From positions 1 through 61,413 of the forward strand of contig CAZWEW010000001.1 of assembly GCA_964633055.1 (NCBI GenBank): a DNA stretch of 61,413 nucleotides. Direction: 5' to 3'. The notes under the pieces were generated by a model that was not told the DNA's origin, ran no database searches, and saw only the letters and a program-made list of their open reading frames with translations. Position numbers and translations under genes: made by a program. Source of the DNA: an uncultured Woeseia sp. Its GTDB lineage: Bacteria > Pseudomonadota > Gammaproteobacteria > Steroidobacterales > Woeseiaceae. Shown here one piece after another: positions 1 through 61,413 of the stretch. The stretch's first letter is position 1. The number at the start of each line of letters is the position of its first letter.

Positions 1-2
1 AT

Positions 3-305
3 TTGCTTTCCGAGGCGCGACAGTTCCGGAAAAGGGTTGAGGAAGATCACGAAGGGCTCGAGTCGCGTAGCGATGATCTGTCGCCGGAGGAAGCGGAACG
101 GTTGCTCCTGGTGACAGACGTGCTGAACGAGGTCCGGGACGCCCAGATCATCTACCCGAAACCGATGCTGGTGCGACAAATCTCGTTCCTGTTGAACATG
201 ATCAGTGGTGCCGACCAGGCGCCGGGGGTAGAGGCGGCGGATCGATTGACCGAGCTCTCCGCACAGCTTGCGGCGCTGAGGGCGAGTTATGGGGATGCTG
301 ACTAA
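3..305 (+). CDS. 3' end of a CDS that begins upstream of the window; function unassigned
   Basis: The frame is open from the window edge to TAA 303-305. It gives 100 codons with an acidic, helical C-terminus. I can name no motif. Confidence 0.4.
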   Translation: MLSEARQFRKRVEEDHEGLESRSDDLSPEEAERLLLVTDVLNEVRDAQIIYPKPMLVRQISFLLNMISGADQAPGVEAADRLTELSAQLAALRASYGDAD

Positions 306-1482
306 ACATAATAGGGCAGACACGATATTGTCGTCTGGTAGCAAGGCTGCACCTGGCGTGCGAGCGGCGCTGACACTGGCGACCCTGGTAATGCTTTCCG
401 TGCCCGTTATTGCTGACGCCGACATGGTTCTTAGCACCGCAATCGACGGCGTATTCGCCGGTATCGATGCCGGCAGCGAGCCTGGTTGTGTGGCCGGTGT
501 GATCCATAAGGGGGAGTACGTCCACAAACAGGGTTACGGCCTTGCGAATCTCGAGTATTCGATACCGCTCGATGCGTCGTCGATTTTCAGGACGGGTTCG
601 GTCGGCAAGCAATTCACTGCGATGGCCATCGCGATACTGGCTGAGCGCGGCGATCTGGACCTCGATGCGGATGTTCGCATGTATCTGCCGGACCTGGTGG
701 ATTATGGCCGTGAAGTCACAATTCGGCAGATGGTTCACCATATTGCAGGCATGGGTGACTATGATCATCCGGCTTTACAAAAGCCGGACGGAAGCGAGTT
801 TCGCTACGGCAACGAAGATTTTGCGACGATTGACGAGTTTTACACAATGGTGTTGCGGGCGGATCTGGTGCTGGAACCTGGCGCGCAGTACCAGTATTCA
901 AATCTCGGTTATTTCTTGTTGGCGCATGTAGTGGAACGTGCCAGTGGGCAATCGCTTCGCGAGTTTGCAGCCGAAGAGATTTTCGGTCCGCTGGGCATGA
1001 ATAACACTCGCTTCAATGACAACGTCAACCAGATCGTCAGGAATCGTGCCGACGGCTATAGACAAATGGATGAAGACAGCTGGGAAATCTTCATGACGAA
1101 CCTGAGCTGGGTTGGCGACGGCAGTGTCTATACGAATCTGGATGACTTCATCCGCTGGGACCAGAATTTCTATGACAACAAGCTGGGCAAAGGTGATCAG
1201 TCACTGATCGACCTGGTGACGACGCCACATCCGGACACGGTCGCGATGACGGACGTAGGTCCCCGCAATGTCCACTACGCGTTCGGTCTGCGTGTCGATG
1301 AACGAAACGGTGAGTACGTCATTGGTCATACGGGCGGCTGGGTCGCGTTCAGTGCGGTCTATGACCGCTACCCTGACCTGGAACTTTCGATCGTCGTCTT
1401 CTGCAATTCGACGGCGTCTTCGGGACCTGAACTCGGCCTCAAAGTCGGCGAGATAGCCGTCGATTGGGCGAAAGAACGTTAA
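289..1482 (+). CDS. Exported serine hydrolase, beta-lactamase / DD-peptidase (class C-like) family
   Basis: 397 aa. It has a signal-like segment (AALTLATLVMLSVPVIADA), the S-x-x-K nucleophile motif SVGKQF, and a Y-x-N motif (YSNLGY). The start is ATG 289 or 295 and overlaps the upstream stop. Confidence 0.85.
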   Translation: MGMLTKHNRADTILSSGSKAAPGVRAALTLATLVMLSVPVIADADMVLSTAIDGVFAGIDAGSEPGCVAGVIHKGEYVHKQGYGLANLEYSIPLDASSIFRTGSVGKQFTAMAIAILAERGDLDLDADVRMYLPDLVDYGREVTIRQMVHHIAGMGDYDHPALQKPDGSEFRYGNEDFATIDEFYTMVLRADLVLEPGAQYQYSNLGYFLLAHVVERASGQSLREFAAEEIFGPLGMNNTRFNDNVNQIVRNRADGYRQMDEDSWEIFMTNLSWVGDGSVYTNLDDFIRWDQNFYDNKLGKGDQSLIDLVTTPHPDTVAMTDVGPRNVHYAFGLRVDERNGEYVIGHTGGWVAFSAVYDRYPDLELSIVVFCNSTASSGPELGLKVGEIAVDWAKER

Positions 1483-1519
1483 ACGCTCCGCATCGCGGAA
1501 CAAATGGGCTCAGTGTGGA

Positions 1520-3061
1520 TCACTGTCGCCTAATAACTTGCCCGGGTCGTGCGTCTGTCGTGGCGCCGTTCTGGAAAACCAGCTCGCCGTTGACCCAGAC
1601 GGAATGGATTCCCTCGGACAGCAGTTGCGGTTCGAGGGGCGTTGCATGGTCGATGACGTTTTGAGGATCCAACAGCACGAGGTCGGCTTTCATCCCGGTC
1701 CTGATCAGGCCGCGATCCGTGATGCCCATGTTTCGGGCCGCCATTCCCGTTGATTTATGCACTGCAGTTTCAAGCGACATTAGGCCTTGCTCACGCACGT
1801 AGCGTCCCAGGATGCGTGGATATGAACCTGCGCCTCTAGGATGCAGGTCTCGCAGCCCACCGTCGGTGCAGATGTTGGCGTGTGGCCATGCCAGCAGCTT
1901 GTGGATGTCGGCCTCAACCATGCTCGTCCCGATGATCATCTCGGCGCGCTCTCCATGCTCCTCTTCCCAGTCGAGCGCCTCCTGTGCGATTTGCGTAAAT
2001 GCGGTAACAACATCGATTTCTCGAAGGCCCGCAATTTCTGTCAGCGATTTGCCGACGTAGTTAGGATTTGGCTGGAAGCGCGTCATCCACAGTCCGTCAG
2101 GTGGGGCGATCTGGTCCAGTACATTGGCGATTGTCTCGCGGTTCGCAGGGTCCCGATCCGGCAATAAAACCATGATCGTCGACTGCCAGTACTCGTAGGG
2201 GTAGATGTCTGCCGTGATATTGACACCCTCGGCACGCGCGGCATCAAGCTTTGCTATCACGTCGTCGGCGCTTCCCCAGAGCCGCTTCATGGCGAGCTTG
2301 ATGTGTGATACCTGCACCGGCATCCCGGTTTCACGACCGATCAGGATGATTTCGTCGATCGCATCTTCGAACCAACGATCTTCACTGCGAACATGGCTGA
2401 TATAGCGACCGCCCGCGTCGGCCGTGACTTGGGCCAGCGCAAGAACTTCCGAGGTATCGGAGTGGATGCCGGGCTCGTATTCCAGGCCGGCAGACAGTCC
2501 CAGCGCGCCGGCTGAGAGTTCACGCTTCAACATATCTACCATCTGAGTCACTTCGTCCTCCGTAGCTTCCCTCCCGAAGTCGTCGCCCATGACTTCCGAG
2601 CGCAGTCGGTTGTGGCCGACGTAAGACGCGATGTTCATCGCAGGGGGCGATGTCTCCATCTCGGCAAAGAAATCGGCCAGCGGGTATTGCGAGCCGCCAT
2701 CCTGACCAATCACCGCAGTTGTGATGCCCTGGCTGATATGGTTCAGCGCATCCGGCAATTCGCGAATAGCGCCGTCCGCGTGACTGTGGGTATCGATACA
2801 ACCCGGAGCCAGTGTCAGGTGGGTAGCATCGACGAGGGATTCGCCGTCGCAGAGTTCGAGCGTCGGGCCAACTTCTGTAATGAGCCCTCCGGCGATTCGC
2901 ACACTTCCCGGGTACGCCGGTGCAGCTGTTCCATCGATGATTGTGGCGTTGATGATGTAACCGCCGTCGTTGGTACATGACGTTTGCGGAGTATCCTGCG
3001 AGCAGGCGCCCAGCAGGATCAGGATGCTGACAATAGCGGCCAGGGTCGGTGCGTTATTCAT
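1520..3061 (-). CDS. Lipoprotein amidohydrolase, N-acyl-D-amino-acid deacylase (D-aminoacylase) family
   Basis: 513 aa. It has the lipobox LLGAC and the metal-binding motif GCIDTHSHAD, with overall D-aminoacylase-like length and layout. A GAGGT Shine-Dalgarno lies about 7 nt upstream of ATG 3061. Confidence 0.85.
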   Translation of the reverse strand: MNNAPTLAAIVSILILLGACSQDTPQTSCTNDGGYIINATIIDGTAAPAYPGSVRIAGGLITEVGPTLELCDGESLVDATHLTLAPGCIDTHSHADGAIRELPDALNHISQGITTAVIGQDGGSQYPLADFFAEMETSPPAMNIASYVGHNRLRSEVMGDDFGREATEDEVTQMVDMLKRELSAGALGLSAGLEYEPGIHSDTSEVLALAQVTADAGGRYISHVRSEDRWFEDAIDEIILIGRETGMPVQVSHIKLAMKRLWGSADDVIAKLDAARAEGVNITADIYPYEYWQSTIMVLLPDRDPANRETIANVLDQIAPPDGLWMTRFQPNPNYVGKSLTEIAGLREIDVVTAFTQIAQEALDWEEEHGERAEMIIGTSMVEADIHKLLAWPHANICTDGGLRDLHPRGAGSYPRILGRYVREQGLMSLETAVHKSTGMAARNMGITDRGLIRTGMKADLVLLDPQNVIDHATPLEPQLLSEGIHSVWVNGELVFQNGATTDARPGQVIRRQ

Positions 3062-3147
3062 GAAAGTTACCTCGGAGCGATTCGCGGCTCGTTCGACGCC
3101 GGGTGCGACTTCCCCTGTCGTCTTTCGCCATGATTGATTGTGTTCTG

Positions 3148-3675
3148 CTACGCAGCCTGTTCTTGCCGCAATTCCGCGATTTCGGCTTTAACTTCGTTGA
3201 AGAGATCGTCGCGCAGACCCAGGATGCTGAAAATCTCGACCACAATGAAAAAAGGCGCCGCCAGGTTTGCTTGGATCGGGTGTTTTAGAATGACGGGCGC
3301 AGACTTCTCGACCGCATGTCCGACAAACTGGGCGACGTATCCGCCAAAAAACGCCGTGGCGGCAATGGTGCCGGCGGTCGCCATCGGCATCTCACCGATA
3401 CGGGTTGCGAGCCACGCAACCGGAATGGCGTAGGCAAGGAATGCGATGCTGAACGTCGTATCCAGCGTCAGGTAAAAAATGAACAGGATCAGGGTCACGA
3501 CGTGCGCACCATTGATTGTGACGCCGCCGACCATGAAATTCGTCCAGCTGAAGACAATATAAACGCCGAGCATGATCGTCGGGATGCCAACCAGGTGGAT
3601 AGCGACATTAAAGGGATGCTCGTGGGCAGCTGCGTATCCTGTCAGCATCTCCATGAGTTTCGCGTTTCTGGTCAT
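3148..3675 (-). CDS. Small integral membrane protein, DUF962 / Mpo1-like
   Basis: The track ORF is 255 aa. I trimmed it to ATG 3675 (MTRNAKLMEM...), giving 175 aa. It has four hydrophobic segments, and the motifs HPFNVAIHLVGIP and GHAVEKSAP are typical of DUF962. Confidence 0.7.
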   Translation of the reverse strand: MTRNAKLMEMLTGYAAAHEHPFNVAIHLVGIPTIMLGVYIVFSWTNFMVGGVTINGAHVVTLILFIFYLTLDTTFSIAFLAYAIPVAWLATRIGEMPMATAGTIAATAFFGGYVAQFVGHAVEKSAPVILKHPIQANLAAPFFIVVEIFSILGLRDDLFNEVKAEIAELRQEQAA

Positions 3676-3757
3676 CAGATGAATGTAACACGACTTTTGC
3701 CCTTGGCACCCGCGCCCGGATATGATCAGGCAACACAATGGCACCGGGAAGTTCTTC

Positions 3758-4900
3758 ATGACATTTATTCCATTCGATCTCGAATACACGCAGTCCGTCT
3801 GGGAGCAGAAAGTCGATATCAATCTCACCGAAAGCGGCGTGCATCCGATTCGGCTGGACCACCTGCTCGGTGATGATGGGGACAAGATCACCGATCTGCT
3901 GGCCACCGAGATCAACTACCCGCACGTCAACGGCAATCCGCAGCTCCGTGAACACATTGCTGCGCTGTATGATGGCGCTGGCGTTAAAAATGTACTCGTG
4001 ACGGTCGGCGCAGCCGAGGCTAACAACATCATCATGCAAACACTGATGGCGCCCGGCGACGAGGTGCTGATTCAGACGCCGACCTACAAACAGATCTGGG
4101 GTCTCGCAGCCAATACCGGGCATACCATCAGATCGTTCACGCTGGATCCCGATCAGGGTTGGGCCGTAGATACCGATGAACTGAATGCCGGTGTCAACGA
4201 CAACACGAAGATGATTGCCGTCGTGAATCCGAACAATCCGACCGGCTACATCATGACGGATGACGAGATGGATGCCGTCATTGCCGCAGCGGACAGGGTC
4301 GGCGCCTGGATTCTCGCCGACGAGGTTTACCGCGGTGCCGAGCGAATCCGGGAAGATGAGACACCGTCCTTTTATGGGCGTTACGACAAGGTGCTCTCGC
4401 TCGGCAGCATGAGCAAGGCCTACGCGTTGCCGGGACTGCGTGTGGGCTGGATCGTTGGGCCGCCCGATACGGTGGAAGACATCTGGCGGCGTCATGAATA
4501 CACGACCATTACCGCGAGCATGCTGAGCAATCTTCTCGCGACACATGCTTTATCGCCAGCTGTCCGACCGCGACTGATCAAGCGCACCCGCGACTACATC
4601 CGAAACGGTTTCCCCGTGCTTGAAGAATGGATGGACAGTCAGGACGGCCTGTTTTCCTACACGCCCCCCCAGGCATCAGCGGTGTCCTTCATCCGCTATC
4701 ACCTCGACATCAACTCGACCGAACTGATGGAAACGCTTTGCCGGGATGCGGGTGTGTTTCTGGGCGCTGGTGATTCGTTCGGAATGGATCATCACCTGCG
4801 GGTTGCCTTCGGGCAGGAGCGCGAGACGCTCGAGGAAGCGTTCAGACGCATCGACAAGACGCTTCAATCCCTGCAGAAACGTGAACGTCTTGTCAGCTAG
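3758..4900 (+). CDS. PLP-dependent aminotransferase, class I/II fold
   Basis: 380 aa from ATG 3758 (MTFIPFDLEY...). It has the NPNNPTG motif and the PLP-lysine motif SMSKAYALPGLRVGW. An alternative start is ATG 3722. Confidence 0.85.
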   Translation: MTFIPFDLEYTQSVWEQKVDINLTESGVHPIRLDHLLGDDGDKITDLLATEINYPHVNGNPQLREHIAALYDGAGVKNVLVTVGAAEANNIIMQTLMAPGDEVLIQTPTYKQIWGLAANTGHTIRSFTLDPDQGWAVDTDELNAGVNDNTKMIAVVNPNNPTGYIMTDDEMDAVIAAADRVGAWILADEVYRGAERIREDETPSFYGRYDKVLSLGSMSKAYALPGLRVGWIVGPPDTVEDIWRRHEYTTITASMLSNLLATHALSPAVRPRLIKRTRDYIRNGFPVLEEWMDSQDGLFSYTPPQASAVSFIRYHLDINSTELMETLCRDAGVFLGAGDSFGMDHHLRVAFGQERETLEEAFRRIDKTLQSLQKRERLVS

Positions 4901-4931
4901 AAGATAGGACAGACAGCAAGGAGTTCCTGAA

Positions 4932-5324
4932 ATGCGTACACAGTCATGCCGTCTAGGCGCTGCACTGTTCCTGCTGCTCAGTGGTGCAAATGCCGCTGCA
5001 GAGAACCTGATTGCCGATTTTCAGGGTTCGGGGAACCGGAACACGATGTCGTTCGAAGTCGAGGCGCCGTGGATACTCGACTGGCGTATCAATTCGGACT
5101 ACGACAAGATGCTCTCGTTCGACCTGGATCTCGTCGACGGGACCACCGGTGTGTTGGAAGGCAACATTCTGCGCGCAAAGGCGCTGGGCAATGGCGTCCG
5201 GATGTTCAATACGAGCGGCAAGTATCGTTTTCGGGTGAACGCTTCATTTATTCGCTGGCACCTGAAGGTAATTGAGCTGACACCCGAGGAGGCGGCCCGT
5301 TATACGCCAAGGCAACTCCGCTGA
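4932..5324 (+). CDS. Secreted hypothetical protein
   Basis: 130 aa with a clear signal peptide (LGAALFLLLSGANAAAE). I recognise no family motif. Its stop abuts the stop of the convergent gene with no gap. Confidence 0.55.
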   Translation: MRTQSCRLGAALFLLLSGANAAAENLIADFQGSGNRNTMSFEVEAPWILDWRINSDYDKMLSFDLDLVDGTTGVLEGNILRAKALGNGVRMFNTSGKYRFRVNASFIRWHLKVIELTPEEAARYTPRQLR

Positions 5325-6422
5325 TCAGGCGTTGTAAACTTCGGTGAACACGCTGTCGAAGACTTCGATGTCTTCGAGCTTACCCATGCTGACTCGCATA
5401 AAATTGGCAGGGCCGCCGATGCTGCCGCGAATCAGAACGTTTCGGTCAGCCATTGCCCTCGCAAACTCCTCGCCGTTGCGACCAATGTCTGCATAGACGA
5501 AATTTGTCTGCGACGGCAGTGGCTCGATGCCGTTCCTGTGGAACGTCGCATTTACCATTTCCCGCCCCTTGACGATCATCTCCCTGGAAAACGCGATGAA
5601 TTCATCGTCGAGATAGCTTGCGTAGGCGGTCGCGAGACCAACACTGTTTGGCCAGGCCATGACGTGATCAGTCACAAGTTTCGCGATGTCAGGATGGCCC
5701 ATGCCGTAGCCAACCCGGTAGCCTGCCATGCCGAAGATCTTCGAGAAGGTCCGGATCACCAAGATATTCTCGCCCTCACGAACCAGGTCGACGACGGAGG
5801 TGTAATCGGGATCGTCGGTCACCTCGTTGTACGCCTCGTCAACCAGGACGACCGCTTTGTGACTCACGGCACGGCAGAAAGCGCGGAGTTCATCGCCATC
5901 CAGCGTCAGTCCGGTCGGGTTATTTGGGTTGCAGATATAGACTAGGCTGACCGAATCATCGATGGCGGCAGTTATTGCGTTGAGGTCGATCGACATGTCG
6001 TCGGCAAGCGGGACACGCAGTATGTCGACACCCATCCGTTTCGAATAGGCAACGTGGTCGTTATAGGTCAGGGAGGGCATGACGACTTTGCCGCGTTTGC
6101 CGAAGGCAACCATTGCCGCGTGCAATGCTTCATTCGACCCGGACGACAGGACTAGGCTGTCTGCCGGAAGATCGTTCTTTTTGGCGATGGCATCGAGCAG
6201 CATGGTAGTGATTTCCATCGGGTAGTAAGCGCCGTCCGCTGCAGCCGCGGCGGCCGCTTCCAGTCCTTTTGGGCTCGGGCCATACGGATTCTCATTGAAT
6301 CGAAGCAGCACTTTGCCCGGAATGGATCCGTATTGTGCGAACGTCGTCGGACTCAGTGTGAGAACGGAGGCTCCGCTAACGACATGTCGGATGAAGTCGC
6401 GGCGATTGAATGCGGTAGTCAT
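5325..6422 (-). CDS. Tat-signal PLP aminotransferase, class I/II (histidinol-phosphate aminotransferase-like)
   Basis: 365 aa. The N-terminus MTTAFNRRDFIRHVVSGASVLTLSPTTFAQ carries a twin-arginine motif. It has NPNNPTG and the PLP-lysine motif RTFSKIFGMAGYRVGY. Confidence 0.85.
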   Translation of the reverse strand: MTTAFNRRDFIRHVVSGASVLTLSPTTFAQYGSIPGKVLLRFNENPYGPSPKGLEAAAAAAADGAYYPMEITTMLLDAIAKKNDLPADSLVLSSGSNEALHAAMVAFGKRGKVVMPSLTYNDHVAYSKRMGVDILRVPLADDMSIDLNAITAAIDDSVSLVYICNPNNPTGLTLDGDELRAFCRAVSHKAVVLVDEAYNEVTDDPDYTSVVDLVREGENILVIRTFSKIFGMAGYRVGYGMGHPDIAKLVTDHVMAWPNSVGLATAYASYLDDEFIAFSREMIVKGREMVNATFHRNGIEPLPSQTNFVYADIGRNGEEFARAMADRNVLIRGSIGGPANFMRVSMGKLEDIEVFDSVFTEVYNA

Positions 6423-6451
6423 GTTATTCGATCCTTACGAATCTCTTCTCG

Positions 6452-7153
6452 TTACTGATCAAGCAGAATATTGACGCGCCGATTTCGGCGGCCTTTCTTT
6501 TCGACTTTGCCGATGCTCACCTGTCCGACTTCCGCCGTCGATCGCAAATGCGTTCCGCCGCAGGGTTGCAGGTCGACGCCTTCTATTTCGAGCAGGCGCA
6601 CTTTGCCGGCCCCCTTCGGTGGTCGTACCGACATCGTACGGACGAGTTCGGGTTGTGCTTCGAGTTCCTCGTCCGTGATCCAACGGCAACTGACCGGATG
6701 ATCGGCGGCAACGAGTGCTCGAAGATCGGCAGTGACCCGTTCTTTGTCAACGGTGTCTTCCATATCGAAATCGAGTCGACTTTTTGTGGCTGAAATATTA
6801 CCGCCCGTGACGCCGTACTTGAGTATCGAGCCGAGCAGGTGCATCGCAGTGTGCATCCGCATGTGGAGGTAGCGGCGATCCCAGTGGATTGTGGCCCGGA
6901 CCGTTGTGTCGACCGGCGGCAGTTCCAAGCCTTCCCCGACGAGGTGTCGGATTGAGCCGCCCTCGTCATAACGTGTATTGGCGACGTCTATTGAGTCGCC
7001 GTCCCAGGAGATCGTTCCCGTGTCACCGGGTTGGCCACCCCCCGTGGGGTAGAACACGGTCCGGTCGAGTTCGACCCCGCCATCGCCCGAAGCCGTAACC
7101 GTAGCCTCGCACTCTTTCAGGTAGGCGTCGTCCCGGAAGAGTTGTTCTGTCAT
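6452..7153 (-). CDS. Free-standing alanyl-tRNA editing protein (AlaX-like, Thr/Ala-tRNA synthetase second additional domain)
   Basis: Trimmed to ATG 7153 (MTEQLFRDDAY...), giving 233 aa. A GGAGGT Shine-Dalgarno lies upstream. The zinc/editing motifs HTAMHLL and CGGTH are present. Confidence 0.8.
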   Translation of the reverse strand: MTEQLFRDDAYLKECEATVTASGDGGVELDRTVFYPTGGGQPGDTGTISWDGDSIDVANTRYDEGGSIRHLVGEGLELPPVDTTVRATIHWDRRYLHMRMHTAMHLLGSILKYGVTGGNISATKSRLDFDMEDTVDKERVTADLRALVAADHPVSCRWITDEELEAQPELVRTMSVRPPKGAGKVRLLEIEGVDLQPCGGTHLRSTAEVGQVSIGKVEKKGRRNRRVNILLDQ

Positions 7154-7228
7154 CGTTACCTCCGCTGGTGTCCGATGAATGTACTCTATAATCGCGCGAT
7201 CGACACCCGTAATTCCGCGACTCGTGAC

Positions 7229-8077
7229 ATGATCGATCACATTTGCTTCGACAACCCGCCGTTCGGCAGGCCATTCATCAAGATGCATGGCCTAGAGAAC
7301 CATTTTGTTATTGTCGACGGACGGTCTGAAGGATGGTGTCCTGACGGTGACGAAGCAGTTCGGATCTGCAATCCGAAGACCGGGGTTGGCGGAGATCAGC
7401 TGGTAGTCATTGAGCCGCCGAGGAATCAGGCGGCCATCGCATTCATGAGAATCCTCAACGTCGATGGCCGCGAGGTCGAGGCTTGTGGCAATGCGGCGCG
7501 CTGCGTGGCGTGGCTGTTGCTTGAGGAGACCGGTACGGATGAATTGACACTCGAGACGCTGGGGGGACTGATTGAATGCCGGCGTTCCGGGGATCTGGAA
7601 ACGAGCTGTGTCATGGGCAAAGTCACTATGGACTGGCAATCGATCCCGTTGAGCCGGGAAATCGACACTTGCCATGTCGACGTCGATTTCGGCGGATTGA
7701 ATGATGGAATCGCCCTCAATATTGGCAACCCTCACATCGTGTATTTCGTGGGCGATCTCGATGAGGTCGATCTCGAGTCCATCGCGCCATCGATCCAGCA
7801 GCATTCATTGTTCCCGGAGCAGGTTAACGTTGGCTTGGCTGAAGTCGTCGACTCGGGGCATTTGCGCTCCAAAGTCTACGAGCGTGGCGCGGGGATGACG
7901 ATGGCCTGCGGCAGCGGCGCCTGCGTCGCTGCTTACGCAGCCCTTGTACGTGGCCTGACGGACGACCGGACGTTTAATGTCAGTATGCCGGCCGGCGATG
8001 TCACGATCGACATCGACGATGACGGCATCGCAACGATGACCGGACCGGTGGCCTATTGTTTTTCTGGATTCCTGTAA
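7229..8077 (+). CDS. dapF: Diaminopimelate epimerase family protein (variant N-terminal motif)
   Basis: Trimmed to ATG 7229, giving 282 aa. The N-terminus reads FIKMHGLENHFVIVDG. Both catalytic Cys contexts are present (EACGNAARC and MACGSGAC). Confidence 0.75.
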   Translation: MIDHICFDNPPFGRPFIKMHGLENHFVIVDGRSEGWCPDGDEAVRICNPKTGVGGDQLVVIEPPRNQAAIAFMRILNVDGREVEACGNAARCVAWLLLEETGTDELTLETLGGLIECRRSGDLETSCVMGKVTMDWQSIPLSREIDTCHVDVDFGGLNDGIALNIGNPHIVYFVGDLDEVDLESIAPSIQQHSLFPEQVNVGLAEVVDSGHLRSKVYERGAGMTMACGSGACVAAYAALVRGLTDDRTFNVSMPAGDVTIDIDDDGIATMTGPVAYCFSGFL

Positions 8078-8155
8078 GCGCTGGTTCAGCGGGCGTGCAC
8101 AGCCCATTCTGCGTCGGGCTGCGGACCGTCATCGTTTCGGCGTTGCTGATCTCAA

Positions 8156-9568
8156 TCAGGCGATAAAGCCCGCCAGGAAAAACCCGACGGACGCGATCGC
8201 GGCCGCTATCAGCGCATACGGCAACTGTGTCCTGACGTGATCGATATGATCAGTGGCAGACGCCATCGATGCGACGACGGTAGTATCGCTGATCGGCGAC
8301 GCATGATCGCCGAAGATTGCGCCGGAAATCGCTGCGCCCAGTAACAACGGCATCGGCAATCCGAGTGTCACCGCAATCGGTACTGCAATCGGAATCATGA
8401 TGGCAAACGTTCCCCAGCTCGATCCGACTGAAAAGGCGATGAATGCCGAGACAATGAAAACCAGCGGTGCCAGCAGTGGCTCGGCGATTGTGGCACCGAC
8501 GACATTCGCAACATAAACCCCTGTCCCGAGCAGGTTGGCAATGTCCCCCAGCGCCAGCGCAAATAGGAGAATGGTGGCAATAGGGAGCATGCCGCTGGCG
8601 CCTTTCATAAACAGGCGCATCAGTTCATTTGCCGAATGTTCGCCATAGATAAAATTCATGACCCAGGCGATTACGATCGCGACAATGATGGCCCACATTA
8701 TGGACTTTGAACCGGATCCTTCGATGAGATTACCGTCGCCGGTTATATAGAGCGCCAACGGCATCATGAGGACCATGGCGACGACGGGGATGACCATCAG
8801 AGCTGCCGACGGGGTCTTGCCCGGTTCATCGACGACCGGTTCTTTAGAAATATCTACCATCGGCGTTGCCCCCGGCCACAGGATGTCGCCTCCCTGCGTT
8901 CGTTCCTCGGCTTTTTTCATTGGTCCGAGATTGATGTTCTTCCAGATGACGATTGCGGACAGGATGATCGCCGTGATCGCATAGAAGTTGTACGGGATGG
9001 CCTGGATAAAGGCTTCCAGCGGGTTTTCGACACCCGAGGACGCGATCAGCCCGATGATGACCGCGCCCCACGCATTCAACGGAATCATGACGCAGACCGG
9101 CGCTGACGTGGCATCGATGATATAGGCGAGTTTTTCGCGGGAGATCTTGTAGCGGTCGAACAATGGTCGGCTGACTGAACCGGCGACGAGCAGCGTGATG
9201 TTTGATTCAATGAAGACGACCAGTCCTGTCGCCCATGCAAGAATCTGTGCACGCAACCCGTTGTGTACCCACCGGCGCGACTCGAGGAAGTGAATGAAGC
9301 CGCGAACCCCGCCAGTGTGCTCGATCGTCGCAATCAGAGAACCGACCAGCAGCGTAAAGATCAATACGCGCGTGTCACCGACATCAGAGAATACGTGGAT
9401 GACGGAGTCGATACCCGATGCGACGCCAGACACAGGGTTGAATCCAGCCAGTATGGTCGACCCGATCCAGATGCCGGCAAACAATGACAGGATTACCTGC
9501 TTGGTCCAGATCGCAAGGACGATGGCAAGAACGGGTGGCAGTATGGAGTACCAGCCTGGATCGGTCAT
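8156..9568 (-). CDS. NhaC-family membrane carrier (Na+/H+ antiporter NhaC family)
   Basis: 470 aa and polytopic. Its layout and conserved stretches (GGVRGF, SRPLFDRYKISREKLAYIIDATSAPV) are typical of the NhaC family. It lies 15 nt downstream of the oxygenase gene. Confidence 0.85.
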   Translation of the reverse strand: MTDPGWYSILPPVLAIVLAIWTKQVILSLFAGIWIGSTILAGFNPVSGVASGIDSVIHVFSDVGDTRVLIFTLLVGSLIATIEHTGGVRGFIHFLESRRWVHNGLRAQILAWATGLVVFIESNITLLVAGSVSRPLFDRYKISREKLAYIIDATSAPVCVMIPLNAWGAVIIGLIASSGVENPLEAFIQAIPYNFYAITAIILSAIVIWKNINLGPMKKAEERTQGGDILWPGATPMVDISKEPVVDEPGKTPSAALMVIPVVAMVLMMPLALYITGDGNLIEGSGSKSIMWAIIVAIVIAWVMNFIYGEHSANELMRLFMKGASGMLPIATILLFALALGDIANLLGTGVYVANVVGATIAEPLLAPLVFIVSAFIAFSVGSSWGTFAIMIPIAVPIAVTLGLPMPLLLGAAISGAIFGDHASPISDTTVVASMASATDHIDHVRTQLPYALIAAAIASVGFFLAGFIA

Positions 9569-9583
9569 TCGAGTTCCTTCTTG

Positions 9584-10669
9584 TTATTCGCCGTTGATCG
9601 GCGACTCTACGGCATAGTCGTCGCCATAGAATTTGGCGGTGCTTCGGGTGTGAAAGGTGATCGCCTTGATTGGCTCGTATTTCGGTGCCCCGAGGCCGGG
9701 CAGAACGTCGAGAATCTCATTTTCACAGACATAGACGGCGATCGGAAACGAAATGCGTGCCGTGTCCCGATGGGAGCCGTCCTCTGGTTTGCCGACGCGA
9801 TGAGTGGTCGAAGGCAGGCGATCATTCGTGATCCGTTGCATGTAATCACCCGTGTTGATGATCAGCGAGCCTTCCGGCGGATCGAGTCTTACCCATTTCT
9901 CGCTCATGAAATTCCAAACTTGCAGTCCGCCGACCTTGGGGGCTGGAAGAATAGTAAACAGGTCAACGTCTTCGTGGCCCAGCAATCGTCCTGCACCGCT
10001 CGCATCCTCGGTTGCGTCGAGTGGCGGGAAATAGTTCAGGCGCAGTCCGAAATTCGTATTCGTGAGCTTGTCATCATAGATGTGCGGGTCGACGCCGAGC
10101 CCCTGGAACATTGCCTGGGCGACAGGCTTGAACAGACTCTCGTGTGCCTGTGCGAGTTTTCGGAACACTGCCTCGTACTTCATGTCCGGCCAGAATTCCT
10201 TAAGACGTAATGGCACACGCCTCTCCTGTGGCATATCGAATGCCCGCCGACACCATACCCAGCCCTCGACGAGGTCCGGATGAATATCACTGGTTTCCCT
10301 GATTGGAAAGTAGCCCTGACTCACAGAGCCTGCCCGCCTGGCGCGAAAGCGCATCTTCTCTTCGAGTGGAGTGGTGGCGAAGAGTTCTTCGGTGTGTTCG
10401 CCGATTTTCTCGTAGAGTGTCGTATCGATGCCGTGATTGGTGAGGACGGAGAAACCAATCTCTTGCACGGCGTCGCTAAATTCGTCGGCAAACGACTGGC
10501 GGTCATCGGCGTTGCCGTGAAGGAAGCGTCCGAAATCGAATGTCCGGATCTCGTAGTCATCATCGAACGTATCCGTATCGGTTTCGGCGAGCCGATAGGT
10601 ATGACCCTTCTCTACCTGGTCGTAGCGAATAAAGTCCTGGTTGACAGCCTGAAGGTCTGGATTAGTCAT
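9584..10669 (-). CDS. 2-oxoglutarate/Fe(II)-dependent oxygenase (isopenicillin-N-synthase-like family)
   Basis: Trimmed to ATG 10669 (MTNPDLQ...), giving 361 aa. The HxD...H facial triad context is present (LLGHEDVDLFTIL ... STTHRV), as is RISFP (the 2OG-binding R-x-S). Confidence 0.8.
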   Translation of the reverse strand: MTNPDLQAVNQDFIRYDQVEKGHTYRLAETDTDTFDDDYEIRTFDFGRFLHGNADDRQSFADEFSDAVQEIGFSVLTNHGIDTTLYEKIGEHTEELFATTPLEEKMRFRARRAGSVSQGYFPIRETSDIHPDLVEGWVWCRRAFDMPQERRVPLRLKEFWPDMKYEAVFRKLAQAHESLFKPVAQAMFQGLGVDPHIYDDKLTNTNFGLRLNYFPPLDATEDASGAGRLLGHEDVDLFTILPAPKVGGLQVWNFMSEKWVRLDPPEGSLIINTGDYMQRITNDRLPSTTHRVGKPEDGSHRDTARISFPIAVYVCENEILDVLPGLGAPKYEPIKAITFHTRSTAKFYGDDYAVESPINGE

Positions 10670-11039
10670 GCGTCGTTCCGGATTTCTACCCGCACAAGTG
10701 TTAACCGCGGTTGTTCCACCCAAGCGTATCAGAACAATGGAATCCGGACCTCAGTCCATATGTGCAGGATGAATGCGATGAGCGAAGGTCCGCGGGCCCC
10801 ATTAAACTCTTGGGCATGGGGCCGGCTTCGCTGCCTGCGGGAGGAAACCGCGGTGGCCGTCATCAAAATTGCAAGATTCTTGTTCATCATGTCCACCTCA
10901 GGAATGGGCCATCTGGTTCATTTCGGGCACCGTGCAGGACGAGTTTCATCAGGGAAAACCACAGTGGTCGCGTATTTACCGCAGTCCCTGCTATTCTTGT
11001 GCGCGAAAATTTGCATCAGAACCAGAGAGGGAAAATCCA

Positions 11040-11489
11040 ATGCAACGCAAGCTTATCGCCGCATTCGCGGCACTCACGGCCACCTTTTCGTTTACCGCTG
11101 TTGCGGACACTTCGTCGGAAGACGCGCTCGATTACCGCAAGGCGGTCATGACAGCGTTGCGAGGGCATATTGGCGCCTCGTCGATGATTGCCCGGGGGCT
11201 TATCGAAGATGACGGCCACTTGTTGGGTCATGCGCAGGGTCTTGCATCCGGTGCGGCAGAACTCGGGCGCATTTTTCAGGAAGGATCCAATGTGGGCGAA
11301 TCCGAAGCTTTGCCTGCCATCTGGGAAGACGCAGAGGGATTTGCGGAGGCTGTCGCGGACATACAGACAGCGGCTGACGCGTTTGTCGAAGCGGCGGAAA
11401 CCGGTGATGCAGCGGCTATCGGTGCGGCCTTCCGCAACGTTGGCATGGGTTGCCGCGGTTGCCATGACAAATATCGCCAGCAAGACTAG
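11040..11489 (+). CDS. Class II c-type cytochrome (cytochrome c' / c-556 type)
   Basis: Trimmed to ATG 11040, giving 149 aa. It has a signal peptide (LIAAFAALTATFSFTAVA) and a single CxxCH at the extreme C-terminus (CRGCHDKY), as in four-helix-bundle class II cytochromes. Confidence 0.75.
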   Translation: MQRKLIAAFAALTATFSFTAVADTSSEDALDYRKAVMTALRGHIGASSMIARGLIEDDGHLLGHAQGLASGAAELGRIFQEGSNVGESEALPAIWEDAEGFAEAVADIQTAADAFVEAAETGDAAAIGAAFRNVGMGCRGCHDKYRQQD

Positions 11490-12345
11490 CGTCACAATAC
11501 TGATAGGGGCTGCTGCTTTGCTGGCGGCCCCGGTTTTATTGGGGCAAGAGGATCTCGTTGCACGTGGTGAATACCTTGCTTACGCGGGAGGCTGTATCAG
11601 CTGCCACACGGAGGATATCGACCACGCCGTGCCGCTTGCGGGGGGCAGGGCAATGGAGACGCCTTTTGGCACGTTCTACTCCCCGAACATCACGCCTGAC
11701 GAAGATACCGGCATCGGAGGTTGGTCCGATGACGAGTTCGTGAACGCTTTCTGGGAAGGCGTAAGCCCTCAAGGTGAACACTACTTTCCATCATTCCCGT
11801 ACACCGCTTATACAGGAGTGTCTCGGGATGATTTGCTTGCGATCAAGGCGTATCTCTTTAGCCTTGATCCCGTGGACAATGCCAGCTCGGATCACAATTT
11901 GGTCTGGTACATGGACACCCGCTTGGCCGCGGGAGCCTGGAAGGCCCTCAACTTCGAGCCTGTGCGATTCGAGCCGGATTCTCTTAAAGATGGGCAATGG
12001 AATCGCGGCGCATACCTCGTACGACACCTCGGACATTGCGGCGAATGTCACACCCCGAGGGGTGTGACGGGTGTATTGCGGGATGACGAAGAGTTTGCCG
12101 GCAGCGAATTCGGTGGCGAGAAGGTCCCCAACATATCGACGCATCGTATTGACGGCATCGGACGCTGGTCGGGGAGCGATATCGAATACTTTCTTGAGAT
12201 AGGCATGCTGCCGGATGGTGATTTCACGGGGAGTTCGATGGTCGATGTCATCGAGAACAATACCGGTAAACTCACAAGGGAAGACCGATTGGCGATTGCT
12301 GCCTATCTGAAATCGGTTGAGCCGGTTGAGAACACCTTTCAGTAA
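11464..12345 (+). CDS. Dihaem c-type cytochrome (dehydrogenase-associated cytochrome c subunit-like)
   Basis: 293 aa from ATG 11464. It has an N-terminal hydrophobic anchor or signal and two haem motifs (CISCHT and CGECHTP). The start overlaps the upstream stop by 26 nt. Confidence 0.8.
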   Translation: MTNIASKTSVTILIGAAALLAAPVLLGQEDLVARGEYLAYAGGCISCHTEDIDHAVPLAGGRAMETPFGTFYSPNITPDEDTGIGGWSDDEFVNAFWEGVSPQGEHYFPSFPYTAYTGVSRDDLLAIKAYLFSLDPVDNASSDHNLVWYMDTRLAAGAWKALNFEPVRFEPDSLKDGQWNRGAYLVRHLGHCGECHTPRGVTGVLRDDEEFAGSEFGGEKVPNISTHRIDGIGRWSGSDIEYFLEIGMLPDGDFTGSSMVDVIENNTGKLTREDRLAIAAYLKSVEPVENTFQ

Positions 12346-12370
12346 ACGTAGAAATTAGGAGGTTTCTGTC

Positions 12371-13081
12371 TTGTTACGGAAAACAGTGCAGGCGATTTCA
12401 TTTCTCTTATTCACATCTGTCGTGTTTGCCCAAGAAGAAAAGGACGCCTGGGCAGGTACCATATCGCTCGGTTACCTGAGTACGTCCGGGAACACGGACA
12501 CCACAAGCTACAGCACCAAGTTCGAGTTCGGCTACACAAAAAACGATTGGGAGCACAGCATAGACGGCGGGACCGCAGGTGCGGAAGACAGGGGGGCGAC
12601 GACTGCAGAGAACTACAAACTGGGCTGGCATTCCGCGCGCAGCTTTACCGAGCATGATTTCTTGTTTGGCACCGTGGATTGGCGTAAGGACCGTTTCGGG
12701 GGCGTAACGGAACAAGTGAGCTATGCGTTCAACTATGGCCGGCGATTCATCGATACGCCAGAACATCAACTGGACCTTGGTATTGGGGCCGGTTACCGTG
12801 ATTGGGATCGGTCGGACGGAAAAAGTAATGCGGGCGCGATCGGACGCGGCAGCATGGCCTACAACTGGTATTGGTCCGAGTTTTCGGACTTCATGCAGGA
12901 ATTGACGATCGAGTCCGGCAGTGGCAACACCTACATCGAATCGGTTAGCGCTTTACGCTCACAGCTGATTGGTGGTTTCAATCTCGTTTTGTCTTACACG
13001 ATCCAGCAGAACAGCAGCGTGCCGGCCGGCGCCGACAAGACGGATATAGCTACGGCCGTTTCAATCGAATACGGCTTTTGA
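12371..13081 (+). CDS. Outer-membrane beta-barrel protein, DUF481 (YdiY-like)
   Basis: 236 aa. It starts at TTG, preceded by AGGAGG. It has a signal peptide (FLLFTSVVFAQ), a G(Y)LSTSGNTDT start and alternating beta-strand pattern, and ends in an aromatic residue (YGF). Confidence 0.75.
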   Translation: MLRKTVQAISFLLFTSVVFAQEEKDAWAGTISLGYLSTSGNTDTTSYSTKFEFGYTKNDWEHSIDGGTAGAEDRGATTAENYKLGWHSARSFTEHDFLFGTVDWRKDRFGGVTEQVSYAFNYGRRFIDTPEHQLDLGIGAGYRDWDRSDGKSNAGAIGRGSMAYNWYWSEFSDFMQELTIESGSGNTYIESVSALRSQLIGGFNLVLSYTIQQNSSVPAGADKTDIATAVSIEYGF

Positions 13082-13085
13082 TCGT

Positions 13086-14798
13086 TCAATAGGCCACGGC
13101 GCCGCCGTCTTCAGCGCGCGGGTCGGCGCTGCCGGACAGGACGCCGGTATCCGGGTCACGGTAGACGCCCATCGCCGATCCAATCTGCCCGGACTCGCTG
13201 ATGGTATGTCCGCGCCGTTCGTATAGTCGCAGTGTATCGGCGGAGAAAGCGCCTGATTCCATCCGGGTTGAGTCTGGCAACCACTGGTGATGAATACGCG
13301 GCGCGTCAATCGCGCGTGCGATGTTCATGTCGAAATCGATCACGTTCAGGATCGTCTGCATGGTCGTATTGATGATGGTCCTGCCGCCGGGTGTGCCGGT
13401 GGCGAACAGCGGGACGCGGTCCTTTGCCACAATGGTCGGCGTCATGCTGGATAACATTCTCTGCTGCGGCCGGATCTGGTTCGGTTCCGTGCCGATCGTG
13501 CCTTGATCATCGGTCACGCCGGGTTGCGCGTTGAAGTCACCCATCTCGTTGTTCAGGAGGAAGCCGGCACCCTCGACGACCATCTTGCTCCCGTAGCCGT
13601 GCTCCAGTGTATAGGTAAGCGACACCATGTTGCCGTCCTTGTCGACGACCGAGAAGTGCGTTGTCTCCGGGCTTTCGTAGACTTGGGCAAACCGCGCCGG
13701 GTCACTTTCCGACTTGGTATGCATCATGATCGACTGGCGCTGCAGCTTCGCATGTTCCTTCGATGTCAGCCGGGCAATGGGCAGGTCCTCGTTGAAATCC
13801 TGATCGCCCAGGTAGTTGGCCCGATCCGCATATGCACGGCGCATCGATTCCGTCAGTAGGTGCAGGTAAAGTGCCGAGTTGTGCCCGATTGCCCGGAGGT
13901 CAAAGCCCTCCAGTATGTTGAGCATCTGAACGAGTACTGTGCCACCTGAACTCGGCGGCGGCATGCTGACGATTTCGTAGCCGCGGTAGGTACCCCGTAT
14001 TGGCTCACGTTCTTTCGCCTCATAGAGATCGAGATCTTCGAGCGTAATGATCCCGCCGTTTGCCGCCATGAAATCGGCGATCAGTTGCGCGGTCACACCC
14101 TTGTAAAAGCCATCTTTGCCGTTTGCCTGGATGCGGTTCAGCGTTGCCGCAAGGTCCGGTTGCTTCCAGGTATCGCCGGGCTGATAGAAGGATCCGTCCG
14201 CCTTTAGGAAAACACTGGCCGAACTCGGATATTGTTGCCACCATGCATTGAGGCTTTCTAACGAATCATGCAGATGCCAGCTGATAGGCATGCCGTTATG
14301 CGCGAGGTCGATGGCCGGTTGCAGCAATTCTTCCCATGGCATCGAGCCAAAACGTTGATGTGCAAGCTCCAAGCCGGCTACCGTGCCGGGTACGCCAACT
14401 GCGAGGATGCCGTCGTGATTCGAGTTGTCAAACACATTGCCGTCTTCGTCTAGGTACATCGTCTTCGTGGATGCAAGCGGGGCCTTTTCCCGGAAGTCGA
14501 AGGCCGTCGTTTCGCCGTTGGCGCCGTGATAGACGAGGAATCCACCACCACCGATATTGCCGGCGGTGGGCCAGGTCACGGCCATCGCAAACGCGGTCGC
14601 GACCGCTGCATCGATCGCGTTCCCACCCTTCTTCATAATATCCACGCCAACCTCTGACGCGATTCTCGAGGATGACGAAACCACACCGTTCAAACCTCGA
14701 ACCGGATGGCGGCTGGTCGCGGCGTCCGCGATAGGGCCGAGCAGCAATATTGTGGTGACAAACGCGACAATGAAACTACGTAAATGAAGCTGTCTCAC
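13086..14798 (-). CDS. ggt: Gamma-glutamyltranspeptidase
   Basis: 570 aa with a signal peptide. The autoprocessing/catalytic Thr context is TTHFSVVDKDGNMVS, and the GGGGFL and PPSSGG motifs are present. Confidence 0.9.
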   Translation of the reverse strand: MRQLHLRSFIVAFVTTILLLGPIADAATSRHPVRGLNGVVSSSSRIASEVGVDIMKKGGNAIDAAVATAFAMAVTWPTAGNIGGGGFLVYHGANGETTAFDFREKAPLASTKTMYLDEDGNVFDNSNHDGILAVGVPGTVAGLELAHQRFGSMPWEELLQPAIDLAHNGMPISWHLHDSLESLNAWWQQYPSSASVFLKADGSFYQPGDTWKQPDLAATLNRIQANGKDGFYKGVTAQLIADFMAANGGIITLEDLDLYEAKEREPIRGTYRGYEIVSMPPPSSGGTVLVQMLNILEGFDLRAIGHNSALYLHLLTESMRRAYADRANYLGDQDFNEDLPIARLTSKEHAKLQRQSIMMHTKSESDPARFAQVYESPETTHFSVVDKDGNMVSLTYTLEHGYGSKMVVEGAGFLLNNEMGDFNAQPGVTDDQGTIGTEPNQIRPQQRMLSSMTPTIVAKDRVPLFATGTPGGRTIINTTMQTILNVIDFDMNIARAIDAPRIHHQWLPDSTRMESGAFSADTLRLYERRGHTISESGQIGSAMGVYRDPDTGVLSGSADPRAEDGGAVAY

Positions 14799-14987
14799 GC
14801 TTTAATGTCCTGACATGACGCGAATACTCTAAATTGAGGCGCGGATTCTATACGATTTGGGTAAGGCAGGCTTCATGGTGGTACAGAATCAAGAGCAATG
14901 GCCGATGGTAGCGATGAGAGATGATTGTCTTTGCGGAAATCGTTGTGAATAAACGACATGTACGGGCGTACCGTGAGTCAATATCCG

Positions 14988-15016
14988 TTGACAATTAATG
15001 TTAAACTGTCTATCAA
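14988..15016 (+). promoter_or_regulatory. Candidate sigma70-type promoter of the TonB-dependent receptor gene
   Basis: TTGACA (14988-14993), a 17-nt spacer, then TATCAA (15011-15016). It sits inside the only strongly AT-rich stretch of the window and implies a leader of about 110 nt. Confidence 0.4.
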
Positions 15017-15134
15017 TACGTCACATAATTAAGTTAGTGAGCGCTCGACTGATAAACGCTGATTGTGGCTTTAGGCCAACAACGGACGGCATGTCGATAG
15101 GTGCTTTGTTGTCTTTCATCTAGAGGGAATTGCG

Positions 15135-18100
15135 ATGCTTAATGCACTTGATAAAGAGTGTATGACGAAGGTATCTGGGTTTGGCACGATTGCGACGCTG
15201 GTATTTAGTCTCACCTCCGGGTCTGTCATGGCTCAGGAACAACAGATCGAAGAAATCACCGTGACTGGATCGCGCATTGCCCGTGATCCGAACCTGTCGG
15301 GGGCATTGCCTGTTCAATCAATCGACGAGCAGGAAATCCAGATGTCGGGAGAATTTTCCATTGCGGACGTCGTTAATGACGTGCCGGCGCTGTTGGGATC
15401 AACTACGTCTGAAAGCTCAATTGACTCGGGGTTCAGTGACGGTGCCAACGTCCTAAGTTTGCGCGGTCTCGGTTCGAGCCGGACACTTACGTTGGTCGAT
15501 GGTCGTCGTCATGTCGGTGGTGTTCAGGGTTCATCGTCTGTCGATATTGGCTCGATTCCGATGCGACTGGTTGAACGGGTTGAAGTACTGACCGGTGGCG
15601 CATCCGCTATTTACGGCGCCGATGCAGTAACCGGCGTAGTCAACTTCATCATGAAGGACGACTTCGAGGGCTTCAACGTTGATGCGAGTTATGGCATGTC
15701 GCGAGAGGGCGATGGTGCGCAGACTGCGATCACGGCAACGTGGGGCACGAATTTCGCTAACGATCGGGGCAACATCGCGGTCTCGGTCGACTACCGCACC
15801 GATGCCGGCCTGACAATGGGTGATCGCCCCGGTGCTCTCTACGGTACCGGCGGTGACTGGGTGAACCCGGCGCTGAGATTCCAGCGGGGTGACATCGGAA
15901 GTGATACGCCGAACTTTGCGCAGTATTACAATTATGACAACACCGGCCTGATCCACTACGGCCTGCCGATTCCGGGAGCGGATGACTTCATTGCCGACTA
16001 TTCGGGTGCCTTCGGCGCTGCGCCGAGTCTGACGTCTGCGGAGCTGTCGCTGATCAACCAGGCCGCCAATGCGCCGCAGCGTGCTGTGCACGCGGAATCG
16101 ACATTCCCGTTTACATCGGGCTACGGTTATATCGCGCCGGGCAACGCAATGAACTGGGGAGGCTGGGATCCGGATGTGGCCATCGATATCAATGGTAACG
16201 GCACACCGGACTGCCAGGAGACCTTCCATGGTTACAACTCCGTGTTTGGCGCTGCGTCATTTGGTGCCATTGGTGGTTGCTGGTTCATCCAGCCCGACGG
16301 CTCTATTTCGGTGATAGAGGACGGTCTCGTCTCGTCGAATTTCCAGGGTTTTGGCGGCAGCTCCTACGACATCTACCGGCAGGACTACATGGATTTCTTG
16401 CTGCCAGACGACAAAGTTTCGGTCAACCTGATGGGTCACTTTGATATCTCGGACTCGGCAACGATTTTTGGTGAAGTCAAGTACGTCACGCAGGAAACGG
16501 ACACGAAGCTCGGTTCCAACTCGTTCTGGGACCTAATTCTGGGTGCGCCGGACAACCCGTATCTGCCTGAGCCGTTTGCGACACTCGCACAGGACACAGG
16601 TGGTATTTCGACTACGATTGATCCGCTATTTTTTGATTCGGTGCGGACGACAGAGCGTGAAACCGTGCGCGCCGTGCTGGGAATCGAGGGCGAGTTTGAC
16701 AACAGCTGGCGTTACGAAGTCAGTGCAAACTATGGTCGCTACGAGCAGAATAGTTTGCGCACCAATTCAGTAATCATCGATCGCTGGTTTGCAGCAACCG
16801 ATGCAGTGATCGATCCGGCCACCGGCCAGCCAGCTTGCCGTTCTTCGGTTGATCCAAGCGCACCGGCCATGAATACGCCATTTTCGATTCCGTCGAATGA
16901 AGCAGGCTACTGGTCTTTCACGCCGGGTGACGGACAGTGTGTACCACTGAATATCTGGGGTGGTCGCCAAGGAGTGAATCAGGACAGTAGAGATTTCGTG
17001 ACGACTGATGAATGGTCCAATCTGGTTATTGACCAGTTTGTTCTCTCGGCATTCATTACCGGTGATTCGAGCGACATATTCGAACTGCCGGCGGGACCGA
17101 TCGCATTCGCAGCGGGTGTTGAGTATCGTGACGAATCTTCGGATGCCACTTTCGACCCGTGGAAGCGCGGTGTTATCCCGGCGGGTGCACCGTTCCCGGC
17201 TGGTTCGATGGTCAGCGATCATTCGGGGAACGATTCGTTGACATTCCGACCGCAGCTGTCGACCAAGAATGAGTACGGTAGTTACGATGCGTCGGACGTC
17301 TATGTCGAATTTTCTATTCCGCTCCTCGTGGATGTGCCGCTGGCCGAGGAGTTGTCGCTGGATGTTGCTGCCCGCGCATCGAATTATTCTACGATCGGGG
17401 ATACGACCACCTGGAAGACCAACCTGGTCTGGGCGCCAACAGAGACTTTCGGTGTTCGCGGAACGTACTCCGAGGCTGTACGTGCGCCGAACATCACCGA
17501 GTTGTTCGGCCCGACGGTCGGCCTGAATTTCCGTCCTGATGATCCTTGCGATATTGCGCAAATCAACGCCATAGCGGAGGACAACCCGACGCTGGCAGCA
17601 CAGACGCAGTCCAATTGCGAACAGGTGTTTTCATCGATCGGTTTTGATCCGACGGGTGGAACCGGGGCGTATAATTTTGTCGACCCGCTGTCCGCTTCCT
17701 TCGGTGGATTGACAGGCGGTAACCCGAACCTGCAGGAAGAATCAGCTGAAACAATGACGGTGGGCTTCGTTTTCCAGCCCGAATTTATTGAGGGCCTGAG
17801 CCTGTCGGTCGACTACTGGGATATCACGATCGAAGACGCAATCGAGTCAGTGTCGTCGCAAAATATCGTCGATGGTTGCTATCAGGGGGCGGTCCTGAAT
17901 ACTGCGTTTTGTGCGTTATCGGAGCGTAATAACGATCCGAACTCTGCACAGTACGGTGGTTTTATATTCCTGCGGCAGACGACGTTGAACTACGCAAAGG
18001 TGGAAACCAGTGGTTACGATGCCGCATTAAAGTATGCATTCGAGCTTGGTGCACACGGCTTTGATTTCTCGATTCAGGCCACGAAGGTCGACGAGATCAA

Positions 18101-18476
18101 CGATTATGAGAACCCGCTTGACCCAGGGTTCGCGAATCCGGAGCTGATCGAGATTACCCGTCCTGAATTGGCCGGCAATATCTTCCTGAACTGGATGTGG
18201 GGCGACCTGCAGGTCGGCTGGCAGTCGCAGTATCTAGGCGAAATGCTGTACGGTGGCATTGAGATTGAAACTGCTGAGACGCTTTACGGCCGGGCAGTTT
18301 TCATGGAGGAATTCTGGCAGCATGACATCAGTGCCAGCTACTTGGTCAACGATCAGTTGGTGATTTACGGTGGTGTCAAGAACGTCACTGATGAGCAGCC
18401 GTTCCTTACGGAGAACGCTTTCCCGGCGAGCCCGCGTGGAACATTCTTCTTCCTCGGTCTCGACTGGTCGATGTAA
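15135..18476 (+). CDS. TonB-dependent outer-membrane receptor (large, 1113 aa)
   Basis: It has a signal peptide, then a plug region (EEITVTGSRIARD ... LRGLGSSRTLTLVDGRR ... ERVEVLTGGASAIYGADAVTGVVNFI), followed by a long beta-barrel. A GAGGG Shine-Dalgarno precedes ATG 15135; ATG 15162 is an alternative start. Confidence 0.9.
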   Translation: MLNALDKECMTKVSGFGTIATLVFSLTSGSVMAQEQQIEEITVTGSRIARDPNLSGALPVQSIDEQEIQMSGEFSIADVVNDVPALLGSTTSESSIDSGFSDGANVLSLRGLGSSRTLTLVDGRRHVGGVQGSSSVDIGSIPMRLVERVEVLTGGASAIYGADAVTGVVNFIMKDDFEGFNVDASYGMSREGDGAQTAITATWGTNFANDRGNIAVSVDYRTDAGLTMGDRPGALYGTGGDWVNPALRFQRGDIGSDTPNFAQYYNYDNTGLIHYGLPIPGADDFIADYSGAFGAAPSLTSAELSLINQAANAPQRAVHAESTFPFTSGYGYIAPGNAMNWGGWDPDVAIDINGNGTPDCQETFHGYNSVFGAASFGAIGGCWFIQPDGSISVIEDGLVSSNFQGFGGSSYDIYRQDYMDFLLPDDKVSVNLMGHFDISDSATIFGEVKYVTQETDTKLGSNSFWDLILGAPDNPYLPEPFATLAQDTGGISTTIDPLFFDSVRTTERETVRAVLGIEGEFDNSWRYEVSANYGRYEQNSLRTNSVIIDRWFAATDAVIDPATGQPACRSSVDPSAPAMNTPFSIPSNEAGYWSFTPGDGQCVPLNIWGGRQGVNQDSRDFVTTDEWSNLVIDQFVLSAFITGDSSDIFELPAGPIAFAAGVEYRDESSDATFDPWKRGVIPAGAPFPAGSMVSDHSGNDSLTFRPQLSTKNEYGSYDASDVYVEFSIPLLVDVPLAEELSLDVAARASNYSTIGDTTTWKTNLVWAPTETFGVRGTYSEAVRAPNITELFGPTVGLNFRPDDPCDIAQINAIAEDNPTLAAQTQSNCEQVFSSIGFDPTGGTGAYNFVDPLSASFGGLTGGNPNLQEESAETMTVGFVFQPEFIEGLSLSVDYWDITIEDAIESVSSQNIVDGCYQGAVLNTAFCALSERNNDPNSAQYGGFIFLRQTTLNYAKVETSGYDAALKYAFELGAHGFDFSIQATKVDEINDYENPLDPGFANPELIEITRPELAGNIFLNWMWGDLQVGWQSQYLGEMLYGGIEIETAETLYGRAVFMEEFWQHDISASYLVNDQLVIYGGVKNVTDEQPFLTENAFPASPRGTFFFLGLDWSM

Positions 18477-18496
18477 GAAACGACGTCATTTCGACC

Positions 18497-18528
18497 AAAA
18501 AAGGCCGGGGCTTGCCCCGGCCTTTTTT
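18497..18528. terminator. Bidirectional intrinsic terminator between convergent genes
   Basis: The sequence is AAAAAA-GGCCGGGG-cttg-CCCCGGCC-TTTTTT. This gives an 8-bp GC stem (18503-18510 / 18515-18522), a 4-nt loop, and flanking A and T tracts. Confidence 0.75.
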
Positions 18529-18562
18529 GTACAGCGATGTGCAAAAATTGGCGTTTGATTTC

Positions 18563-19843
18563 CTAGAGGAATCTCTCCACGCGGAAATCATGGAGCAATT
18601 CCGACGTTCCGTTCCCAAGGATTTCCATCGATGCGAGCAGGCCGACGATGGGCGCAAGCGTGATACCTGAATGCATCGACGCAAGGAATACTCGGGGGTT
18701 ACCAGGCACGTGCCCAATGACGGGTAGGCCATCGAGGGGCAGCGGCCGCCAGCCCACGCCGATACGTCCGACGTCGGTATCATCGAGTGCAGCGACATAC
18801 TTTGCAGCAGTCTCCATAACGCGACGTGCATGCTGGACCGCCAGCTCCGTGTTTGGATAGGCGTTGGGGCGACCGGCGACGTAAGCAAGATGTTGCTCGG
18901 TCTGCGGTGCGCCGGTCTTTTCACCTATGACCACGCGACCGTCCGGTAACTGGTGGAAGTGAGAGTCGCTGGTATAGCAGACTGTGTTCAGAAGTGGACC
19001 TATTGGTTGGGTGGTGACGATGATGCCGGGTGTTGCGGGCACGACAAGATCGGTGCCGAGATCAATCATTCGTCCGATTTCGTTTGCATTTGCGCCCGCC
19101 GCAACGACCACCAGGTCAGACTCAAATTCACCGCCGGTGCTGACGACACGGGCCCGTTCGGAATCAAAGTCGATCGAAGTCACCTCAGCTGGCGCAACAA
19201 GCGTGCCCCCGTTCTCGATGGTGCCGTCGACCAGTGCATGCGTGGTTGCCGCCGGGTCGACAGCGCCATCGGCCCACGACCAGGCAAATTCATCGGTGTC
19301 CGGCGACAGCGCCGGTTCCAGTCGGGATACGGCGGCGGCGTTGATCATTGACACAGATTCATGTTGTGCGGTGAGTCGACGAATGCCGTCACGGATATCC
19401 TGCATTTCACCGTCCGTGTGATACCACTCGAGGCTACCACCCCAGCGGATAGGAAATTCCAGCTCGGTAGATAACAGTCGATACTCTCGCAGTGAATGTT
19501 TGCGCAGCTCGAAGTAGCTTTCGGGCGCGTCGTACCAGGAGGCATTGAGCCACGCGAACGAGTTGCCTGATGCCTGTGTGGCAACTCCTGTCTTATCGAG
19601 TAGTGTGACCTCACAACCTTCACGGGACAGGTAGTAGCCAATAGATGCGCCGACGATACCGGCACCGATAATGGTGACCCGGTGAATATCACCCAAAGCG
19701 CCAAGAGCCCTGCCAGCCACAGTAATGCCGATCGCGCCGCTTGCCTTTAGGAATTCTCGCCGGTCTAGACTGCGTGGTTCCGTTAGCAAGGATAGCGACC
19801 CAAACGCGGGTGAAATAATCGACTTGTGATCACGCTCTTTCAA
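18563..19843 (-). CDS. Tat-signal FAD-dependent oxidoreductase (DAO / D-amino-acid dehydrogenase-like family)
   Basis: 426 aa. It has the twin-arginine motif DRREFLKASGAIGITVAGRALGA and the dinucleotide fold VTIIGAGIVGASIGYYL. The TTG start overlaps the upstream stop (TTGA). Confidence 0.85.
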   Translation of the reverse strand: MKERDHKSIISPAFGSLSLLTEPRSLDRREFLKASGAIGITVAGRALGALGDIHRVTIIGAGIVGASIGYYLSREGCEVTLLDKTGVATQASGNSFAWLNASWYDAPESYFELRKHSLREYRLLSTELEFPIRWGGSLEWYHTDGEMQDIRDGIRRLTAQHESVSMINAAAVSRLEPALSPDTDEFAWSWADGAVDPAATTHALVDGTIENGGTLVAPAEVTSIDFDSERARVVSTGGEFESDLVVVAAGANANEIGRMIDLGTDLVVPATPGIIVTTQPIGPLLNTVCYTSDSHFHQLPDGRVVIGEKTGAPQTEQHLAYVAGRPNAYPNTELAVQHARRVMETAAKYVAALDDTDVGRIGVGWRPLPLDGLPVIGHVPGNPRVFLASMHSGITLAPIVGLLASMEILGNGTSELLHDFRVERFL

Positions 19844-21213
19844 AACGCGTGGCCGATATTGGTGACGGGTCCGAATGCCGCTCGCTCGGAGTACCAGATG
19901 CCGCCGTCCTTGACCACGATATCGACATAGTCGAGTACCTCGATGTTCCGAAGCGGGTCGCCGTTGACGATGATGATGTCAGCTAGCTTTCCTGGCTCAA
20001 TCGTCCCGATTTCGTCGAATTTTCCGAGGATCTCCGCATTGGTTTTCGTCGCTGCTGAGATCACCTGGATTGGCGTCATCCCGCTGTCGACCAGTGCCGA
20101 CATCTCGCGCCACATTGCCTCGTCGTGCATGTTTAGCGGGCTTGCCGCGTCGGTGCCGACGCCCATATAGGCACCAGCCTGGATGAACTGTTTGGCCGAA
20201 ATTCTCGAGTTGCGTGTTTCCTGCCCGATGTCGTGGTAGTAGGAGAGACGATGATAGTTTTCGAATGAGGCAATGAACGATTCGTAGATGTCCGCTGGCA
20301 TGTCGTCCCGGTAAACGGGGTCATACAGTTTCTCCGGGAAAGCATTCGTCGCCGGCCAGACCCAGATGCGGTGGGCAATTGTCTGCACGACCGGAATGTT
20401 CTTGTGCGCGATTTCTGACAACAGTGCGTCGTCGTAAGGTGGATTACGTGCAGAACCGACGTGCTGGAACACATCTACGCCGGCATCGATCGCCATCCGA
20501 ATGGCTTCGGGATCGTAGAGGTGTGCGTGCACCTTGATGCCCGATTTATGGGCCTCCTCGACGACCGCACGATAGTCATCAGCCGTTAGTCCGACCCATA
20601 CCTTGATGACGTCGGCCCCGCGGTTGATCAGCTCCCGCGTGTTTTTCGCGGCGTCGCGCGGCGAGTCGATCACGATTTCATACTCGTCAGGCACCGTGTC
20701 GTAGTCGACGCGAGTGATCCAGGGGCCCGAGAGGGTGAGTCGAGGCCCCGGAAATTCACCCCGCCTGACACGCTCGCGAAAATCGAATGCTTGGAATGGC
20801 GCGCCCAGGTCGAGACCACTTGTGACACCGGCACGCATCATTTGCTTTGCGGCTACCTGCATGAAACGACCCAGGTTATCCATGTCGCCGATCAGTTTGT
20901 AATAGTCTTCGTAGGAGCCGTGACCGATGAGGTCGATGTGCATGTGTGCGTCAATCAGCCCAGGCATGACGGTGCGGCCGCCCGCATCGATGATTACGGC
21001 ATTCTCCGGAATCTTTGTGTTGTGCCTTTGGCCAACCTGCGTGATCAACCCGTTTTCGAAAACGACGACCGAATGGTGTATCGGTGGCGCCTCGTAACCG
21101 TCGAGCAGCTTGCCGCCGACGATTGCGACGGGCACGTTCGGTCGCAGGTTTTGCTGGGCGGGTAAATCGGGCGCCAGGAGCAACACCACGATAATGCAGG
21201 TCAGGATTCGCAT
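19840..21213 (-). CDS. Secreted metal-dependent amidohydrolase (amidohydrolase-1 family)
   Basis: Trimmed to ATG 21213 (MRILTCIIVVLLLAPDLPAQQ, a signal peptide), giving 457 aa. The motif VMPGLIDAHMHI is present, along with downstream His/Asp ligand contexts. Confidence 0.85.
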   Translation of the reverse strand: MRILTCIIVVLLLAPDLPAQQNLRPNVPVAIVGGKLLDGYEAPPIHHSVVVFENGLITQVGQRHNTKIPENAVIIDAGGRTVMPGLIDAHMHIDLIGHGSYEDYYKLIGDMDNLGRFMQVAAKQMMRAGVTSGLDLGAPFQAFDFRERVRRGEFPGPRLTLSGPWITRVDYDTVPDEYEIVIDSPRDAAKNTRELINRGADVIKVWVGLTADDYRAVVEEAHKSGIKVHAHLYDPEAIRMAIDAGVDVFQHVGSARNPPYDDALLSEIAHKNIPVVQTIAHRIWVWPATNAFPEKLYDPVYRDDMPADIYESFIASFENYHRLSYYHDIGQETRNSRISAKQFIQAGAYMGVGTDAASPLNMHDEAMWREMSALVDSGMTPIQVISAATKTNAEILGKFDEIGTIEPGKLADIIIVNGDPLRNIEVLDYVDIVVKDGGIWYSERAAFGPVTNIGHAF

Positions 21214-21283
21214 GTCTTCAGTCCCTCGTGTTTTTCTGCCATTGTACCGGTAGATTTCCGCCATGGCGGCCCAAGGAGGCGGC

Positions 21284-22585
21284 ATGATAAAGACAACGAG
21301 TCTAATCCCGGTATTGGCTCTGCTATCGTTCGCGGTTCAGGCACAGGATGCGAATATTGCTGCCGATCCGAACCGGATGAAGGCAAGGATCGACGCGCTC
21401 GGAGAGTTCGGCAAGAACCCGCAGGGCGGCGTCAGCCGCATTGCCTATTCGGATGCCGATATTGCGGGCAGGCGATACATTACCGTCCTGATGCGGGGGG
21501 CGGGACTGGAAGTGCGTGTCGATACGGCCGGCAACCTCATTGGTAGGCGGGAAGGAAGCGAGGACGGTCTGCCACCAATCATGATTGGTTCGCACATCGA
21601 TTCGGTGCCGGGTGGCGGAAATTATGATGGTGACGTCGGTGTCATCGGCGCCATCGAAGTTGCGCAATTGCTGCATGAACGAGGCATGGTGACCCGTCAT
21701 CCAATTGAAGTGATCAGCTTTACGGACGAGGAGGGTGGCCTTGTAGGCAGTCGCGCGATGGTCGGCAAAATGACCGATGCGGCACTTGGCGTTGTCAGCC
21801 ACAGCGGTATGACCGTTCGCGACGGCATCCGCCACGTCGGTGGCGATCCTGATCGACTTGCTCTCGCTGAAAGAAAAGCCGGAGACATCAAGGCATTCAT
21901 CGAGCTGCATATTGAGCAGGGCGCGATATTGTATGAGGAGGTTGTCGATATTGGCGTCGTCGAAGGTATCGTCGGTATTCGCTGGTGGGATATCGTTATC
22001 GAAGGATTCGCCAATCATGCGGGAACGACGCCGATGAATCGGCGCTGGGACGCGATGGTGACGGCAGCGGAGTTGACCTTGGCGATCAATCGCATCGCGA
22101 CCGAATTGGCGGGACGACAGGTTGCAACGGTTGGCAGGATCCGGGCATTTCCCGGCGCGCCGAACGTGATTCCCGGCAAGGTCGTCATGAGTCTCGAGGT
22201 TCGTGACCTCGATGCCGAGAAGATCCAGCAGGTCTTCGACCTGATTGCGGCGGAAGCAGAGCAAATCAGCGATCTGCGGTCTACCCCGATCCGTTTCGAT
22301 GAAATTGATGTTGCGTCGCCGCCAGCCCCAACCGATCAGCAGATGCGCCGGATTATCTCTGCCTCTGCGGAAGACCTCGGCCTGTCGCACAAGCTGATGC
22401 CATCGGGTGCGGGCCATGACGCACAGGATATGGCACTGATCACGCCGACCGGCATGATATTTGTCCCCAGCCGGGACGGCATCAGCCATTCGCCAAAGGA
22501 ATTTACGACACCGGAAGACATGGCTAATGGCGCGACGGTCCTATTGAAGACGGTGATGTCAGTCGACGGCGGTGCGCTCGAATAG
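21284..22585 (+). CDS. Secreted M20-family amidase (allantoate amidohydrolase / N-carbamoyl-amino-acid hydrolase type)
   Basis: Trimmed to ATG 21284 with an AGGAGG Shine-Dalgarno, giving 433 aa. It has a signal peptide (LIPVLALLSFAVQAQ). The motifs GSHIDSVPGGGNYDGDVGV and SFTDEEGG are typical of this family. Confidence 0.85.
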   Translation: MIKTTSLIPVLALLSFAVQAQDANIAADPNRMKARIDALGEFGKNPQGGVSRIAYSDADIAGRRYITVLMRGAGLEVRVDTAGNLIGRREGSEDGLPPIMIGSHIDSVPGGGNYDGDVGVIGAIEVAQLLHERGMVTRHPIEVISFTDEEGGLVGSRAMVGKMTDAALGVVSHSGMTVRDGIRHVGGDPDRLALAERKAGDIKAFIELHIEQGAILYEEVVDIGVVEGIVGIRWWDIVIEGFANHAGTTPMNRRWDAMVTAAELTLAINRIATELAGRQVATVGRIRAFPGAPNVIPGKVVMSLEVRDLDAEKIQQVFDLIAAEAEQISDLRSTPIRFDEIDVASPPAPTDQQMRRIISASAEDLGLSHKLMPSGAGHDAQDMALITPTGMIFVPSRDGISHSPKEFTTPEDMANGATVLLKTVMSVDGGALE

Positions 22586-22645
22586 ACCGCGGACACGAAT
22601 TCGCACAAACGGTTATCATGCTGCCGGAACATCAAGGGAATAATA

Positions 22646-24121
22646 ATGACGACACCGAAATCTCCGTCGATTATTCAGGCCCTCATTCCGGTTGTCGCAC
22701 TCGTCGTGATGCTGGCCTTCTCGGTCTATCTCTTCAGCGATAATTCCTCGCAAGGCCCGAACCAGATCGTGTTGACGCTGGCCGCGGCGATCGCCGCCAT
22801 CGTCGGTATTCGCCTCGGTCATGCATGGGCTGAACTGCAGAAAGCAATTATTGCAGGCATTAGTACCGCGATGACCGCCATCCTGATCCTGCTATCTGTC
22901 GGCGGCCTGATCGGTACATGGCTGATGTCCGGTACCGTGCCGTCACTGATCTACTACGGCCTCGAGCTCCTGAGTCCGCAGTGGTTTTTCGCGGCGACCT
23001 GCCTGATCACCGCCATTGCGGCGCTGGCCACCGGTAGTTCGTGGACCGTGGCAGGCACACTCGGCGTTGCCCTGATCGGTGTGTCGATGGGGCTCGAGCT
23101 CAACCCAGCGATCGCGGCCGGAGCAATCATCTCCGGCGCGTATTTCGGCGACAAGATGTCGCCGCTGTCCGATACGACCAATCTTGCGCCCGCGGTCGTG
23201 CACACAGACATTTTCACTCATATCAGGCATATGGCATGGACCACCGGGCCATCGTTCATAATCGCATTGATCCTGTTCACCGTGATCGGGCTCGGCACCG
23301 ACACGACAGCCGATGCTGCTTCACTCGATTTGCTAAGGACCACGCTGGATAACAGTTTCAACATCACGGTCGTCGCCCTGTTGCCACTCCTGATCGTTCT
23401 GTACATGGCCTACAAAAAGATTCCGCCATTGCCGACCATACTTTTCGGTGCGCTGCTTGGGGGTGTAATGGCGGTGATCCTGCAACCGGAGGGCGTCCTT
23501 GCGGTAGCAGGGTCGCCGGAGCTGTCGAAAGGTCTCGCTCTGTTGAAGGGTGTCTGGCTGGTGCTTGCGGATGGCTATGTTTCGACAACCGGCGTCGAGG
23601 TTGTGGACGACTTGTTAACGCGTGGCGGTATGTCAAGCATGCTCGTGACGATCTGGCTGGTTCTGGCAGCGCTCTCGTTTGGTGCCGTCCTCGAACACAC
23701 GGGCATGCTCATGCGGCTGATTGACGGCGCATTGAAGCGAGCCCAATCTACCGGTTCGCTCGTGACGACGGTCATTTTCAGTTGTATTGGCATCAACATT
23801 GTCGCCGGCGACCAGTACATTTCGATCGTCTTGCCCGGCAAGATGTATCGCGCCGAGTTTGAAAAGCGCAATCTCGATCCCCGCAACCTGTCTCGGGTTA
23901 TCGAGGACTCCGGAACACTGACATCACCGCTGGTGCCTTGGAATACCTGCGGGGCCTATATGTCGGCAACGCTCGGTGTCGCGACGCTTGCCTATCTGCC
24001 CTTTGCTTTCGTCAACCTGATTAACCCGTTGGTTTCTATGTTTTACGGGTTCACCGGGTTTACAATGGTGAAAATTAATGACGCCGACGATGCGGTCGAA
24101 GCAAATGCGGTGACGTCCTGA
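22646..24121 (+). CDS. NhaC-family membrane carrier (second copy)
   Basis: 491 aa and polytopic. NhaC-family stretches are present (GSSWTVAGTLGVALIG, YFGDKMSPLSDTTNLAP, PWNTCGAYM). Confidence 0.85.
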   Translation: MTTPKSPSIIQALIPVVALVVMLAFSVYLFSDNSSQGPNQIVLTLAAAIAAIVGIRLGHAWAELQKAIIAGISTAMTAILILLSVGGLIGTWLMSGTVPSLIYYGLELLSPQWFFAATCLITAIAALATGSSWTVAGTLGVALIGVSMGLELNPAIAAGAIISGAYFGDKMSPLSDTTNLAPAVVHTDIFTHIRHMAWTTGPSFIIALILFTVIGLGTDTTADAASLDLLRTTLDNSFNITVVALLPLLIVLYMAYKKIPPLPTILFGALLGGVMAVILQPEGVLAVAGSPELSKGLALLKGVWLVLADGYVSTTGVEVVDDLLTRGGMSSMLVTIWLVLAALSFGAVLEHTGMLMRLIDGALKRAQSTGSLVTTVIFSCIGINIVAGDQYISIVLPGKMYRAEFEKRNLDPRNLSRVIEDSGTLTSPLVPWNTCGAYMSATLGVATLAYLPFAFVNLINPLVSMFYGFTGFTMVKINDADDAVEANAVTS

Positions 24122-24137
24122 TAAGCAGAGTGACTTC

Positions 24138-25220
24138 TTGAGCACGGAAAACCCGACCGTCAAAAACACGAATGCGCTGATCAGCATGGCTGCGATCGTC
24201 GTCGTCGTATTCGGTATGCAAGCCGCGAGCGTACTGCTGGTCCCGTTCCTGCTTGCCGTTTTCTTTGCGCTGATCGCGCTGAGACCCATGCTCTGGTTGC
24301 AGTCGCAACGCGTGCCGTCGGCACTGGCGGCCTTGTTGATTGTCATCTTCATGATGCTCATCCTGACCCTGGTCGGCAGTATTCTCGGCTCCTCTGTCGG
24401 CGATTTCACGGCGAGGTTGCCTGTCTACCAGGAGCGCTTGGAACTACTAGTCACCGGCATGGGTACGTTTGTCAGCAATCTGCTGGGCGAAGGACAAGGC
24501 TTTCAGAATATTGCCGAGTTGATCGATCCCGGGTTCGCGATGGGCTTTGCAGCGAACATCCTGACCAGTCTCCAGGGCGTTCTGACAAATACTTTCCTGA
24601 TTCTGTTCACGATGGTGTTTATCCTGCTCGAGACGGCCAGCATGGGAGTCAAGGCGAAGGCTGCCTTCGGCATCGGATCGAGTGTTTTCGACGGGTCTCG
24701 CAAGTTTTTGCACAATCTCGGCCGTTACCTCGGGATCAAGACAATCGTGAGCCTGGCGACAGGACTCTGTGCTTGGATCCTGGCGCTGGTCGTCGGCCTC
24801 GACTTTCCGTTGCTATGGGGCATGCTTGCCTTCCTGTTCAACTACGTACCGGCCATCGGTTCGATTATCGCCGCCGTGCCCGCGATTCTCCTGGCGTTGA
24901 TTCAGCTGGGCGTCGGCGAGGCGACGATGACGGCGATCGGCTTTATGGCCATCAATATTTCGTTCGGGAACATCATCGAGCCGCGGTTGATGGGGTACGG
25001 GGTGGGCATCTCGCCACTCGTCGTGTTCGTCGGGTTGATCCTCTGGGGCTGGATCTTTGGCCCCGTCGGGATGCTGTTGTCGGTGCCGCTCACGATGACG
25101 CTCAAGATGGCACTGGAAGCCAGTGATAATGGGCGCTGGATCGCCATCCTGATAGGCTCTGAGCGCGATGCCGAATATGCGCTTTCCCAACGTGTACGGG
25201 AAGAAGAAAACGCGCAATAA
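24138..25220 (+). CDS. AI-2E (PerM / UPF0118) family transporter
   Basis: 360 aa. It starts at TTG 24138 or at an internal ATG. It is polytopic, and the motifs NYVPAIGSIIAAVP and GPVGMLLSVPLT are typical of the family. Confidence 0.8.
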   Translation: MSTENPTVKNTNALISMAAIVVVVFGMQAASVLLVPFLLAVFFALIALRPMLWLQSQRVPSALAALLIVIFMMLILTLVGSILGSSVGDFTARLPVYQERLELLVTGMGTFVSNLLGEGQGFQNIAELIDPGFAMGFAANILTSLQGVLTNTFLILFTMVFILLETASMGVKAKAAFGIGSSVFDGSRKFLHNLGRYLGIKTIVSLATGLCAWILALVVGLDFPLLWGMLAFLFNYVPAIGSIIAAVPAILLALIQLGVGEATMTAIGFMAINISFGNIIEPRLMGYGVGISPLVVFVGLILWGWIFGPVGMLLSVPLTMTLKMALEASDNGRWIAILIGSERDAEYALSQRVREEENAQ

Positions 25221-25247
25221 TCCGTCGGGTTCGACCACACAATTGTT

Positions 25248-26582
25248 TTGACAGGACGCGCTGTGCCAGCTGTTTTCTATCGAGATCCCGGTTCAACCTA
25301 TCCAACTGCAGTGCGCGCCGAGGGCATGTACGTTCACGATAACGCCGGACGTCGTTACCTTGATATGAGTGGCGGCGCCGCGGTCTCATCAGTGGGGCAT
25401 GGTCACCCGAAAGTTGTGTCGGCGATCCAGGAACAAGTCTCGACACTCGCGTTCGCTCACACCGCGTTTTTCACCAATGAGCCGCAGGAGCAGCTTGCAT
25501 CCCGAATTGCTGCACGGTTCCCGGAAAAAGATGCAAGAGTGTGGTTCACGTCGGGTGGATCTGAATCCAACGAATCCGCTCTGAAGATCGCCTGGCAGTA
25601 CTGGCGGGCCAAAGGTAATCCGGAAAAGACGATCGTGATTAGTCGGCAGTTCAGCTATCACGGTGGTACGTTTGGCGCGACATCAATCAGTGGCAGTGTT
25701 TATCGAAGGGCGCCCTACGAAAAAGTGCTCCTTGACTGGCCGCGCATCGCTCCCTGTTATGCGTATCGACATCAGCAAACCGGCGAATCTGCGGAAGATT
25801 ACGGGTGGCGTGCTGCAAGGGAACTGGAGCAGGCGATCCGGGACGCTGGCGCAGACCATGTCGCAGCATTTATCGCGGAGCCGGTTGTCGGAGCAACGCT
25901 AGGTGTCGTGCCACCCGCGCCGGGCTATTTCGAAGAGATTCGCCGTATCTGCGACGACAACGAAGTGTTGTTCATCTCAGACGAAGTTATGTGCGGGAGC
26001 GGCCGCTGCGGTGTGTTTTTCACGCATGCCCAGGAAGGAATTACAGCCGACATCGTTTCGTTGGCGAAAGGGCTCAGCGGAGGCTACCAGCCGCTGGGGG
26101 CCCTGGTAACTCGTGGCGAGATCATGGCGACGATCCGGGACAGTGACGAGCCGTTCGCGCACGGTCATACCTACATTGGTCATCCGATCGCCTGTGCTGC
26201 AGGAGTTGCTGTGCAGGATTGCCTCGACGGCGGGCTTCTCGATTCAGTCGGCAAAAAGGGCACCAGCCTGACAGGTCTGCTGAGGGATCGATTCGGCAAT
26301 CACCGGAACGTCGGCGATATTCGTGGCCGTGGTCTCTTCATCGGGATCGAGTTTGTGGAAGACCGTGACTCAAAGATGGCGTTTCCGGTAGAGAGCGGGA
26401 TCCCTGCGAAGCTCAAGAACGCGGCAATGCAGCATGGGCTGATCTGTTATCCCGGTGGCGGTTCAGTCGACGGGCATGCCGGCGCACACATGCTCATCGC
26501 GCCCCCGTTCATCGCTCAGGATGAGCACTTTGCCGAGCTTGCCGACAAGCTCGACGCCATGTTTACAGATGTGTTTGCGTAG
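25248..26582 (+). CDS. Class III (omega-type) PLP aminotransferase
   Basis: 444 aa from TTG 25248, or GTG 25263. The motifs are GGAAVSSVGHGHP, SGGSESNESALK, ISDEVMCGSGRCG and SLAKGLSGGYQPLG (the PLP lysine). Confidence 0.85.
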   Translation: MTGRAVPAVFYRDPGSTYPTAVRAEGMYVHDNAGRRYLDMSGGAAVSSVGHGHPKVVSAIQEQVSTLAFAHTAFFTNEPQEQLASRIAARFPEKDARVWFTSGGSESNESALKIAWQYWRAKGNPEKTIVISRQFSYHGGTFGATSISGSVYRRAPYEKVLLDWPRIAPCYAYRHQQTGESAEDYGWRAARELEQAIRDAGADHVAAFIAEPVVGATLGVVPPAPGYFEEIRRICDDNEVLFISDEVMCGSGRCGVFFTHAQEGITADIVSLAKGLSGGYQPLGALVTRGEIMATIRDSDEPFAHGHTYIGHPIACAAGVAVQDCLDGGLLDSVGKKGTSLTGLLRDRFGNHRNVGDIRGRGLFIGIEFVEDRDSKMAFPVESGIPAKLKNAAMQHGLICYPGGGSVDGHAGAHMLIAPPFIAQDEHFAELADKLDAMFTDVFA

Positions 26583-27393
26583 GGCCGACCCCTTCATTGT
26601 TATGTGCGCCCCCAATGGGGCTCGCCGCAGTCAGGCGGATCATGGACGGCTGCCAGTAACGCCGGCCGAACTGGCTGATTGTGCCGAATCTATTCTCGCA
26701 GCCGGCGCTTCAATGATGCATGTGCATGTGCGTGACGATGACGGTGCTCACTCGCTTGACGCCGACCGGTATCGCGACGCCATAGTGGCCATACGGGAAC
26801 GTATTGATGACAGTCTCGTTATCCAGGTGACGACAGAAGCCTGCGGCATTTACACGCCTGAATACCAGATGTCTGTCGTCCGTGAACTGCGGCCGGAATC
26901 AGTGTCAGTTGCGCTCAGGGAACTATGTCCAGACAGGGAGTCTGAGCGCAGAGCGGCGGAATTTTATCGGTGGATGTCCGATAACCACGTGATGCCGCAG
27001 CACATCCTGTATTCCGCAGAAGATGTGGCACGCTTCGAGGCACTGCGCGGGAAGGGCGTTATACCCGAAGACAAGCCTTTCGTCCTGTTCGTTCTGGGTC
27101 GTTATGTCGAGAACCTGACCGGTGATGTGTCGGCACTCGAGTCGTTCGTTGACGCTGTTTCCGATGACGTCGTCTGGGCAGTGTGCTGCTTCGGAAGTAC
27201 GGAGCACGATGCGGTCCTGGCTGCGATGCGACAGGGTGGTCATGCACGGGTCGGCTTCGAAAACAATATCGAGATGCCCGATGGTTGCCTGGCAGCAGAT
27301 AACGCTGACCTGGTTGGCCTGGCGACCGGCGCGGCGGAAGACGAGGATCGGGTGCTCGCGACCGCGGACGATGTCCGCCATCTTTTCGGATAG
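26569..27393 (+). CDS. Beta-keto acid cleavage enzyme family (BKACE / DUF849, 3-keto-5-aminohexanoate cleavage enzyme-like)
   Basis: 274 aa from ATG 26569, overlapping the upstream stop by 14 nt. The stretch FIVMCAPNGARRS...LPVTPAELADCAESILAAGASMMHVHVRDDDGAHS is typical of DUF849. Confidence 0.8.
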   Translation: MCLRRADPFIVMCAPNGARRSQADHGRLPVTPAELADCAESILAAGASMMHVHVRDDDGAHSLDADRYRDAIVAIRERIDDSLVIQVTTEACGIYTPEYQMSVVRELRPESVSVALRELCPDRESERRAAEFYRWMSDNHVMPQHILYSAEDVARFEALRGKGVIPEDKPFVLFVLGRYVENLTGDVSALESFVDAVSDDVVWAVCCFGSTEHDAVLAAMRQGGHARVGFENNIEMPDGCLAADNADLVGLATGAAEDEDRVLATADDVRHLFG

Positions 27394-27400
27394 GTAGCCG

Positions 27401-28357
27401 GTGATCAGGGCAGTTGTCACATTCTTGATCTTCGCCGTCGCTCCGGCAGTGGGGCAGGACATCCATTTCGTCGTCCCTGGTGGCGCTGGCGGGGGATGGG
27501 ATTCGACAGCCCGCGGCACTGGCATGGTGTTGCGTCAGGAAGGTCTTATAGACGCAGCGTCGTTCGAGAATATTTCCGGTGCCGGTGGTGGTAAGGCTAT
27601 CGCGATGCTGATCGAAACCGCCGAGCATCGAACCGATACGCTGATGGTCAATTCCACACCGATCATCGTTCGGTCGATCACACGGCTGTTTCCATTTTCC
27701 TATCGCGACCTGACACCTGTCGCGCGCGTCATTGGCGACTACCAGGTGCTCGCGGTGCGAGCGGATTCGGAGATCGAGCATTTCGCCGACCTGCTTGCGC
27801 GATTCCGCGATGATCCCCGCAGCGTCAAAGTGGCCGGCGGTTCGGTGCGCGGCGATCTGGATCACCTTGTACCCGCACTGGCGTTGCGGGCAGCCGGAGA
27901 AGATCCGCGCAAACTTGCCTATGTGCCCTACGATGCGGGTGGTAAGGCACTGGCCGGATTTCTGACCGGCGAAGGTGATGTGTTGTCGACGAGTCTCAGC
28001 GAGGCGATGGAGTATTACCGTGCCGGGGGCCTGCGGATCATCGTTGTCAGCGCACCGGATCGAGTCGCTTCTGCGCCGGCCATCGAGACCTATGTTGAAC
28101 AAGGTATTGATTTCGAATTCGTTAACTGGCGCGGATTTTTTGCGGCGCCCGGCATCGATCCTCATCTTGTGGACCAGTATTCGGGCCTCCTCGCGGACAT
28201 GCTCGAGACGCCCTCGTGGGATGTGTTGCGATCACGAAACGGCTGGCAAAATCTCTACCTAGATCGACACGCATTTACCGCATTCCTCGCGCAGCAGGAA
28301 CACGATATACAAACTCTCCTGATCGAACTTGGATTCCTGCGCGAGGACGGGCGATGA
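27401..28357 (+). CDS. tctC: Tripartite tricarboxylate transporter, periplasmic substrate-binding protein (Bug family)
   Basis: 318 aa with a GTG start and a signal peptide. It has the PGGAGGGWDSTAR motif and sits directly upstream of tctB and tctA. Confidence 0.85.
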   Translation: MIRAVVTFLIFAVAPAVGQDIHFVVPGGAGGGWDSTARGTGMVLRQEGLIDAASFENISGAGGGKAIAMLIETAEHRTDTLMVNSTPIIVRSITRLFPFSYRDLTPVARVIGDYQVLAVRADSEIEHFADLLARFRDDPRSVKVAGGSVRGDLDHLVPALALRAAGEDPRKLAYVPYDAGGKALAGFLTGEGDVLSTSLSEAMEYYRAGGLRIIVVSAPDRVASAPAIETYVEQGIDFEFVNWRGFFAAPGIDPHLVDQYSGLLADMLETPSWDVLRSRNGWQNLYLDRHAFTAFLAQQEHDIQTLLIELGFLREDGR

Positions 28358-28821
28358 GTCACCGCCTGCATTTCATCGCGACGCTCTGCCTGATCGTGCT
28401 GTTTGCCGCCTACGGCCTCGAGGCATTGACCATTCCCTTGTTTCCCGGTCAGGAGGACGAGCCGTTCAAACCGCGAACGATGCCATTTGCACTTGCCATC
28501 ATCGGGGTCGTGCTGGCCGGCATTCGCGCGATGCAACTGTTTGGTGCATCTCCTGAATTGGGTGATGCTCACCCGGGACGCTTGCATTGGCATCCCGTGA
28601 TCCGCCTCTGTCTCGTCATGCTGGCTTACGGCTATCTAATGCCGTCGCTGGGTTTCATCCTGGCGACGACGCTGTTTCTCGTCGCGGGGTTTCTGATTCT
28701 CGGTGAACGCAGGCGTTCCATTCTCCTGTTTCTGCCGCTCGTATTTTCTCTAGTATTTTTTCTGCTGATGACGGAAGGGCTGGGTCTCTACCTGTCGCCC
28801 GGTAGTCTCTGGGGTCCCTGA
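28354..28821 (+). CDS. tctB: Tripartite tricarboxylate transporter, small membrane subunit
   Basis: Trimmed to ATG 28354, which overlaps the tctC stop (ATGA), giving 155 aa. It has four hydrophobic segments and lies between tctC and tctA. Confidence 0.7.
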   Translation: MSHRLHFIATLCLIVLFAAYGLEALTIPLFPGQEDEPFKPRTMPFALAIIGVVLAGIRAMQLFGASPELGDAHPGRLHWHPVIRLCLVMLAYGYLMPSLGFILATTLFLVAGFLILGERRRSILLFLPLVFSLVFFLLMTEGLGLYLSPGSLWGP

Positions 28822-28824
28822 TCG

Positions 28825-30339
28825 ATGTGGGAGGGGATAACAACCGGGCTGTCGACCGCACTCGTACCCGAGAACCTGCTGCTTGTCGCGACCGGATGCA
28901 TTACTGGCACATTCATCGGCATGTTGCCGGGACTTGGCCCAATATCGGCGATCGCATTAATGATCCCGATGACCTACGGATTTGATCCGGCATCGGGGAT
29001 GATCCTCATGGCCGGCGTCTACTACGGCGCGATTTTCGGGGGATCAACCTCGTCGATTCTCGTGAATGCCCCTGGCGTGGCTGGTACCGTTGCGACATCT
29101 TTCGATGGTTACCCACTTGCACAACAAGGCAAGGCCGGCAAAGCGCTGGCCATCGCTGCGATTGCGAGCTTTGCGGGGGGCACGATGGCAGCCGTGCTTC
29201 TGATGATCGCAGCACCCGCGCTGGCGCAGGTCTCATTAAGCTTCCAGTCGCCGGACTACCTGATGTTGATGATTCTCGGACTGACGGCAGTATCAGCGTT
29301 CGTCAGCCCTGGAAAAGTCTTGCAGGCTCTCATTGCGACCGTCATCGGCCTGATGCTGTCGACGGTCGGTACCGATCCGTCGGCGGGTATACAGCGATTT
29401 ACGTTCGGCAGCCTCGACCTCGTCGATGGGATCAGTTTTCTGCTGCTCGCGATGGCGACGTTCGCACTGTCGGAGGCGTTGTTGTCGGTACTGAAGCGTG
29501 ATGACCGCAAAGCAGATGAACTGGCGGAAGCCGGCGAGGACATCGGCAGCCTCAAAATAGAGAAAGAAGTATTCCGGCAGATAGCGCCCGTGGTTGGGCG
29601 GTCTTCGGTCACCGGTTTCTTCATCGGCGTGTTACCGGGTGCCGGTGCAACGATAGCTTCTTTTATTGCCTATGGAATGGAGCGCGCCCTCGCGCCGGTA
29701 AGGGAAAAACTGAAGTTTGGTAAGGGATCGGTGCGGGGCCTCGCCGCGCCCGAATCGGCAAACAATGCCGCCTGCACCGGTTCGTTCGTGCCCTTGCTGA
29801 CGCTGGGTATTCCCGGATCCGGTACGACCGCAGTCATGCTCGGGGCGCTGATCTCTTACGGCGTACAGCCGGGTCCGCAATTATTCCAGAACAACCCGGA
29901 TGTTTTCTGGTCGGTGATCATTTCGATGTATATCGGCAACCTCATCCTCCTGATTCTGAATTTGCCGCTGATTCCCTACATCGCCCGACTGCTGGCATTG
30001 CCGAAGCAGTTGCTAGTCCCACTTATCCTGTTTTTTTCCCTGATCGGTGTTTACCTGGTGTCGTTTAATACCTTCGATATCTACATGATGACGGCTTTCG
30101 CCCTGGTTGCGATCTGCCTGCGCCTGTTCGATTACCCGATGGCGCCGCTGATCCTGGGATTTATTTTGGGTGGGATGATGGAGGATAACCTGCAACGTAC
30201 GATGACGCTTTACGACGGCTCGTTTCGGTTCCTCTGGGAACGGCCGGTCAGCTTCGGGATCGCGATATTGCTGGTTGCCGTTGTACTGACACCGATCGTC
30301 AGGAGCCTTCGTGCGGGTGCATCGCGTCAGCCGAAATAG
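28825..30339 (+). CDS. tctA: Tripartite tricarboxylate transporter, large permease
   Basis: 504 aa and polytopic. The motifs GTFIGMLPGLGPISAIALMIP and GVLPGAGATIASFIAY are typical of TctA/DUF112. Confidence 0.9.
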   Translation: MWEGITTGLSTALVPENLLLVATGCITGTFIGMLPGLGPISAIALMIPMTYGFDPASGMILMAGVYYGAIFGGSTSSILVNAPGVAGTVATSFDGYPLAQQGKAGKALAIAAIASFAGGTMAAVLLMIAAPALAQVSLSFQSPDYLMLMILGLTAVSAFVSPGKVLQALIATVIGLMLSTVGTDPSAGIQRFTFGSLDLVDGISFLLLAMATFALSEALLSVLKRDDRKADELAEAGEDIGSLKIEKEVFRQIAPVVGRSSVTGFFIGVLPGAGATIASFIAYGMERALAPVREKLKFGKGSVRGLAAPESANNAACTGSFVPLLTLGIPGSGTTAVMLGALISYGVQPGPQLFQNNPDVFWSVIISMYIGNLILLILNLPLIPYIARLLALPKQLLVPLILFFSLIGVYLVSFNTFDIYMMTAFALVAICLRLFDYPMAPLILGFILGGMMEDNLQRTMTLYDGSFRFLWERPVSFGIAILLVAVVLTPIVRSLRAGASRQPK

Positions 30340-30899
30340 TCGGGTGCGTTGCCGGCCGACCACTTGATATTGCAGCCGATGCTGGGAATCTGGTTTTCGG
30401 AAACGGGTTCGCCCTGCAACAGTGCGTCGATTGCCGCCCGAAGATCTCGCCCGTTCACCGGCAGGTCGTTCGACGGGCGGCTGTCATCCAGCTGACCGCG
30501 ATAAACGAGTTTCTTTTCGCTATCGAAAACAAAGAAATCTGGTGTGCAGGCGGCACGGTAGGACTTCGCAACTTCTTGGCACTCGTCGAAAAGGTAGGGG
30601 AACGTGTATCCCCAGGTCTCAGCTTGTTCCTTCATCTTTTCAGGGTTGTCGCCCGGGTGCGTCGTCACATCGTTGCTGTTGATTGCGAAGATGGCGACCG
30701 GCTGCGATAAGTAGTCACGGCCCAGCTGTGCGAGTTCCTCCCGGATGTGTTGGACGAACGGGCAGTGATTACAGATAAACATGACAACATACGCTTTTTT
30801 GCCGTCGCCCAGGGCGTGAACGTTGCCATCCGGGTCAGGTAGTACAAATTCAGGTGCCATGGTCCCAAGATCGAGCATTTCGGATTCTGTTGCGGCCAT
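30327..30899 (-). CDS. Thioredoxin-fold protein (AhpC/TSA-like, CxxC = CNHC)
   Basis: Trimmed to ATG 30899, giving 190 aa. The motifs APEFVLPD and VVMFICNHCPFV are present. Its 3' end overlaps the convergent tctA by 13 nt. Confidence 0.75.
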   Translation of the reverse strand: MAATESEMLDLGTMAPEFVLPDPDGNVHALGDGKKAYVVMFICNHCPFVQHIREELAQLGRDYLSQPVAIFAINSNDVTTHPGDNPEKMKEQAETWGYTFPYLFDECQEVAKSYRAACTPDFFVFDSEKKLVYRGQLDDSRPSNDLPVNGRDLRAAIDALLQGEPVSENQIPSIGCNIKWSAGNAPDYFG

Positions 30900-31087
30900 T
30901 TTGTGGTTCCTCGAGTGTTTATTCCTGGATAATGACTCAGGCAAGTGGCAGCAAGGCCACCCATTACATGCCGGCCGCCGCCATCATCCCGTTAACGATA
31001 TCAGGAAGGTTCTGCGATACCATCCCGACTCTGCGCTGATCTGAAGATGCAGGGTTCTTTTCCTTAATTTAGCCGGGTGAAAACAGG

Positions 31088-31693
31088 ATGACATGGATCG
31101 CGACTATCTCATATGAAGATGCCATGGGGGCATTAAAAAAACTCTACGATCGGATCAAGGGACCGGACGACAACGTCGACAACATCATGCTTGCGCATAG
31201 CCTGCGTCCGCATTCTATGGAAGGGCACATGGCGCTGTACAAGTATGTATTGCACCATCCACGAAACGTATTGCCAAAGTCCTATCTCGAGACGATTGGT
31301 GTCTATGTCAGCCTGCTCAATAAATGTCGTTATTGCGTTGACCACCACTACGCCGGATTGTTGCGTGTCATTGAGGACGATGTGCGTGGGGCGGAGATTC
31401 GGACGGCGTTAGAAGCAGGAAACCTGACGGCGGTGTTTGACGGCAAAGAGCTCGCCGGTCTTGAGTATGCCGGGAAACTCACGACCGACCCGGCGGGGTT
31501 ATCGAGTGCCGACATTGAATCACTGAGGCAGGCGGGTTTAGATGACGGTGAGATTCTTGAGATCAACCAGGTGGCTGCGTACTTTGCCTATGCCAATCGG
31601 ATGGTGCTGGGCCTCGGCGTCAATACCGATGGCGATATCATCGGGTTATCACCGGGAGACAGTAGCGATCCCGATAACTGGTCGCACCAGTAG
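31088..31693 (+). CDS. Carboxymuconolactone decarboxylase / AhpD-like peroxidase-related protein
   Basis: 201 aa. It has the AhpD-type CxxC-H motif (CRYCVDHH), and the C-terminal stretch EINQVAAYFAYANR is typical of the peroxidase-related CMD subfamily. Confidence 0.8.
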   Translation: MTWIATISYEDAMGALKKLYDRIKGPDDNVDNIMLAHSLRPHSMEGHMALYKYVLHHPRNVLPKSYLETIGVYVSLLNKCRYCVDHHYAGLLRVIEDDVRGAEIRTALEAGNLTAVFDGKELAGLEYAGKLTTDPAGLSSADIESLRQAGLDDGEILEINQVAAYFAYANRMVLGLGVNTDGDIIGLSPGDSSDPDNWSHQ

Positions 31694-31696
31694 GCG

Positions 31697-31729
31697 TCCC
31701 GCTTCGCCGAGTCAATCCACCGAGCGGGA
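31697..31729. terminator. Hairpin between convergent genes (possible terminator, no U tract)
   Basis: TCCCGCT(T)CG ... CGAGCGGGA forms a stem of about 9 bp with one bulge and a loop of about 14 nt. It lies in the 44-nt gap between the 31693 and 31738 stops. Confidence 0.3.
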
Positions 31730-31737
31730 AGTCAGGC

Positions 31738-32970
31738 TCAGGCGAGCATCGCCCGGTTCTTTTTGACCGCTGCCACGACCCGGTCAACATGGTCCGCGTT
31801 GTTGTACATGTGCGGAGACATTCTCAGGCCACCCGTCGCAGCGCACTGGACACCGGCGTCGTCGAATACGTTGCTGACGAGTCGGCTGGCATTCTCGCGC
31901 GGGGTCGCGATGATCACGACGCTGCTCGTAAATGCGGGATTTGCGCTGGATACGAAAGCCACGCCAAGGTCTTCTAGGCCGCCACGAAGCCGGTCGGCCA
32001 CGTTTTTGGACTGCGCTTCGATGCCTGCCGGCGTGATCGTCTCATGAAACAGTGCGGTATCGTTGAGCGATGCGAGCGCGGCATCGTCACGCTGGCTCAT
32101 CGCATCGAACTTCCGCGCGCCGTCCGGCACATCTTCTGTGGTCCTGCCCCACGGCACGCTGACAATATTCGGCCAGATATGATCAATGTGGCGCTCACGG
32201 ATATACAGGATTCCGACTTCGCGTGGCCCCATGAACCACTTGTGCGCACTGCCGCTGAAAGAGTCGGCTTCGATCGCTCCGAGATCGAGATCGACGGCGC
32301 CCCAGGTCTGTGCCCCATCGATATGGATGAATACATCGTCCTTCTTCTCGCGGACCGCCGCACAGATCTCTGCAAGCGGTAGCCGGAAACCGGTGATATT
32401 CGAGATATGGGTGAACGACACGACTTTCGTGTTGTCGCCGACGACGTCGACGAACATGTCGACCACCTCATCTACCGAACCCGTGTTCGTTGGTACCGAA
32501 AATCGCCGGACCGTCGCGCCGGTTCTGGCCGCCTGTACATCCCACGCGACGAGATTCGATGGGTGATTCTGATCCCACAGCACGATTTCGTCCCCTTCAT
32601 CGAGCGGCATGCCCTGCACGATCGTGCCATTGGCTTCTGACGCGTTGCGGACGATCGCTATTTCGTCCGCTGACGTGCCCAGCATCCCGGCCACCCGTCC
32701 CCTAGCCTCTTCCTTGAAGGCTTCGACAGCACGCCGGCTGGCAGTGCTGAGCGACTGGTCGAGTTGCCGCGCGTATTCGTTGTGCGCCTCTGTCACCATG
32801 GTGGGCATCGGGCAGAGATTGGCGGCGTTCATTGGCACGCTCTCATCGGCGAAACCAAATGTGGGTGTCGCAGCATCGGCCGTGTGAATGGTGGCAGCAT
32901 AGCTCCCTAGGCTGCCCACAACGGACACCCCGCCCACGACCTTCAAGAAATCACGTCTGGCGATACTCAT
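31738..32970 (-). CDS. Tat-signal PLP enzyme, aminotransferase class V fold (cysteine desulfurase / isopenicillin-N epimerase-like)
   Basis: 410 aa. The N-terminus is MSIARRDFLKVVGGVSVVGSLGSYAATIHTADA (twin-arginine). The PLP-lysine context is SGSAHKWFMGP. Confidence 0.85.
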   Translation of the reverse strand: MSIARRDFLKVVGGVSVVGSLGSYAATIHTADAATPTFGFADESVPMNAANLCPMPTMVTEAHNEYARQLDQSLSTASRRAVEAFKEEARGRVAGMLGTSADEIAIVRNASEANGTIVQGMPLDEGDEIVLWDQNHPSNLVAWDVQAARTGATVRRFSVPTNTGSVDEVVDMFVDVVGDNTKVVSFTHISNITGFRLPLAEICAAVREKKDDVFIHIDGAQTWGAVDLDLGAIEADSFSGSAHKWFMGPREVGILYIRERHIDHIWPNIVSVPWGRTTEDVPDGARKFDAMSQRDDAALASLNDTALFHETITPAGIEAQSKNVADRLRGGLEDLGVAFVSSANPAFTSSVVIIATPRENASRLVSNVFDDAGVQCAATGGLRMSPHMYNNADHVDRVVAAVKKNRAMLA

Positions 32971-33038
32971 GGGTTCTCCCTCCTGATTATTCGCTTATTC
33001 TAGTACTAATTGCCCCTTCGTCGCGGATCAGGTTCGCT

Positions 33039-33719
33039 ATGCGAATATTCGAGCTTCAGCCAGTCACCGTCCCTGTGGCCGGCACAGATGATGAGTTTCC
33101 GGTGAGACGCATCTATTGCATCGGCCGCAACTATGCGAAACACGTTGCCGAGATGGGTTGCGACATCAAACGCTCTAAACCGTTTTTCTTCGGCAAGCCG
33201 GCCGACGCAATCGTCTTGACGGGCGGGACAGTCGATTATCCGTCTCGAACGTCAAACCTGCATCACGAGATCGAGCTTGTGGTGGCGATCGGAAAATCCG
33301 GAAGGGACGTCGCGCTAGAAAATGTTCTGGATCACGTGTACGGCTACGCTGTCGGCATCGACCTGACCCGCCGGGACCTGCAGGCTGAGGCCAAGGAAAA
33401 GGGGCGTCCTTGGGAGCCTGCCAAGGGATTCGACCTGTCGGCGCCGATTTCCCCAATTCACCGGGTCGAGGACGTCGGTCACCCCGTTCAGGGACGTATC
33501 TGGCTCGCGGTAAATGGTGAAATTCGTCAAGATGCCAGTCTAAATGAGCTAATATGGTCGGTAGCAGAATCTGTCGCCGAGCTCTCAACCCTGTTTGAAG
33601 TGGTGCCTGGCGACCTGCTGTACACAGGGACCCCTGCCGGCGTTGGCCCCTTGGAAGTGGGCGACGAGGTGACCGGCGGCATCGAGGGAATTGACGAAAT
33701 ACAAATAACAATTCGGTAG
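33039..33719 (+). CDS. Fumarylacetoacetate hydrolase (FAH) family protein
   Basis: Trimmed to ATG 33039, giving 226 aa. The motifs RIYCIGRNYAKH, HHEIELVVAIG, DLTRRDLQ and GDLLYTGTPAGVG are typical of the FAH family. Confidence 0.85.
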   Translation: MRIFELQPVTVPVAGTDDEFPVRRIYCIGRNYAKHVAEMGCDIKRSKPFFFGKPADAIVLTGGTVDYPSRTSNLHHEIELVVAIGKSGRDVALENVLDHVYGYAVGIDLTRRDLQAEAKEKGRPWEPAKGFDLSAPISPIHRVEDVGHPVQGRIWLAVNGEIRQDASLNELIWSVAESVAELSTLFEVVPGDLLYTGTPAGVGPLEVGDEVTGGIEGIDEIQITIR

Positions 33720-33748
33720 ACGACACAATAATTAGCGAGGAGCTACCT

Positions 33749-34531
33749 ATGGACCGTCGCAAGTTTCTGAACACTGTAAGCGCAACGGCCGCCGCGAGCA
33801 TAGCCGGTGCGACCTCTTTCTCAGCCAAAGCGGATGCCCTCGAAGAGGCGATGGAAGAGGCCCTCGAGCCCAAGCGTCGCGCGAAACCGGGCTTTTGCAC
33901 CATTGGCGAGGAGCGGGAACGCAGCCCCAACGACAATCGTCCGTATTATCAGCACAATGACCCAGCGTTGCCCGAAATGCCGAAAGCACCGACGCTGATG
34001 GACTTTTACAAGCTCCGTTTCTCGACCAATCACGTGACGCAGAGTGCGAGACTTGCCCTCATAAACGGACATAGCGAAAAGGTCGTGATGGCCTGCCTGC
34101 TGCACGATATCGGCCTCAACATCCGGGGCACTGATCATGGCTACTGGTGTGCGCAACTCGTGCGTCCCTATGTTGACGAGGAAGTCGCTTGGGCGATCGA
34201 GAAACACCAAGCGCTGAGGTTCCTGCCTGATCCGGACCAAAACTATGAATATCCCGAAGCCTATATCAGGCTTTTTGGTGCAGATTACGAGCCCGAGCCC
34301 TATATCATGGAAGAGGCTAAAAAGGCGAGGAACCACAAGTGGTACATGTCCTCCCGTCAGATCACCATTAACGACGTCTATGCTTTTGACCCGAACCTGT
34401 CCGTCGACGTCGAGGATTTCACCGACATCATGGCCCGCAATTTCAAACAGCCGAAAGAAGGGCTGGGCTTCGATGACAGCCCGGTTGCACACATGTGGCG
34501 GACCTTTATCTGGCCTACTAACTTCTTATAA
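33749..34531 (+). CDS. Tat-signal HD-domain protein (PhnZ / MIOX-like HD fold suspected)
   Basis: 260 aa with a GAGGAG Shine-Dalgarno. The N-terminus is MDRRKFLNTVSATAAASIAGATSFSAKA (twin-arginine). The pattern is H...HD...H...H: NHVTQSA, CLLHDIG, DHGYW, EKHQALRF. It has only 3 Cys, so no FeS motif. Confidence 0.7.
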   Translation: MDRRKFLNTVSATAAASIAGATSFSAKADALEEAMEEALEPKRRAKPGFCTIGEERERSPNDNRPYYQHNDPALPEMPKAPTLMDFYKLRFSTNHVTQSARLALINGHSEKVVMACLLHDIGLNIRGTDHGYWCAQLVRPYVDEEVAWAIEKHQALRFLPDPDQNYEYPEAYIRLFGADYEPEPYIMEEAKKARNHKWYMSSRQITINDVYAFDPNLSVDVEDFTDIMARNFKQPKEGLGFDDSPVAHMWRTFIWPTNFL

Positions 34532-34540
34532 GAAAACATT

Positions 34541-36958
34541 ATGGCCAATTACATCGGCAGCGATTTTACGCCGCCGGACGTCATCGGCAAGGTGACGGGC
34601 AAGGCACGCTACGCTGAAGACATCCAGGTCGATGGCATGGTCTTCGCGCGACTTCTGACCAGCCCGGTTCCACACGCGCGTATCAAGCGCATGGACTTGT
34701 CGGCTGCCCTCGCTTTGGAAGGTGTTGTTGGCGTGCTCACTGCGGATGACGTCCCCGCCGCACAGGCACCACGTGCGGCAATCCTGACCAACGAACCCGT
34801 CTTTGTTGGTGATCCGATACTCGCTATTGCAGCCGTGGATGACACCGTCGCTACCGATGCGCTGCAGTTGGTAGATATTGAATACGAGCCATTGCCGTTC
34901 AGTGTCGATCCGCTCGAGTCGCTGCACCCGGACGGGTCCAATGCACGCGAGGATGGCAATGTCTACGCACCGCAGGGCTTTGGCGACAGAACGACCAGGC
35001 CCGAGGAAATCAAATGGACGCAGGCCGATCTCGACGCTTTTCTCGATGGTCGTCCGCCCGAGGGCGATATGCCGATCCAGTGGTCCGTTGGCGATATCGA
35101 GGAAGGGTTTGCGAAAGCCTCCTACGTCGTCGAGCAAAATTTCGTAACGGCGGGTTATGCACATCACTCGATGGAACCTCGTTCCTCGATGGCCTACTGG
35201 CAAAATGGCAAATGCTTCCTGCATGGGCCGAATCAGAGCCAGACGGCACCGATGCCTGGTCTTGCCCGAATGATCGGTATTGACGTCGCCGAGCTTGTCT
35301 TCATCAACGAAAATTGTGGCGGCGGTTTCGGTTCGCGCAGTACGCCCTACGAAATGCTCGTATTGCCGGCGTTTTTCTCGCGCAAGATTAACCGGCCCGT
35401 TGCACTCCACCTCGGCAGGGCCGAAGAGTTCTACCTTGGAAAAGCGCGATCCGGTTTCCAGGGCCACGTCAGGATGGGATTTCAGGACGACGGTCGGATC
35501 ACGGTGATGGACCTGTTCATCGTGCAGGATATCGGCTGCCAGACAGGTTTTCCGTCCGCGTCCGCGGCCGCGGGTGCGACGTCGCTTGTCTACCAGCCCG
35601 AGACGATGCGTTTCCGCGCGATCCCGGTAATGACCAACACCACGCCCAAGGGTGCACAACGGGGGCCCGGGCAAAACCAGATTGCGGCCGCGATCGAGCC
35701 TCTCATCGACAAGGCGGCGGTCATGCTTGAGATGGACCGCATCCAGATCAGGATGATCAATGCGCCGGTCAGTGATTCGCTGCATGGTCCGCGGCAACAG
35801 CAGATGACGAGTGCTTACCTGCGTGAAGCGCTCGAACAGGGCGCCGAGCGTTTTCGCTGGGCGGAAAGGACCGAGCGTCGGGGATCAAGAAGCGGATCCA
35901 AAGTCATCGGGCTTGGGGTCGGGCAGGCGTATCATTCAGCGGGACGCGACGGCTATGATGGCCTGTTGCGTATTGCACCGGACGGCAAAATTCATCTGCA
36001 CAGCGGCGTCGGTAATCTCGGTACGTATTCCTACGCGTCGACGACCCGGCCTGCGGCGGATGTTCTGCAGTGCGACTGGAACAATTGCATCATTCATTAC
36101 GGCCGTTCAACCGAACACTTGCCGTGGAGTTCGGCGCAGAACGGCAGCAACACGTCTTTTACGCACACGCGCGCCAACTACGTCGCGGCGGTCGATGCCG
36201 TGCAGAAGATCAGGAACATCGCCGCCATTCAGATGGGCGGAAATGCGGATGACTATGACATCGCAGCTGAGCGCGTTTTCGCGAAAACAGACGCCTCGCG
36301 ATCAATGAGCTACGCTGAAGTCGCTCAGGCTGCAATGGAACTCGGCGGCCGATTCGACGGTAGTGAAGTACCGGACGATATCCACGACGTGACGCGCCTT
36401 GCTGTCGAAGGCCTGCGGGGTACCGGCCTGATTGGTGTCGCAAAGGACAATCTCGGCCGGCGCGGCGCGGTACCTGGCCTTGCAGTCGGGTTTGCAGAAA
36501 TCGAACTTGATCTCGAGACCGGTCGGTACAGAATTCTCGATTATCTCGGCGTCGCCGACTGCGGAACCGTCCTGCATCCGCAGGGTCTGGCAGGGCAGGT
36601 TCGTGGCGGTGCGGTCTGGGGATTCGGCATGGCCGGCCTGGAACGTCATGTCTACGATCCGGTGCTCGGACTACCGGCAAACAGTGGTTTCTACCAGTGC
36701 AAACCGGCGACCTACATGGATCTGCCGGGTGAGATGGATTGGGATGCCGTCGATCTGCCAGATCGCGACAATCCCGTCGGTGTGAAGGGCATCGGCGAGC
36801 CGGTGATGGGTTGTGCTGCTGCTGCCGTGCTGTGCGCAATATCCGATGCGCTCGACGGGCATGTCTTCAATCGCGTGCCGGTCACGCCCGACATGATCGT
36901 CAACCATGTTGCCGGACTGGATCAGTCCACCCCGGCGATGCGAACCAATACCTTCTGA
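34541..36958 (+). CDS. Molybdopterin-binding large subunit, xanthine dehydrogenase / aldehyde oxidase / CO-dehydrogenase family
   Basis: 805 aa. The N-terminus is GKVTGKARYAEDI. It has the GGGFGSRS motif and a C-terminal KGIGEP motif containing the catalytic Glu. It has no signal peptide and starts 9 nt after the HD-protein stop. Confidence 0.9.
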   Translation: MANYIGSDFTPPDVIGKVTGKARYAEDIQVDGMVFARLLTSPVPHARIKRMDLSAALALEGVVGVLTADDVPAAQAPRAAILTNEPVFVGDPILAIAAVDDTVATDALQLVDIEYEPLPFSVDPLESLHPDGSNAREDGNVYAPQGFGDRTTRPEEIKWTQADLDAFLDGRPPEGDMPIQWSVGDIEEGFAKASYVVEQNFVTAGYAHHSMEPRSSMAYWQNGKCFLHGPNQSQTAPMPGLARMIGIDVAELVFINENCGGGFGSRSTPYEMLVLPAFFSRKINRPVALHLGRAEEFYLGKARSGFQGHVRMGFQDDGRITVMDLFIVQDIGCQTGFPSASAAAGATSLVYQPETMRFRAIPVMTNTTPKGAQRGPGQNQIAAAIEPLIDKAAVMLEMDRIQIRMINAPVSDSLHGPRQQQMTSAYLREALEQGAERFRWAERTERRGSRSGSKVIGLGVGQAYHSAGRDGYDGLLRIAPDGKIHLHSGVGNLGTYSYASTTRPAADVLQCDWNNCIIHYGRSTEHLPWSSAQNGSNTSFTHTRANYVAAVDAVQKIRNIAAIQMGGNADDYDIAAERVFAKTDASRSMSYAEVAQAAMELGGRFDGSEVPDDIHDVTRLAVEGLRGTGLIGVAKDNLGRRGAVPGLAVGFAEIELDLETGRYRILDYLGVADCGTVLHPQGLAGQVRGGAVWGFGMAGLERHVYDPVLGLPANSGFYQCKPATYMDLPGEMDWDAVDLPDRDNPVGVKGIGEPVMGCAAAAVLCAISDALDGHVFNRVPVTPDMIVNHVAGLDQSTPAMRTNTF

Positions 36959-37060
36959 CAGTTAGCCCGCATTTTTAGCCATTACACTGGTTGCTCCGGA
37001 GTTCCAACCGGGCATCGCCAGTCTCGTTGTCAGCGGTCGACCGGCTAATGCGGGATTCCC

Positions 37061-38011
37061 CTACCTGTCGGTGGCTGATAGCGGCAGTTCCTCTTCGGCA
37101 ATGGTAAGTAATTGCCGGATGATCTCGGGCCGGTTCGGTTGGATATGCATTCCCTCCGTCCAGCGCAGAATCTTCGGCTCGCCGGCGGCTCTGAACAGGG
37201 CTTCGGTTTCTCCGGCCGGTGTGCGCTCGTCTTCGCGCGCACCGATGACGATGACGGGTCTGGGGGCAATGCGCGCGACATTGGTCGCGGTGTTAAAGGT
37301 GGGGCCGTAGGCGAGCCAGTGCAGCAACGTTGCGGCTGGTCCGTGCAGAAGACGGATTTCGTTCCTGCGCGCGACCTGTATCTCCAGCCAAGCCCGGTTG
37401 TCGGCGGCGCCGTGGACGAGCATCGTCACGTCGATTCGGGGATCGCGGGCAGCAACCAGAGCGGCGAACGGCACGCCAAGGCTGGCGCCCACGAGTACCA
37501 GCTGGTCTTGATCTGCCCAGGGTTGTTGCTCGAGCCAGTCCAGGATCAGCGAAACGGCGGGTGGCGTGTCGCGAAATGCCTTTCTGGCCAACGGTACCGT
37601 GGCGATTATCCGTCGCCATCCGTGAACCTTCTCAGCGCCTTCATACGGATAGTCGATTGCGACGACAGCCCGGTCACCGACATTGCCGAATAATTCGACG
37701 GCGTCGCTGCCGGTACGATGACCTCCCAGGATGATCATCACCGGCAATTGGGTCGTCGGCTCGGCTGGTCGTATCAGCCGGAAAAGAACGGAAAGCCCCG
37801 ACGTCGAGGTCGCCGTGGCTAGCCGGGAAAGCTGACCGTTACCGTCAATTATGGCATCGCCACGGACGTTTTCGAGGTCGGCGTGCCGTGCTTTGAAGTA
37901 GTCTTCCAGTGGCATGGCTGAATCGATTATGAGCCAGACAAGCGACACGATAGCCATCGCCACAAGCGGGACGAGTCCATAACAAAGGATGATTCGCAGG
38001 CGTTTTCGCAT
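37061..38011 (-). CDS. Membrane-anchored alpha/beta hydrolase
   Basis: Trimmed to ATG 38011 (MRKRLRIILCYGLVPLVAMAIVSLVWLII, a TM anchor), giving 316 aa. It has the nucleophile elbow GASLG and His/Asp contexts downstream. Confidence 0.65.
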   Translation of the reverse strand: MRKRLRIILCYGLVPLVAMAIVSLVWLIIDSAMPLEDYFKARHADLENVRGDAIIDGNGQLSRLATATSTSGLSVLFRLIRPAEPTTQLPVMIILGGHRTGSDAVELFGNVGDRAVVAIDYPYEGAEKVHGWRRIIATVPLARKAFRDTPPAVSLILDWLEQQPWADQDQLVLVGASLGVPFAALVAARDPRIDVTMLVHGAADNRAWLEIQVARRNEIRLLHGPAATLLHWLAYGPTFNTATNVARIAPRPVIVIGAREDERTPAGETEALFRAAGEPKILRWTEGMHIQPNRPEIIRQLLTIAEEELPLSATDR

Positions 38012-38099
38012 GACTGAAGCCTCTGTTCGCAGGCGTAACAAGTCAACTGCTGACAAGCCGGCGGGGCTGCGCTAAGTTTAGCCGTCTGACTTGTTGCCC

Positions 38100-39863
38100 A
38101 TGAAGAACACTATGTCACAAACCGGAAAAATCACCGTATCGCTACTCCTGCTCCTGTTGGTGGCTTGCTCTCCCGATCCTCAGTCCGTCAGCGCAGTTGG
38201 CGGCGCTGACCTGATCCTGATCAATGGTCGTGTCTATACCCTCAACTGGGACGAGCCGTCTCCGGATGGTACTGCGTCGGACAATGCGCCGATCAACGAC
38301 ACTGGCTGGTATCCGGATGCTGAGGCCGTCGCAACCAAAGGCGACGAGATTATCTTCGTGGGCGGGACGACCGATGCACTCGAATTTCGCGGTGAAGCGA
38401 CGCGCGTGGTCGATCTCGCGGGGGCAACGGTCATACCGGGGCTGGTCGACTCGCATACCCATGTCTACGGCCTGGGTGCGAGGCTCGATTCCATCGACCT
38501 TACCGAGGCCGAAAGCGAAGAAGATGCCGTTGTGCTGGTTGCCGAACGAGTCCGTTCGACGCCGCCTGGCGAATGGGTCATCGGTCGCGGTTGGGACGAG
38601 GGTGCATGGGCGGACCGCTATCCCGACAAGGCACTGCTTAGCCAAGCAGCGCCCGACAACCCGGTCTTCATGGGCAGCCTGCACGGGTTCGCAGCTTGGG
38701 TGAACCAGGCGGCGCTCGACGCCGGTGGTATTACCACCGAGACAGAGGATCCGGCGGGCGCCGAACCGTGACAAGACGACGAAGGAAAACAACGTGCACA
38801 CGCCCTCACGCGAGAAACGACGGTACGCAAGAAAAAACTAGCATCGACGTCACTGAAGACACGGCTGAACCGATGGGTCATCGGACTTCAACAGATGGCC
38901 GAAGACGGTTACGTTGCGGTCCACGAGGCCGGGCTTGGCACTGAAGCCATGGAAGCGCTCGAGCAACTCGAGGCAGAAGGCCGTTTGCCGATTCGGGTAT
39001 ACGGCATGTTGTCTCTGCGGGACGAAGTGCTGATCCGGAAATGGCTTGAGAAAGGGCCCGACACAGACAACGATAGCATGCTGGTCACGCGCGCCGTCAA
39101 AGCTTATTACGATGGCGCACTCGGGTCTCGCGGCGCGCGGATGCTCTATGACTATTCGGACATGCCCGGTCACCGTGGCGTCAGTGGTGACGGCTACGGC
39201 TTTAATCAGGCACTGAATGCCGAGGTCATGAAAGCCGGATTTCAGGTTGCCATTCATGCGATTGGTGATGCTGGCAATCGCGAGTCCTTGGATATCCTGG
39301 AGGCGGTATTCGAAGATCATCCTTCCACGCGCAACAATCGGCATCGCATCGAGCATGCGCAGGTCATACATCCCGATGACATACCCAGACTGGGACAGCT
39401 CGGTATCATCGCTTCGATGGAACCGCCGCACGCAATGGAAGACAAGACCTGGGCCGAGGAACGGGTGGGACCGGAGCGGATAGTCGGGGCTTACGCGTGG
39501 CGCTCGCTTCGTGAGACAGGTGCCGGACTGACGTTTAACTCGGACAACCCAGGCTCGGACCACAATATCTTTTACGGGATGCACTCGGCGATTACGCGAC
39601 AGGACAAGAACCTGCAGCCTGAGGGGGGCTGGTACCCCGAGCAGAAGATGAGTTCGGACGAAGTCGTTCGCGGCTATACGAGTTGGTCCGCGCACGCGAG
39701 TTTTCGGGAGGACGTGACCGGAATCATCGAAACTGGCCGCTGGGCGGATCTGACTGTAATGGATGTCGATCCGTTTGTGCTTGCGGATGAAATCCCGTCC
39801 GATATTCTCAACGGGCGAATACTGATGACCATCGTGGCTGGCCACGTCGTATTCGAGCGATAA
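38100..39863 (+). pseudogene. Lipoprotein amidohydrolase-3 (YtcJ-like) gene interrupted by one in-frame TGA at 38769-38771
   Basis: ATG 38100 opens with MKNTMSQTGKITVSLLLLLLVAC (lipobox), followed by PGLVDSHTHV. The track ORFs 38091..38771 and 38895..39863 are in the same frame. My translation of 38772-38894 in that frame has no further stop. The whole region is colinear with the paralogue at 59848..61383. Confidence 0.75.
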
Positions 39864-39943
39864 GGCACGTTCGTCCGGAGCCCGGCACCGATATCGACTT
39901 GGCGTATACTGTCGCCCGCCCAGGATCACAGAGGCCGGTAGCA

Positions 39944-41860
39944 GTGAAACTGAATAACACGATAAATCGCCGTGATTTCGTCAACGGCTGCGCGCTGAGT
40001 CTTGCCGCGGGGACCTCGCTTTCCCCCCTGGAAGCCATCGCGCAGGACCTTCTCGATCCGGCGGCATTGCCTCCTGACTATTACCCGCCGACACGGCAAG
40101 GTATGCGGGGCAGTCATGACGGTTCATTCGAGGTCGCACATGCAACGCGCGACGGTATCGCCTACAGCTCAGTTGACTCCGGTGATCGTGCCTACGATCT
40201 GGTTGTCGTTGGTGGCGGGCTGAGCGGTCTATCGGCAGCGTATTTCTTCCGCAAGCAGTATGGGCCCGATGCGCGAATTCTCGTGATAGACAATCACGAC
40301 GATTTTGGCGGGCACGCGAAACGCAACGAGTTCTGGCACAACGGCCGGATGCACTTGGTCAATGGTGGCACGCTGAATGTGGAAGCGCCGTCACAATACA
40401 GCACGGTGGCTGCAGGCTTGCTCTGGGAGCTCGGGATCGACCGTCAGCGTTACTTCGCGAAGAACCGCGGCATGTGGTCGAACTATGGCGACATGGGGCT
40501 CAAGGGCAGCATGTTCTACGATCGCGAGACCTTCGGTGAAGACAAACTTGTTGTCGGTTACGGTGATATGCCGATCAGTGAGTTTATCCGGCAGGCGCCT
40601 GTCAGCCTGGAGGTGCAGCTGGATGCCGTTCGGCTGTATGAAGAGCAGAAGGACTATCTTCCGGGGCTGAACGCTGACGAGAAACGGCAGATGCTCACCC
40701 GGATGAGCTATCGCGATTACGTCGTCAACATCGTCGGCTGCCACCCGGACGTGATGCATCTCTTTGACACGACGCAGCTTGGCATTTTTGTCACGGCGAT
40801 GGATGCTATCCCGGCCATCTACTGTCGGGAAATGGGTTATCCCGGCTTCGATGGCATGAATCTCGGTGAGATTTCACCGAACCAGCTTGCTAACGAGCCT
40901 GGTGGACAGCATGGTCGTGAAAATCAGGCGCGCGCCCAAAGTGGCGATCCGGACATGTACTTCCCCGATGGTAACGCGACGATCACGCGCCTCTTGGTCA
41001 GCTCGCTGATTCCTGACGCGGTGTCGGCCAATACGATGGAGGACATCGTTTCGGCGAAAGTCGATTACAGTCTGCTCGACCGAGATGACAACAAGGTTCG
41101 TATCCGGTTGAACAGCACCGTTACCGACGTTTCTCATGTTAGTGATAGCCAGGTCGAGACGACCTATGTACTGGACGGAGACGCCTACACGGTGACGAGC
41201 AATAATGTTGTGCTCGCCTGCTGGAACATGGTGATTCCGCATATCTGCCGGGAGCTACCCCAGGCTCAACGGGGAGCACTGTCCTACGGCCAGAAGTCGC
41301 CGCTCGTCTACACGGGTGTGCTGGTCTCGAACTGGCAGCCCTGGGTCGAAGCCGGCATATCCCGGGTCTCAGCACCGGGCGGATACCATCCGAGTATCGG
41401 TCTGCAACCGATGCTGGAAATGGGCGACTACCGGACGGCCCGGTCGCCCGACGAGCCGATCGTTGTCCGCATGTCGACGTATTTCTACGAGCCGGGACAT
41501 TCACGAAGGGAACAACATCGAATTGGCCGAAACCGTATGCTCATGACGCCTTTCGAGACTTTCGAACACCATATTCGTGACCAGTTGTCCCGAATACTCG
41601 GCCCGACCGGCTTCGATGACGAGCGGGACATACTCGGTATCACCGTCAACCGCTGGCCGCATGGTTATACGTATTCCTACAATCCACTGTTCGACCCGGA
41701 ATCGTGGGCATTCACGACCACGCCCGAGCGGCCCTGCGTGATGGCGCGCCAGCGCTCAGGCCGAATCGCGATTGCGAATTCCGATGCAGCCGCCAGCCCG
41801 CACACGGATGCTGCGATCAACGAGGCTTACAGGGCGGTTACCGAGTTGCTCGATTCCTGA
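39944..41860 (+). CDS. Tat-signal FAD/NAD(P)-binding amine-oxidoreductase (spermidine-dehydrogenase-like)
   Basis: I prefer GTG 39944, with a GAGG Shine-Dalgarno 9 nt upstream, giving MKLNNTINRRDFVNGCALSLAAG (twin-arginine) and 638 aa. It has a YYPPTRQGMRGSHDGSFEVAH stretch and the dinucleotide fold DLVVVGGGLSGLSAAYFF. The track start is TTG 39899. Confidence 0.8.
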   Translation: MKLNNTINRRDFVNGCALSLAAGTSLSPLEAIAQDLLDPAALPPDYYPPTRQGMRGSHDGSFEVAHATRDGIAYSSVDSGDRAYDLVVVGGGLSGLSAAYFFRKQYGPDARILVIDNHDDFGGHAKRNEFWHNGRMHLVNGGTLNVEAPSQYSTVAAGLLWELGIDRQRYFAKNRGMWSNYGDMGLKGSMFYDRETFGEDKLVVGYGDMPISEFIRQAPVSLEVQLDAVRLYEEQKDYLPGLNADEKRQMLTRMSYRDYVVNIVGCHPDVMHLFDTTQLGIFVTAMDAIPAIYCREMGYPGFDGMNLGEISPNQLANEPGGQHGRENQARAQSGDPDMYFPDGNATITRLLVSSLIPDAVSANTMEDIVSAKVDYSLLDRDDNKVRIRLNSTVTDVSHVSDSQVETTYVLDGDAYTVTSNNVVLACWNMVIPHICRELPQAQRGALSYGQKSPLVYTGVLVSNWQPWVEAGISRVSAPGGYHPSIGLQPMLEMGDYRTARSPDEPIVVRMSTYFYEPGHSRREQHRIGRNRMLMTPFETFEHHIRDQLSRILGPTGFDDERDILGITVNRWPHGYTYSYNPLFDPESWAFTTTPERPCVMARQRSGRIAIANSDAAASPHTDAAINEAYRAVTELLDS

Positions 41861-42032
41861 CATTGCGATGACGAATTATTCGTGTGGTTGATACCGGACC
41901 TTCTCCATGGCGTCGTTGAAGTCCCGTTGGGAATTTCCTGCTCCCAGGTAGTTGAGATGCATCACCTCGTTGAGATCGGCATGCATGGAACCCGCATTGA
42001 GGGCGTTTGCAGGGCATGAAATACTGACGCTT

Positions 42033-42779
42033 ATGAAGCTGATTTTCTCATTCCTCGCGATACTCATAGCGAACGCGGCTACTGCCGCTGATCGTGACGC
42101 AACGCAGATCGTTCGCGATGCGCTTAACCACTGGCGCGGGCTGTCCTCGCATGGTGAGATGACAATGACGATCCACCGCCCGGACTGGGAGCGGACGTTG
42201 TCGATGGAATCTTGGTCTGAGGGAGAAAAGTTGTCGCTTGTTCGCGTGACGGCGCCGCGCAAGGACCGCGGCAACGGGACGCTGATCGACGACGACCGTA
42301 TGTGGACGTTCTCACCGAAAATCAATCGGGTGATCAAGGTGCCGTCCTCGATGATGAGCCAGAGCTGGATGGGATCAGACTTCTCGAACAAGGATATCTC
42401 GCGAACTGACGATATTATCGAGCAGTACGATCACACCTTGTTGAGCGAGATCGAGAACGACGGGTATGCTGTCTACGAGATTCAGTCGGTGCCACTCGAA
42501 GAAGCGGCCGTTGTCTGGGGTCGGGAGGTGCTGATGATTCGGGAAGACAACGTCATGATCGAACAACGCTTCTACGATCAGGACAACATCCTCGTCAAGA
42601 TTTTGCGTACGCTCGAGATACGTGAAATGGGTGGCCGCAGTGTCGCCGCTCGGCAGCGTATGGAGAAGCAAGCGTCACCGAATGAGTGGACGGAAATCAC
42701 GCTGGACTCGATCCGCTTTGACATCGAATTCGGCGACAACGTCTTTACACTTTCGAACCTGCGCAATCCACGCAACTAG
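42033..42779 (+). CDS. Secreted LolA-like / outer-membrane lipoprotein-sorting-like protein
   Basis: Trimmed to ATG 42033, giving 248 aa. The signal peptide MKLIFSFLAILIANAATAA has no lipobox Cys. The stretch RMWTFSPKINRVIKVPSSMMSQSWMGSDFSNKD is typical of LolA_like proteins found next to FtsX-type ABC systems. Confidence 0.7.
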   Translation: MKLIFSFLAILIANAATAADRDATQIVRDALNHWRGLSSHGEMTMTIHRPDWERTLSMESWSEGEKLSLVRVTAPRKDRGNGTLIDDDRMWTFSPKINRVIKVPSSMMSQSWMGSDFSNKDISRTDDIIEQYDHTLLSEIENDGYAVYEIQSVPLEEAAVVWGREVLMIREDNVMIEQRFYDQDNILVKILRTLEIREMGGRSVAARQRMEKQASPNEWTEITLDSIRFDIEFGDNVFTLSNLRNPRN

Positions 42780-42791
42780 TCGGGTTTTCCA

Positions 42792-44021
42792 ATGAATATC
42801 ACGCTGAGACTGGCCTGGCGAAACCTGTGGCGCCAGCCGCGGCGTACCTGGCTGACGATTGGAGCGATGGTGTTCTCGAATGCACTACTGGTCTTCGTGA
42901 TGTCGCTGCAGTTTGGCACGTACGAACTCATGATTGACAACACGCTGAAGGCGTTTACCGGCCATTACCAGGTTCAGGCACCCAGATACAAGGATGACGC
43001 AAAGATGCGCCAGGTCGTCCCCCGTGCCCAGCAAATCTCGTCCGACATCAGGAGGACGACGGGCCTGGAAACGGTCGCTGTGCGATCGGCAGCATTCGCA
43101 CTTGTGTCCAGCGAGGATCGCAGCTATGGGATCCAGGTGTTCGGTGTCGATCCTGTCAACGAGCCGGGTGTGTCGACCATTCCAGGCCTCGTTGCAGAAG
43201 GGCGTTTTCCGGCTGACTACGATGCACCTGAGATCGTCGTCGGGTCCGTTCTCGCACGAAACCTCATGGTCAGACCCGGCGACGAGCTGACAATTCTTGG
43301 CAGCGGACGGGACGGTTCGTTCGCCGCCGCTGTTGCAACGGTCGTCGGAATTTTCGACAGTGGCGTGTCCGACATGAATCGGTCAATCGCGGAGATGCCA
43401 ATCGGGTTTTTCAACGATGTGTTCTCCATGGGCGATTCGGCGCATGCCATTGTTGTAATGACACCTTCACTCGCCGTTATCGAAGACTACCGGTCGAGGC
43501 TGGAAGCGGTCGTTGCAGGTTACGACGACGTTGTATTGCAGGACTGGGATACGCTGCAGCCGGGCCTTCGACAGGCGATTCAGGCCGACCTGTCCGGCGC
43601 GTTTTTCATGTATAGCGTGCTGGTGATTCTGGTCGCGTTCAGCGTGATGAATACGCAACTCATGTCAGTACTTGAGCGAACCCACGAATTCGGGATCGCC
43701 ATGTCGCTTGGCCTGACACCGGGTCGGCTCGGGAGACTGGTCATTCTCGAAACGTCGTTGATGGGCGTTGCGGGAATGCTGATCGGTATCGTCGTCGGTG
43801 GGCTCATCACGATCTGGTTTACCTACAACGGTTTCAGTTATCCGGGGATGGATCAGCTGGCGGCCAATTTCAATCTGCCGTCGCAATTCTACCCGCAGAT
43901 TTCGGCGTTGACCTTGTTCGCTGGTCCCGCCGTCGTTTTCATAGGGTCGATAATATCCGCGCTGTACCCGGCACTACGTCTTCACTGTTTACACCCCGTC
44001 GAAGCGATGAGCGCGGTCTAG
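42792..44021 (+). CDS. ABC transporter permease, FtsX / MacB-LolCE type (copy 1)
   Basis: 409 aa. The N-terminus is LRLAWRNLWRQPRRTWLTIGA. A large periplasmic domain lies between TM1 and TM2, and three C-terminal TMs form the FtsX domain. Confidence 0.85.
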   Translation: MNITLRLAWRNLWRQPRRTWLTIGAMVFSNALLVFVMSLQFGTYELMIDNTLKAFTGHYQVQAPRYKDDAKMRQVVPRAQQISSDIRRTTGLETVAVRSAAFALVSSEDRSYGIQVFGVDPVNEPGVSTIPGLVAEGRFPADYDAPEIVVGSVLARNLMVRPGDELTILGSGRDGSFAAAVATVVGIFDSGVSDMNRSIAEMPIGFFNDVFSMGDSAHAIVVMTPSLAVIEDYRSRLEAVVAGYDDVVLQDWDTLQPGLRQAIQADLSGAFFMYSVLVILVAFSVMNTQLMSVLERTHEFGIAMSLGLTPGRLGRLVILETSLMGVAGMLIGIVVGGLITIWFTYNGFSYPGMDQLAANFNLPSQFYPQISALTLFAGPAVVFIGSIISALYPALRLHCLHPVEAMSAV

Positions 44022-45251
44022 ATGAACGATCTGAAAATCATTGTGACGCTCGCTTGGCGAAATCTTTGGCGCAACCATCGTCGCACGCTCGTAATGCTGT
44101 CCGCGATCGGCATTGCTGCGTGGGCGATGATCTTCATGACCTCGCTGATACGCGGCATGGTCAACGAGATGTTGAGAGACGGCATCCGGTCGCTGCCCGG
44201 TCATGTCCAGGTCCATCATTCGGATTTTCGTGATGATCCAAGCGTTGGAAACCTGGTGGGGATGACCAGTGCCGATATTGGAACGGCCCTGGCGGACGCT
44301 GGTATCGAGCGGTACTCGGCCCGGATCCGGGTGCCGGCCGTGATTTCGAGTGAGCGTGAGTCGCGCGGTGTCCTGCTACTGGGTGTCGATCCGGAACGTG
44401 AAGTTGCGATTGATGCCATCGGCAGTAGCGTGGCCGAAGGACGCACGCTGGAAAGTATCGATGATAACGGCGTCATCATCGGCAGAAAGCTTGCTAAAAA
44501 GCTAGACACGGATATCGGTAAGCGAATCGTGCTGATGAGCCAGGACCCCGATAATGAAGTCGCTGACCGCGGTTTTCGTGTCGTGGGGTTGTACGAAGCC
44601 AGCTTGGCAGCGCAGGAAGAGGCTTTTGTCTTCGCAGGTCGAGCGACCATACAGCGTATGCTCCGGATCGATGACAGCGTCAGCGAGGTCGCGGTCGTTG
44701 GGGAAGACTATCGGGTCGTCGCGCCACTACTGACGTCGGTTCGTGCGGCGATTGGCGGGCAGGATGAAGTGTTGCCATGGATGGACATCGATAGGTACCT
44801 TGGGACGATGATGGGTGTCATGGATGGATTCGTGCTCGTTTGGGTGATCGTCATCTTCCTTGCGTTGTCATTCGGGCTGGTTAACACGCTCGTCATGGCC
44901 GTGTTTGAACGTGTGCGTGAGATCGGTCTCATGCTCGCCTTGGGTATGCGGCCGGCTAGCATACTGGGGCAAATCGTCGTCGAGTCCCTGTTTCTGCTAG
45001 CACTGGGCTTGGTGATCGGCAATCTATTCGCATACCTGAGCGTTATTCCGTTGACGGACGGCATCGATATTTCAGCAGTTGCGGAGGGTATGGAGATGTT
45101 CGGCGCGTCAAGCGTTCTTTACCCGGAACTGGAATTGCGTGACATGACGACGGCCAATGTCGTCGTTCTCGTGCTGGGTTTACTGGCGAGCCTGTCGCCG
45201 GCGTGGCGTGCGTCCCGCTATGAACCCGTGGAAGCTATAACCAAGGTTTAG
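44022..45251 (+). CDS. ABC transporter permease, FtsX / MacB-LolCE type (copy 2)
   Basis: 409 aa and starts immediately after the copy 1 stop. The N-terminus is VTLAWRNLWRNHRRTLVMLSA, and the topology matches copy 1. Confidence 0.85.
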   Translation: MNDLKIIVTLAWRNLWRNHRRTLVMLSAIGIAAWAMIFMTSLIRGMVNEMLRDGIRSLPGHVQVHHSDFRDDPSVGNLVGMTSADIGTALADAGIERYSARIRVPAVISSERESRGVLLLGVDPEREVAIDAIGSSVAEGRTLESIDDNGVIIGRKLAKKLDTDIGKRIVLMSQDPDNEVADRGFRVVGLYEASLAAQEEAFVFAGRATIQRMLRIDDSVSEVAVVGEDYRVVAPLLTSVRAAIGGQDEVLPWMDIDRYLGTMMGVMDGFVLVWVIVIFLALSFGLVNTLVMAVFERVREIGLMLALGMRPASILGQIVVESLFLLALGLVIGNLFAYLSVIPLTDGIDISAVAEGMEMFGASSVLYPELELRDMTTANVVVLVLGLLASLSPAWRASRYEPVEAITKV

Positions 45252-45254
45252 ATT

Positions 45255-45947
45255 ATGAGTGCTGTTCGTTGTATCGATCTTTGCAAGACCTACCGCCAGG
45301 GCGACCAGGATATCAAAGCCCTTGATCACGTCGACATGGTCATCACGCAGGGCGATCTTGTCTGCCTGTCTGCACCATCGGGTGGCGGCAAAACCACGTT
45401 ACTCAATGCTATCGGCGGACTGGACATTCCTGACAGTGGCGAGGTCTGGATTGCGGACCAGCGCATCGACAACCTGTCGAAGGGGGCGCTTGCGGCGTTG
45501 CGCCTGACGCAGATTGGTTTCGTGTTCCAGGCCTATAACCTGGTGCCCGTGCTTACGGCGCGCGAGAATGTCGAGTTCGTCATGCAGGTCCAGGGCGTGC
45601 CTGCAGGCGAGCGCGGAGACAAGTCGCAGGCCATTCTGGAAGAAGTCGGGCTTGCCGGGCTAGCGGACCGGCGTCCGGCCGAGATGTCCGGCGGTCAGCA
45701 GCAGCGTGTGGCCATTGCGCGGGCCATCGTATCCCGCCCGGCACTGGTACTGGCGGATGAGCCCACGGCCAACCTGGATTCAAGGGCCGCGGACGAACTC
45801 ATGGCGCTGTTCGTCGAGTTGAACGAGCACCGCAACACGACGTTTGTCATTGCAACACACGACCAGCGGGTCATGGCTTACGCAAAGCGTTTAATCAAGA
45901 TGCTGGACGGACGGATTGTCGACGATATCGAACAACACGCTGCTTAG
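45255..45947 (+). CDS. ABC transporter ATP-binding protein (LolD / MacB-NBD type)
   Basis: 230 aa. It has Walker A (PSGGGKTT), the signature MSGGQQQRVAIARA, Walker B (LVLADEPT) and an H-loop (ATHD). Confidence 0.9.
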   Translation: MSAVRCIDLCKTYRQGDQDIKALDHVDMVITQGDLVCLSAPSGGGKTTLLNAIGGLDIPDSGEVWIADQRIDNLSKGALAALRLTQIGFVFQAYNLVPVLTARENVEFVMQVQGVPAGERGDKSQAILEEVGLAGLADRRPAEMSGGQQQRVAIARAIVSRPALVLADEPTANLDSRAADELMALFVELNEHRNTTFVIATHDQRVMAYAKRLIKMLDGRIVDDIEQHAA

Positions 45948-47184
45948 CGTCTTTTTGCTGTTTCCGCTTGTCGTGGTAGCGGACGATACGACGTTCGAAG
46001 TCGACGGGCATAGCAAATCCCGGGTCTTGGCTGACGTCTATCCGGCCAACAGTGCTTTTGAACCGATGACCGGCAAGTCCGCCGGCAGCTTGGCGGAAGA
46101 ACTCCGAATCAATCTTTCCTCTAACTGGGGGAAATGGACGTTCGATACCGCGTGGCAGCTTTATGGTGCGTGGGGCGACCGCATCGAGCTCTTGCGTGGC
46201 GTCTCAGGACTCTCGCTGCCGGGACTTGACTATCTCCAGACGGATGATCGCAGGCTGCTGAACCTCACCAGCACAATTACGGACGACGACAATCGGGTCG
46301 CTTTTCACCGGCTGGATCGACTGACGGCAACTTGGTCGTCGGATAAGTTCGTTGTCCGCATCGGGCGGCAGGCGATCACCTGGGGAAATGGTCTGGTCTT
46401 TTCGCCGATGGATATAGTTAACCCGTTCGATCCAACGGCGGTAGATACGGAGTATAAACCAGGCGACGACATGATCTATGGGCAGTACCTGCGGGACAAT
46501 GGTGACGACATCGAGTTTGCCCAAGTCTATCGGCAGGATCCGGTGAGCGGCGATACGAATACTGCAGCGATGACAACGGCGGTCAAGTACCACGGTTTTG
46601 CGGGGCAGGGCGAGTACGATGTCCTCGTGTCGAAGCACCACGACGAAACAACGATCGGTATTGGCGGTAACAGGAGTGTCGGTGGCGCCGTTGTGCATGG
46701 CGATATCGTATGGACTGATGGTGAGGGCGGCAGCAAGCTGCAGCTCGTGACCAATGTCAGTTATTCATGGGTTTGGGGTGCCAGGAATGTCAACGGGATG
46801 CTTGAGTATTACTACAATGGATTTGGTCAACCATCGGAGCACTATGGCCTTGCAGGGCTGTCGCAAAACAGGGCGTTGATCGACCGGCTGCAACGTGGAG
46901 AGACATTTACATTGGGTAGAAAATATTTGGCTGGCGGTCTGACCATCGAGATGAGCCCGCTTTGGATGCTCACCCCCAACCTGTTTGCCAATCTGGACGA
47001 TGGCAGTGCGCTGTTCCGGCTGGTGACTCGCAACAGCCTCGGTGATGATGCCGAATTTCTCGGTGCTGTCAGTGTTCCGATCGGCTCTGCCGGGTCTGAA
47101 TTCGGCGGCCTGAAATCCGGCTTGCCCGGTGTATACCTAGCGACGAGTTTGTCGTTGTTTGCGCAGTTCAGCTTTTATTTCTGA
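45916..47184 (+). CDS. Putative outer-membrane beta-barrel protein, unknown family
   Basis: 422 aa. The start is uncertain; TTG 45916 overlaps the ATPase gene by 32 nt. It has a short signal-like segment (LLSVFLLFPLVVVA) and an alternating beta pattern, and it ends FAQFSFYF with a terminal aromatic residue. Confidence 0.6.
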   Translation: MSTISNNTLLSVFLLFPLVVVADDTTFEVDGHSKSRVLADVYPANSAFEPMTGKSAGSLAEELRINLSSNWGKWTFDTAWQLYGAWGDRIELLRGVSGLSLPGLDYLQTDDRRLLNLTSTITDDDNRVAFHRLDRLTATWSSDKFVVRIGRQAITWGNGLVFSPMDIVNPFDPTAVDTEYKPGDDMIYGQYLRDNGDDIEFAQVYRQDPVSGDTNTAAMTTAVKYHGFAGQGEYDVLVSKHHDETTIGIGGNRSVGGAVVHGDIVWTDGEGGSKLQLVTNVSYSWVWGARNVNGMLEYYYNGFGQPSEHYGLAGLSQNRALIDRLQRGETFTLGRKYLAGGLTIEMSPLWMLTPNLFANLDDGSALFRLVTRNSLGDDAEFLGAVSVPIGSAGSEFGGLKSGLPGVYLATSLSLFAQFSFYF

Positions 47185-47370
47185 CGTCTACCGATTCGTA
47201 GCAGCGTATTTCCTATAGAACGTCATGCACTGCATGATGTCCTGCAGCCATCCGTGGTCGGGTTCCTCTCCCTTGTGGATTCGATTCGACTAGCGCTCGA
47301 GCAGACTCAGCATGAGCCACATATTCTTGTGGTCTATACGGAGTTCTTCGATGATGACGGTGGCCTTCGG

Positions 47371-48438
47371 TCAGCGTCGGTACCTGACGCGCTCCCAGAA
47401 TTCGGTCAGCTGGCCTTCGAGGTCGAGTGCCCTGAAAAAGGAGTACGGATCGCAATCGATCTTTGTGATTACACGTGGAGTGAAATCCTGGTCATAGACT
47501 CTCCGGAGGTGCGGCGGGCGGCTGTAATTGATCGGGTCGTGTAGCCACATGTCCGCATGCAGGTATCCGCGGTCGTCGTACCAGAAGTACTCGACCGTCT
47601 TCGCATCAGCCGAGACCGGTTGACCGCGAGAGCTCATGAATGCGGGATTCAGCCGGGTCGACGTTACGACGAGGGTTTCGCCTTTCCACTCCCCCACTGA
47701 GAATCCTAGGGAGGAGTTCGTTTCGGTCTCGGGAAACTCCCTGCCATCGAGATAGATTCGGCGCGCATAGTCGGCTCCATATACGATGACAATGTAGTTG
47801 TCCGTCTGCAGGATCTCCATTGGGTACGGCAAACCGGATGCGAGCACCAGTCCGGGTGATGCACAACGGCTGTTTGCATTATCCACCTCGAGGTATTCAT
47901 CGAGAATTCCTTGGCCGCGCTCTGTCATTGAGTAGGTGATCTTGCTGACCGCGCCGAGACCGCCGGCCCGGTTGTATATGCCGTTCATGTTTACAGGTTG
48001 CGGTGGCAGTTCATCGAGGCCGGGTCGCAGCTCGGCTCGTTTACCCGTAAACCGTCCGTCCTGCCACGGGCGGCCCAGAAAATTCGTTGCGCCGTGATGG
48101 GTCAGTTCACCCTCCAGCGTTCCGTCATGCTTGAGGTTGCCCCTGAAGGTGCTGAGATACTCGACGTCGAAACCACTGCGCCAGTCCAGGTCGAGTTCGA
48201 ATGCATTGCCTTCTGCCCGAAGCGCGGCGGGTCCATTGAATATATAAGCGCGCAGCGTGCCGTCCTGTTCCTCGATGTTGATCTCCGCATATGAGGTCGC
48301 GGATTCCACGAACGAAAACCCGGTGGTGACGATGACCCAGTCACCCACCAGGTTTTCCTGCTGCGCGAACGAGACCGTGGCCTCGAGTGTAATCGCGAGC
48401 ACCGCGATAAAGGATACGGCTAATCGCTTCATGATCAC
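47371..48438 (-). CDS. Secreted hypothetical protein (last gene of the YceI operon)
   Basis: 355 aa with a signal peptide (LAVSFIAVLAITLEATVSFAQQ). Its start overlaps the YceI stop (ATGA). I can name no catalytic motif. Confidence 0.7.
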   Translation of the reverse strand: MIMKRLAVSFIAVLAITLEATVSFAQQENLVGDWVIVTTGFSFVESATSYAEINIEEQDGTLRAYIFNGPAALRAEGNAFELDLDWRSGFDVEYLSTFRGNLKHDGTLEGELTHHGATNFLGRPWQDGRFTGKRAELRPGLDELPPQPVNMNGIYNRAGGLGAVSKITYSMTERGQGILDEYLEVDNANSRCASPGLVLASGLPYPMEILQTDNYIVIVYGADYARRIYLDGREFPETETNSSLGFSVGEWKGETLVVTSTRLNPAFMSSRGQPVSADAKTVEYFWYDDRGYLHADMWLHDPINYSRPPHLRRVYDQDFTPRVITKIDCDPYSFFRALDLEGQLTEFWERVRYRR

Positions 48439-49094
48439 GTTCCCGTTGTAGCAGGGCCGGCCAGTTGAACGGCGGCCCTGCTGTTGTCGTTGCTGCCGTG
48501 GAGGAATTCGATTTCGATTCGGAATTCCACCGTATCCGATACATCAGTTATGAATCGGTCGAGTCCGAAGTCGGACCGGTTGAGCGAGCCCGTGGCTGAG
48601 AAGCCGATGACCGGAATGTCCAGCAACGGATGCACGATTGCGTTGTTTAGCGTCACACCGAGTTCGATTGGCCTGGTAATGCCACGAATCGTCCCCTGCC
48701 CGCGAACGACGCCGGTATTCTCGCTGAGCTCTTCATAACTATCCGAACGGAATGTGATGTGCGGAAACCGTTCCGCATTGAAGAACTTCCTCGATGCGAG
48801 TTCTCGATCGAAATAATCGATATTGCTGCGAATCGAATCTGCCGCAATGGCCACGTTAATTGAACTGTTCTCGATGTCGTCGGCATCGTATTCGAGTTCA
48901 CCATCGATCGCGGTTGCACGCAGAAGCGGAAACGAAAGGTCCTGGTGAAGGTAGTAAAACGTGATGTAGGTATGCCCGGGATCGATAGCGTACGTGCCGC
49001 TTGGCACGATACCGCCGGTATCGACTGTTGAACGGTCACCGCAGGCCGCCAGGAAGAGGAGGACACAAATAGCAAGGTGGATTCGGATATTCAT
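48435..49094 (-). CDS. YceI-family lipoprotein
   Basis: Trimmed to ATG 49094, giving 219 aa. It has the lipobox FLAAC. The YceI pattern is present (YAIDPGHTYITF ... FFNAERFPHITFRS ... GQGTIRGITRPIEL ... GSLNRSDFG). Confidence 0.8.
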   Translation of the reverse strand: MNIRIHLAICVLLFLAACGDRSTVDTGGIVPSGTYAIDPGHTYITFYYLHQDLSFPLLRATAIDGELEYDADDIENSSINVAIAADSIRSNIDYFDRELASRKFFNAERFPHITFRSDSYEELSENTGVVRGQGTIRGITRPIELGVTLNNAIVHPLLDIPVIGFSATGSLNRSDFGLDRFITDVSDTVEFRIEIEFLHGSNDNSRAAVQLAGPATTGT

Positions 49095-49095
49095 G

Positions 49096-50070
49096 TCAGC
49101 GAACCTTTCTAAATTCGACCTGGACATTGAGCAGCAATTCGTCTGCAACGAGATCCCCGTATTGCGACATGCCGAAGTCAGAACGGTTGAGCGACCCCGT
49201 TGCCGAAAAGCCGATCATTTCGCGGCGGTTACGTTGATTCATCTCCGCAGCATTGATCACGATATCGAGAGAAACGGGTTGTACCGTGCCCGCCACCGAG
49301 AGGTCGCCAGTCAGCTTGCCAGTGTTCCCTGAGTATTCTTCGTAACTCGTCGACGTGAACACAATCTCCCGATGGTTGTTGACATCGAAGAAATTTTCGC
49401 CACGAAGCAGGTCGTCGAGTGCCGGGCTGGCCGAGGCAATGCTGTCGGCTTCGATCGAGATCGTAACGCGACTGTCTGCTAGGTTGTTGCTATTGAGTGC
49501 GAGCATGGCATTGAAACGCTGGAACTGTAGCTCCGGATTGGAAAGTCCTAAGTGGGAGTACGAGAAACTGAGATAGCCGTGATTCTCGTCGAGTTCGTAG
49601 GCACCCGGCGATATGTTCACCGCCAGTGATTCGAATTCCCGCTCCGGTATCGGTGCGTTGTCGGCGCTTCCCCGCGCATACAGGTCCGCATTAGTATCCC
49701 TAATACCACGCTGTGGGCTGATGACGCGGCCATCTTCGGTCGTGACCACACTGATCGACATTCGCTTCGTATTGTTGCGACCGAGAATGCCCTCCACCGT
49801 GATCGTGTCGCCGACTTGCAAGGTGTCCCGCGTCCACCCGACACGACCGAGCATCATCAGGTTCATGGTTTGCAGGTCCCACAGCTCGGTTCCACCGTTG
49901 TCGGTCGCGACCGACAGGTAGTACCTGGCGTGCGGATTCTTATAGATGACTTCCGTAATCGTTCCCTCGATCATCCCTTCATTGCCGGGCTCATAGTCGG
50001 CAGCAAAGGCATGGTGGGCGGACGCTGCCCCCGCGTGCGCGAGCAACATAAGGACAATGAGATTTCGCAT
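49096..50070 (-). CDS. Secreted two-domain protein: DUF6152-like N-terminal module fused to a YceI domain
   Basis: Trimmed to ATG 50070, giving 324 aa. The signal peptide is LIVLMLLAHAGAASA. The mature N-terminus is HHAFAADYEP...GTITEVIYKNPHARYYL...GDTITVEG. A full YceI pattern follows (YELDENHGYLSFSY ... FFDVNNHREIVFTS ... GDLSVAGTVQPVSL ... GSLNRSDFG). Confidence 0.75.
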   Translation of the reverse strand: MRNLIVLMLLAHAGAASAHHAFAADYEPGNEGMIEGTITEVIYKNPHARYYLSVATDNGGTELWDLQTMNLMMLGRVGWTRDTLQVGDTITVEGILGRNNTKRMSISVVTTEDGRVISPQRGIRDTNADLYARGSADNAPIPEREFESLAVNISPGAYELDENHGYLSFSYSHLGLSNPELQFQRFNAMLALNSNNLADSRVTISIEADSIASASPALDDLLRGENFFDVNNHREIVFTSTSYEEYSGNTGKLTGDLSVAGTVQPVSLDIVINAAEMNQRNRREMIGFSATGSLNRSDFGMSQYGDLVADELLLNVQVEFRKVR

Positions 50071-50290
50071 GATTGTGATTCCCCTTTTCCGGTAGTCCAC
50101 CGGCATGCGGTGATGGGTTCCGCTGTTCAGTTCATTGTAGTTGACTGGAATCAGGTTCCCACCGGCACGCTGTCGAGGTCCGTTGCGCTCTGCGTGTCGG
50201 GCAATACGTCGGTGAGGTCTGCCAGGGGACCCCGGTTTGAGGTGTAAAGCTCACAGTTAACGTTGAGTAAAGTCGATATCTTGACGCCGG

Positions 50291-50306
50291 TCAGCGATAT
50301 CGCTGA
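50291..50306. promoter_or_regulatory. Perfect 16-bp palindrome, a candidate operator in a divergent intergenic region
   Basis: TCAGCGATATCGCTGA at 50291-50306, immediately after a TTGACG hexamer (50281-50286). The core CGATATC also occurs 21 nt upstream (50274-50280). Confidence 0.35.
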
Positions 50307-50389
50307 TACCTCTCATCCAGGGGGACAAGGTAGCGCAAAGCGGTATGATTGAAGGATGACAGGCATATTGCCGGAGCGGAGGCACTTTA

Positions 50390-51604
50390 ATGACGAAACT
50401 GATGCACTGGATTGGGGTGACCGCATTGCTCGCTGCGAACTCACCAATAGCTGCCCAGAATACGGACATGGCCGGCGTCGACCCGGCTGACGAAGTCATC
50501 TACCTGGATGTAACTGATGAATACCGCGATCCATGGTCTGCACTTAGAAATACTGAAGCGGATGCCGAACGCGAACCGGGACTGATCCAGATTGGGCGGC
50601 TTGGCCGCCCAGGCGTCAGGAGCCTGTTCGGTTTGCCGGTGGCCCTGACACCGGAAGATTTACGCGCGGCTAAAGTCGATGTCGCAATGTTTGGAGCACC
50701 GATCGACATGGGATACGGCTGGCGCGGTGCCGGGGAGGGCCCGGCGGCATTACGTGGCCAGTTGCGCGGCGGCAGTGCCAGCGTTTTGCCGCACATGCAT
50801 GTCGGTGTGGCCTGGCGTCGCGAACTTCTCGCGGTTGACTATGGGAACGCACCGATCGACATCCTGAGCGTCGAGCGCAGCATGCCACCCGTGCGAAAGA
50901 TGGTTCGAGAGATAGCCGAGACGGGGGCTATACCGGTCATTATTGGCGGTGATCATTCGCTCGAGTATCCGAATGTTGCCGGGGTCGCCGATGTGTACGG
51001 CAAAGGCAATGTTGGTGTCATTCATTTCGATGCGCACTTCGACGCCGGTGACGTGCGTGGTGGACACCTGATCTCTCATGCGCAACCCGTCCGTCGTTTG
51101 ATCGATGATGGTCACGTACTCGGCAAGAATTTCATCCAGGTCGGTTTGCGTGGTTACTGGCCGGGTGAAGAGGGATTCAAGTGGATGCGGGAAAACAATA
51201 TGCGTTACCACACGATGGCTGAGATCGAGCGAGATGGCTGGGATGTTGTGATGGACCGTATTCTGAATGAGGCGCTCGACGGACCCGAATATCTCTACAT
51301 CTCTTTCGACATTGATGTGCTGGATCCCGCTTATACGCCAGGCACGGGAACGCCGGTTGCCGCGGGTCTGACGCCGAGGGAGGTGTTTCCGTTGCTCCGC
51401 ACACTCTGCTCCGAGAACAGTCTAGTGGGATTCGATCTCGTGGAGCTCAACCCGCTGCTCGATCCGGGCTATACCACAGTGATGAATTCCGGATACATTG
51501 TGCAGGAGTGCATGACCGGTATCGCGATGCGGAAAGCGGGTATTGTCGAACGAGGTTATCTGAGCCCGCTGACCACCGAGGACAACGAGCCCGATCCTGA
51601 ATGA
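50390..51604 (+). CDS. Signal-peptide-bearing ureohydrolase (agmatinase / arginase family)
   Basis: 404 aa with a signal peptide (WIGVTALLAANSPIAAQ). The Mn-ligand motifs are GGDHSLEYP, HFDAHFDAGD and SFDIDVLDP. It has an N-terminal extension of about 90 aa relative to the usual family size. Confidence 0.85.
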   Translation: MTKLMHWIGVTALLAANSPIAAQNTDMAGVDPADEVIYLDVTDEYRDPWSALRNTEADAEREPGLIQIGRLGRPGVRSLFGLPVALTPEDLRAAKVDVAMFGAPIDMGYGWRGAGEGPAALRGQLRGGSASVLPHMHVGVAWRRELLAVDYGNAPIDILSVERSMPPVRKMVREIAETGAIPVIIGGDHSLEYPNVAGVADVYGKGNVGVIHFDAHFDAGDVRGGHLISHAQPVRRLIDDGHVLGKNFIQVGLRGYWPGEEGFKWMRENNMRYHTMAEIERDGWDVVMDRILNEALDGPEYLYISFDIDVLDPAYTPGTGTPVAAGLTPREVFPLLRTLCSENSLVGFDLVELNPLLDPGYTTVMNSGYIVQECMTGIAMRKAGIVERGYLSPLTTEDNEPDPE

Positions 51605-52962
51605 CCGACGGGCGCTTCATTCGAGTCATCCGGCGCAAGGAAGTTCTGGCCCTGTCGTTCGGCGCGATGGTCGGCTGGAGCTGGGTTGCGCTGACCGGCA
51701 ACTGGATCGACGATGCGGGCAGTATTGGCGCAATCCTTGCGTTTCTGTTCGGCGGCATTGTCGTCGTGCTCGTGGGTTTCACTTACGCTGAGCTGGCATC
51801 GGCGATGCCGCAGGCCGGTGGTGAGCACGTCTATTCTCACCGCGCGTTGGGCGCAACTGCTTCATTCATATGTACCTGGGCTATCCTGCTGGGCTATGTC
51901 TCGGTGGTCGCCTTTGAAGCTGTGGCCTTGCCGACCGTGTTGGACTATCTCATACCCGGATTCAGTCGCGGTTACCTCTGGACAATCGCCGGCTGGGACG
52001 TGAACGCGACCTGGGTGCTTGTCGGTATCGTTGCGGCCGTGGTCGTTACCGCGATAAATATTCTCGGCATACGGACTGCAGCCAGGCTGCAGGTCCTTGC
52101 GACCGCGATGATTCTGCTAGTCGGATTGATGCTGTTCGGTGGCAGCCTCGTCAATGGCGAGACGAGCCACCTGGAACCTGTATTCAATGACGGTGCGGTT
52201 GGCCTGCTCGGTGTGCTGATCATGGTTCCATTCATGTTTGTCGGCTTTGACGTGATTCCCCAGTCGGCCGAGGAAATTGATATCCCCTTCTCCGAGATTG
52301 GCAAGCTTCTGATGCTGTCCATCGGGCTGGCCGTGGCATGGTACATGGCGATGATCTGGGCTGTTTCGACAGGTCTTGGCGCCGAGGCACGACAGGCATC
52401 GGCATTGCCGACGGCTGATGCGACGACGACGATCTTTGGTGGCAGCTGGGCCGGGAAATTGCTCGTGCTTGCCGGCATCGGGGGTATCCTCACCAGCTGG
52501 AACGCCTTCCTGATCGGCGGTAGCCGAGCTATCTACGCCCTGGCCCGCGCAGGTCAGCTGCCTGCCGCGCTCGGAAGGCTCCATACGCGATACAACACGC
52601 CGCACAATGCGTTGCTGCTGATCGGCGGGTTGTCGTTTCTTGCTCCACTGTTCGGTCGACCGGCGCTGGTGTGGCTTGTAGATGCCGGCGGACTCGGTAT
52701 CGTCGTCGCCTATGCTTTTGTTACCTGGTCGTTTCTCTCGCTGAGACGGAACGAGCCGGATATGGAGCGACCCTACAAAGTGCCGAACGGTGAATGGGTC
52801 GGCCGTGCCGGGTTCGTGTTATCGATCGGCATCGGTTTTCTTTACCTGCCTTTTAGCCCGGCGGCACTGATCTGGCCCCAGGAATGGATGATCGTCCTCG
52901 GCTGGATCGTCCTCGGTATCGTATTATTGGCAATGGCCTCGCGAGGACGCCGGCGGTTCTGA
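51601..52962 (+). CDS. APC-superfamily amino acid / polyamine permease
   Basis: 453 aa with about 12 TMs. The N-terminal stretch LALSFGAMVGWSWVAL...YAELASAMPQAGGEHVY is typical of the APC superfamily. Its start overlaps the ureohydrolase stop (ATGA). Confidence 0.85.
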   Translation: MTDGRFIRVIRRKEVLALSFGAMVGWSWVALTGNWIDDAGSIGAILAFLFGGIVVVLVGFTYAELASAMPQAGGEHVYSHRALGATASFICTWAILLGYVSVVAFEAVALPTVLDYLIPGFSRGYLWTIAGWDVNATWVLVGIVAAVVVTAINILGIRTAARLQVLATAMILLVGLMLFGGSLVNGETSHLEPVFNDGAVGLLGVLIMVPFMFVGFDVIPQSAEEIDIPFSEIGKLLMLSIGLAVAWYMAMIWAVSTGLGAEARQASALPTADATTTIFGGSWAGKLLVLAGIGGILTSWNAFLIGGSRAIYALARAGQLPAALGRLHTRYNTPHNALLLIGGLSFLAPLFGRPALVWLVDAGGLGIVVAYAFVTWSFLSLRRNEPDMERPYKVPNGEWVGRAGFVLSIGIGFLYLPFSPAALIWPQEWMIVLGWIVLGIVLLAMASRGRRRF

Positions 52963-53116
52963 CCAGTGTTAATGTCGCGCCCAGCAGGTCAATGCACTGG
53001 AGATCATTCTGCACCGGCCACAAGGGTTTCCACCAGGCGCTGCAGGTGGATTCGTAGCCAACACTGGCCAATCTGTCGGCTGCGATGCAGAATGAACGTC
53101 AGGCGAGATAATAAAA

Positions 53117-53881
53117 ATGGCCGGTATTCGCGTGAGCAATAGACTCCGCTACACAATTCCCAACACTTTCACGGCGACGAGCCTGCTCATTGGTGTCGGC
53201 TCGATCGTCACCGGCCAGGTTGGTCACCTGGAACTGGCGGGCTGGATGATCATCTGGTGCGGTCTGCTCGACGTCATGGATGGCCTGTCCGCCAGGCTTC
53301 TCAAGGCCACCTCCGATTTTGGCGCCGAATTCGATTCGATGGCAGACCTCGTCGCGTTTGGTGTGGCGCCCGGCATACTAATGATGCAGGTTGGTATGGA
53401 GTTTGGTGGTTTCGAGCTGTTTTCGGGTGCCTTCTGGGTATTGCTGGCATCGGTCGGTGTATTCGTGCTTTGCGGTGCCATGCGGCTGGCCCGGTTCAAT
53501 CTCGCGACTGACGATACACCGACAGGGTGGTTCACGGGTATTCCGATAACGAGCGCCGGCGGTGCGCTGGTATCGACGATCTGTATCCTGCTGGTTCGCT
53601 ATCCTGATATTGCGGAAGCGATGCCGCTGCATACTTATCTTCCGATCATCATGTTCGTCCTTGCGCTCGGGATGATCTCGCGCATCCGGTTTCCGAAAGC
53701 CAAGGTTCGGAAGAGCAAATGGATGAACGCATTTCAGGGTACCGTCATCGTTGCGACCTACTACTGCGGCATCACGCGAAATTTTCCCGAATTTTTGTTT
53801 TTTATGGCTATCTTCCTGCTCGTCGCTGGCATCATCGCGGGACGCATCAGCAAGTTCCAAGAACGGGCGGAAGCATCGTAG
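53117..53881 (+). CDS. pssA: CDP-diacylglycerol--serine O-phosphatidyltransferase (CDP-alcohol phosphatidyltransferase family)
   Basis: 254 aa and polytopic. It carries the full D-x2-D-G-x2-A-R...G-x3-D-x3-D motif (DVMDGLSARLLKATSDFGAEFDSMADLVAFG). Confidence 0.85.
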   Translation: MAGIRVSNRLRYTIPNTFTATSLLIGVGSIVTGQVGHLELAGWMIIWCGLLDVMDGLSARLLKATSDFGAEFDSMADLVAFGVAPGILMMQVGMEFGGFELFSGAFWVLLASVGVFVLCGAMRLARFNLATDDTPTGWFTGIPITSAGGALVSTICILLVRYPDIAEAMPLHTYLPIIMFVLALGMISRIRFPKAKVRKSKWMNAFQGTVIVATYYCGITRNFPEFLFFMAIFLLVAGIIAGRISKFQERAEAS

Positions 53882-53901
53882 GAGTCGCCGAAAACAGGGT
53901 A

Positions 53902-55188
53902 ATGAAATCCGATATTTCGGTGATGTTGGAACGGCGTAGCCGCTCGCTCGGGTCGGCTTACCGGCTGTTTTATGAACAACCTGTTCACATCGTTCGCGGC
54001 GAAGGTGTTTGGCTGTACGACGCAGATGGTAACCGCTACCTCGACATGTACAACAATGTGCCGCACGTGGGTCATTGTCACCCACATGTCGTTGACGCCA
54101 TGGCACGGCAAATTGCCACGCTTAACACGCACACGCGCTACCTTCACGATAACGTACTCGACTACGCGGAAAGGTTGACGAGCAAGTTTCCTGGCGAACT
54201 CGATACGGCGATGTTCAGCTGCACCGGCAGTGAAGCGAATGAGTTGGCGCTCAGGGTCGCAAGAAGCTGCACGGGCGGGACTGGGATCATCGTCACCGAC
54301 TTCGCCTACCACGGCAACACCAAAGCAATCTATGAGATTTCGACGGAAGATATTCCAGCGGACCAGATGCCAGATCATGTCGTGACGATCCCGAACCCCG
54401 ACGTCTATCGCGGCGCATACCGAGGCGAGGATGCTGCTCTGCGCTATGCCGACTCGGTGCATGAAGCGCTGGCATTGCTTGACAGTCGTGGCATCAGGCC
54501 GGCGGCACTGGTAATCGACACGATCCTCTCTAGTGGTGGTGTCGTCGCGACGCCGCCCGGTTATCTTTCGCGGATGGCCGACATAGTGAGGTCGGCCGGC
54601 GCCCTGTTCATTGCCGACGAGGTACAACCCGGCTTTGGTCGGACGGGGACGAATTTCTGGGGCTACCAGGTTGACGACTTCGTGCCGGACATCGTCACGA
54701 TGGGTAAACCCATGGGCAACGGCCACCCACTCGCCGCTACGGTGACGCGCCGCGAACTCATCGAGCGTTTTTCCGCGGATGCACATTACTTCAACACCTT
54801 CGGAGGAAATCCGGTGTCCTGTGCCGCCGGTCTCGCCGTGTTGGATGTCATCGAAAACGAAGGATTGCAGGCGAGTGCTCTGTCGGTGGGACGTTATCTG
54901 ACGGAAGGGCTGTCCCGACTTGCGGAGATGCACGAGTGCACCGGCGACATCCGCGGTGATGGGCTTTTTATCGCCGTCGAGGTCGTTTCGGATTTCGAGA
55001 AGCGCACGCCTGATGCGACGCAGGCGAAAGCACTGGTCGAGGGCTTGCGCCAACGGGGGGTGCTGATCGGACGCATCGGTGTCGATGGCAATGTCCTAAA
55101 GTTGCGTCCGCCCATGGTGTACAACAACGAAAACGCCGATTTATTTCTGAATATCCTGGATGAAACGTTGAAAGCGTCTCGTCCATAA
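53902..55188 (+). CDS. Class III PLP enzyme, AGXT2L / phospho-lyase-like subgroup
   Basis: Trimmed to ATG 53902, giving 428 aa. The motif [19 protein letters not shown] resembles the ethanolamine-phosphate / phosphohydroxylysine phospho-lyase subgroup. The stretches [12 protein letters not shown] and [12 protein letters not shown] (the PLP lysine) are also present. Confidence 0.8.
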
Positions 55189-55202
55189 ACTAAGGAGCCA
55201 AC

Positions 55203-57641
55203 ATGCTGAGGCGCACATTACTTATCCTCACGCTCTTCGGACTTGCCAGTTGCGGACAGGCACCGGCTGGCGGCGACAATATCTTTTCGCAACTGGGTGG
55301 TTATCAGCACCTGCCCGGGTTCTTCGACCTTTACTGGGACGATGATCAGGGTCGCCTGATTGTCGAAATCGACAAGCTCGAGGAGAAGTTTCTTTACCAG
55401 TCATCGATGGCGCGCGGCGTCGGGTCCAATGACATTGGCCTTGATCGCGGCCAGCTGGGCTCGACGAAAGTGGTCTGGTTCCAGCGTGCCGGTCCGAAGA
55501 TTCTGATGATCGAGGAGAATCTCGATTACCGGGCAGATTCCGGCAATCTGGATGAGCGCGCTGCGGTAGCAGAATCGTTCGCGATTTCCGTGATCTGGGG
55601 CTTCGAGGTCCTGGGTGAACGACAAGGCTCGTGGTTAGTGGACGCGACCGAATTCCTGATACGTGATGCGCATTCGATATCGCAGCGGCTCGCGAACATC
55701 GAAGAGGGCACGTTTACGTTGGATGCCTCGCGTTCAGCGATTTACATGCCGATGACCAAGTCGTTTCCGGACAATTCGGAGATGGAAGCAATCGTCACAT
55801 TCACTGGGCAGGCCACGGGCCGCTATCTGTCATCGGTCATTCCCGACCGGCAGACGGTGAGCGTACACCTGCACCATTCGTTCATCCGGCTTCCCGACGA
55901 TGGCTACGAACCCGTTCCGCTCGATCCCCGCTCGGGTTTCTTCGGTCGCACATTCCAGGATTACGCCACACCGGTTGGCGAATCGTTGCGGGTGAGTTAT
56001 GCGGCCCGGCATCGCCTGGAGAAAGTCAATCCGATGGCTGAAACGAGTGATGCTGTCGAACCGATCATCTACTACGTTGATCGTGGCGCGCCGGAGCCCA
56101 TTAGAACCGCTCTGATTGAGGGCGCCGAATGGTGGAACCAGGCGTTCGAAGCGGCAGGTTACCGAAATGCGTTCCAGGTTGAATTGCTGCCCGAAAGCGC
56201 GGATCCGATGGATGTTCGCTACAACATCATCCAGTGGGTGCATCGCGCCACCCGGGGCTGGTCCTATGGCAGCAGTATCGCCGACCCGCGGACCGGGGAA
56301 ATCATGAAAGGCAAGGTAACGCTCGGCAGCCTGCGTGTGCGGCAGGACTACCTGATTGCGGAGGGTCTGCTGGCACCCTACGACGATGAGGAGAAACCCG
56401 ACGCCATGTTGGACATGGCGCTTGCGCGGATACGGCAGTTGTCGGCGCACGAGGTCGGTCACACGCTCGGCATCCAGCACAACATGGCGGCGAGCACACA
56501 AGGCAGGGCATCGGTCATGGATTATCCTCATCCGCTGATCCGTATCGATGACGACGGCAACATCGACCTGAGCGACGCCTATGACGATGGCATCGGTGAA
56601 TGGGACGAGCGCGTCGTCCTCTGGGGCTATCAGGACTTTCTCGAGGGAGTGGATCGTCAGGCTGCCCGCGACCAGATCATGGCGGAGACCATCGATGCAG
56701 GCCTGGTCTATGTCAGCGACCCCGATTCGCGCCCGGTGTCCAGCTCAAACCCGCTTGGCAACCTCTGGGACAACGGCGCGGACTCGATCGAGGAACTCGA
56801 GAAACTCCTGCGAGTTCGCACCATCGCGATGCGGAACTTCTCGGCGGAGAATATCCGTCCGGGGCAACCGATGTCGAAGCTCGAAGAAGTGTTGGTGCCG
56901 ATCTACCTGTTGCATCGGTTCCAGCTGATCGCGGTTGGAAAGAATGTCGGTGGACACCACTGGACTTATTCGTTGCGGGGTGATGGCCAGGACCTGGCCA
57001 CACCGGTTGCGGCGGATCGTCAACGCCAGGCCATTGCTGCGTTGCTCAACACGCTGATGCCTGCTGTCCTTCGCCTACCGGACAACGTGCTCGAACTGAT
57101 CCCGCCGCGACTGCCGGGCAACCCGAAATCCCGCGAGACGTTTCCAACAAGCACCGGCAAGGTCTTCGAACCGATTGGCGCCGCAGAGAGCGCTGCGGCA
57201 CTGACGCTTGATGTGTTGCTCGAACCAACCCGCGCCGCACGTATGATTGCGTCCAGCGCACGCAACGCGACGATGCCGGGATTCGATGAGCTTTCCGACG
57301 ATTTGCTGCGCACGACTTGGTTTGCGAACAGGCAGGACGGCATCGATGCCGAGATCCAGCGCGCAGTCAATAATCTGGCGCTCGAACGTCTGATGATGCT
57401 GGCTGTAAACGAAGGCGCCGATGGTCAGGCGAGAGCGATCGCGCTCGACGCCGTGAATCGTCTCGAGGCTTGGCTTGCGTCATGGACAGCCAGCGAAATC
57501 GATACAGCGTGGCGCGCACACTATGCTTTTGGGCGCTTCCGGATTGAACAGATGAGGAATGATCCGGCGTCAATTGAACAGATACAACCGGTCACGGTAC
57601 CACCCGGCGAGCCCATCGGTTCAACGCTGGACTGGCACTAG
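55203..57641 (+). CDS. Lipoprotein zinc metalloprotease (DUF5117/DUF4953-type zincin)
   Basis: 812 aa. It has the lipobox LFGLASC and the HExxH motif in SAHEVGHTLGIQHN. The large N-terminal domain is typical of this family. Confidence 0.85.
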   Translation: MLRRTLLILTLFGLASCGQAPAGGDNIFSQLGGYQHLPGFFDLYWDDDQGRLIVEIDKLEEKFLYQSSMARGVGSNDIGLDRGQLGSTKVVWFQRAGPKILMIEENLDYRADSGNLDERAAVAESFAISVIWGFEVLGERQGSWLVDATEFLIRDAHSISQRLANIEEGTFTLDASRSAIYMPMTKSFPDNSEMEAIVTFTGQATGRYLSSVIPDRQTVSVHLHHSFIRLPDDGYEPVPLDPRSGFFGRTFQDYATPVGESLRVSYAARHRLEKVNPMAETSDAVEPIIYYVDRGAPEPIRTALIEGAEWWNQAFEAAGYRNAFQVELLPESADPMDVRYNIIQWVHRATRGWSYGSSIADPRTGEIMKGKVTLGSLRVRQDYLIAEGLLAPYDDEEKPDAMLDMALARIRQLSAHEVGHTLGIQHNMAASTQGRASVMDYPHPLIRIDDDGNIDLSDAYDDGIGEWDERVVLWGYQDFLEGVDRQAARDQIMAETIDAGLVYVSDPDSRPVSSSNPLGNLWDNGADSIEELEKLLRVRTIAMRNFSAENIRPGQPMSKLEEVLVPIYLLHRFQLIAVGKNVGGHHWTYSLRGDGQDLATPVAADRQRQAIAALLNTLMPAVLRLPDNVLELIPPRLPGNPKSRETFPTSTGKVFEPIGAAESAAALTLDVLLEPTRAARMIASSARNATMPGFDELSDDLLRTTWFANRQDGIDAEIQRAVNNLALERLMMLAVNEGADGQARAIALDAVNRLEAWLASWTASEIDTAWRAHYAFGRFRIEQMRNDPASIEQIQPVTVPPGEPIGSTLDWH

Positions 57642-57658
57642 GCAAGAGACAAATAACC

Positions 57659-57793
57659 ATGTTCGGACTACCGATTGAAACAACGCTGCTGGTCTTCGGA
57701 TTCCCTTTGTTCTGGATCATTTACACTGCCGTGTTCTTTTATCGCACGAGGCGCTGGCGCGACGACCGTGCGCAACAGGATGACGGGTCATGA
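57659..57793 (+). CDS. 44-aa single-pass membrane peptide, a putative symporter accessory subunit (not in the ORF track)
   Basis: My translation is MFGLPIETTLLVFGFPLFWIIYTAVFFYRTRRWRDDRAQQDDGS. It has one hydrophobic helix followed by a basic tail. Its TGA overlaps the symporter ATG (ATGA at 57790-57793). Confidence 0.55.
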   Translation: MFGLPIETTLLVFGFPLFWIIYTAVFFYRTRRWRDDRAQQDDGS

Positions 57794-59364
57794 GTGGCAC
57801 CGTTGTTTTGTTCCTGGTGCTTTACTATGTGGTCGTGCTCGGCATTGGTTATTGGGCGATGCGCCGGGGCGGAGGTGACGACCTCGAGGGCTTCCTGCTG
57901 GGTGGACGGCAAGTGGGACCGATGGCCACGGCACTCACGTTGCAAAGTACGTCGATGAGCGGCTACATGTTTCTTGGCGCCGGTGGGCTTGGTTACTCGC
58001 AGGGCTACTGGGCGATGTGGTTCGCTGCGGGCGACTTGGGTAGTGGCGTTCTGAACCTGTCGGTGCTGGGCAGGCGAATGCGTAAACTATCGCAGACTTT
58101 TGGTGCGTTGACGTCGATCGAGTACCTCGAGAAACGATATCCTTCGTCAGCGATCCGCCTGTTCGCGGGCACCTTGACGGTGTTCCTGCTCGGCTTCTAC
58201 GTCCTCGCCCAGATGATTGCGGGTGGAAAGGGCATGGCCCTCGTCACTGGTCTGCCTTATCCTGTCGCCTTGGCGATCGCGGTCAGCATCATACTGATTT
58301 ATACCTTCATGGGTGGCTACCTTGCGGTGGCTTATACCGACTTTTTTCAAAGCATCGTCATGTTGGTCGGCGTTCTGTGGATCGCCATCGCTGTACTCAT
58401 CGAACTCGGTGGATTGACAGCAGCGAATCATGCGATCGTGGAAATTGATCCGACACTATTGTCGATCTGGGGAAAGGGCCTAGGATTCGAAGGTCAATGG
58501 GGTGTTGCGCTGGGTGCAGTACTCATTTTTTCGATCGGCGTCCTCGGTTGGCCACACGTTGTGACACGACACATGGCAATGAGTCGCCCTGCAACAGCAC
58601 GCAAGGCCGGTATGTGGGCGATGGCCTGGAACCTGTTGTTTGTGCCGACGCCCTACCTGGTAGGTATTCTTGCTGTACTGATTTTGCCTGAACTCAGTGA
58701 TCCGGAGATGGCAATATTCGAGGTTGCCAACCTGCTTTTGCCCGCAGCGGTGACTGGCCTCGTGATGGCGGCGATAATGGCGGCCATCATGTCGACAGCC
58801 GATTCGTTGCTGTTACAGACTGGTTCGATCGCATCGAGAGATCTCTACGAACGGTTTATCAATCCGAAAGCGTCCGAGCGCCAGATGGTCATGGTCTCGC
58901 GCGGTCTCGTTCTGGCGATTGCAATGATCGGGTATGTTGTCGCCCTTTATGAACCGCCGACGGTCTTTGCGATCGTGATATTTGCAACGTCGGTACTCGG
59001 TAGCGCCTTCCTTCCGGCCTATTTCTGTGCCGTATGGTGGAAGAAGGCAAATACGGCCGGCGCGCTGTCCTCGATGATTGTTGGTGCATCGGTCGCGGTT
59101 GGCTGGGAAGTTACCGGCGTGGTTGAAGCCACGCAGGTCGCGCCAATGACCGCAGGTGTTGTGTGCTCGATTGTCACCATGATTGTCGTAAGCCTGTTGA
59201 CGCAAAATATCTCACCCGTACCGCATTCGATAATCGATGCGATGAACGACGCGCAGGCAGTCAACAGGATTCCGGAGGCTTTGCAGCGCGCAAGTGACAT
59301 GTCGCTGAGTCCGGAGTCCGGAGCCATCAATCGCAGACTCGATAACGAGGATCATGATGGCTGA
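57790..59364 (+). CDS. Sodium:solute symporter (SSS) family transporter
   Basis: 524 aa with about 13 TMs. The stretches GFLLGGRQVGPMATALTLQSTSMSGYMFLG and AAIMSTADSLLL are typical of the SSS family. Confidence 0.9.
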   Translation: MSGTVVLFLVLYYVVVLGIGYWAMRRGGGDDLEGFLLGGRQVGPMATALTLQSTSMSGYMFLGAGGLGYSQGYWAMWFAAGDLGSGVLNLSVLGRRMRKLSQTFGALTSIEYLEKRYPSSAIRLFAGTLTVFLLGFYVLAQMIAGGKGMALVTGLPYPVALAIAVSIILIYTFMGGYLAVAYTDFFQSIVMLVGVLWIAIAVLIELGGLTAANHAIVEIDPTLLSIWGKGLGFEGQWGVALGAVLIFSIGVLGWPHVVTRHMAMSRPATARKAGMWAMAWNLLFVPTPYLVGILAVLILPELSDPEMAIFEVANLLLPAAVTGLVMAAIMAAIMSTADSLLLQTGSIASRDLYERFINPKASERQMVMVSRGLVLAIAMIGYVVALYEPPTVFAIVIFATSVLGSAFLPAYFCAVWWKKANTAGALSSMIVGASVAVGWEVTGVVEATQVAPMTAGVVCSIVTMIVVSLLTQNISPVPHSIIDAMNDAQAVNRIPEALQRASDMSLSPESGAINRRLDNEDHDG

Positions 59365-59851
59365 GCGGCGGCAAGTCACCGTTATTCGAGGCACAATCAG
59401 CGAAACGGACGCGGTCTGCGTCGTCGCATCGCTGAGCGGTGATGTTGGCGCAACCGTCGAAATGGAGATGATTTATCCTTATTACCGTTTCGATGCGAAT
59501 TGCGCGGTACCAACGATGGCCGGCTGCAAGGACCTGTCGATGTTCTGTCTGGTTGATGCGGTCAACGGTTTGGGAGCCACGGCCGACAGTTTCGAGCTCG
59601 AGAAAGAATCTGTGACTTCCGAGCAGTTGCTGGGCGATGAGGTTGACCCTGATGATGCGGCGGCGATTGCCGTGCGGACCGTTTCGCACCGCCTGGGCAG
59701 GAAACTCCGTACGATTCGGTCGTTCAATGTCGAGGTACAGCCACGAGGCTTGGTCTACAAACGATTCTGGATTGTCAAAACGATTGACGTCCGCGTCATG
59801 GTAGACAGTACAAACGGCGGTTTGCACCCACTGACACTGAGGGCAGCATGA
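59354..59851 (+). CDS. Hypothetical cytoplasmic protein embedded in the symporter operon
   Basis: 165 aa. A GAGGA Shine-Dalgarno lies 3-6 nt before ATG 59354/59357. It overlaps the SSS gene by 11 nt, and its TGA overlaps the next ATG. It has no signal peptide, TM segment or recognisable motif. Confidence 0.55.
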   Translation: MMAERRQVTVIRGTISETDAVCVVASLSGDVGATVEMEMIYPYYRFDANCAVPTMAGCKDLSMFCLVDAVNGLGATADSFELEKESVTSEQLLGDEVDPDDAAAIAVRTVSHRLGRKLRTIRSFNVEVQPRGLVYKRFWIVKTIDVRVMVDSTNGGLHPLTLRAA

Positions 59852-61383
59852 TGAGCAAGGGTTTAACGATACTGGTTGTTACACTGGCGCTTTCCGCGTG
59901 TGATGGCTTGCCAAGCAGTGCGGATGGTATCGAGGTTGATACGATCTTTCACAACGGCAAGATTGCGACGATCGACGCCGGCCTGTCAATTCAATCTGCG
60001 ATTGCAATCAAGGACGACAAAATCGTCGCTGTGGGCGGCGAGCAACTCCTTACGGAGTTCGTCGCGCCAATCACGATCAACCTCGACGGCAGGTTCGTTA
60101 TGCCTGGTTTTATCGACTCTCACACGCATCTGCGCGGCCAGCCGCAACGGTATATTGACCTGACAGAAACCACATCGATCGAGGAGATCAAGGGCTTGGT
60201 CCGGAACAAAGTCGACGAAATCGGCACCGGCGAGTGGGTAACAGGTTATGGGTGGTCGGAGGATTTTATGGCCGAGCAGCGGCGGCCGCTTCGAGGTGAT
60301 CTTGACGAGGCTGCGCCCCAAAATCCCGTCATCCTGACTCGCGCAGGCGGTCACAGCGCCGTCGTGAACAGTGTTGCATTGAGACGCGCGGAAGTCGACG
60401 AAAACACCGAGCAACCCGAAGGCGGCGTTATTGAAGTCGGCGATGACGGAAGACTGAATGGTGTCATCCGCGAGCGCCAGGAAATTGTCGGGCATCTCGT
60501 GCCGGAATCGACCCATGAGGAAGTTCGCGGCAGCCTGGTTGACGTATTGAAGGATCAGTTATCGCATGGCATCACGAGTTTCACGCATGCGACCGGCTCC
60601 ATCGAGGCTTGGCCGGAGTGGCAGACCATCTATCGTGCGAATCGCGATGAATTGCCGCGTGGGTCGATCCAGATGTTCTGGGAAGGTCCGGAGGCGATGA
60701 CGGCCTTTGGACTGAAGTCCGGTGATGGCGATGAATACCTGCGTGTGGGCCCGATCAAAATCTTTGTGGACGGGGGATTCACAGGACCGGCTGCCTACAC
60801 AAAGGAACCATACAAAGGTGAGACTGAATATCGTGGCAAGCTCAGTATCGACCCGGAGGAGTTGACCACCACGATTCGGGAATTGAATGCTGCCGGATGG
60901 CAGGCGGGGATTCATGCTATTGGCGATGCGGCGATCGAACTGGTCGTCGATGAACTTACCATGGCGCTGGATGTGTTGCCTCGCGTCGATCATCGGCACT
61001 ACCTGAATCACTTTACTGTGATGCCTTCGAATGAAACGATGCAGAAGATGGCGGAGTACGGCATCGGCATTACCCAGCAACCCAACTTTACGTATACCCT
61101 TGAGGGTCGCTACGTCGACTATCTCGATGGCGATCGGGTCGAGCACAACAATCCGCTTCGCACCCCGATGCATCTTGGAATCCACCTCGCGATATCCAGC
61201 GATATTCTGCCAATCGGTCCGATGGTCGGCCTCTACGCTGCGGTCACACGCAAAGGCATGTCCGGGCGTATATTCGCGGAAGACGAAGCGATATCGATGA
61301 TGGAAGCACTACAGGCGTACACACTTTTCGGTGCATACCTGTCCTTTGAAGAGGGCACAAAGGGCAGCATCGAGCTGAAGTAG
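59848..61383 (+). CDS. Lipoprotein amidohydrolase-3 (YtcJ-like metal-dependent hydrolase)
   Basis: 511 aa. It has the lipobox LALSAC, the motif PGFIDSHTHL, HAIGD, and late His/Asp ligand contexts. It is an intact paralogue of the interrupted gene at 38100. Confidence 0.85.
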   Translation: MMSKGLTILVVTLALSACDGLPSSADGIEVDTIFHNGKIATIDAGLSIQSAIAIKDDKIVAVGGEQLLTEFVAPITINLDGRFVMPGFIDSHTHLRGQPQRYIDLTETTSIEEIKGLVRNKVDEIGTGEWVTGYGWSEDFMAEQRRPLRGDLDEAAPQNPVILTRAGGHSAVVNSVALRRAEVDENTEQPEGGVIEVGDDGRLNGVIRERQEIVGHLVPESTHEEVRGSLVDVLKDQLSHGITSFTHATGSIEAWPEWQTIYRANRDELPRGSIQMFWEGPEAMTAFGLKSGDGDEYLRVGPIKIFVDGGFTGPAAYTKEPYKGETEYRGKLSIDPEELTTTIRELNAAGWQAGIHAIGDAAIELVVDELTMALDVLPRVDHRHYLNHFTVMPSNETMQKMAEYGIGITQQPNFTYTLEGRYVDYLDGDRVEHNNPLRTPMHLGIHLAISSDILPIGPMVGLYAAVTRKGMSGRIFAEDEAISMMEALQAYTLFGAYLSFEEGTKGSIELK

Positions 61384-61413
61384 CGCCAGTGGGGGAGGCT
61401 GTGTATACGAGCC

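What the first reader, a model, noticed from the sequence alone, without database searches (positions are those of the whole stretch)
33749..36958. Tat-signal HD-domain protein paired with an orphan molybdopterin (XDH-family) large subunit, with no FeS or FAD partner genes
Seen in the sequence:
- A 260-aa ORF has a textbook twin-arginine leader (MDRRKFLN...SFSAKA) and an H / HD / H / H ligand pattern (NHVTQSA, LLHDIG, DHGYW, EKHQALRF). This is reminiscent of PhnZ/MIOX-type HD-domain metalloenzymes.
- It ends 9 nt before an 805-aa XDH/aldehyde-oxidase-family Mo subunit (GGGFG, KGIGEP) that has no export signal of its own.

Established knowledge: characterised members (XdhABC, CoxSML, PaoABC, IorAB) pass electrons from Mo to a 2x[2Fe-2S] subunit or domain. 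In periplasmic PaoABC the Tat signal sits on the FeS subunit and the others are co-exported.

I found no ORF in any frame of this window with the Cys patterns of such a subunit, and no FAD subunit.

Inference: either the HD protein is a non-canonical partner and Tat carrier for the Mo subunit (a periplasmic two-component Mo enzyme of a new composition), or the redox partners are encoded elsewhere. The c-type cytochromes at 11-12 kb are conceivable electron acceptors but are not linked.
Basis: partly seen in the sequence, partly recalled or inferred. Interest (0 to 1): 0.7.

Follow-up and report, generated by a model that had tools for sequence, protein, structure and literature searches.

The report
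Exported HD enzyme beside orphan molybdoenzyme subunit
A marine sediment bacterium has a gene for an exported PhnZ-like metal enzyme directly upstream of a molybdenum enzyme subunit that has lost its usual iron-sulfur and flavin partner genes, but comparison with relatives indicates that the two are operon neighbours in one narrow lineage, not a new two-part enzyme.

Summary
A 260-aa Tat-leader HD-domain ORF (33749-34531) ends 9 nt before an 805-aa XDH/aldehyde-oxidase-family Mo subunit (34541-36958). The 61-kb window has no FeS or FAD subunit gene.

The proposed 'new two-component enzyme' is not favoured, for these reasons:
- The HD protein belongs to a large family of about 260-aa Tat-exported proteins with a PhnZ/TmpB-like fold. 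Most of these are standalone genes; only about 6 of 68 readable loci have the Mo gene downstream.
- The Mo protein is a PaoC-type catalytic subunit. Its roughly 60%-identical relatives lie in canonical operons: Tat-[2Fe-2S], Mo, FAD, often cytochrome b.
- The Mo gene is a clean presence/absence insertion downstream of an aminotransferase-V / FAA-hydrolase / HD module.
- One Woeseia MAG has the orphan Mo gene with no HD gene, and six independent orphan Mo genes have no HD gene.
- The orphan is under strong purifying selection, and its pattern of conserved sites matches that of canonical subunits.

Most likely it still uses FeS/FAD subunits encoded elsewhere. I could not test this. Within the orphan clade itself, HD lies directly upstream in 12 of 13 sampled loci, so an HD escort role is unlikely (about 0.1) but not excluded.

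The parts
33749..34531 (+). HD-domain protein, 260 aa; member of a large uncharacterised family of Tat-exported proteins with a PhnZ/TmpB-like fold and a putative dinuclear metal site
   Evidence: Pfam HD 25.2 bits. More than 7,700 homologs, all about 260 aa. AF2 model pLDDT 79. Foldseek top hits are TmpB 6NPA and PhnZ 4MLM/4N6W, probability 1.0. Conserved H95, H119, D120, D129-H130, H153, H196, D209, H248.
33749..33832 (+). Twin-arginine signal peptide (MDRRKFLNTVSATAAASIAGATSFSAKA); R3 and R4 are invariant in the family
   Evidence: Read directly from the sequence. M1, R3, R4 and the following K27-A-D-x-L-E motif are invariant in 43 homologs and retained in members down to about 45% identity.
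34532..34540 (+). 9-nt intergenic spacer (gaaaacatt); no obvious Shine-Dalgarno sequence; no terminator between the genes
   Evidence: HD-to-Mo gaps in relatives are 8-200 nt, against a median of about 1 nt for FeS-to-Mo junctions in canonical operons.
34541..36958 (+). Orphan PaoC-type molybdopterin (XDH/aldehyde oxidoreductase family) catalytic subunit, 805 aa, with no signal peptide
   Evidence: Pfam Ald_Xan_dh_C (aa 19-119), MoCoBD_1 (180-408), MoCoBD_2 (434-729). Best PDB matches are 7dqx_A, 1rm6_A, 5y6q_C and PaoC 5g5g_C at E 1e-40 to 1e-47. It keeps 167 of 173 family-invariant columns. dN 0.09-0.16 with saturated dS.
33039..33719 (+). FAA-hydrolase-family acylpyruvase (fumarylpyruvate hydrolase/FAHD1-like), 226 aa; first gene of the FAAH-HD-(Mo) unit
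   Evidence: Pfam FAA_hydrolase 3e-52. PDB 4maq 4e-80. Immediately upstream of HD in 13 loci.
31738..32970 (-). Tat-leader class-V PLP enzyme (SufS/C-DES/PvdN-like), divergently transcribed; the most persistent neighbour of the module
   Evidence: Pfam Aminotran_5. NCBIfam SufS subfamily and PvdN, both below cut-off. Leader MSIARRDFLKV. Conserved next to FAAH/HD, or next to Mo in L006.
31088..31693 (+). AhpD/CMD-family peroxidase-related protein; a recurrent neighbour of the module
   Evidence: Pfam CMD. TIGR01926 89 bits, above cut-off. Present in 8 module loci.
37061..38056 (-). Alpha/beta hydrolase, convergent to the Mo gene; marks the downstream edge of the unit
   Evidence: Weak Pfam Peptidase_S9/DLH matches. 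Homologs lie downstream of HD or Mo in L095, L096, L099 and L170.
39899..41860 (+). Tat-leader NAD_binding_8 (amine-oxidase-like) flavoprotein; directly downstream of the orphan Mo gene in L006
   Evidence: Pfam. Leader NRRDFV. L006 homolog is 76% identical and lies 133 nt after Mo. Also present in L172.

Best explanation
These are two adjacent, probably co-transcribed genes in a gene cluster typical of Woeseiaceae-like marine gammaproteobacteria. They are not two halves of one enzyme. Gene 1 encodes a self-sufficient, Tat-exported HD-domain enzyme with the H-HD-H-H-D dinuclear ligand set and a PhnZ/TmpB-like fold. It is most likely a periplasmic diiron oxygenase-type enzyme, loaded with metal in the cytoplasm and therefore exported folded; its substrate is unknown. 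Gene 2 is the catalytic Mo (molybdopterin cytosine dinucleotide-type) subunit of a PaoABC-like periplasmic oxidoreductase. In this lineage the gene became separated from its Tat-[2Fe-2S] and FAD subunit genes and was inserted downstream of HD, inside an older aminotransferase-V / FAA-hydrolase / HD module. The subunit is intact and under selection. It most likely still assembles with PaoA/PaoB-type FeS and FAD subunits encoded elsewhere in the genome, acting as an alternative catalytic subunit, and the FeS subunit would also supply its Tat escort. Any link to HD is at pathway level (same operon, a cluster rich in Tat-exported cofactor enzymes), not physical. Shown: the family assignments, the gene-context statistics, the purifying selection and the unchanged constraint pattern. 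Inferred: the diiron/oxygenase chemistry, the partners acting in trans and the periplasmic location of the Mo subunit.
For: Mo ancestry: relatives at about 60% identity sit in operons of Tat-FeS, Mo, FAD, cytochrome b and a small ORF. Of 80 species-level loci, 71 have a FeS homolog on the contig and 67 an FAD homolog, almost always flanking Mo. At least 58 of 77 FeS subunits show an RR leader. In the NJ tree the window clade is sister to such a canonical clade.

HD autonomy: there are more than 7,700 homologs of about 260 aa and no fusions; the longest relative is 370 aa. HD stands alone in L003 and L004. Among 68 loci with readable downstream sequence, only L090-L093 and L122 have the adjacent Mo gene, with L097 as a further case at a contig end. 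In the HD tree most of the family is standalone, the A-F-H module is one clade, and the Mo-linked loci are a sub-clade within it. There is no universal neighbour.

Mo as an accessory insertion: module loci without Mo (L094, L095, L096, L099, L121) have the same convergent CBS gene directly after HD that follows Mo in L001, L002 and L171.

Mo without HD: L006 (Woeseia sp., 79% identity) has aminotransferase-V(-), Mo and the Tat-flavoprotein, with no HD or FAA-hydrolase gene. Six independent orphans (L010, L043, L045, L047, L051, L060) have no HD gene and unrelated contexts.

The Mo subunit is functional and unremodelled: dN is 0.09-0.16 with saturated dS, giving omega of about 0.05 or less. It keeps 167 of 173 invariant columns. 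It shows only 7 fixed substitutions, one 5-aa insertion and 6 relaxed sites. In a symmetric three-clade test the orphan clade lost constraint at 12-20 sites, against 10-12 and 14-28 for two canonical clades of equal depth.

Other points: FeS-to-Mo junctions are tight (median about 1 nt, n = 72) whereas HD-to-Mo gaps are 8-200 nt. Gene histories disagree: L122 has Mo 81% and FAAH 77% but HD 64% identity to the window, whereas L002 has 78%, 67% and 74%. Woeseiaceae-type genomes carry complete paralogous operons that could lend FeS/FAD subunits (L032 and L173-175). HD fold and ligands: with the motif definition from PMC8177086. The PaoABC hitchhiker precedent is in PMC4273604.
Against: No FeS or FAD gene was found for any orphan: none in the 61-kb window, and none within 6-10 kb in 13 orphan-clade loci. 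The attempt to find one on the same assemblies failed. The one Woeseiaceae-type FeS gene examined has its own Mo gene, so use of partners in trans is inference only. From the Mo side the association with HD is strong: 12 of 13 sampled orphan-clade loci have HD directly upstream on the same strand, usually 8-33 nt away. HD also occupies exactly the slot that the Tat-FeS gene holds in canonical operons. The clade is shallow (at least 69% identity), so this could be inheritance, but it is equally what an escort relationship would produce. The conservation tests use sites conserved across the family and may not be sensitive to subunit-interface residues.
Confidence: 0.55

Rival explanations
1. The Tat-HD protein has replaced the Tat-FeS subunit as the physical partner of the Mo subunit. 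It escorts the Mo subunit to the periplasm by hitchhiking and possibly exchanges electrons with it, for example by Mo-dependent re-reduction of an over-oxidised diiron site, or by oxidation of an aldehyde that HD produces.
For: HD occupies the exact upstream slot of the Tat-FeS gene. The Mo subunit has no signal but descends from a hitchhiking family. HD is directly upstream in 12 of 13 orphan-clade loci spanning 69-99% Mo identity, including the basal L170 and L171. The gaps are short and there is no intervening terminator. The Mo gene is under strong selection although no FeS gene is visible.
Against: L006 keeps an intact orphan Mo gene with no HD gene. Six independent orphans have no HD gene. 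About 90% of HD loci lack the Mo gene, and close sisters differ in having it (L093 versus L094, L122 versus L121). There is no excess relaxation or new constraint on the Mo protein, as would be expected after swapping two partner subunits for an unrelated one. HD and Mo gene histories are incongruent. No fusions exist anywhere. Mixed-valent HD oxygenases need no external reductant (PMC8177086).
Confidence: 0.1
2. The orphan Mo subunit works without any FeS or FAD subunit. It could be a stand-alone, probably cytoplasmic, molybdoenzyme that passes electrons directly to O2 or a small acceptor. Alternatively it could work with another neighbour, such as the Tat-leader NAD_binding_8 flavoprotein.
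For: Orphan genes recur in at least five lineages in unrelated contexts, with no FeS or FAD gene within 10 kb. In L006 the Tat-flavoprotein lies 133 nt downstream of Mo, and it is also in the window, L091 and L172.
Against: No characterised XO-family enzyme lacks the 2x[2Fe-2S] module (my own knowledge of the family). The constraint pattern is indistinguishable from that of heterotrimer subunits. The flavoprotein is absent near Mo in L001, L002, L170 and L171.
Confidence: 0.15
3. The Mo gene is a decaying remnant of a broken operon, and its position next to HD has no functional meaning.
For: It has lost its operon partners. The gene is present or absent among close relatives. A neighbouring Amidohydro_3 gene in the window is split.
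Against: The ORF is a full-length 804-805 aa in about 20 clusters at 69-99% identity. dN is far below dS. It keeps 167 of 173 invariant sites, including GGGFG and the GEP catalytic motif.
Confidence: 0.03

Closest known systems
PaoABC periplasmic aldehyde oxidoreductase of E. coli (PaoC Mo subunit; PDB 5G5G/5G5H)
   Same: The Mo subunit has the same three-domain XO-family architecture. In its canonical relatives the operon logic is the same: a Tat signal only on the 2x[2Fe-2S] subunit, with signal-less Mo and FAD subunits. The ternary hitchhiker export mechanism is documented in PMC4273604.
   Different: Only distantly related to PaoC: E 6e-41, and NCBIfam PaoC scores 219 bits against a cut-off of 1180. 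Gene order in relatives is FeS-Mo-FAD, and many add a Ni_hydr_CYTB cytochrome b. In the window the FeS and FAD genes are absent altogether.
Other heterotrimeric XO-family enzymes: Kdh (7DQX), 4-hydroxybenzoyl-CoA reductase (1RM6), Methylobacillus aldehyde oxidase (5Y6Q), quinoline oxidoreductase (1T3Q)
   Same: These are the best sequence matches in the PDB (E 1e-39 to 1e-47), with full-length alignment of the Mo-binding domains.
   Different: None reaches an equivalog threshold. All are encoded with their FeS and FAD subunits. The substrate cannot be inferred from them.
[quoted passage not shown]
   Same: They are the only significant structural matches to the HD model. H95 aligns to PhnZ residue 34 and H119/D120 to residues 58/59. 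A six-residue H..HD..H..H..D set is conserved with near-identical spacing for four of the five intervals (motif from PMC8177086).
   Different: About 20% identity; NCBIfam PhnZ scores 26 bits against a cut-off of 214.6. The window protein has a Tat leader and an extra N-terminal region of about 65 aa plus a C-terminal region of about 50 aa. It has no YxxE substrate loop. It has no PhnY/TmpA-type partner gene nearby. The dinuclear phosphatase YqeK has the same ligand count, so oxygenase chemistry is not established.
PvdN (Tat-exported periplasmic PLP enzyme of pyoverdine tailoring)
   Same: The divergent neighbour at 31738-32970 is a class-V fold PLP enzyme with a Tat leader and matches the PvdN model and structures. 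This shows the cluster encodes several Tat-exported cofactor enzymes.
   Different: It scores far below the PvdN cut-off (95 against 650 bits). It is about equally similar to SufS and C-DES lyases.

Membership tests
Xanthine oxidase / aldehyde oxidoreductase family, Mo (large) subunit | Domain architecture: a/b hammerhead plus two molybdopterin-cofactor-binding domains | tested here: met
   Pfam PF01315, PF02738 and PF20256 all score far above their gathering thresholds.
Xanthine oxidase / aldehyde oxidoreductase family, Mo (large) subunit | Cofactor and catalytic motifs: GGGFG and the C-terminal G-E-P motif holding the catalytic Glu (equivalent to bovine XDH E1261, from my own knowledge) | tested here: met
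   GGGFG at 260-264 is 100% conserved and G-x-G-E-P at 750-754 is 99% conserved in 113 family members.
Xanthine oxidase / aldehyde oxidoreductase family, holoenzyme | A 2x[2Fe-2S] subunit or domain encoded with the Mo subunit | tested here: not met
   None in the 61-kb window and none within 6-10 kb in 13 orphan-clade loci. Presence elsewhere in the genome could not be tested.
Xanthine oxidase / aldehyde oxidoreductase family, holoenzyme | An FAD subunit (FAD_binding_5 / CO_deh_flav_C) encoded with the Mo subunit | tested here: not met
   tblastn with the L007 FAD subunit finds nothing in the window or in orphan loci, but finds it in 67 of 80 related loci.
PaoABC-type periplasmic aldehyde oxidoreductase | PaoC equivalog-level sequence similarity | tested here: not met
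   NF041671 PaoC scores 218.8 bits against a cut-off of 1180.
PaoABC-type periplasmic aldehyde oxidoreductase | Tat signal on the FeS subunit only, with signal-less Mo and FAD subunits co-exported | tested here: inconclusive
   Met in the sister and wider canonical clades. In the window there is no FeS subunit to test, and export itself cannot be tested with these tools.
HD-domain superfamily | Match to the HD profile, including the HD dyad | tested here: met
   PF01966 scores 25.2 bits against a cut-off of 22, which is marginal. D120 is invariant and H119 nearly invariant in 43 homologs.
[quoted passage not shown] | H..HD..H..H..D ligand motif (PMC8177086) | tested here: met
   H95, H119, D120, H130, H153 and D209 are conserved. 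The first three align to PhnZ residues 34, 58 and 59. The last three are assigned by spacing and fold only. The dinuclear phosphatase YqeK has the same motif count.
[quoted passage not shown] | Fold closest to PhnZ/TmpB and not to HD hydrolases | tested here: met
   Foldseek ranks 1-10 are TmpB and PhnZ (E 6e-4 to 6e-3, probability 1.0, TM-score normalised by target 0.51-0.60). The next hits have E above 0.6.
[quoted passage not shown] | YxxE substrate-gating loop of PhnZ/TmpB; equivalog-level similarity | tested here: not met
   The region before H95 is D-F-[YF]-x-L-R-F, with no YxxE. TIGR03276 scores 26 bits against 214.6, and the TmpB model 19.5 against 300.
[quoted passage not shown] | Fe(II)/Fe(III) cofactor and O2-dependent C-C or C-P bond cleavage | not testable with these tools
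   Requires metal analysis, EPR/Mossbauer spectroscopy and activity assays.
Tat (twin-arginine) substrates | N-terminal S/T-R-R-x-F-L-K-type motif, hydrophobic region and A-x-A cleavage site | tested here: met
   The leader is MDRRKFL, then a hydrophobic stretch rich in A, S and T, then SAKA. The RR pair is invariant across the family. Export itself was not tested.
Tat hitchhiker pair (signal-bearing escort plus signal-less passenger) | Obligate co-occurrence of escort and passenger genes | tested here: not met
   HD occurs without Mo in about 90% of loci. Mo occurs without HD in L006 and in six other orphans.
Tat hitchhiker pair (signal-bearing escort plus signal-less passenger) | A physical complex formed before export | not testable with these tools

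The most novel reading that the evidence does not exclude
In this Woeseiaceae-like lineage the Tat-exported HD diiron protein has taken over the role of the lost Tat-[2Fe-2S] subunit as export escort, and possibly redox partner, of a PaoC-type Mo subunit. That would give a periplasmic Mo/diiron enzyme with a composition never described for the xanthine oxidase family. The evidence does not exclude this: HD is directly upstream in 12 of 13 sampled members of the orphan clade, and no alternative escort has been located.
Probability: 0.1. Interest if true: 0.8.

Novelty: new variant of a known kind. Interest (0 to 1): 0.4.

Why it matters
If the conservative reading holds, three things are still worth knowing.

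1. There is a very large, unannotated family of Tat-exported proteins with a PhnZ/TmpB-like HD fold, found in marine and soil metagenomes. All characterised HD-domain oxygenases lack a signal peptide, so this points to periplasmic HD-type oxidative or hydrolytic chemistry on an unknown substrate.

2. PaoC-type Mo subunits recur as selected, intact orphan genes in several lineages. Either electron-transfer modules are shared between alternative catalytic subunits, or there is an unknown way of re-oxidising the Mo centre.

3. The canonical relatives define a PaoABC-like enzyme with a membrane cytochrome b that appears to be uncharacterised.

If the novel reading were true, it would break the rule that XO-family Mo centres always hand their electrons to 2x[2Fe-2S] clusters, and it would add a new kind of Tat hitchhiker pair.

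Tried and rejected
1. Aminophosphonate pathway idea (aminotransferase-V as PhnW plus HD as PhnZ). Rejected: the aminotransferase is SufS/C-DES/PvdN-like and matches PhnW only at E 5e-4, and HD lacks the YxxE loop.

2. Finding trans FeS/FAD genes on the orphan-bearing assemblies. I searched with a Woeseiaceae FeS subunit and looked for contig-length fingerprints (4003940, 424196, 201052, 120848). None appeared in the top 120 hits, so this is inconclusive.

3. Looking for a reciprocal 'orphan FeS/FAD' pair. P0419 turned out to sit in an ordinary canonical operon.

4. Genome-contig scan with the Mo protein.

5. Heterodimer prediction. MAFFT misplaced the HD homologs in two of the three block alignments (A3 and A5).

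6. One careless Pfam call on raw coordinates failed.

7. Literature searches for orphan XDH-family large subunits and for Woeseia Mo enzymes found nothing relevant.

8. Pseudogene hypothesis for the Mo gene. Rejected by dN/dS and motif retention.

Full report
OBSERVATION

A 260-aa ORF lies at 33749-34531 and an 805-aa ORF at 34541-36958. Both are on the + strand and in the same frame, separated by TAA plus 9 nt.

The first ORF starts MDRRKFLNTVSATAAASIAGATSFSAKA and contains the quoted His/Asp strings. It passes the Pfam HD threshold only narrowly (25.2 bits against 22). Its best NCBIfam matches are the PhnZ and TmpB models, far below their cut-offs and covering only the N-terminal third.

The second ORF carries Ald_Xan_dh_C, MoCoBD_1 and MoCoBD_2 with strong scores. 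It matches all XO-family equivalog models well below their cut-offs. Its best solved relatives are the Kdh, 4-hydroxybenzoyl-CoA reductase, Methylobacillus aldehyde oxidase and PaoC large subunits, at E 1e-40 to 1e-47.

I called genes over the whole window and found no FeS or FAD subunit. A six-frame scan for the Cys motifs gave three hits, all in short spurious frames. tblastn with genuine FeS, FAD and cytochrome b subunits from related operons found nothing in the window.

WHERE THE MO SUBUNIT COMES FROM

A homolog search gave a tight clade at 69-99% identity and a very large tier at about 60%. The tight clade includes proteins that NCBI labels Woeseia sp. or Woeseiaceae.

Three look-ups in the 60% tier all showed the same operon: Fer2/Fer2_2 subunit, Mo, FAD_binding_5/CO_deh_flav_C, Ni_hydr_CYTB cytochrome b and a roughly 120-aa ORF. 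The FeS subunits carry twin-arginine leaders, for example LSRRRFIKSVIASSAAGA and LDRRRFIKGVIASG. These are therefore PaoABC-like periplasmic enzymes. In PaoABC the FeS subunit escorts the signal-less Mo and FAD subunits through the Tat system (PMC4273604).

A scan of species-representative genomes returned 80 loci at 47-61% identity. Of these, 71 have a FeS homolog on the contig and 67 an FAD homolog, almost always flanking Mo, and many also have the cytochrome b. At least 58 of 77 FeS subunits showed an RR motif in a crude check.

Six loci are orphans with no FeS or FAD gene within 10 kb: L010, L043, L045, L047, L051 and L060. None has an HD gene and their contexts are unrelated.

In a neighbour-joining tree the window's clade is monophyletic and sister to a canonical clade (L007, L008, L009). 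The other orphans arise independently.

WHAT THE HD PROTEIN IS

It has more than 7,700 homologs, essentially all about 260 aa and annotated as hypothetical or 'HD domain-containing'. An exhaustive HMMER search found 103 clusters at 50% identity with E of 1e-30 or better. None is longer than 370 aa, so there are no HD-Mo fusions.

The family conserves several features:
- the Tat leader, with an invariant RR pair;
- a K-A-D-x-L-E-x-x-M motif immediately after the leader;
- H95, H119-D120, D129-H130, H153, H196, D209 and H248.

An AlphaFold2 model (pLDDT 79) has only TmpB (6NPA) and PhnZ (4MLM, 4N6W, 4N71) as significant structural matches. MIOX appears at rank 19. A profile search aligns H95 to PhnZ residue 34 and H119/D120 to residues 58/59.

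The review PMC8177086 states that MIOX, PhnZ and TmpB bind diiron through H..HD..H..H..D. It also notes that the dinuclear phosphatase YqeK has two extra His residues, and that PhnZ and TmpB have a YxxE loop. The window family has the six-ligand pattern but no YxxE loop.

I conclude that it is a Tat-exported dinuclear HD enzyme of the PhnZ/TmpB structural type. It is probably, but not demonstrably, an oxygenase. Its substrate is unlikely to be an aminophosphonate.

IS THE PAIR CONSERVED?

From the HD side, no. HD stands alone in a Pseudomonadales MAG and in another long contig.

In 80 metagenome loci at 50-90% identity, 68 have at least 300 nt of downstream sequence. Only L090-L093 and L122 have the related Mo gene adjacent, with L097 as a further case at a contig end.

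The HD tree shows three nested levels:
- most of the family is standalone;
- one clade carries the module aminotransferase-V(-) / FAA hydrolase / HD;
- within that clade, one sub-clade also has the Mo gene.

Module loci without Mo (L094, L095, L096, L099, L121) have, directly after HD, the same convergent CBS-domain gene that follows Mo in L001, L002 and L171. The Mo gene is therefore a clean presence/absence insertion. A neighbour survey found no universal partner for HD.

From the Mo side the answer differs. In the orphan clade HD is directly upstream in the window, L001/L002, L090-L093, L097, L122, L170, L171 and L172, which is 12 of 13 sampled loci spanning 69-99% identity. L171 has two tandem HD paralogs. 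Only L006 (Woeseia sp., 79%) lacks it; there the aminotransferase-V gene abuts Mo and a Tat-leader flavoprotein follows 133 nt downstream.

IS THE ORPHAN FUNCTIONAL, AND HAS ITS SURFACE CHANGED?

dN is 0.09-0.16 while dS is saturated, so omega is at most about 0.03-0.05. The window protein keeps 167 of the 173 columns that are at least 95% conserved in 77 canonical subunits. GGGFG is 100% conserved and the G-x-G-E-P core 99% conserved across 113 family members.

Against 84 canonical sequences the orphan clade shows 7 fixed substitutions, one 5-residue insertion at 145-149 and 6 relaxed columns.

I ran a symmetric test with three clades of equal depth (mean identity 0.78-0.79). The number of sites conserved in two clades but variable in the third was 12-20 for the orphan clade, 10-12 for the canonical sister clade and 14-28 for a Gemmatimonadota clade. 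The counts of fixed differences were similar across the three.

So there is no sign that two partner interfaces were lost or that a new one was gained.

Three further points bear on the question:
- FeS-to-Mo junctions are overlapping or nearly so (median about 1 nt, n = 72), whereas HD-to-Mo gaps are 8-200 nt.
- Gene histories disagree. L122's Mo and FAA hydrolase are closer to the window's than L002's are, but its HD is more distant.
- No terminator and no above-chance promoter separates FAAH, HD and Mo, so co-transcription is likely.

INTERPRETATION

The best-supported account has four parts.

1. An older module encodes a Tat-exported PvdN/SufS-like PLP enzyme, an acylpyruvase of the fumarylpyruvate hydrolase/FAHD1 type and the Tat-exported HD enzyme.
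2. In one Woeseiaceae-like sub-lineage this module acquired a PaoC-type Mo gene that had been separated from its FeS and FAD genes.
3. HD works on its own.
4. The Mo subunit is a selected, normal-looking heterotrimer subunit. It most likely borrows PaoA/PaoB-type partners, and with them a Tat escort, from a paralogous operon. Such operons exist in Woeseiaceae-type genomes (L032 and L173-175).

The last step is inference. I could not find the partners. The fingerprint search was negative, and the one FeS gene I examined has its own Mo gene.

It is not excluded, because of the 12-of-13 association and the matching position in the operon. I put it at about 0.1.

NOVELTY AND SCORE

Both proteins are already in public databases under generic names. 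I found no literature on either feature.

The finding is best described as new variants of known kinds: a Tat-exported branch of the PhnZ/TmpB-like HD enzymes, and an orphan PaoC-type subunit. It is not a categorically new enzyme. I score interest at 0.4. The pair itself is probably ordinary operon neighbourhood. The HD family and the unsolved question of the orphan's partners are both real and testable.

Noticed in passing
L007:7399-12528, L008, L009, L020, L023, L032, L034, L173-L175: The canonical relatives form a conserved operon: Tat-[2Fe-2S] subunit, Mo subunit, FAD subunit, Ni_hydr_CYTB-type membrane cytochrome b and a roughly 120-aa ORF. This is a PaoABC-like periplasmic oxidoreductase apparently wired to a cytochrome b. 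It is widespread in Gammaproteobacteria, Alphaproteobacteria, Gemmatimonadota and Latescibacterota, and I found no description of it.
   Followed up: partly
window 38091-38771 and 38895-39863: An Amidohydro_3 gene is split into two ORFs of 226 and 322 aa. It is a single gene of 584-607 aa in L001, L002, L170 and L172. This is a frameshift, a pseudogene or an assembly error.
   Followed up: no
window 31738-32970 (-), 33749-34531 (+), 39899-41860 (+): Three cofactor enzymes in one 10-kb cluster carry twin-arginine leaders: a PvdN/SufS-like PLP enzyme, the HD protein and an NAD_binding_8 amine-oxidase-like flavoprotein. This suggests a periplasmic pathway built from enzymes that are exported already folded. 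Two more Tat-like leaders lie at 5325-6422 (-) and 18563-19843 (-).
   Followed up: partly
L171:729-2325: Two tandem Tat-HD paralogs, 67% identical to each other, lie upstream of the orphan Mo gene. The Mo-proximal copy is the window's ortholog (71%). The distal copy resembles the standalone type.
   Followed up: partly
L010:10001-13714: An independently derived orphan Mo gene in a Gammaproteobacteria MAG has a FAA-hydrolase homolog (57% identical to the window's) about 0.6 kb downstream. This hints at a recurrent functional link between FAA hydrolase and Mo that does not involve HD.
   Followed up: no
window 33827-33853 (HD residues 27-35), 33896-33898 (C50) and 34094-34096 (C116): The HD family has an invariant K-A-D-x-L-E-x-x-M motif at the predicted signal-peptidase site, and two invariant cysteines (C50, C116). 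Their roles are unknown. The conservation at the cleavage site is unusual for a signal peptide c-region.
   Followed up: no
L006:8001-12476: In the Woeseia sp. MAG the orphan Mo gene is followed 133 nt later by the Tat-leader NAD_binding_8 flavoprotein, with no HD or FAA-hydrolase gene. The same flavoprotein lies 3 kb downstream in the window and is also present in L172 and L091.
   Followed up: partly
   Followed up: yes
L001:8820-11239: In the 4.0-Mb ENA contig the Mo gene and several neighbours (Na_H_antiporter, MatE, CMD) are each split into 2-3 ORFs, whereas the near-identical Logan contig L002 has them intact. These are probably long-read assembly frameshifts, not pseudogenes.
   Followed up: partly
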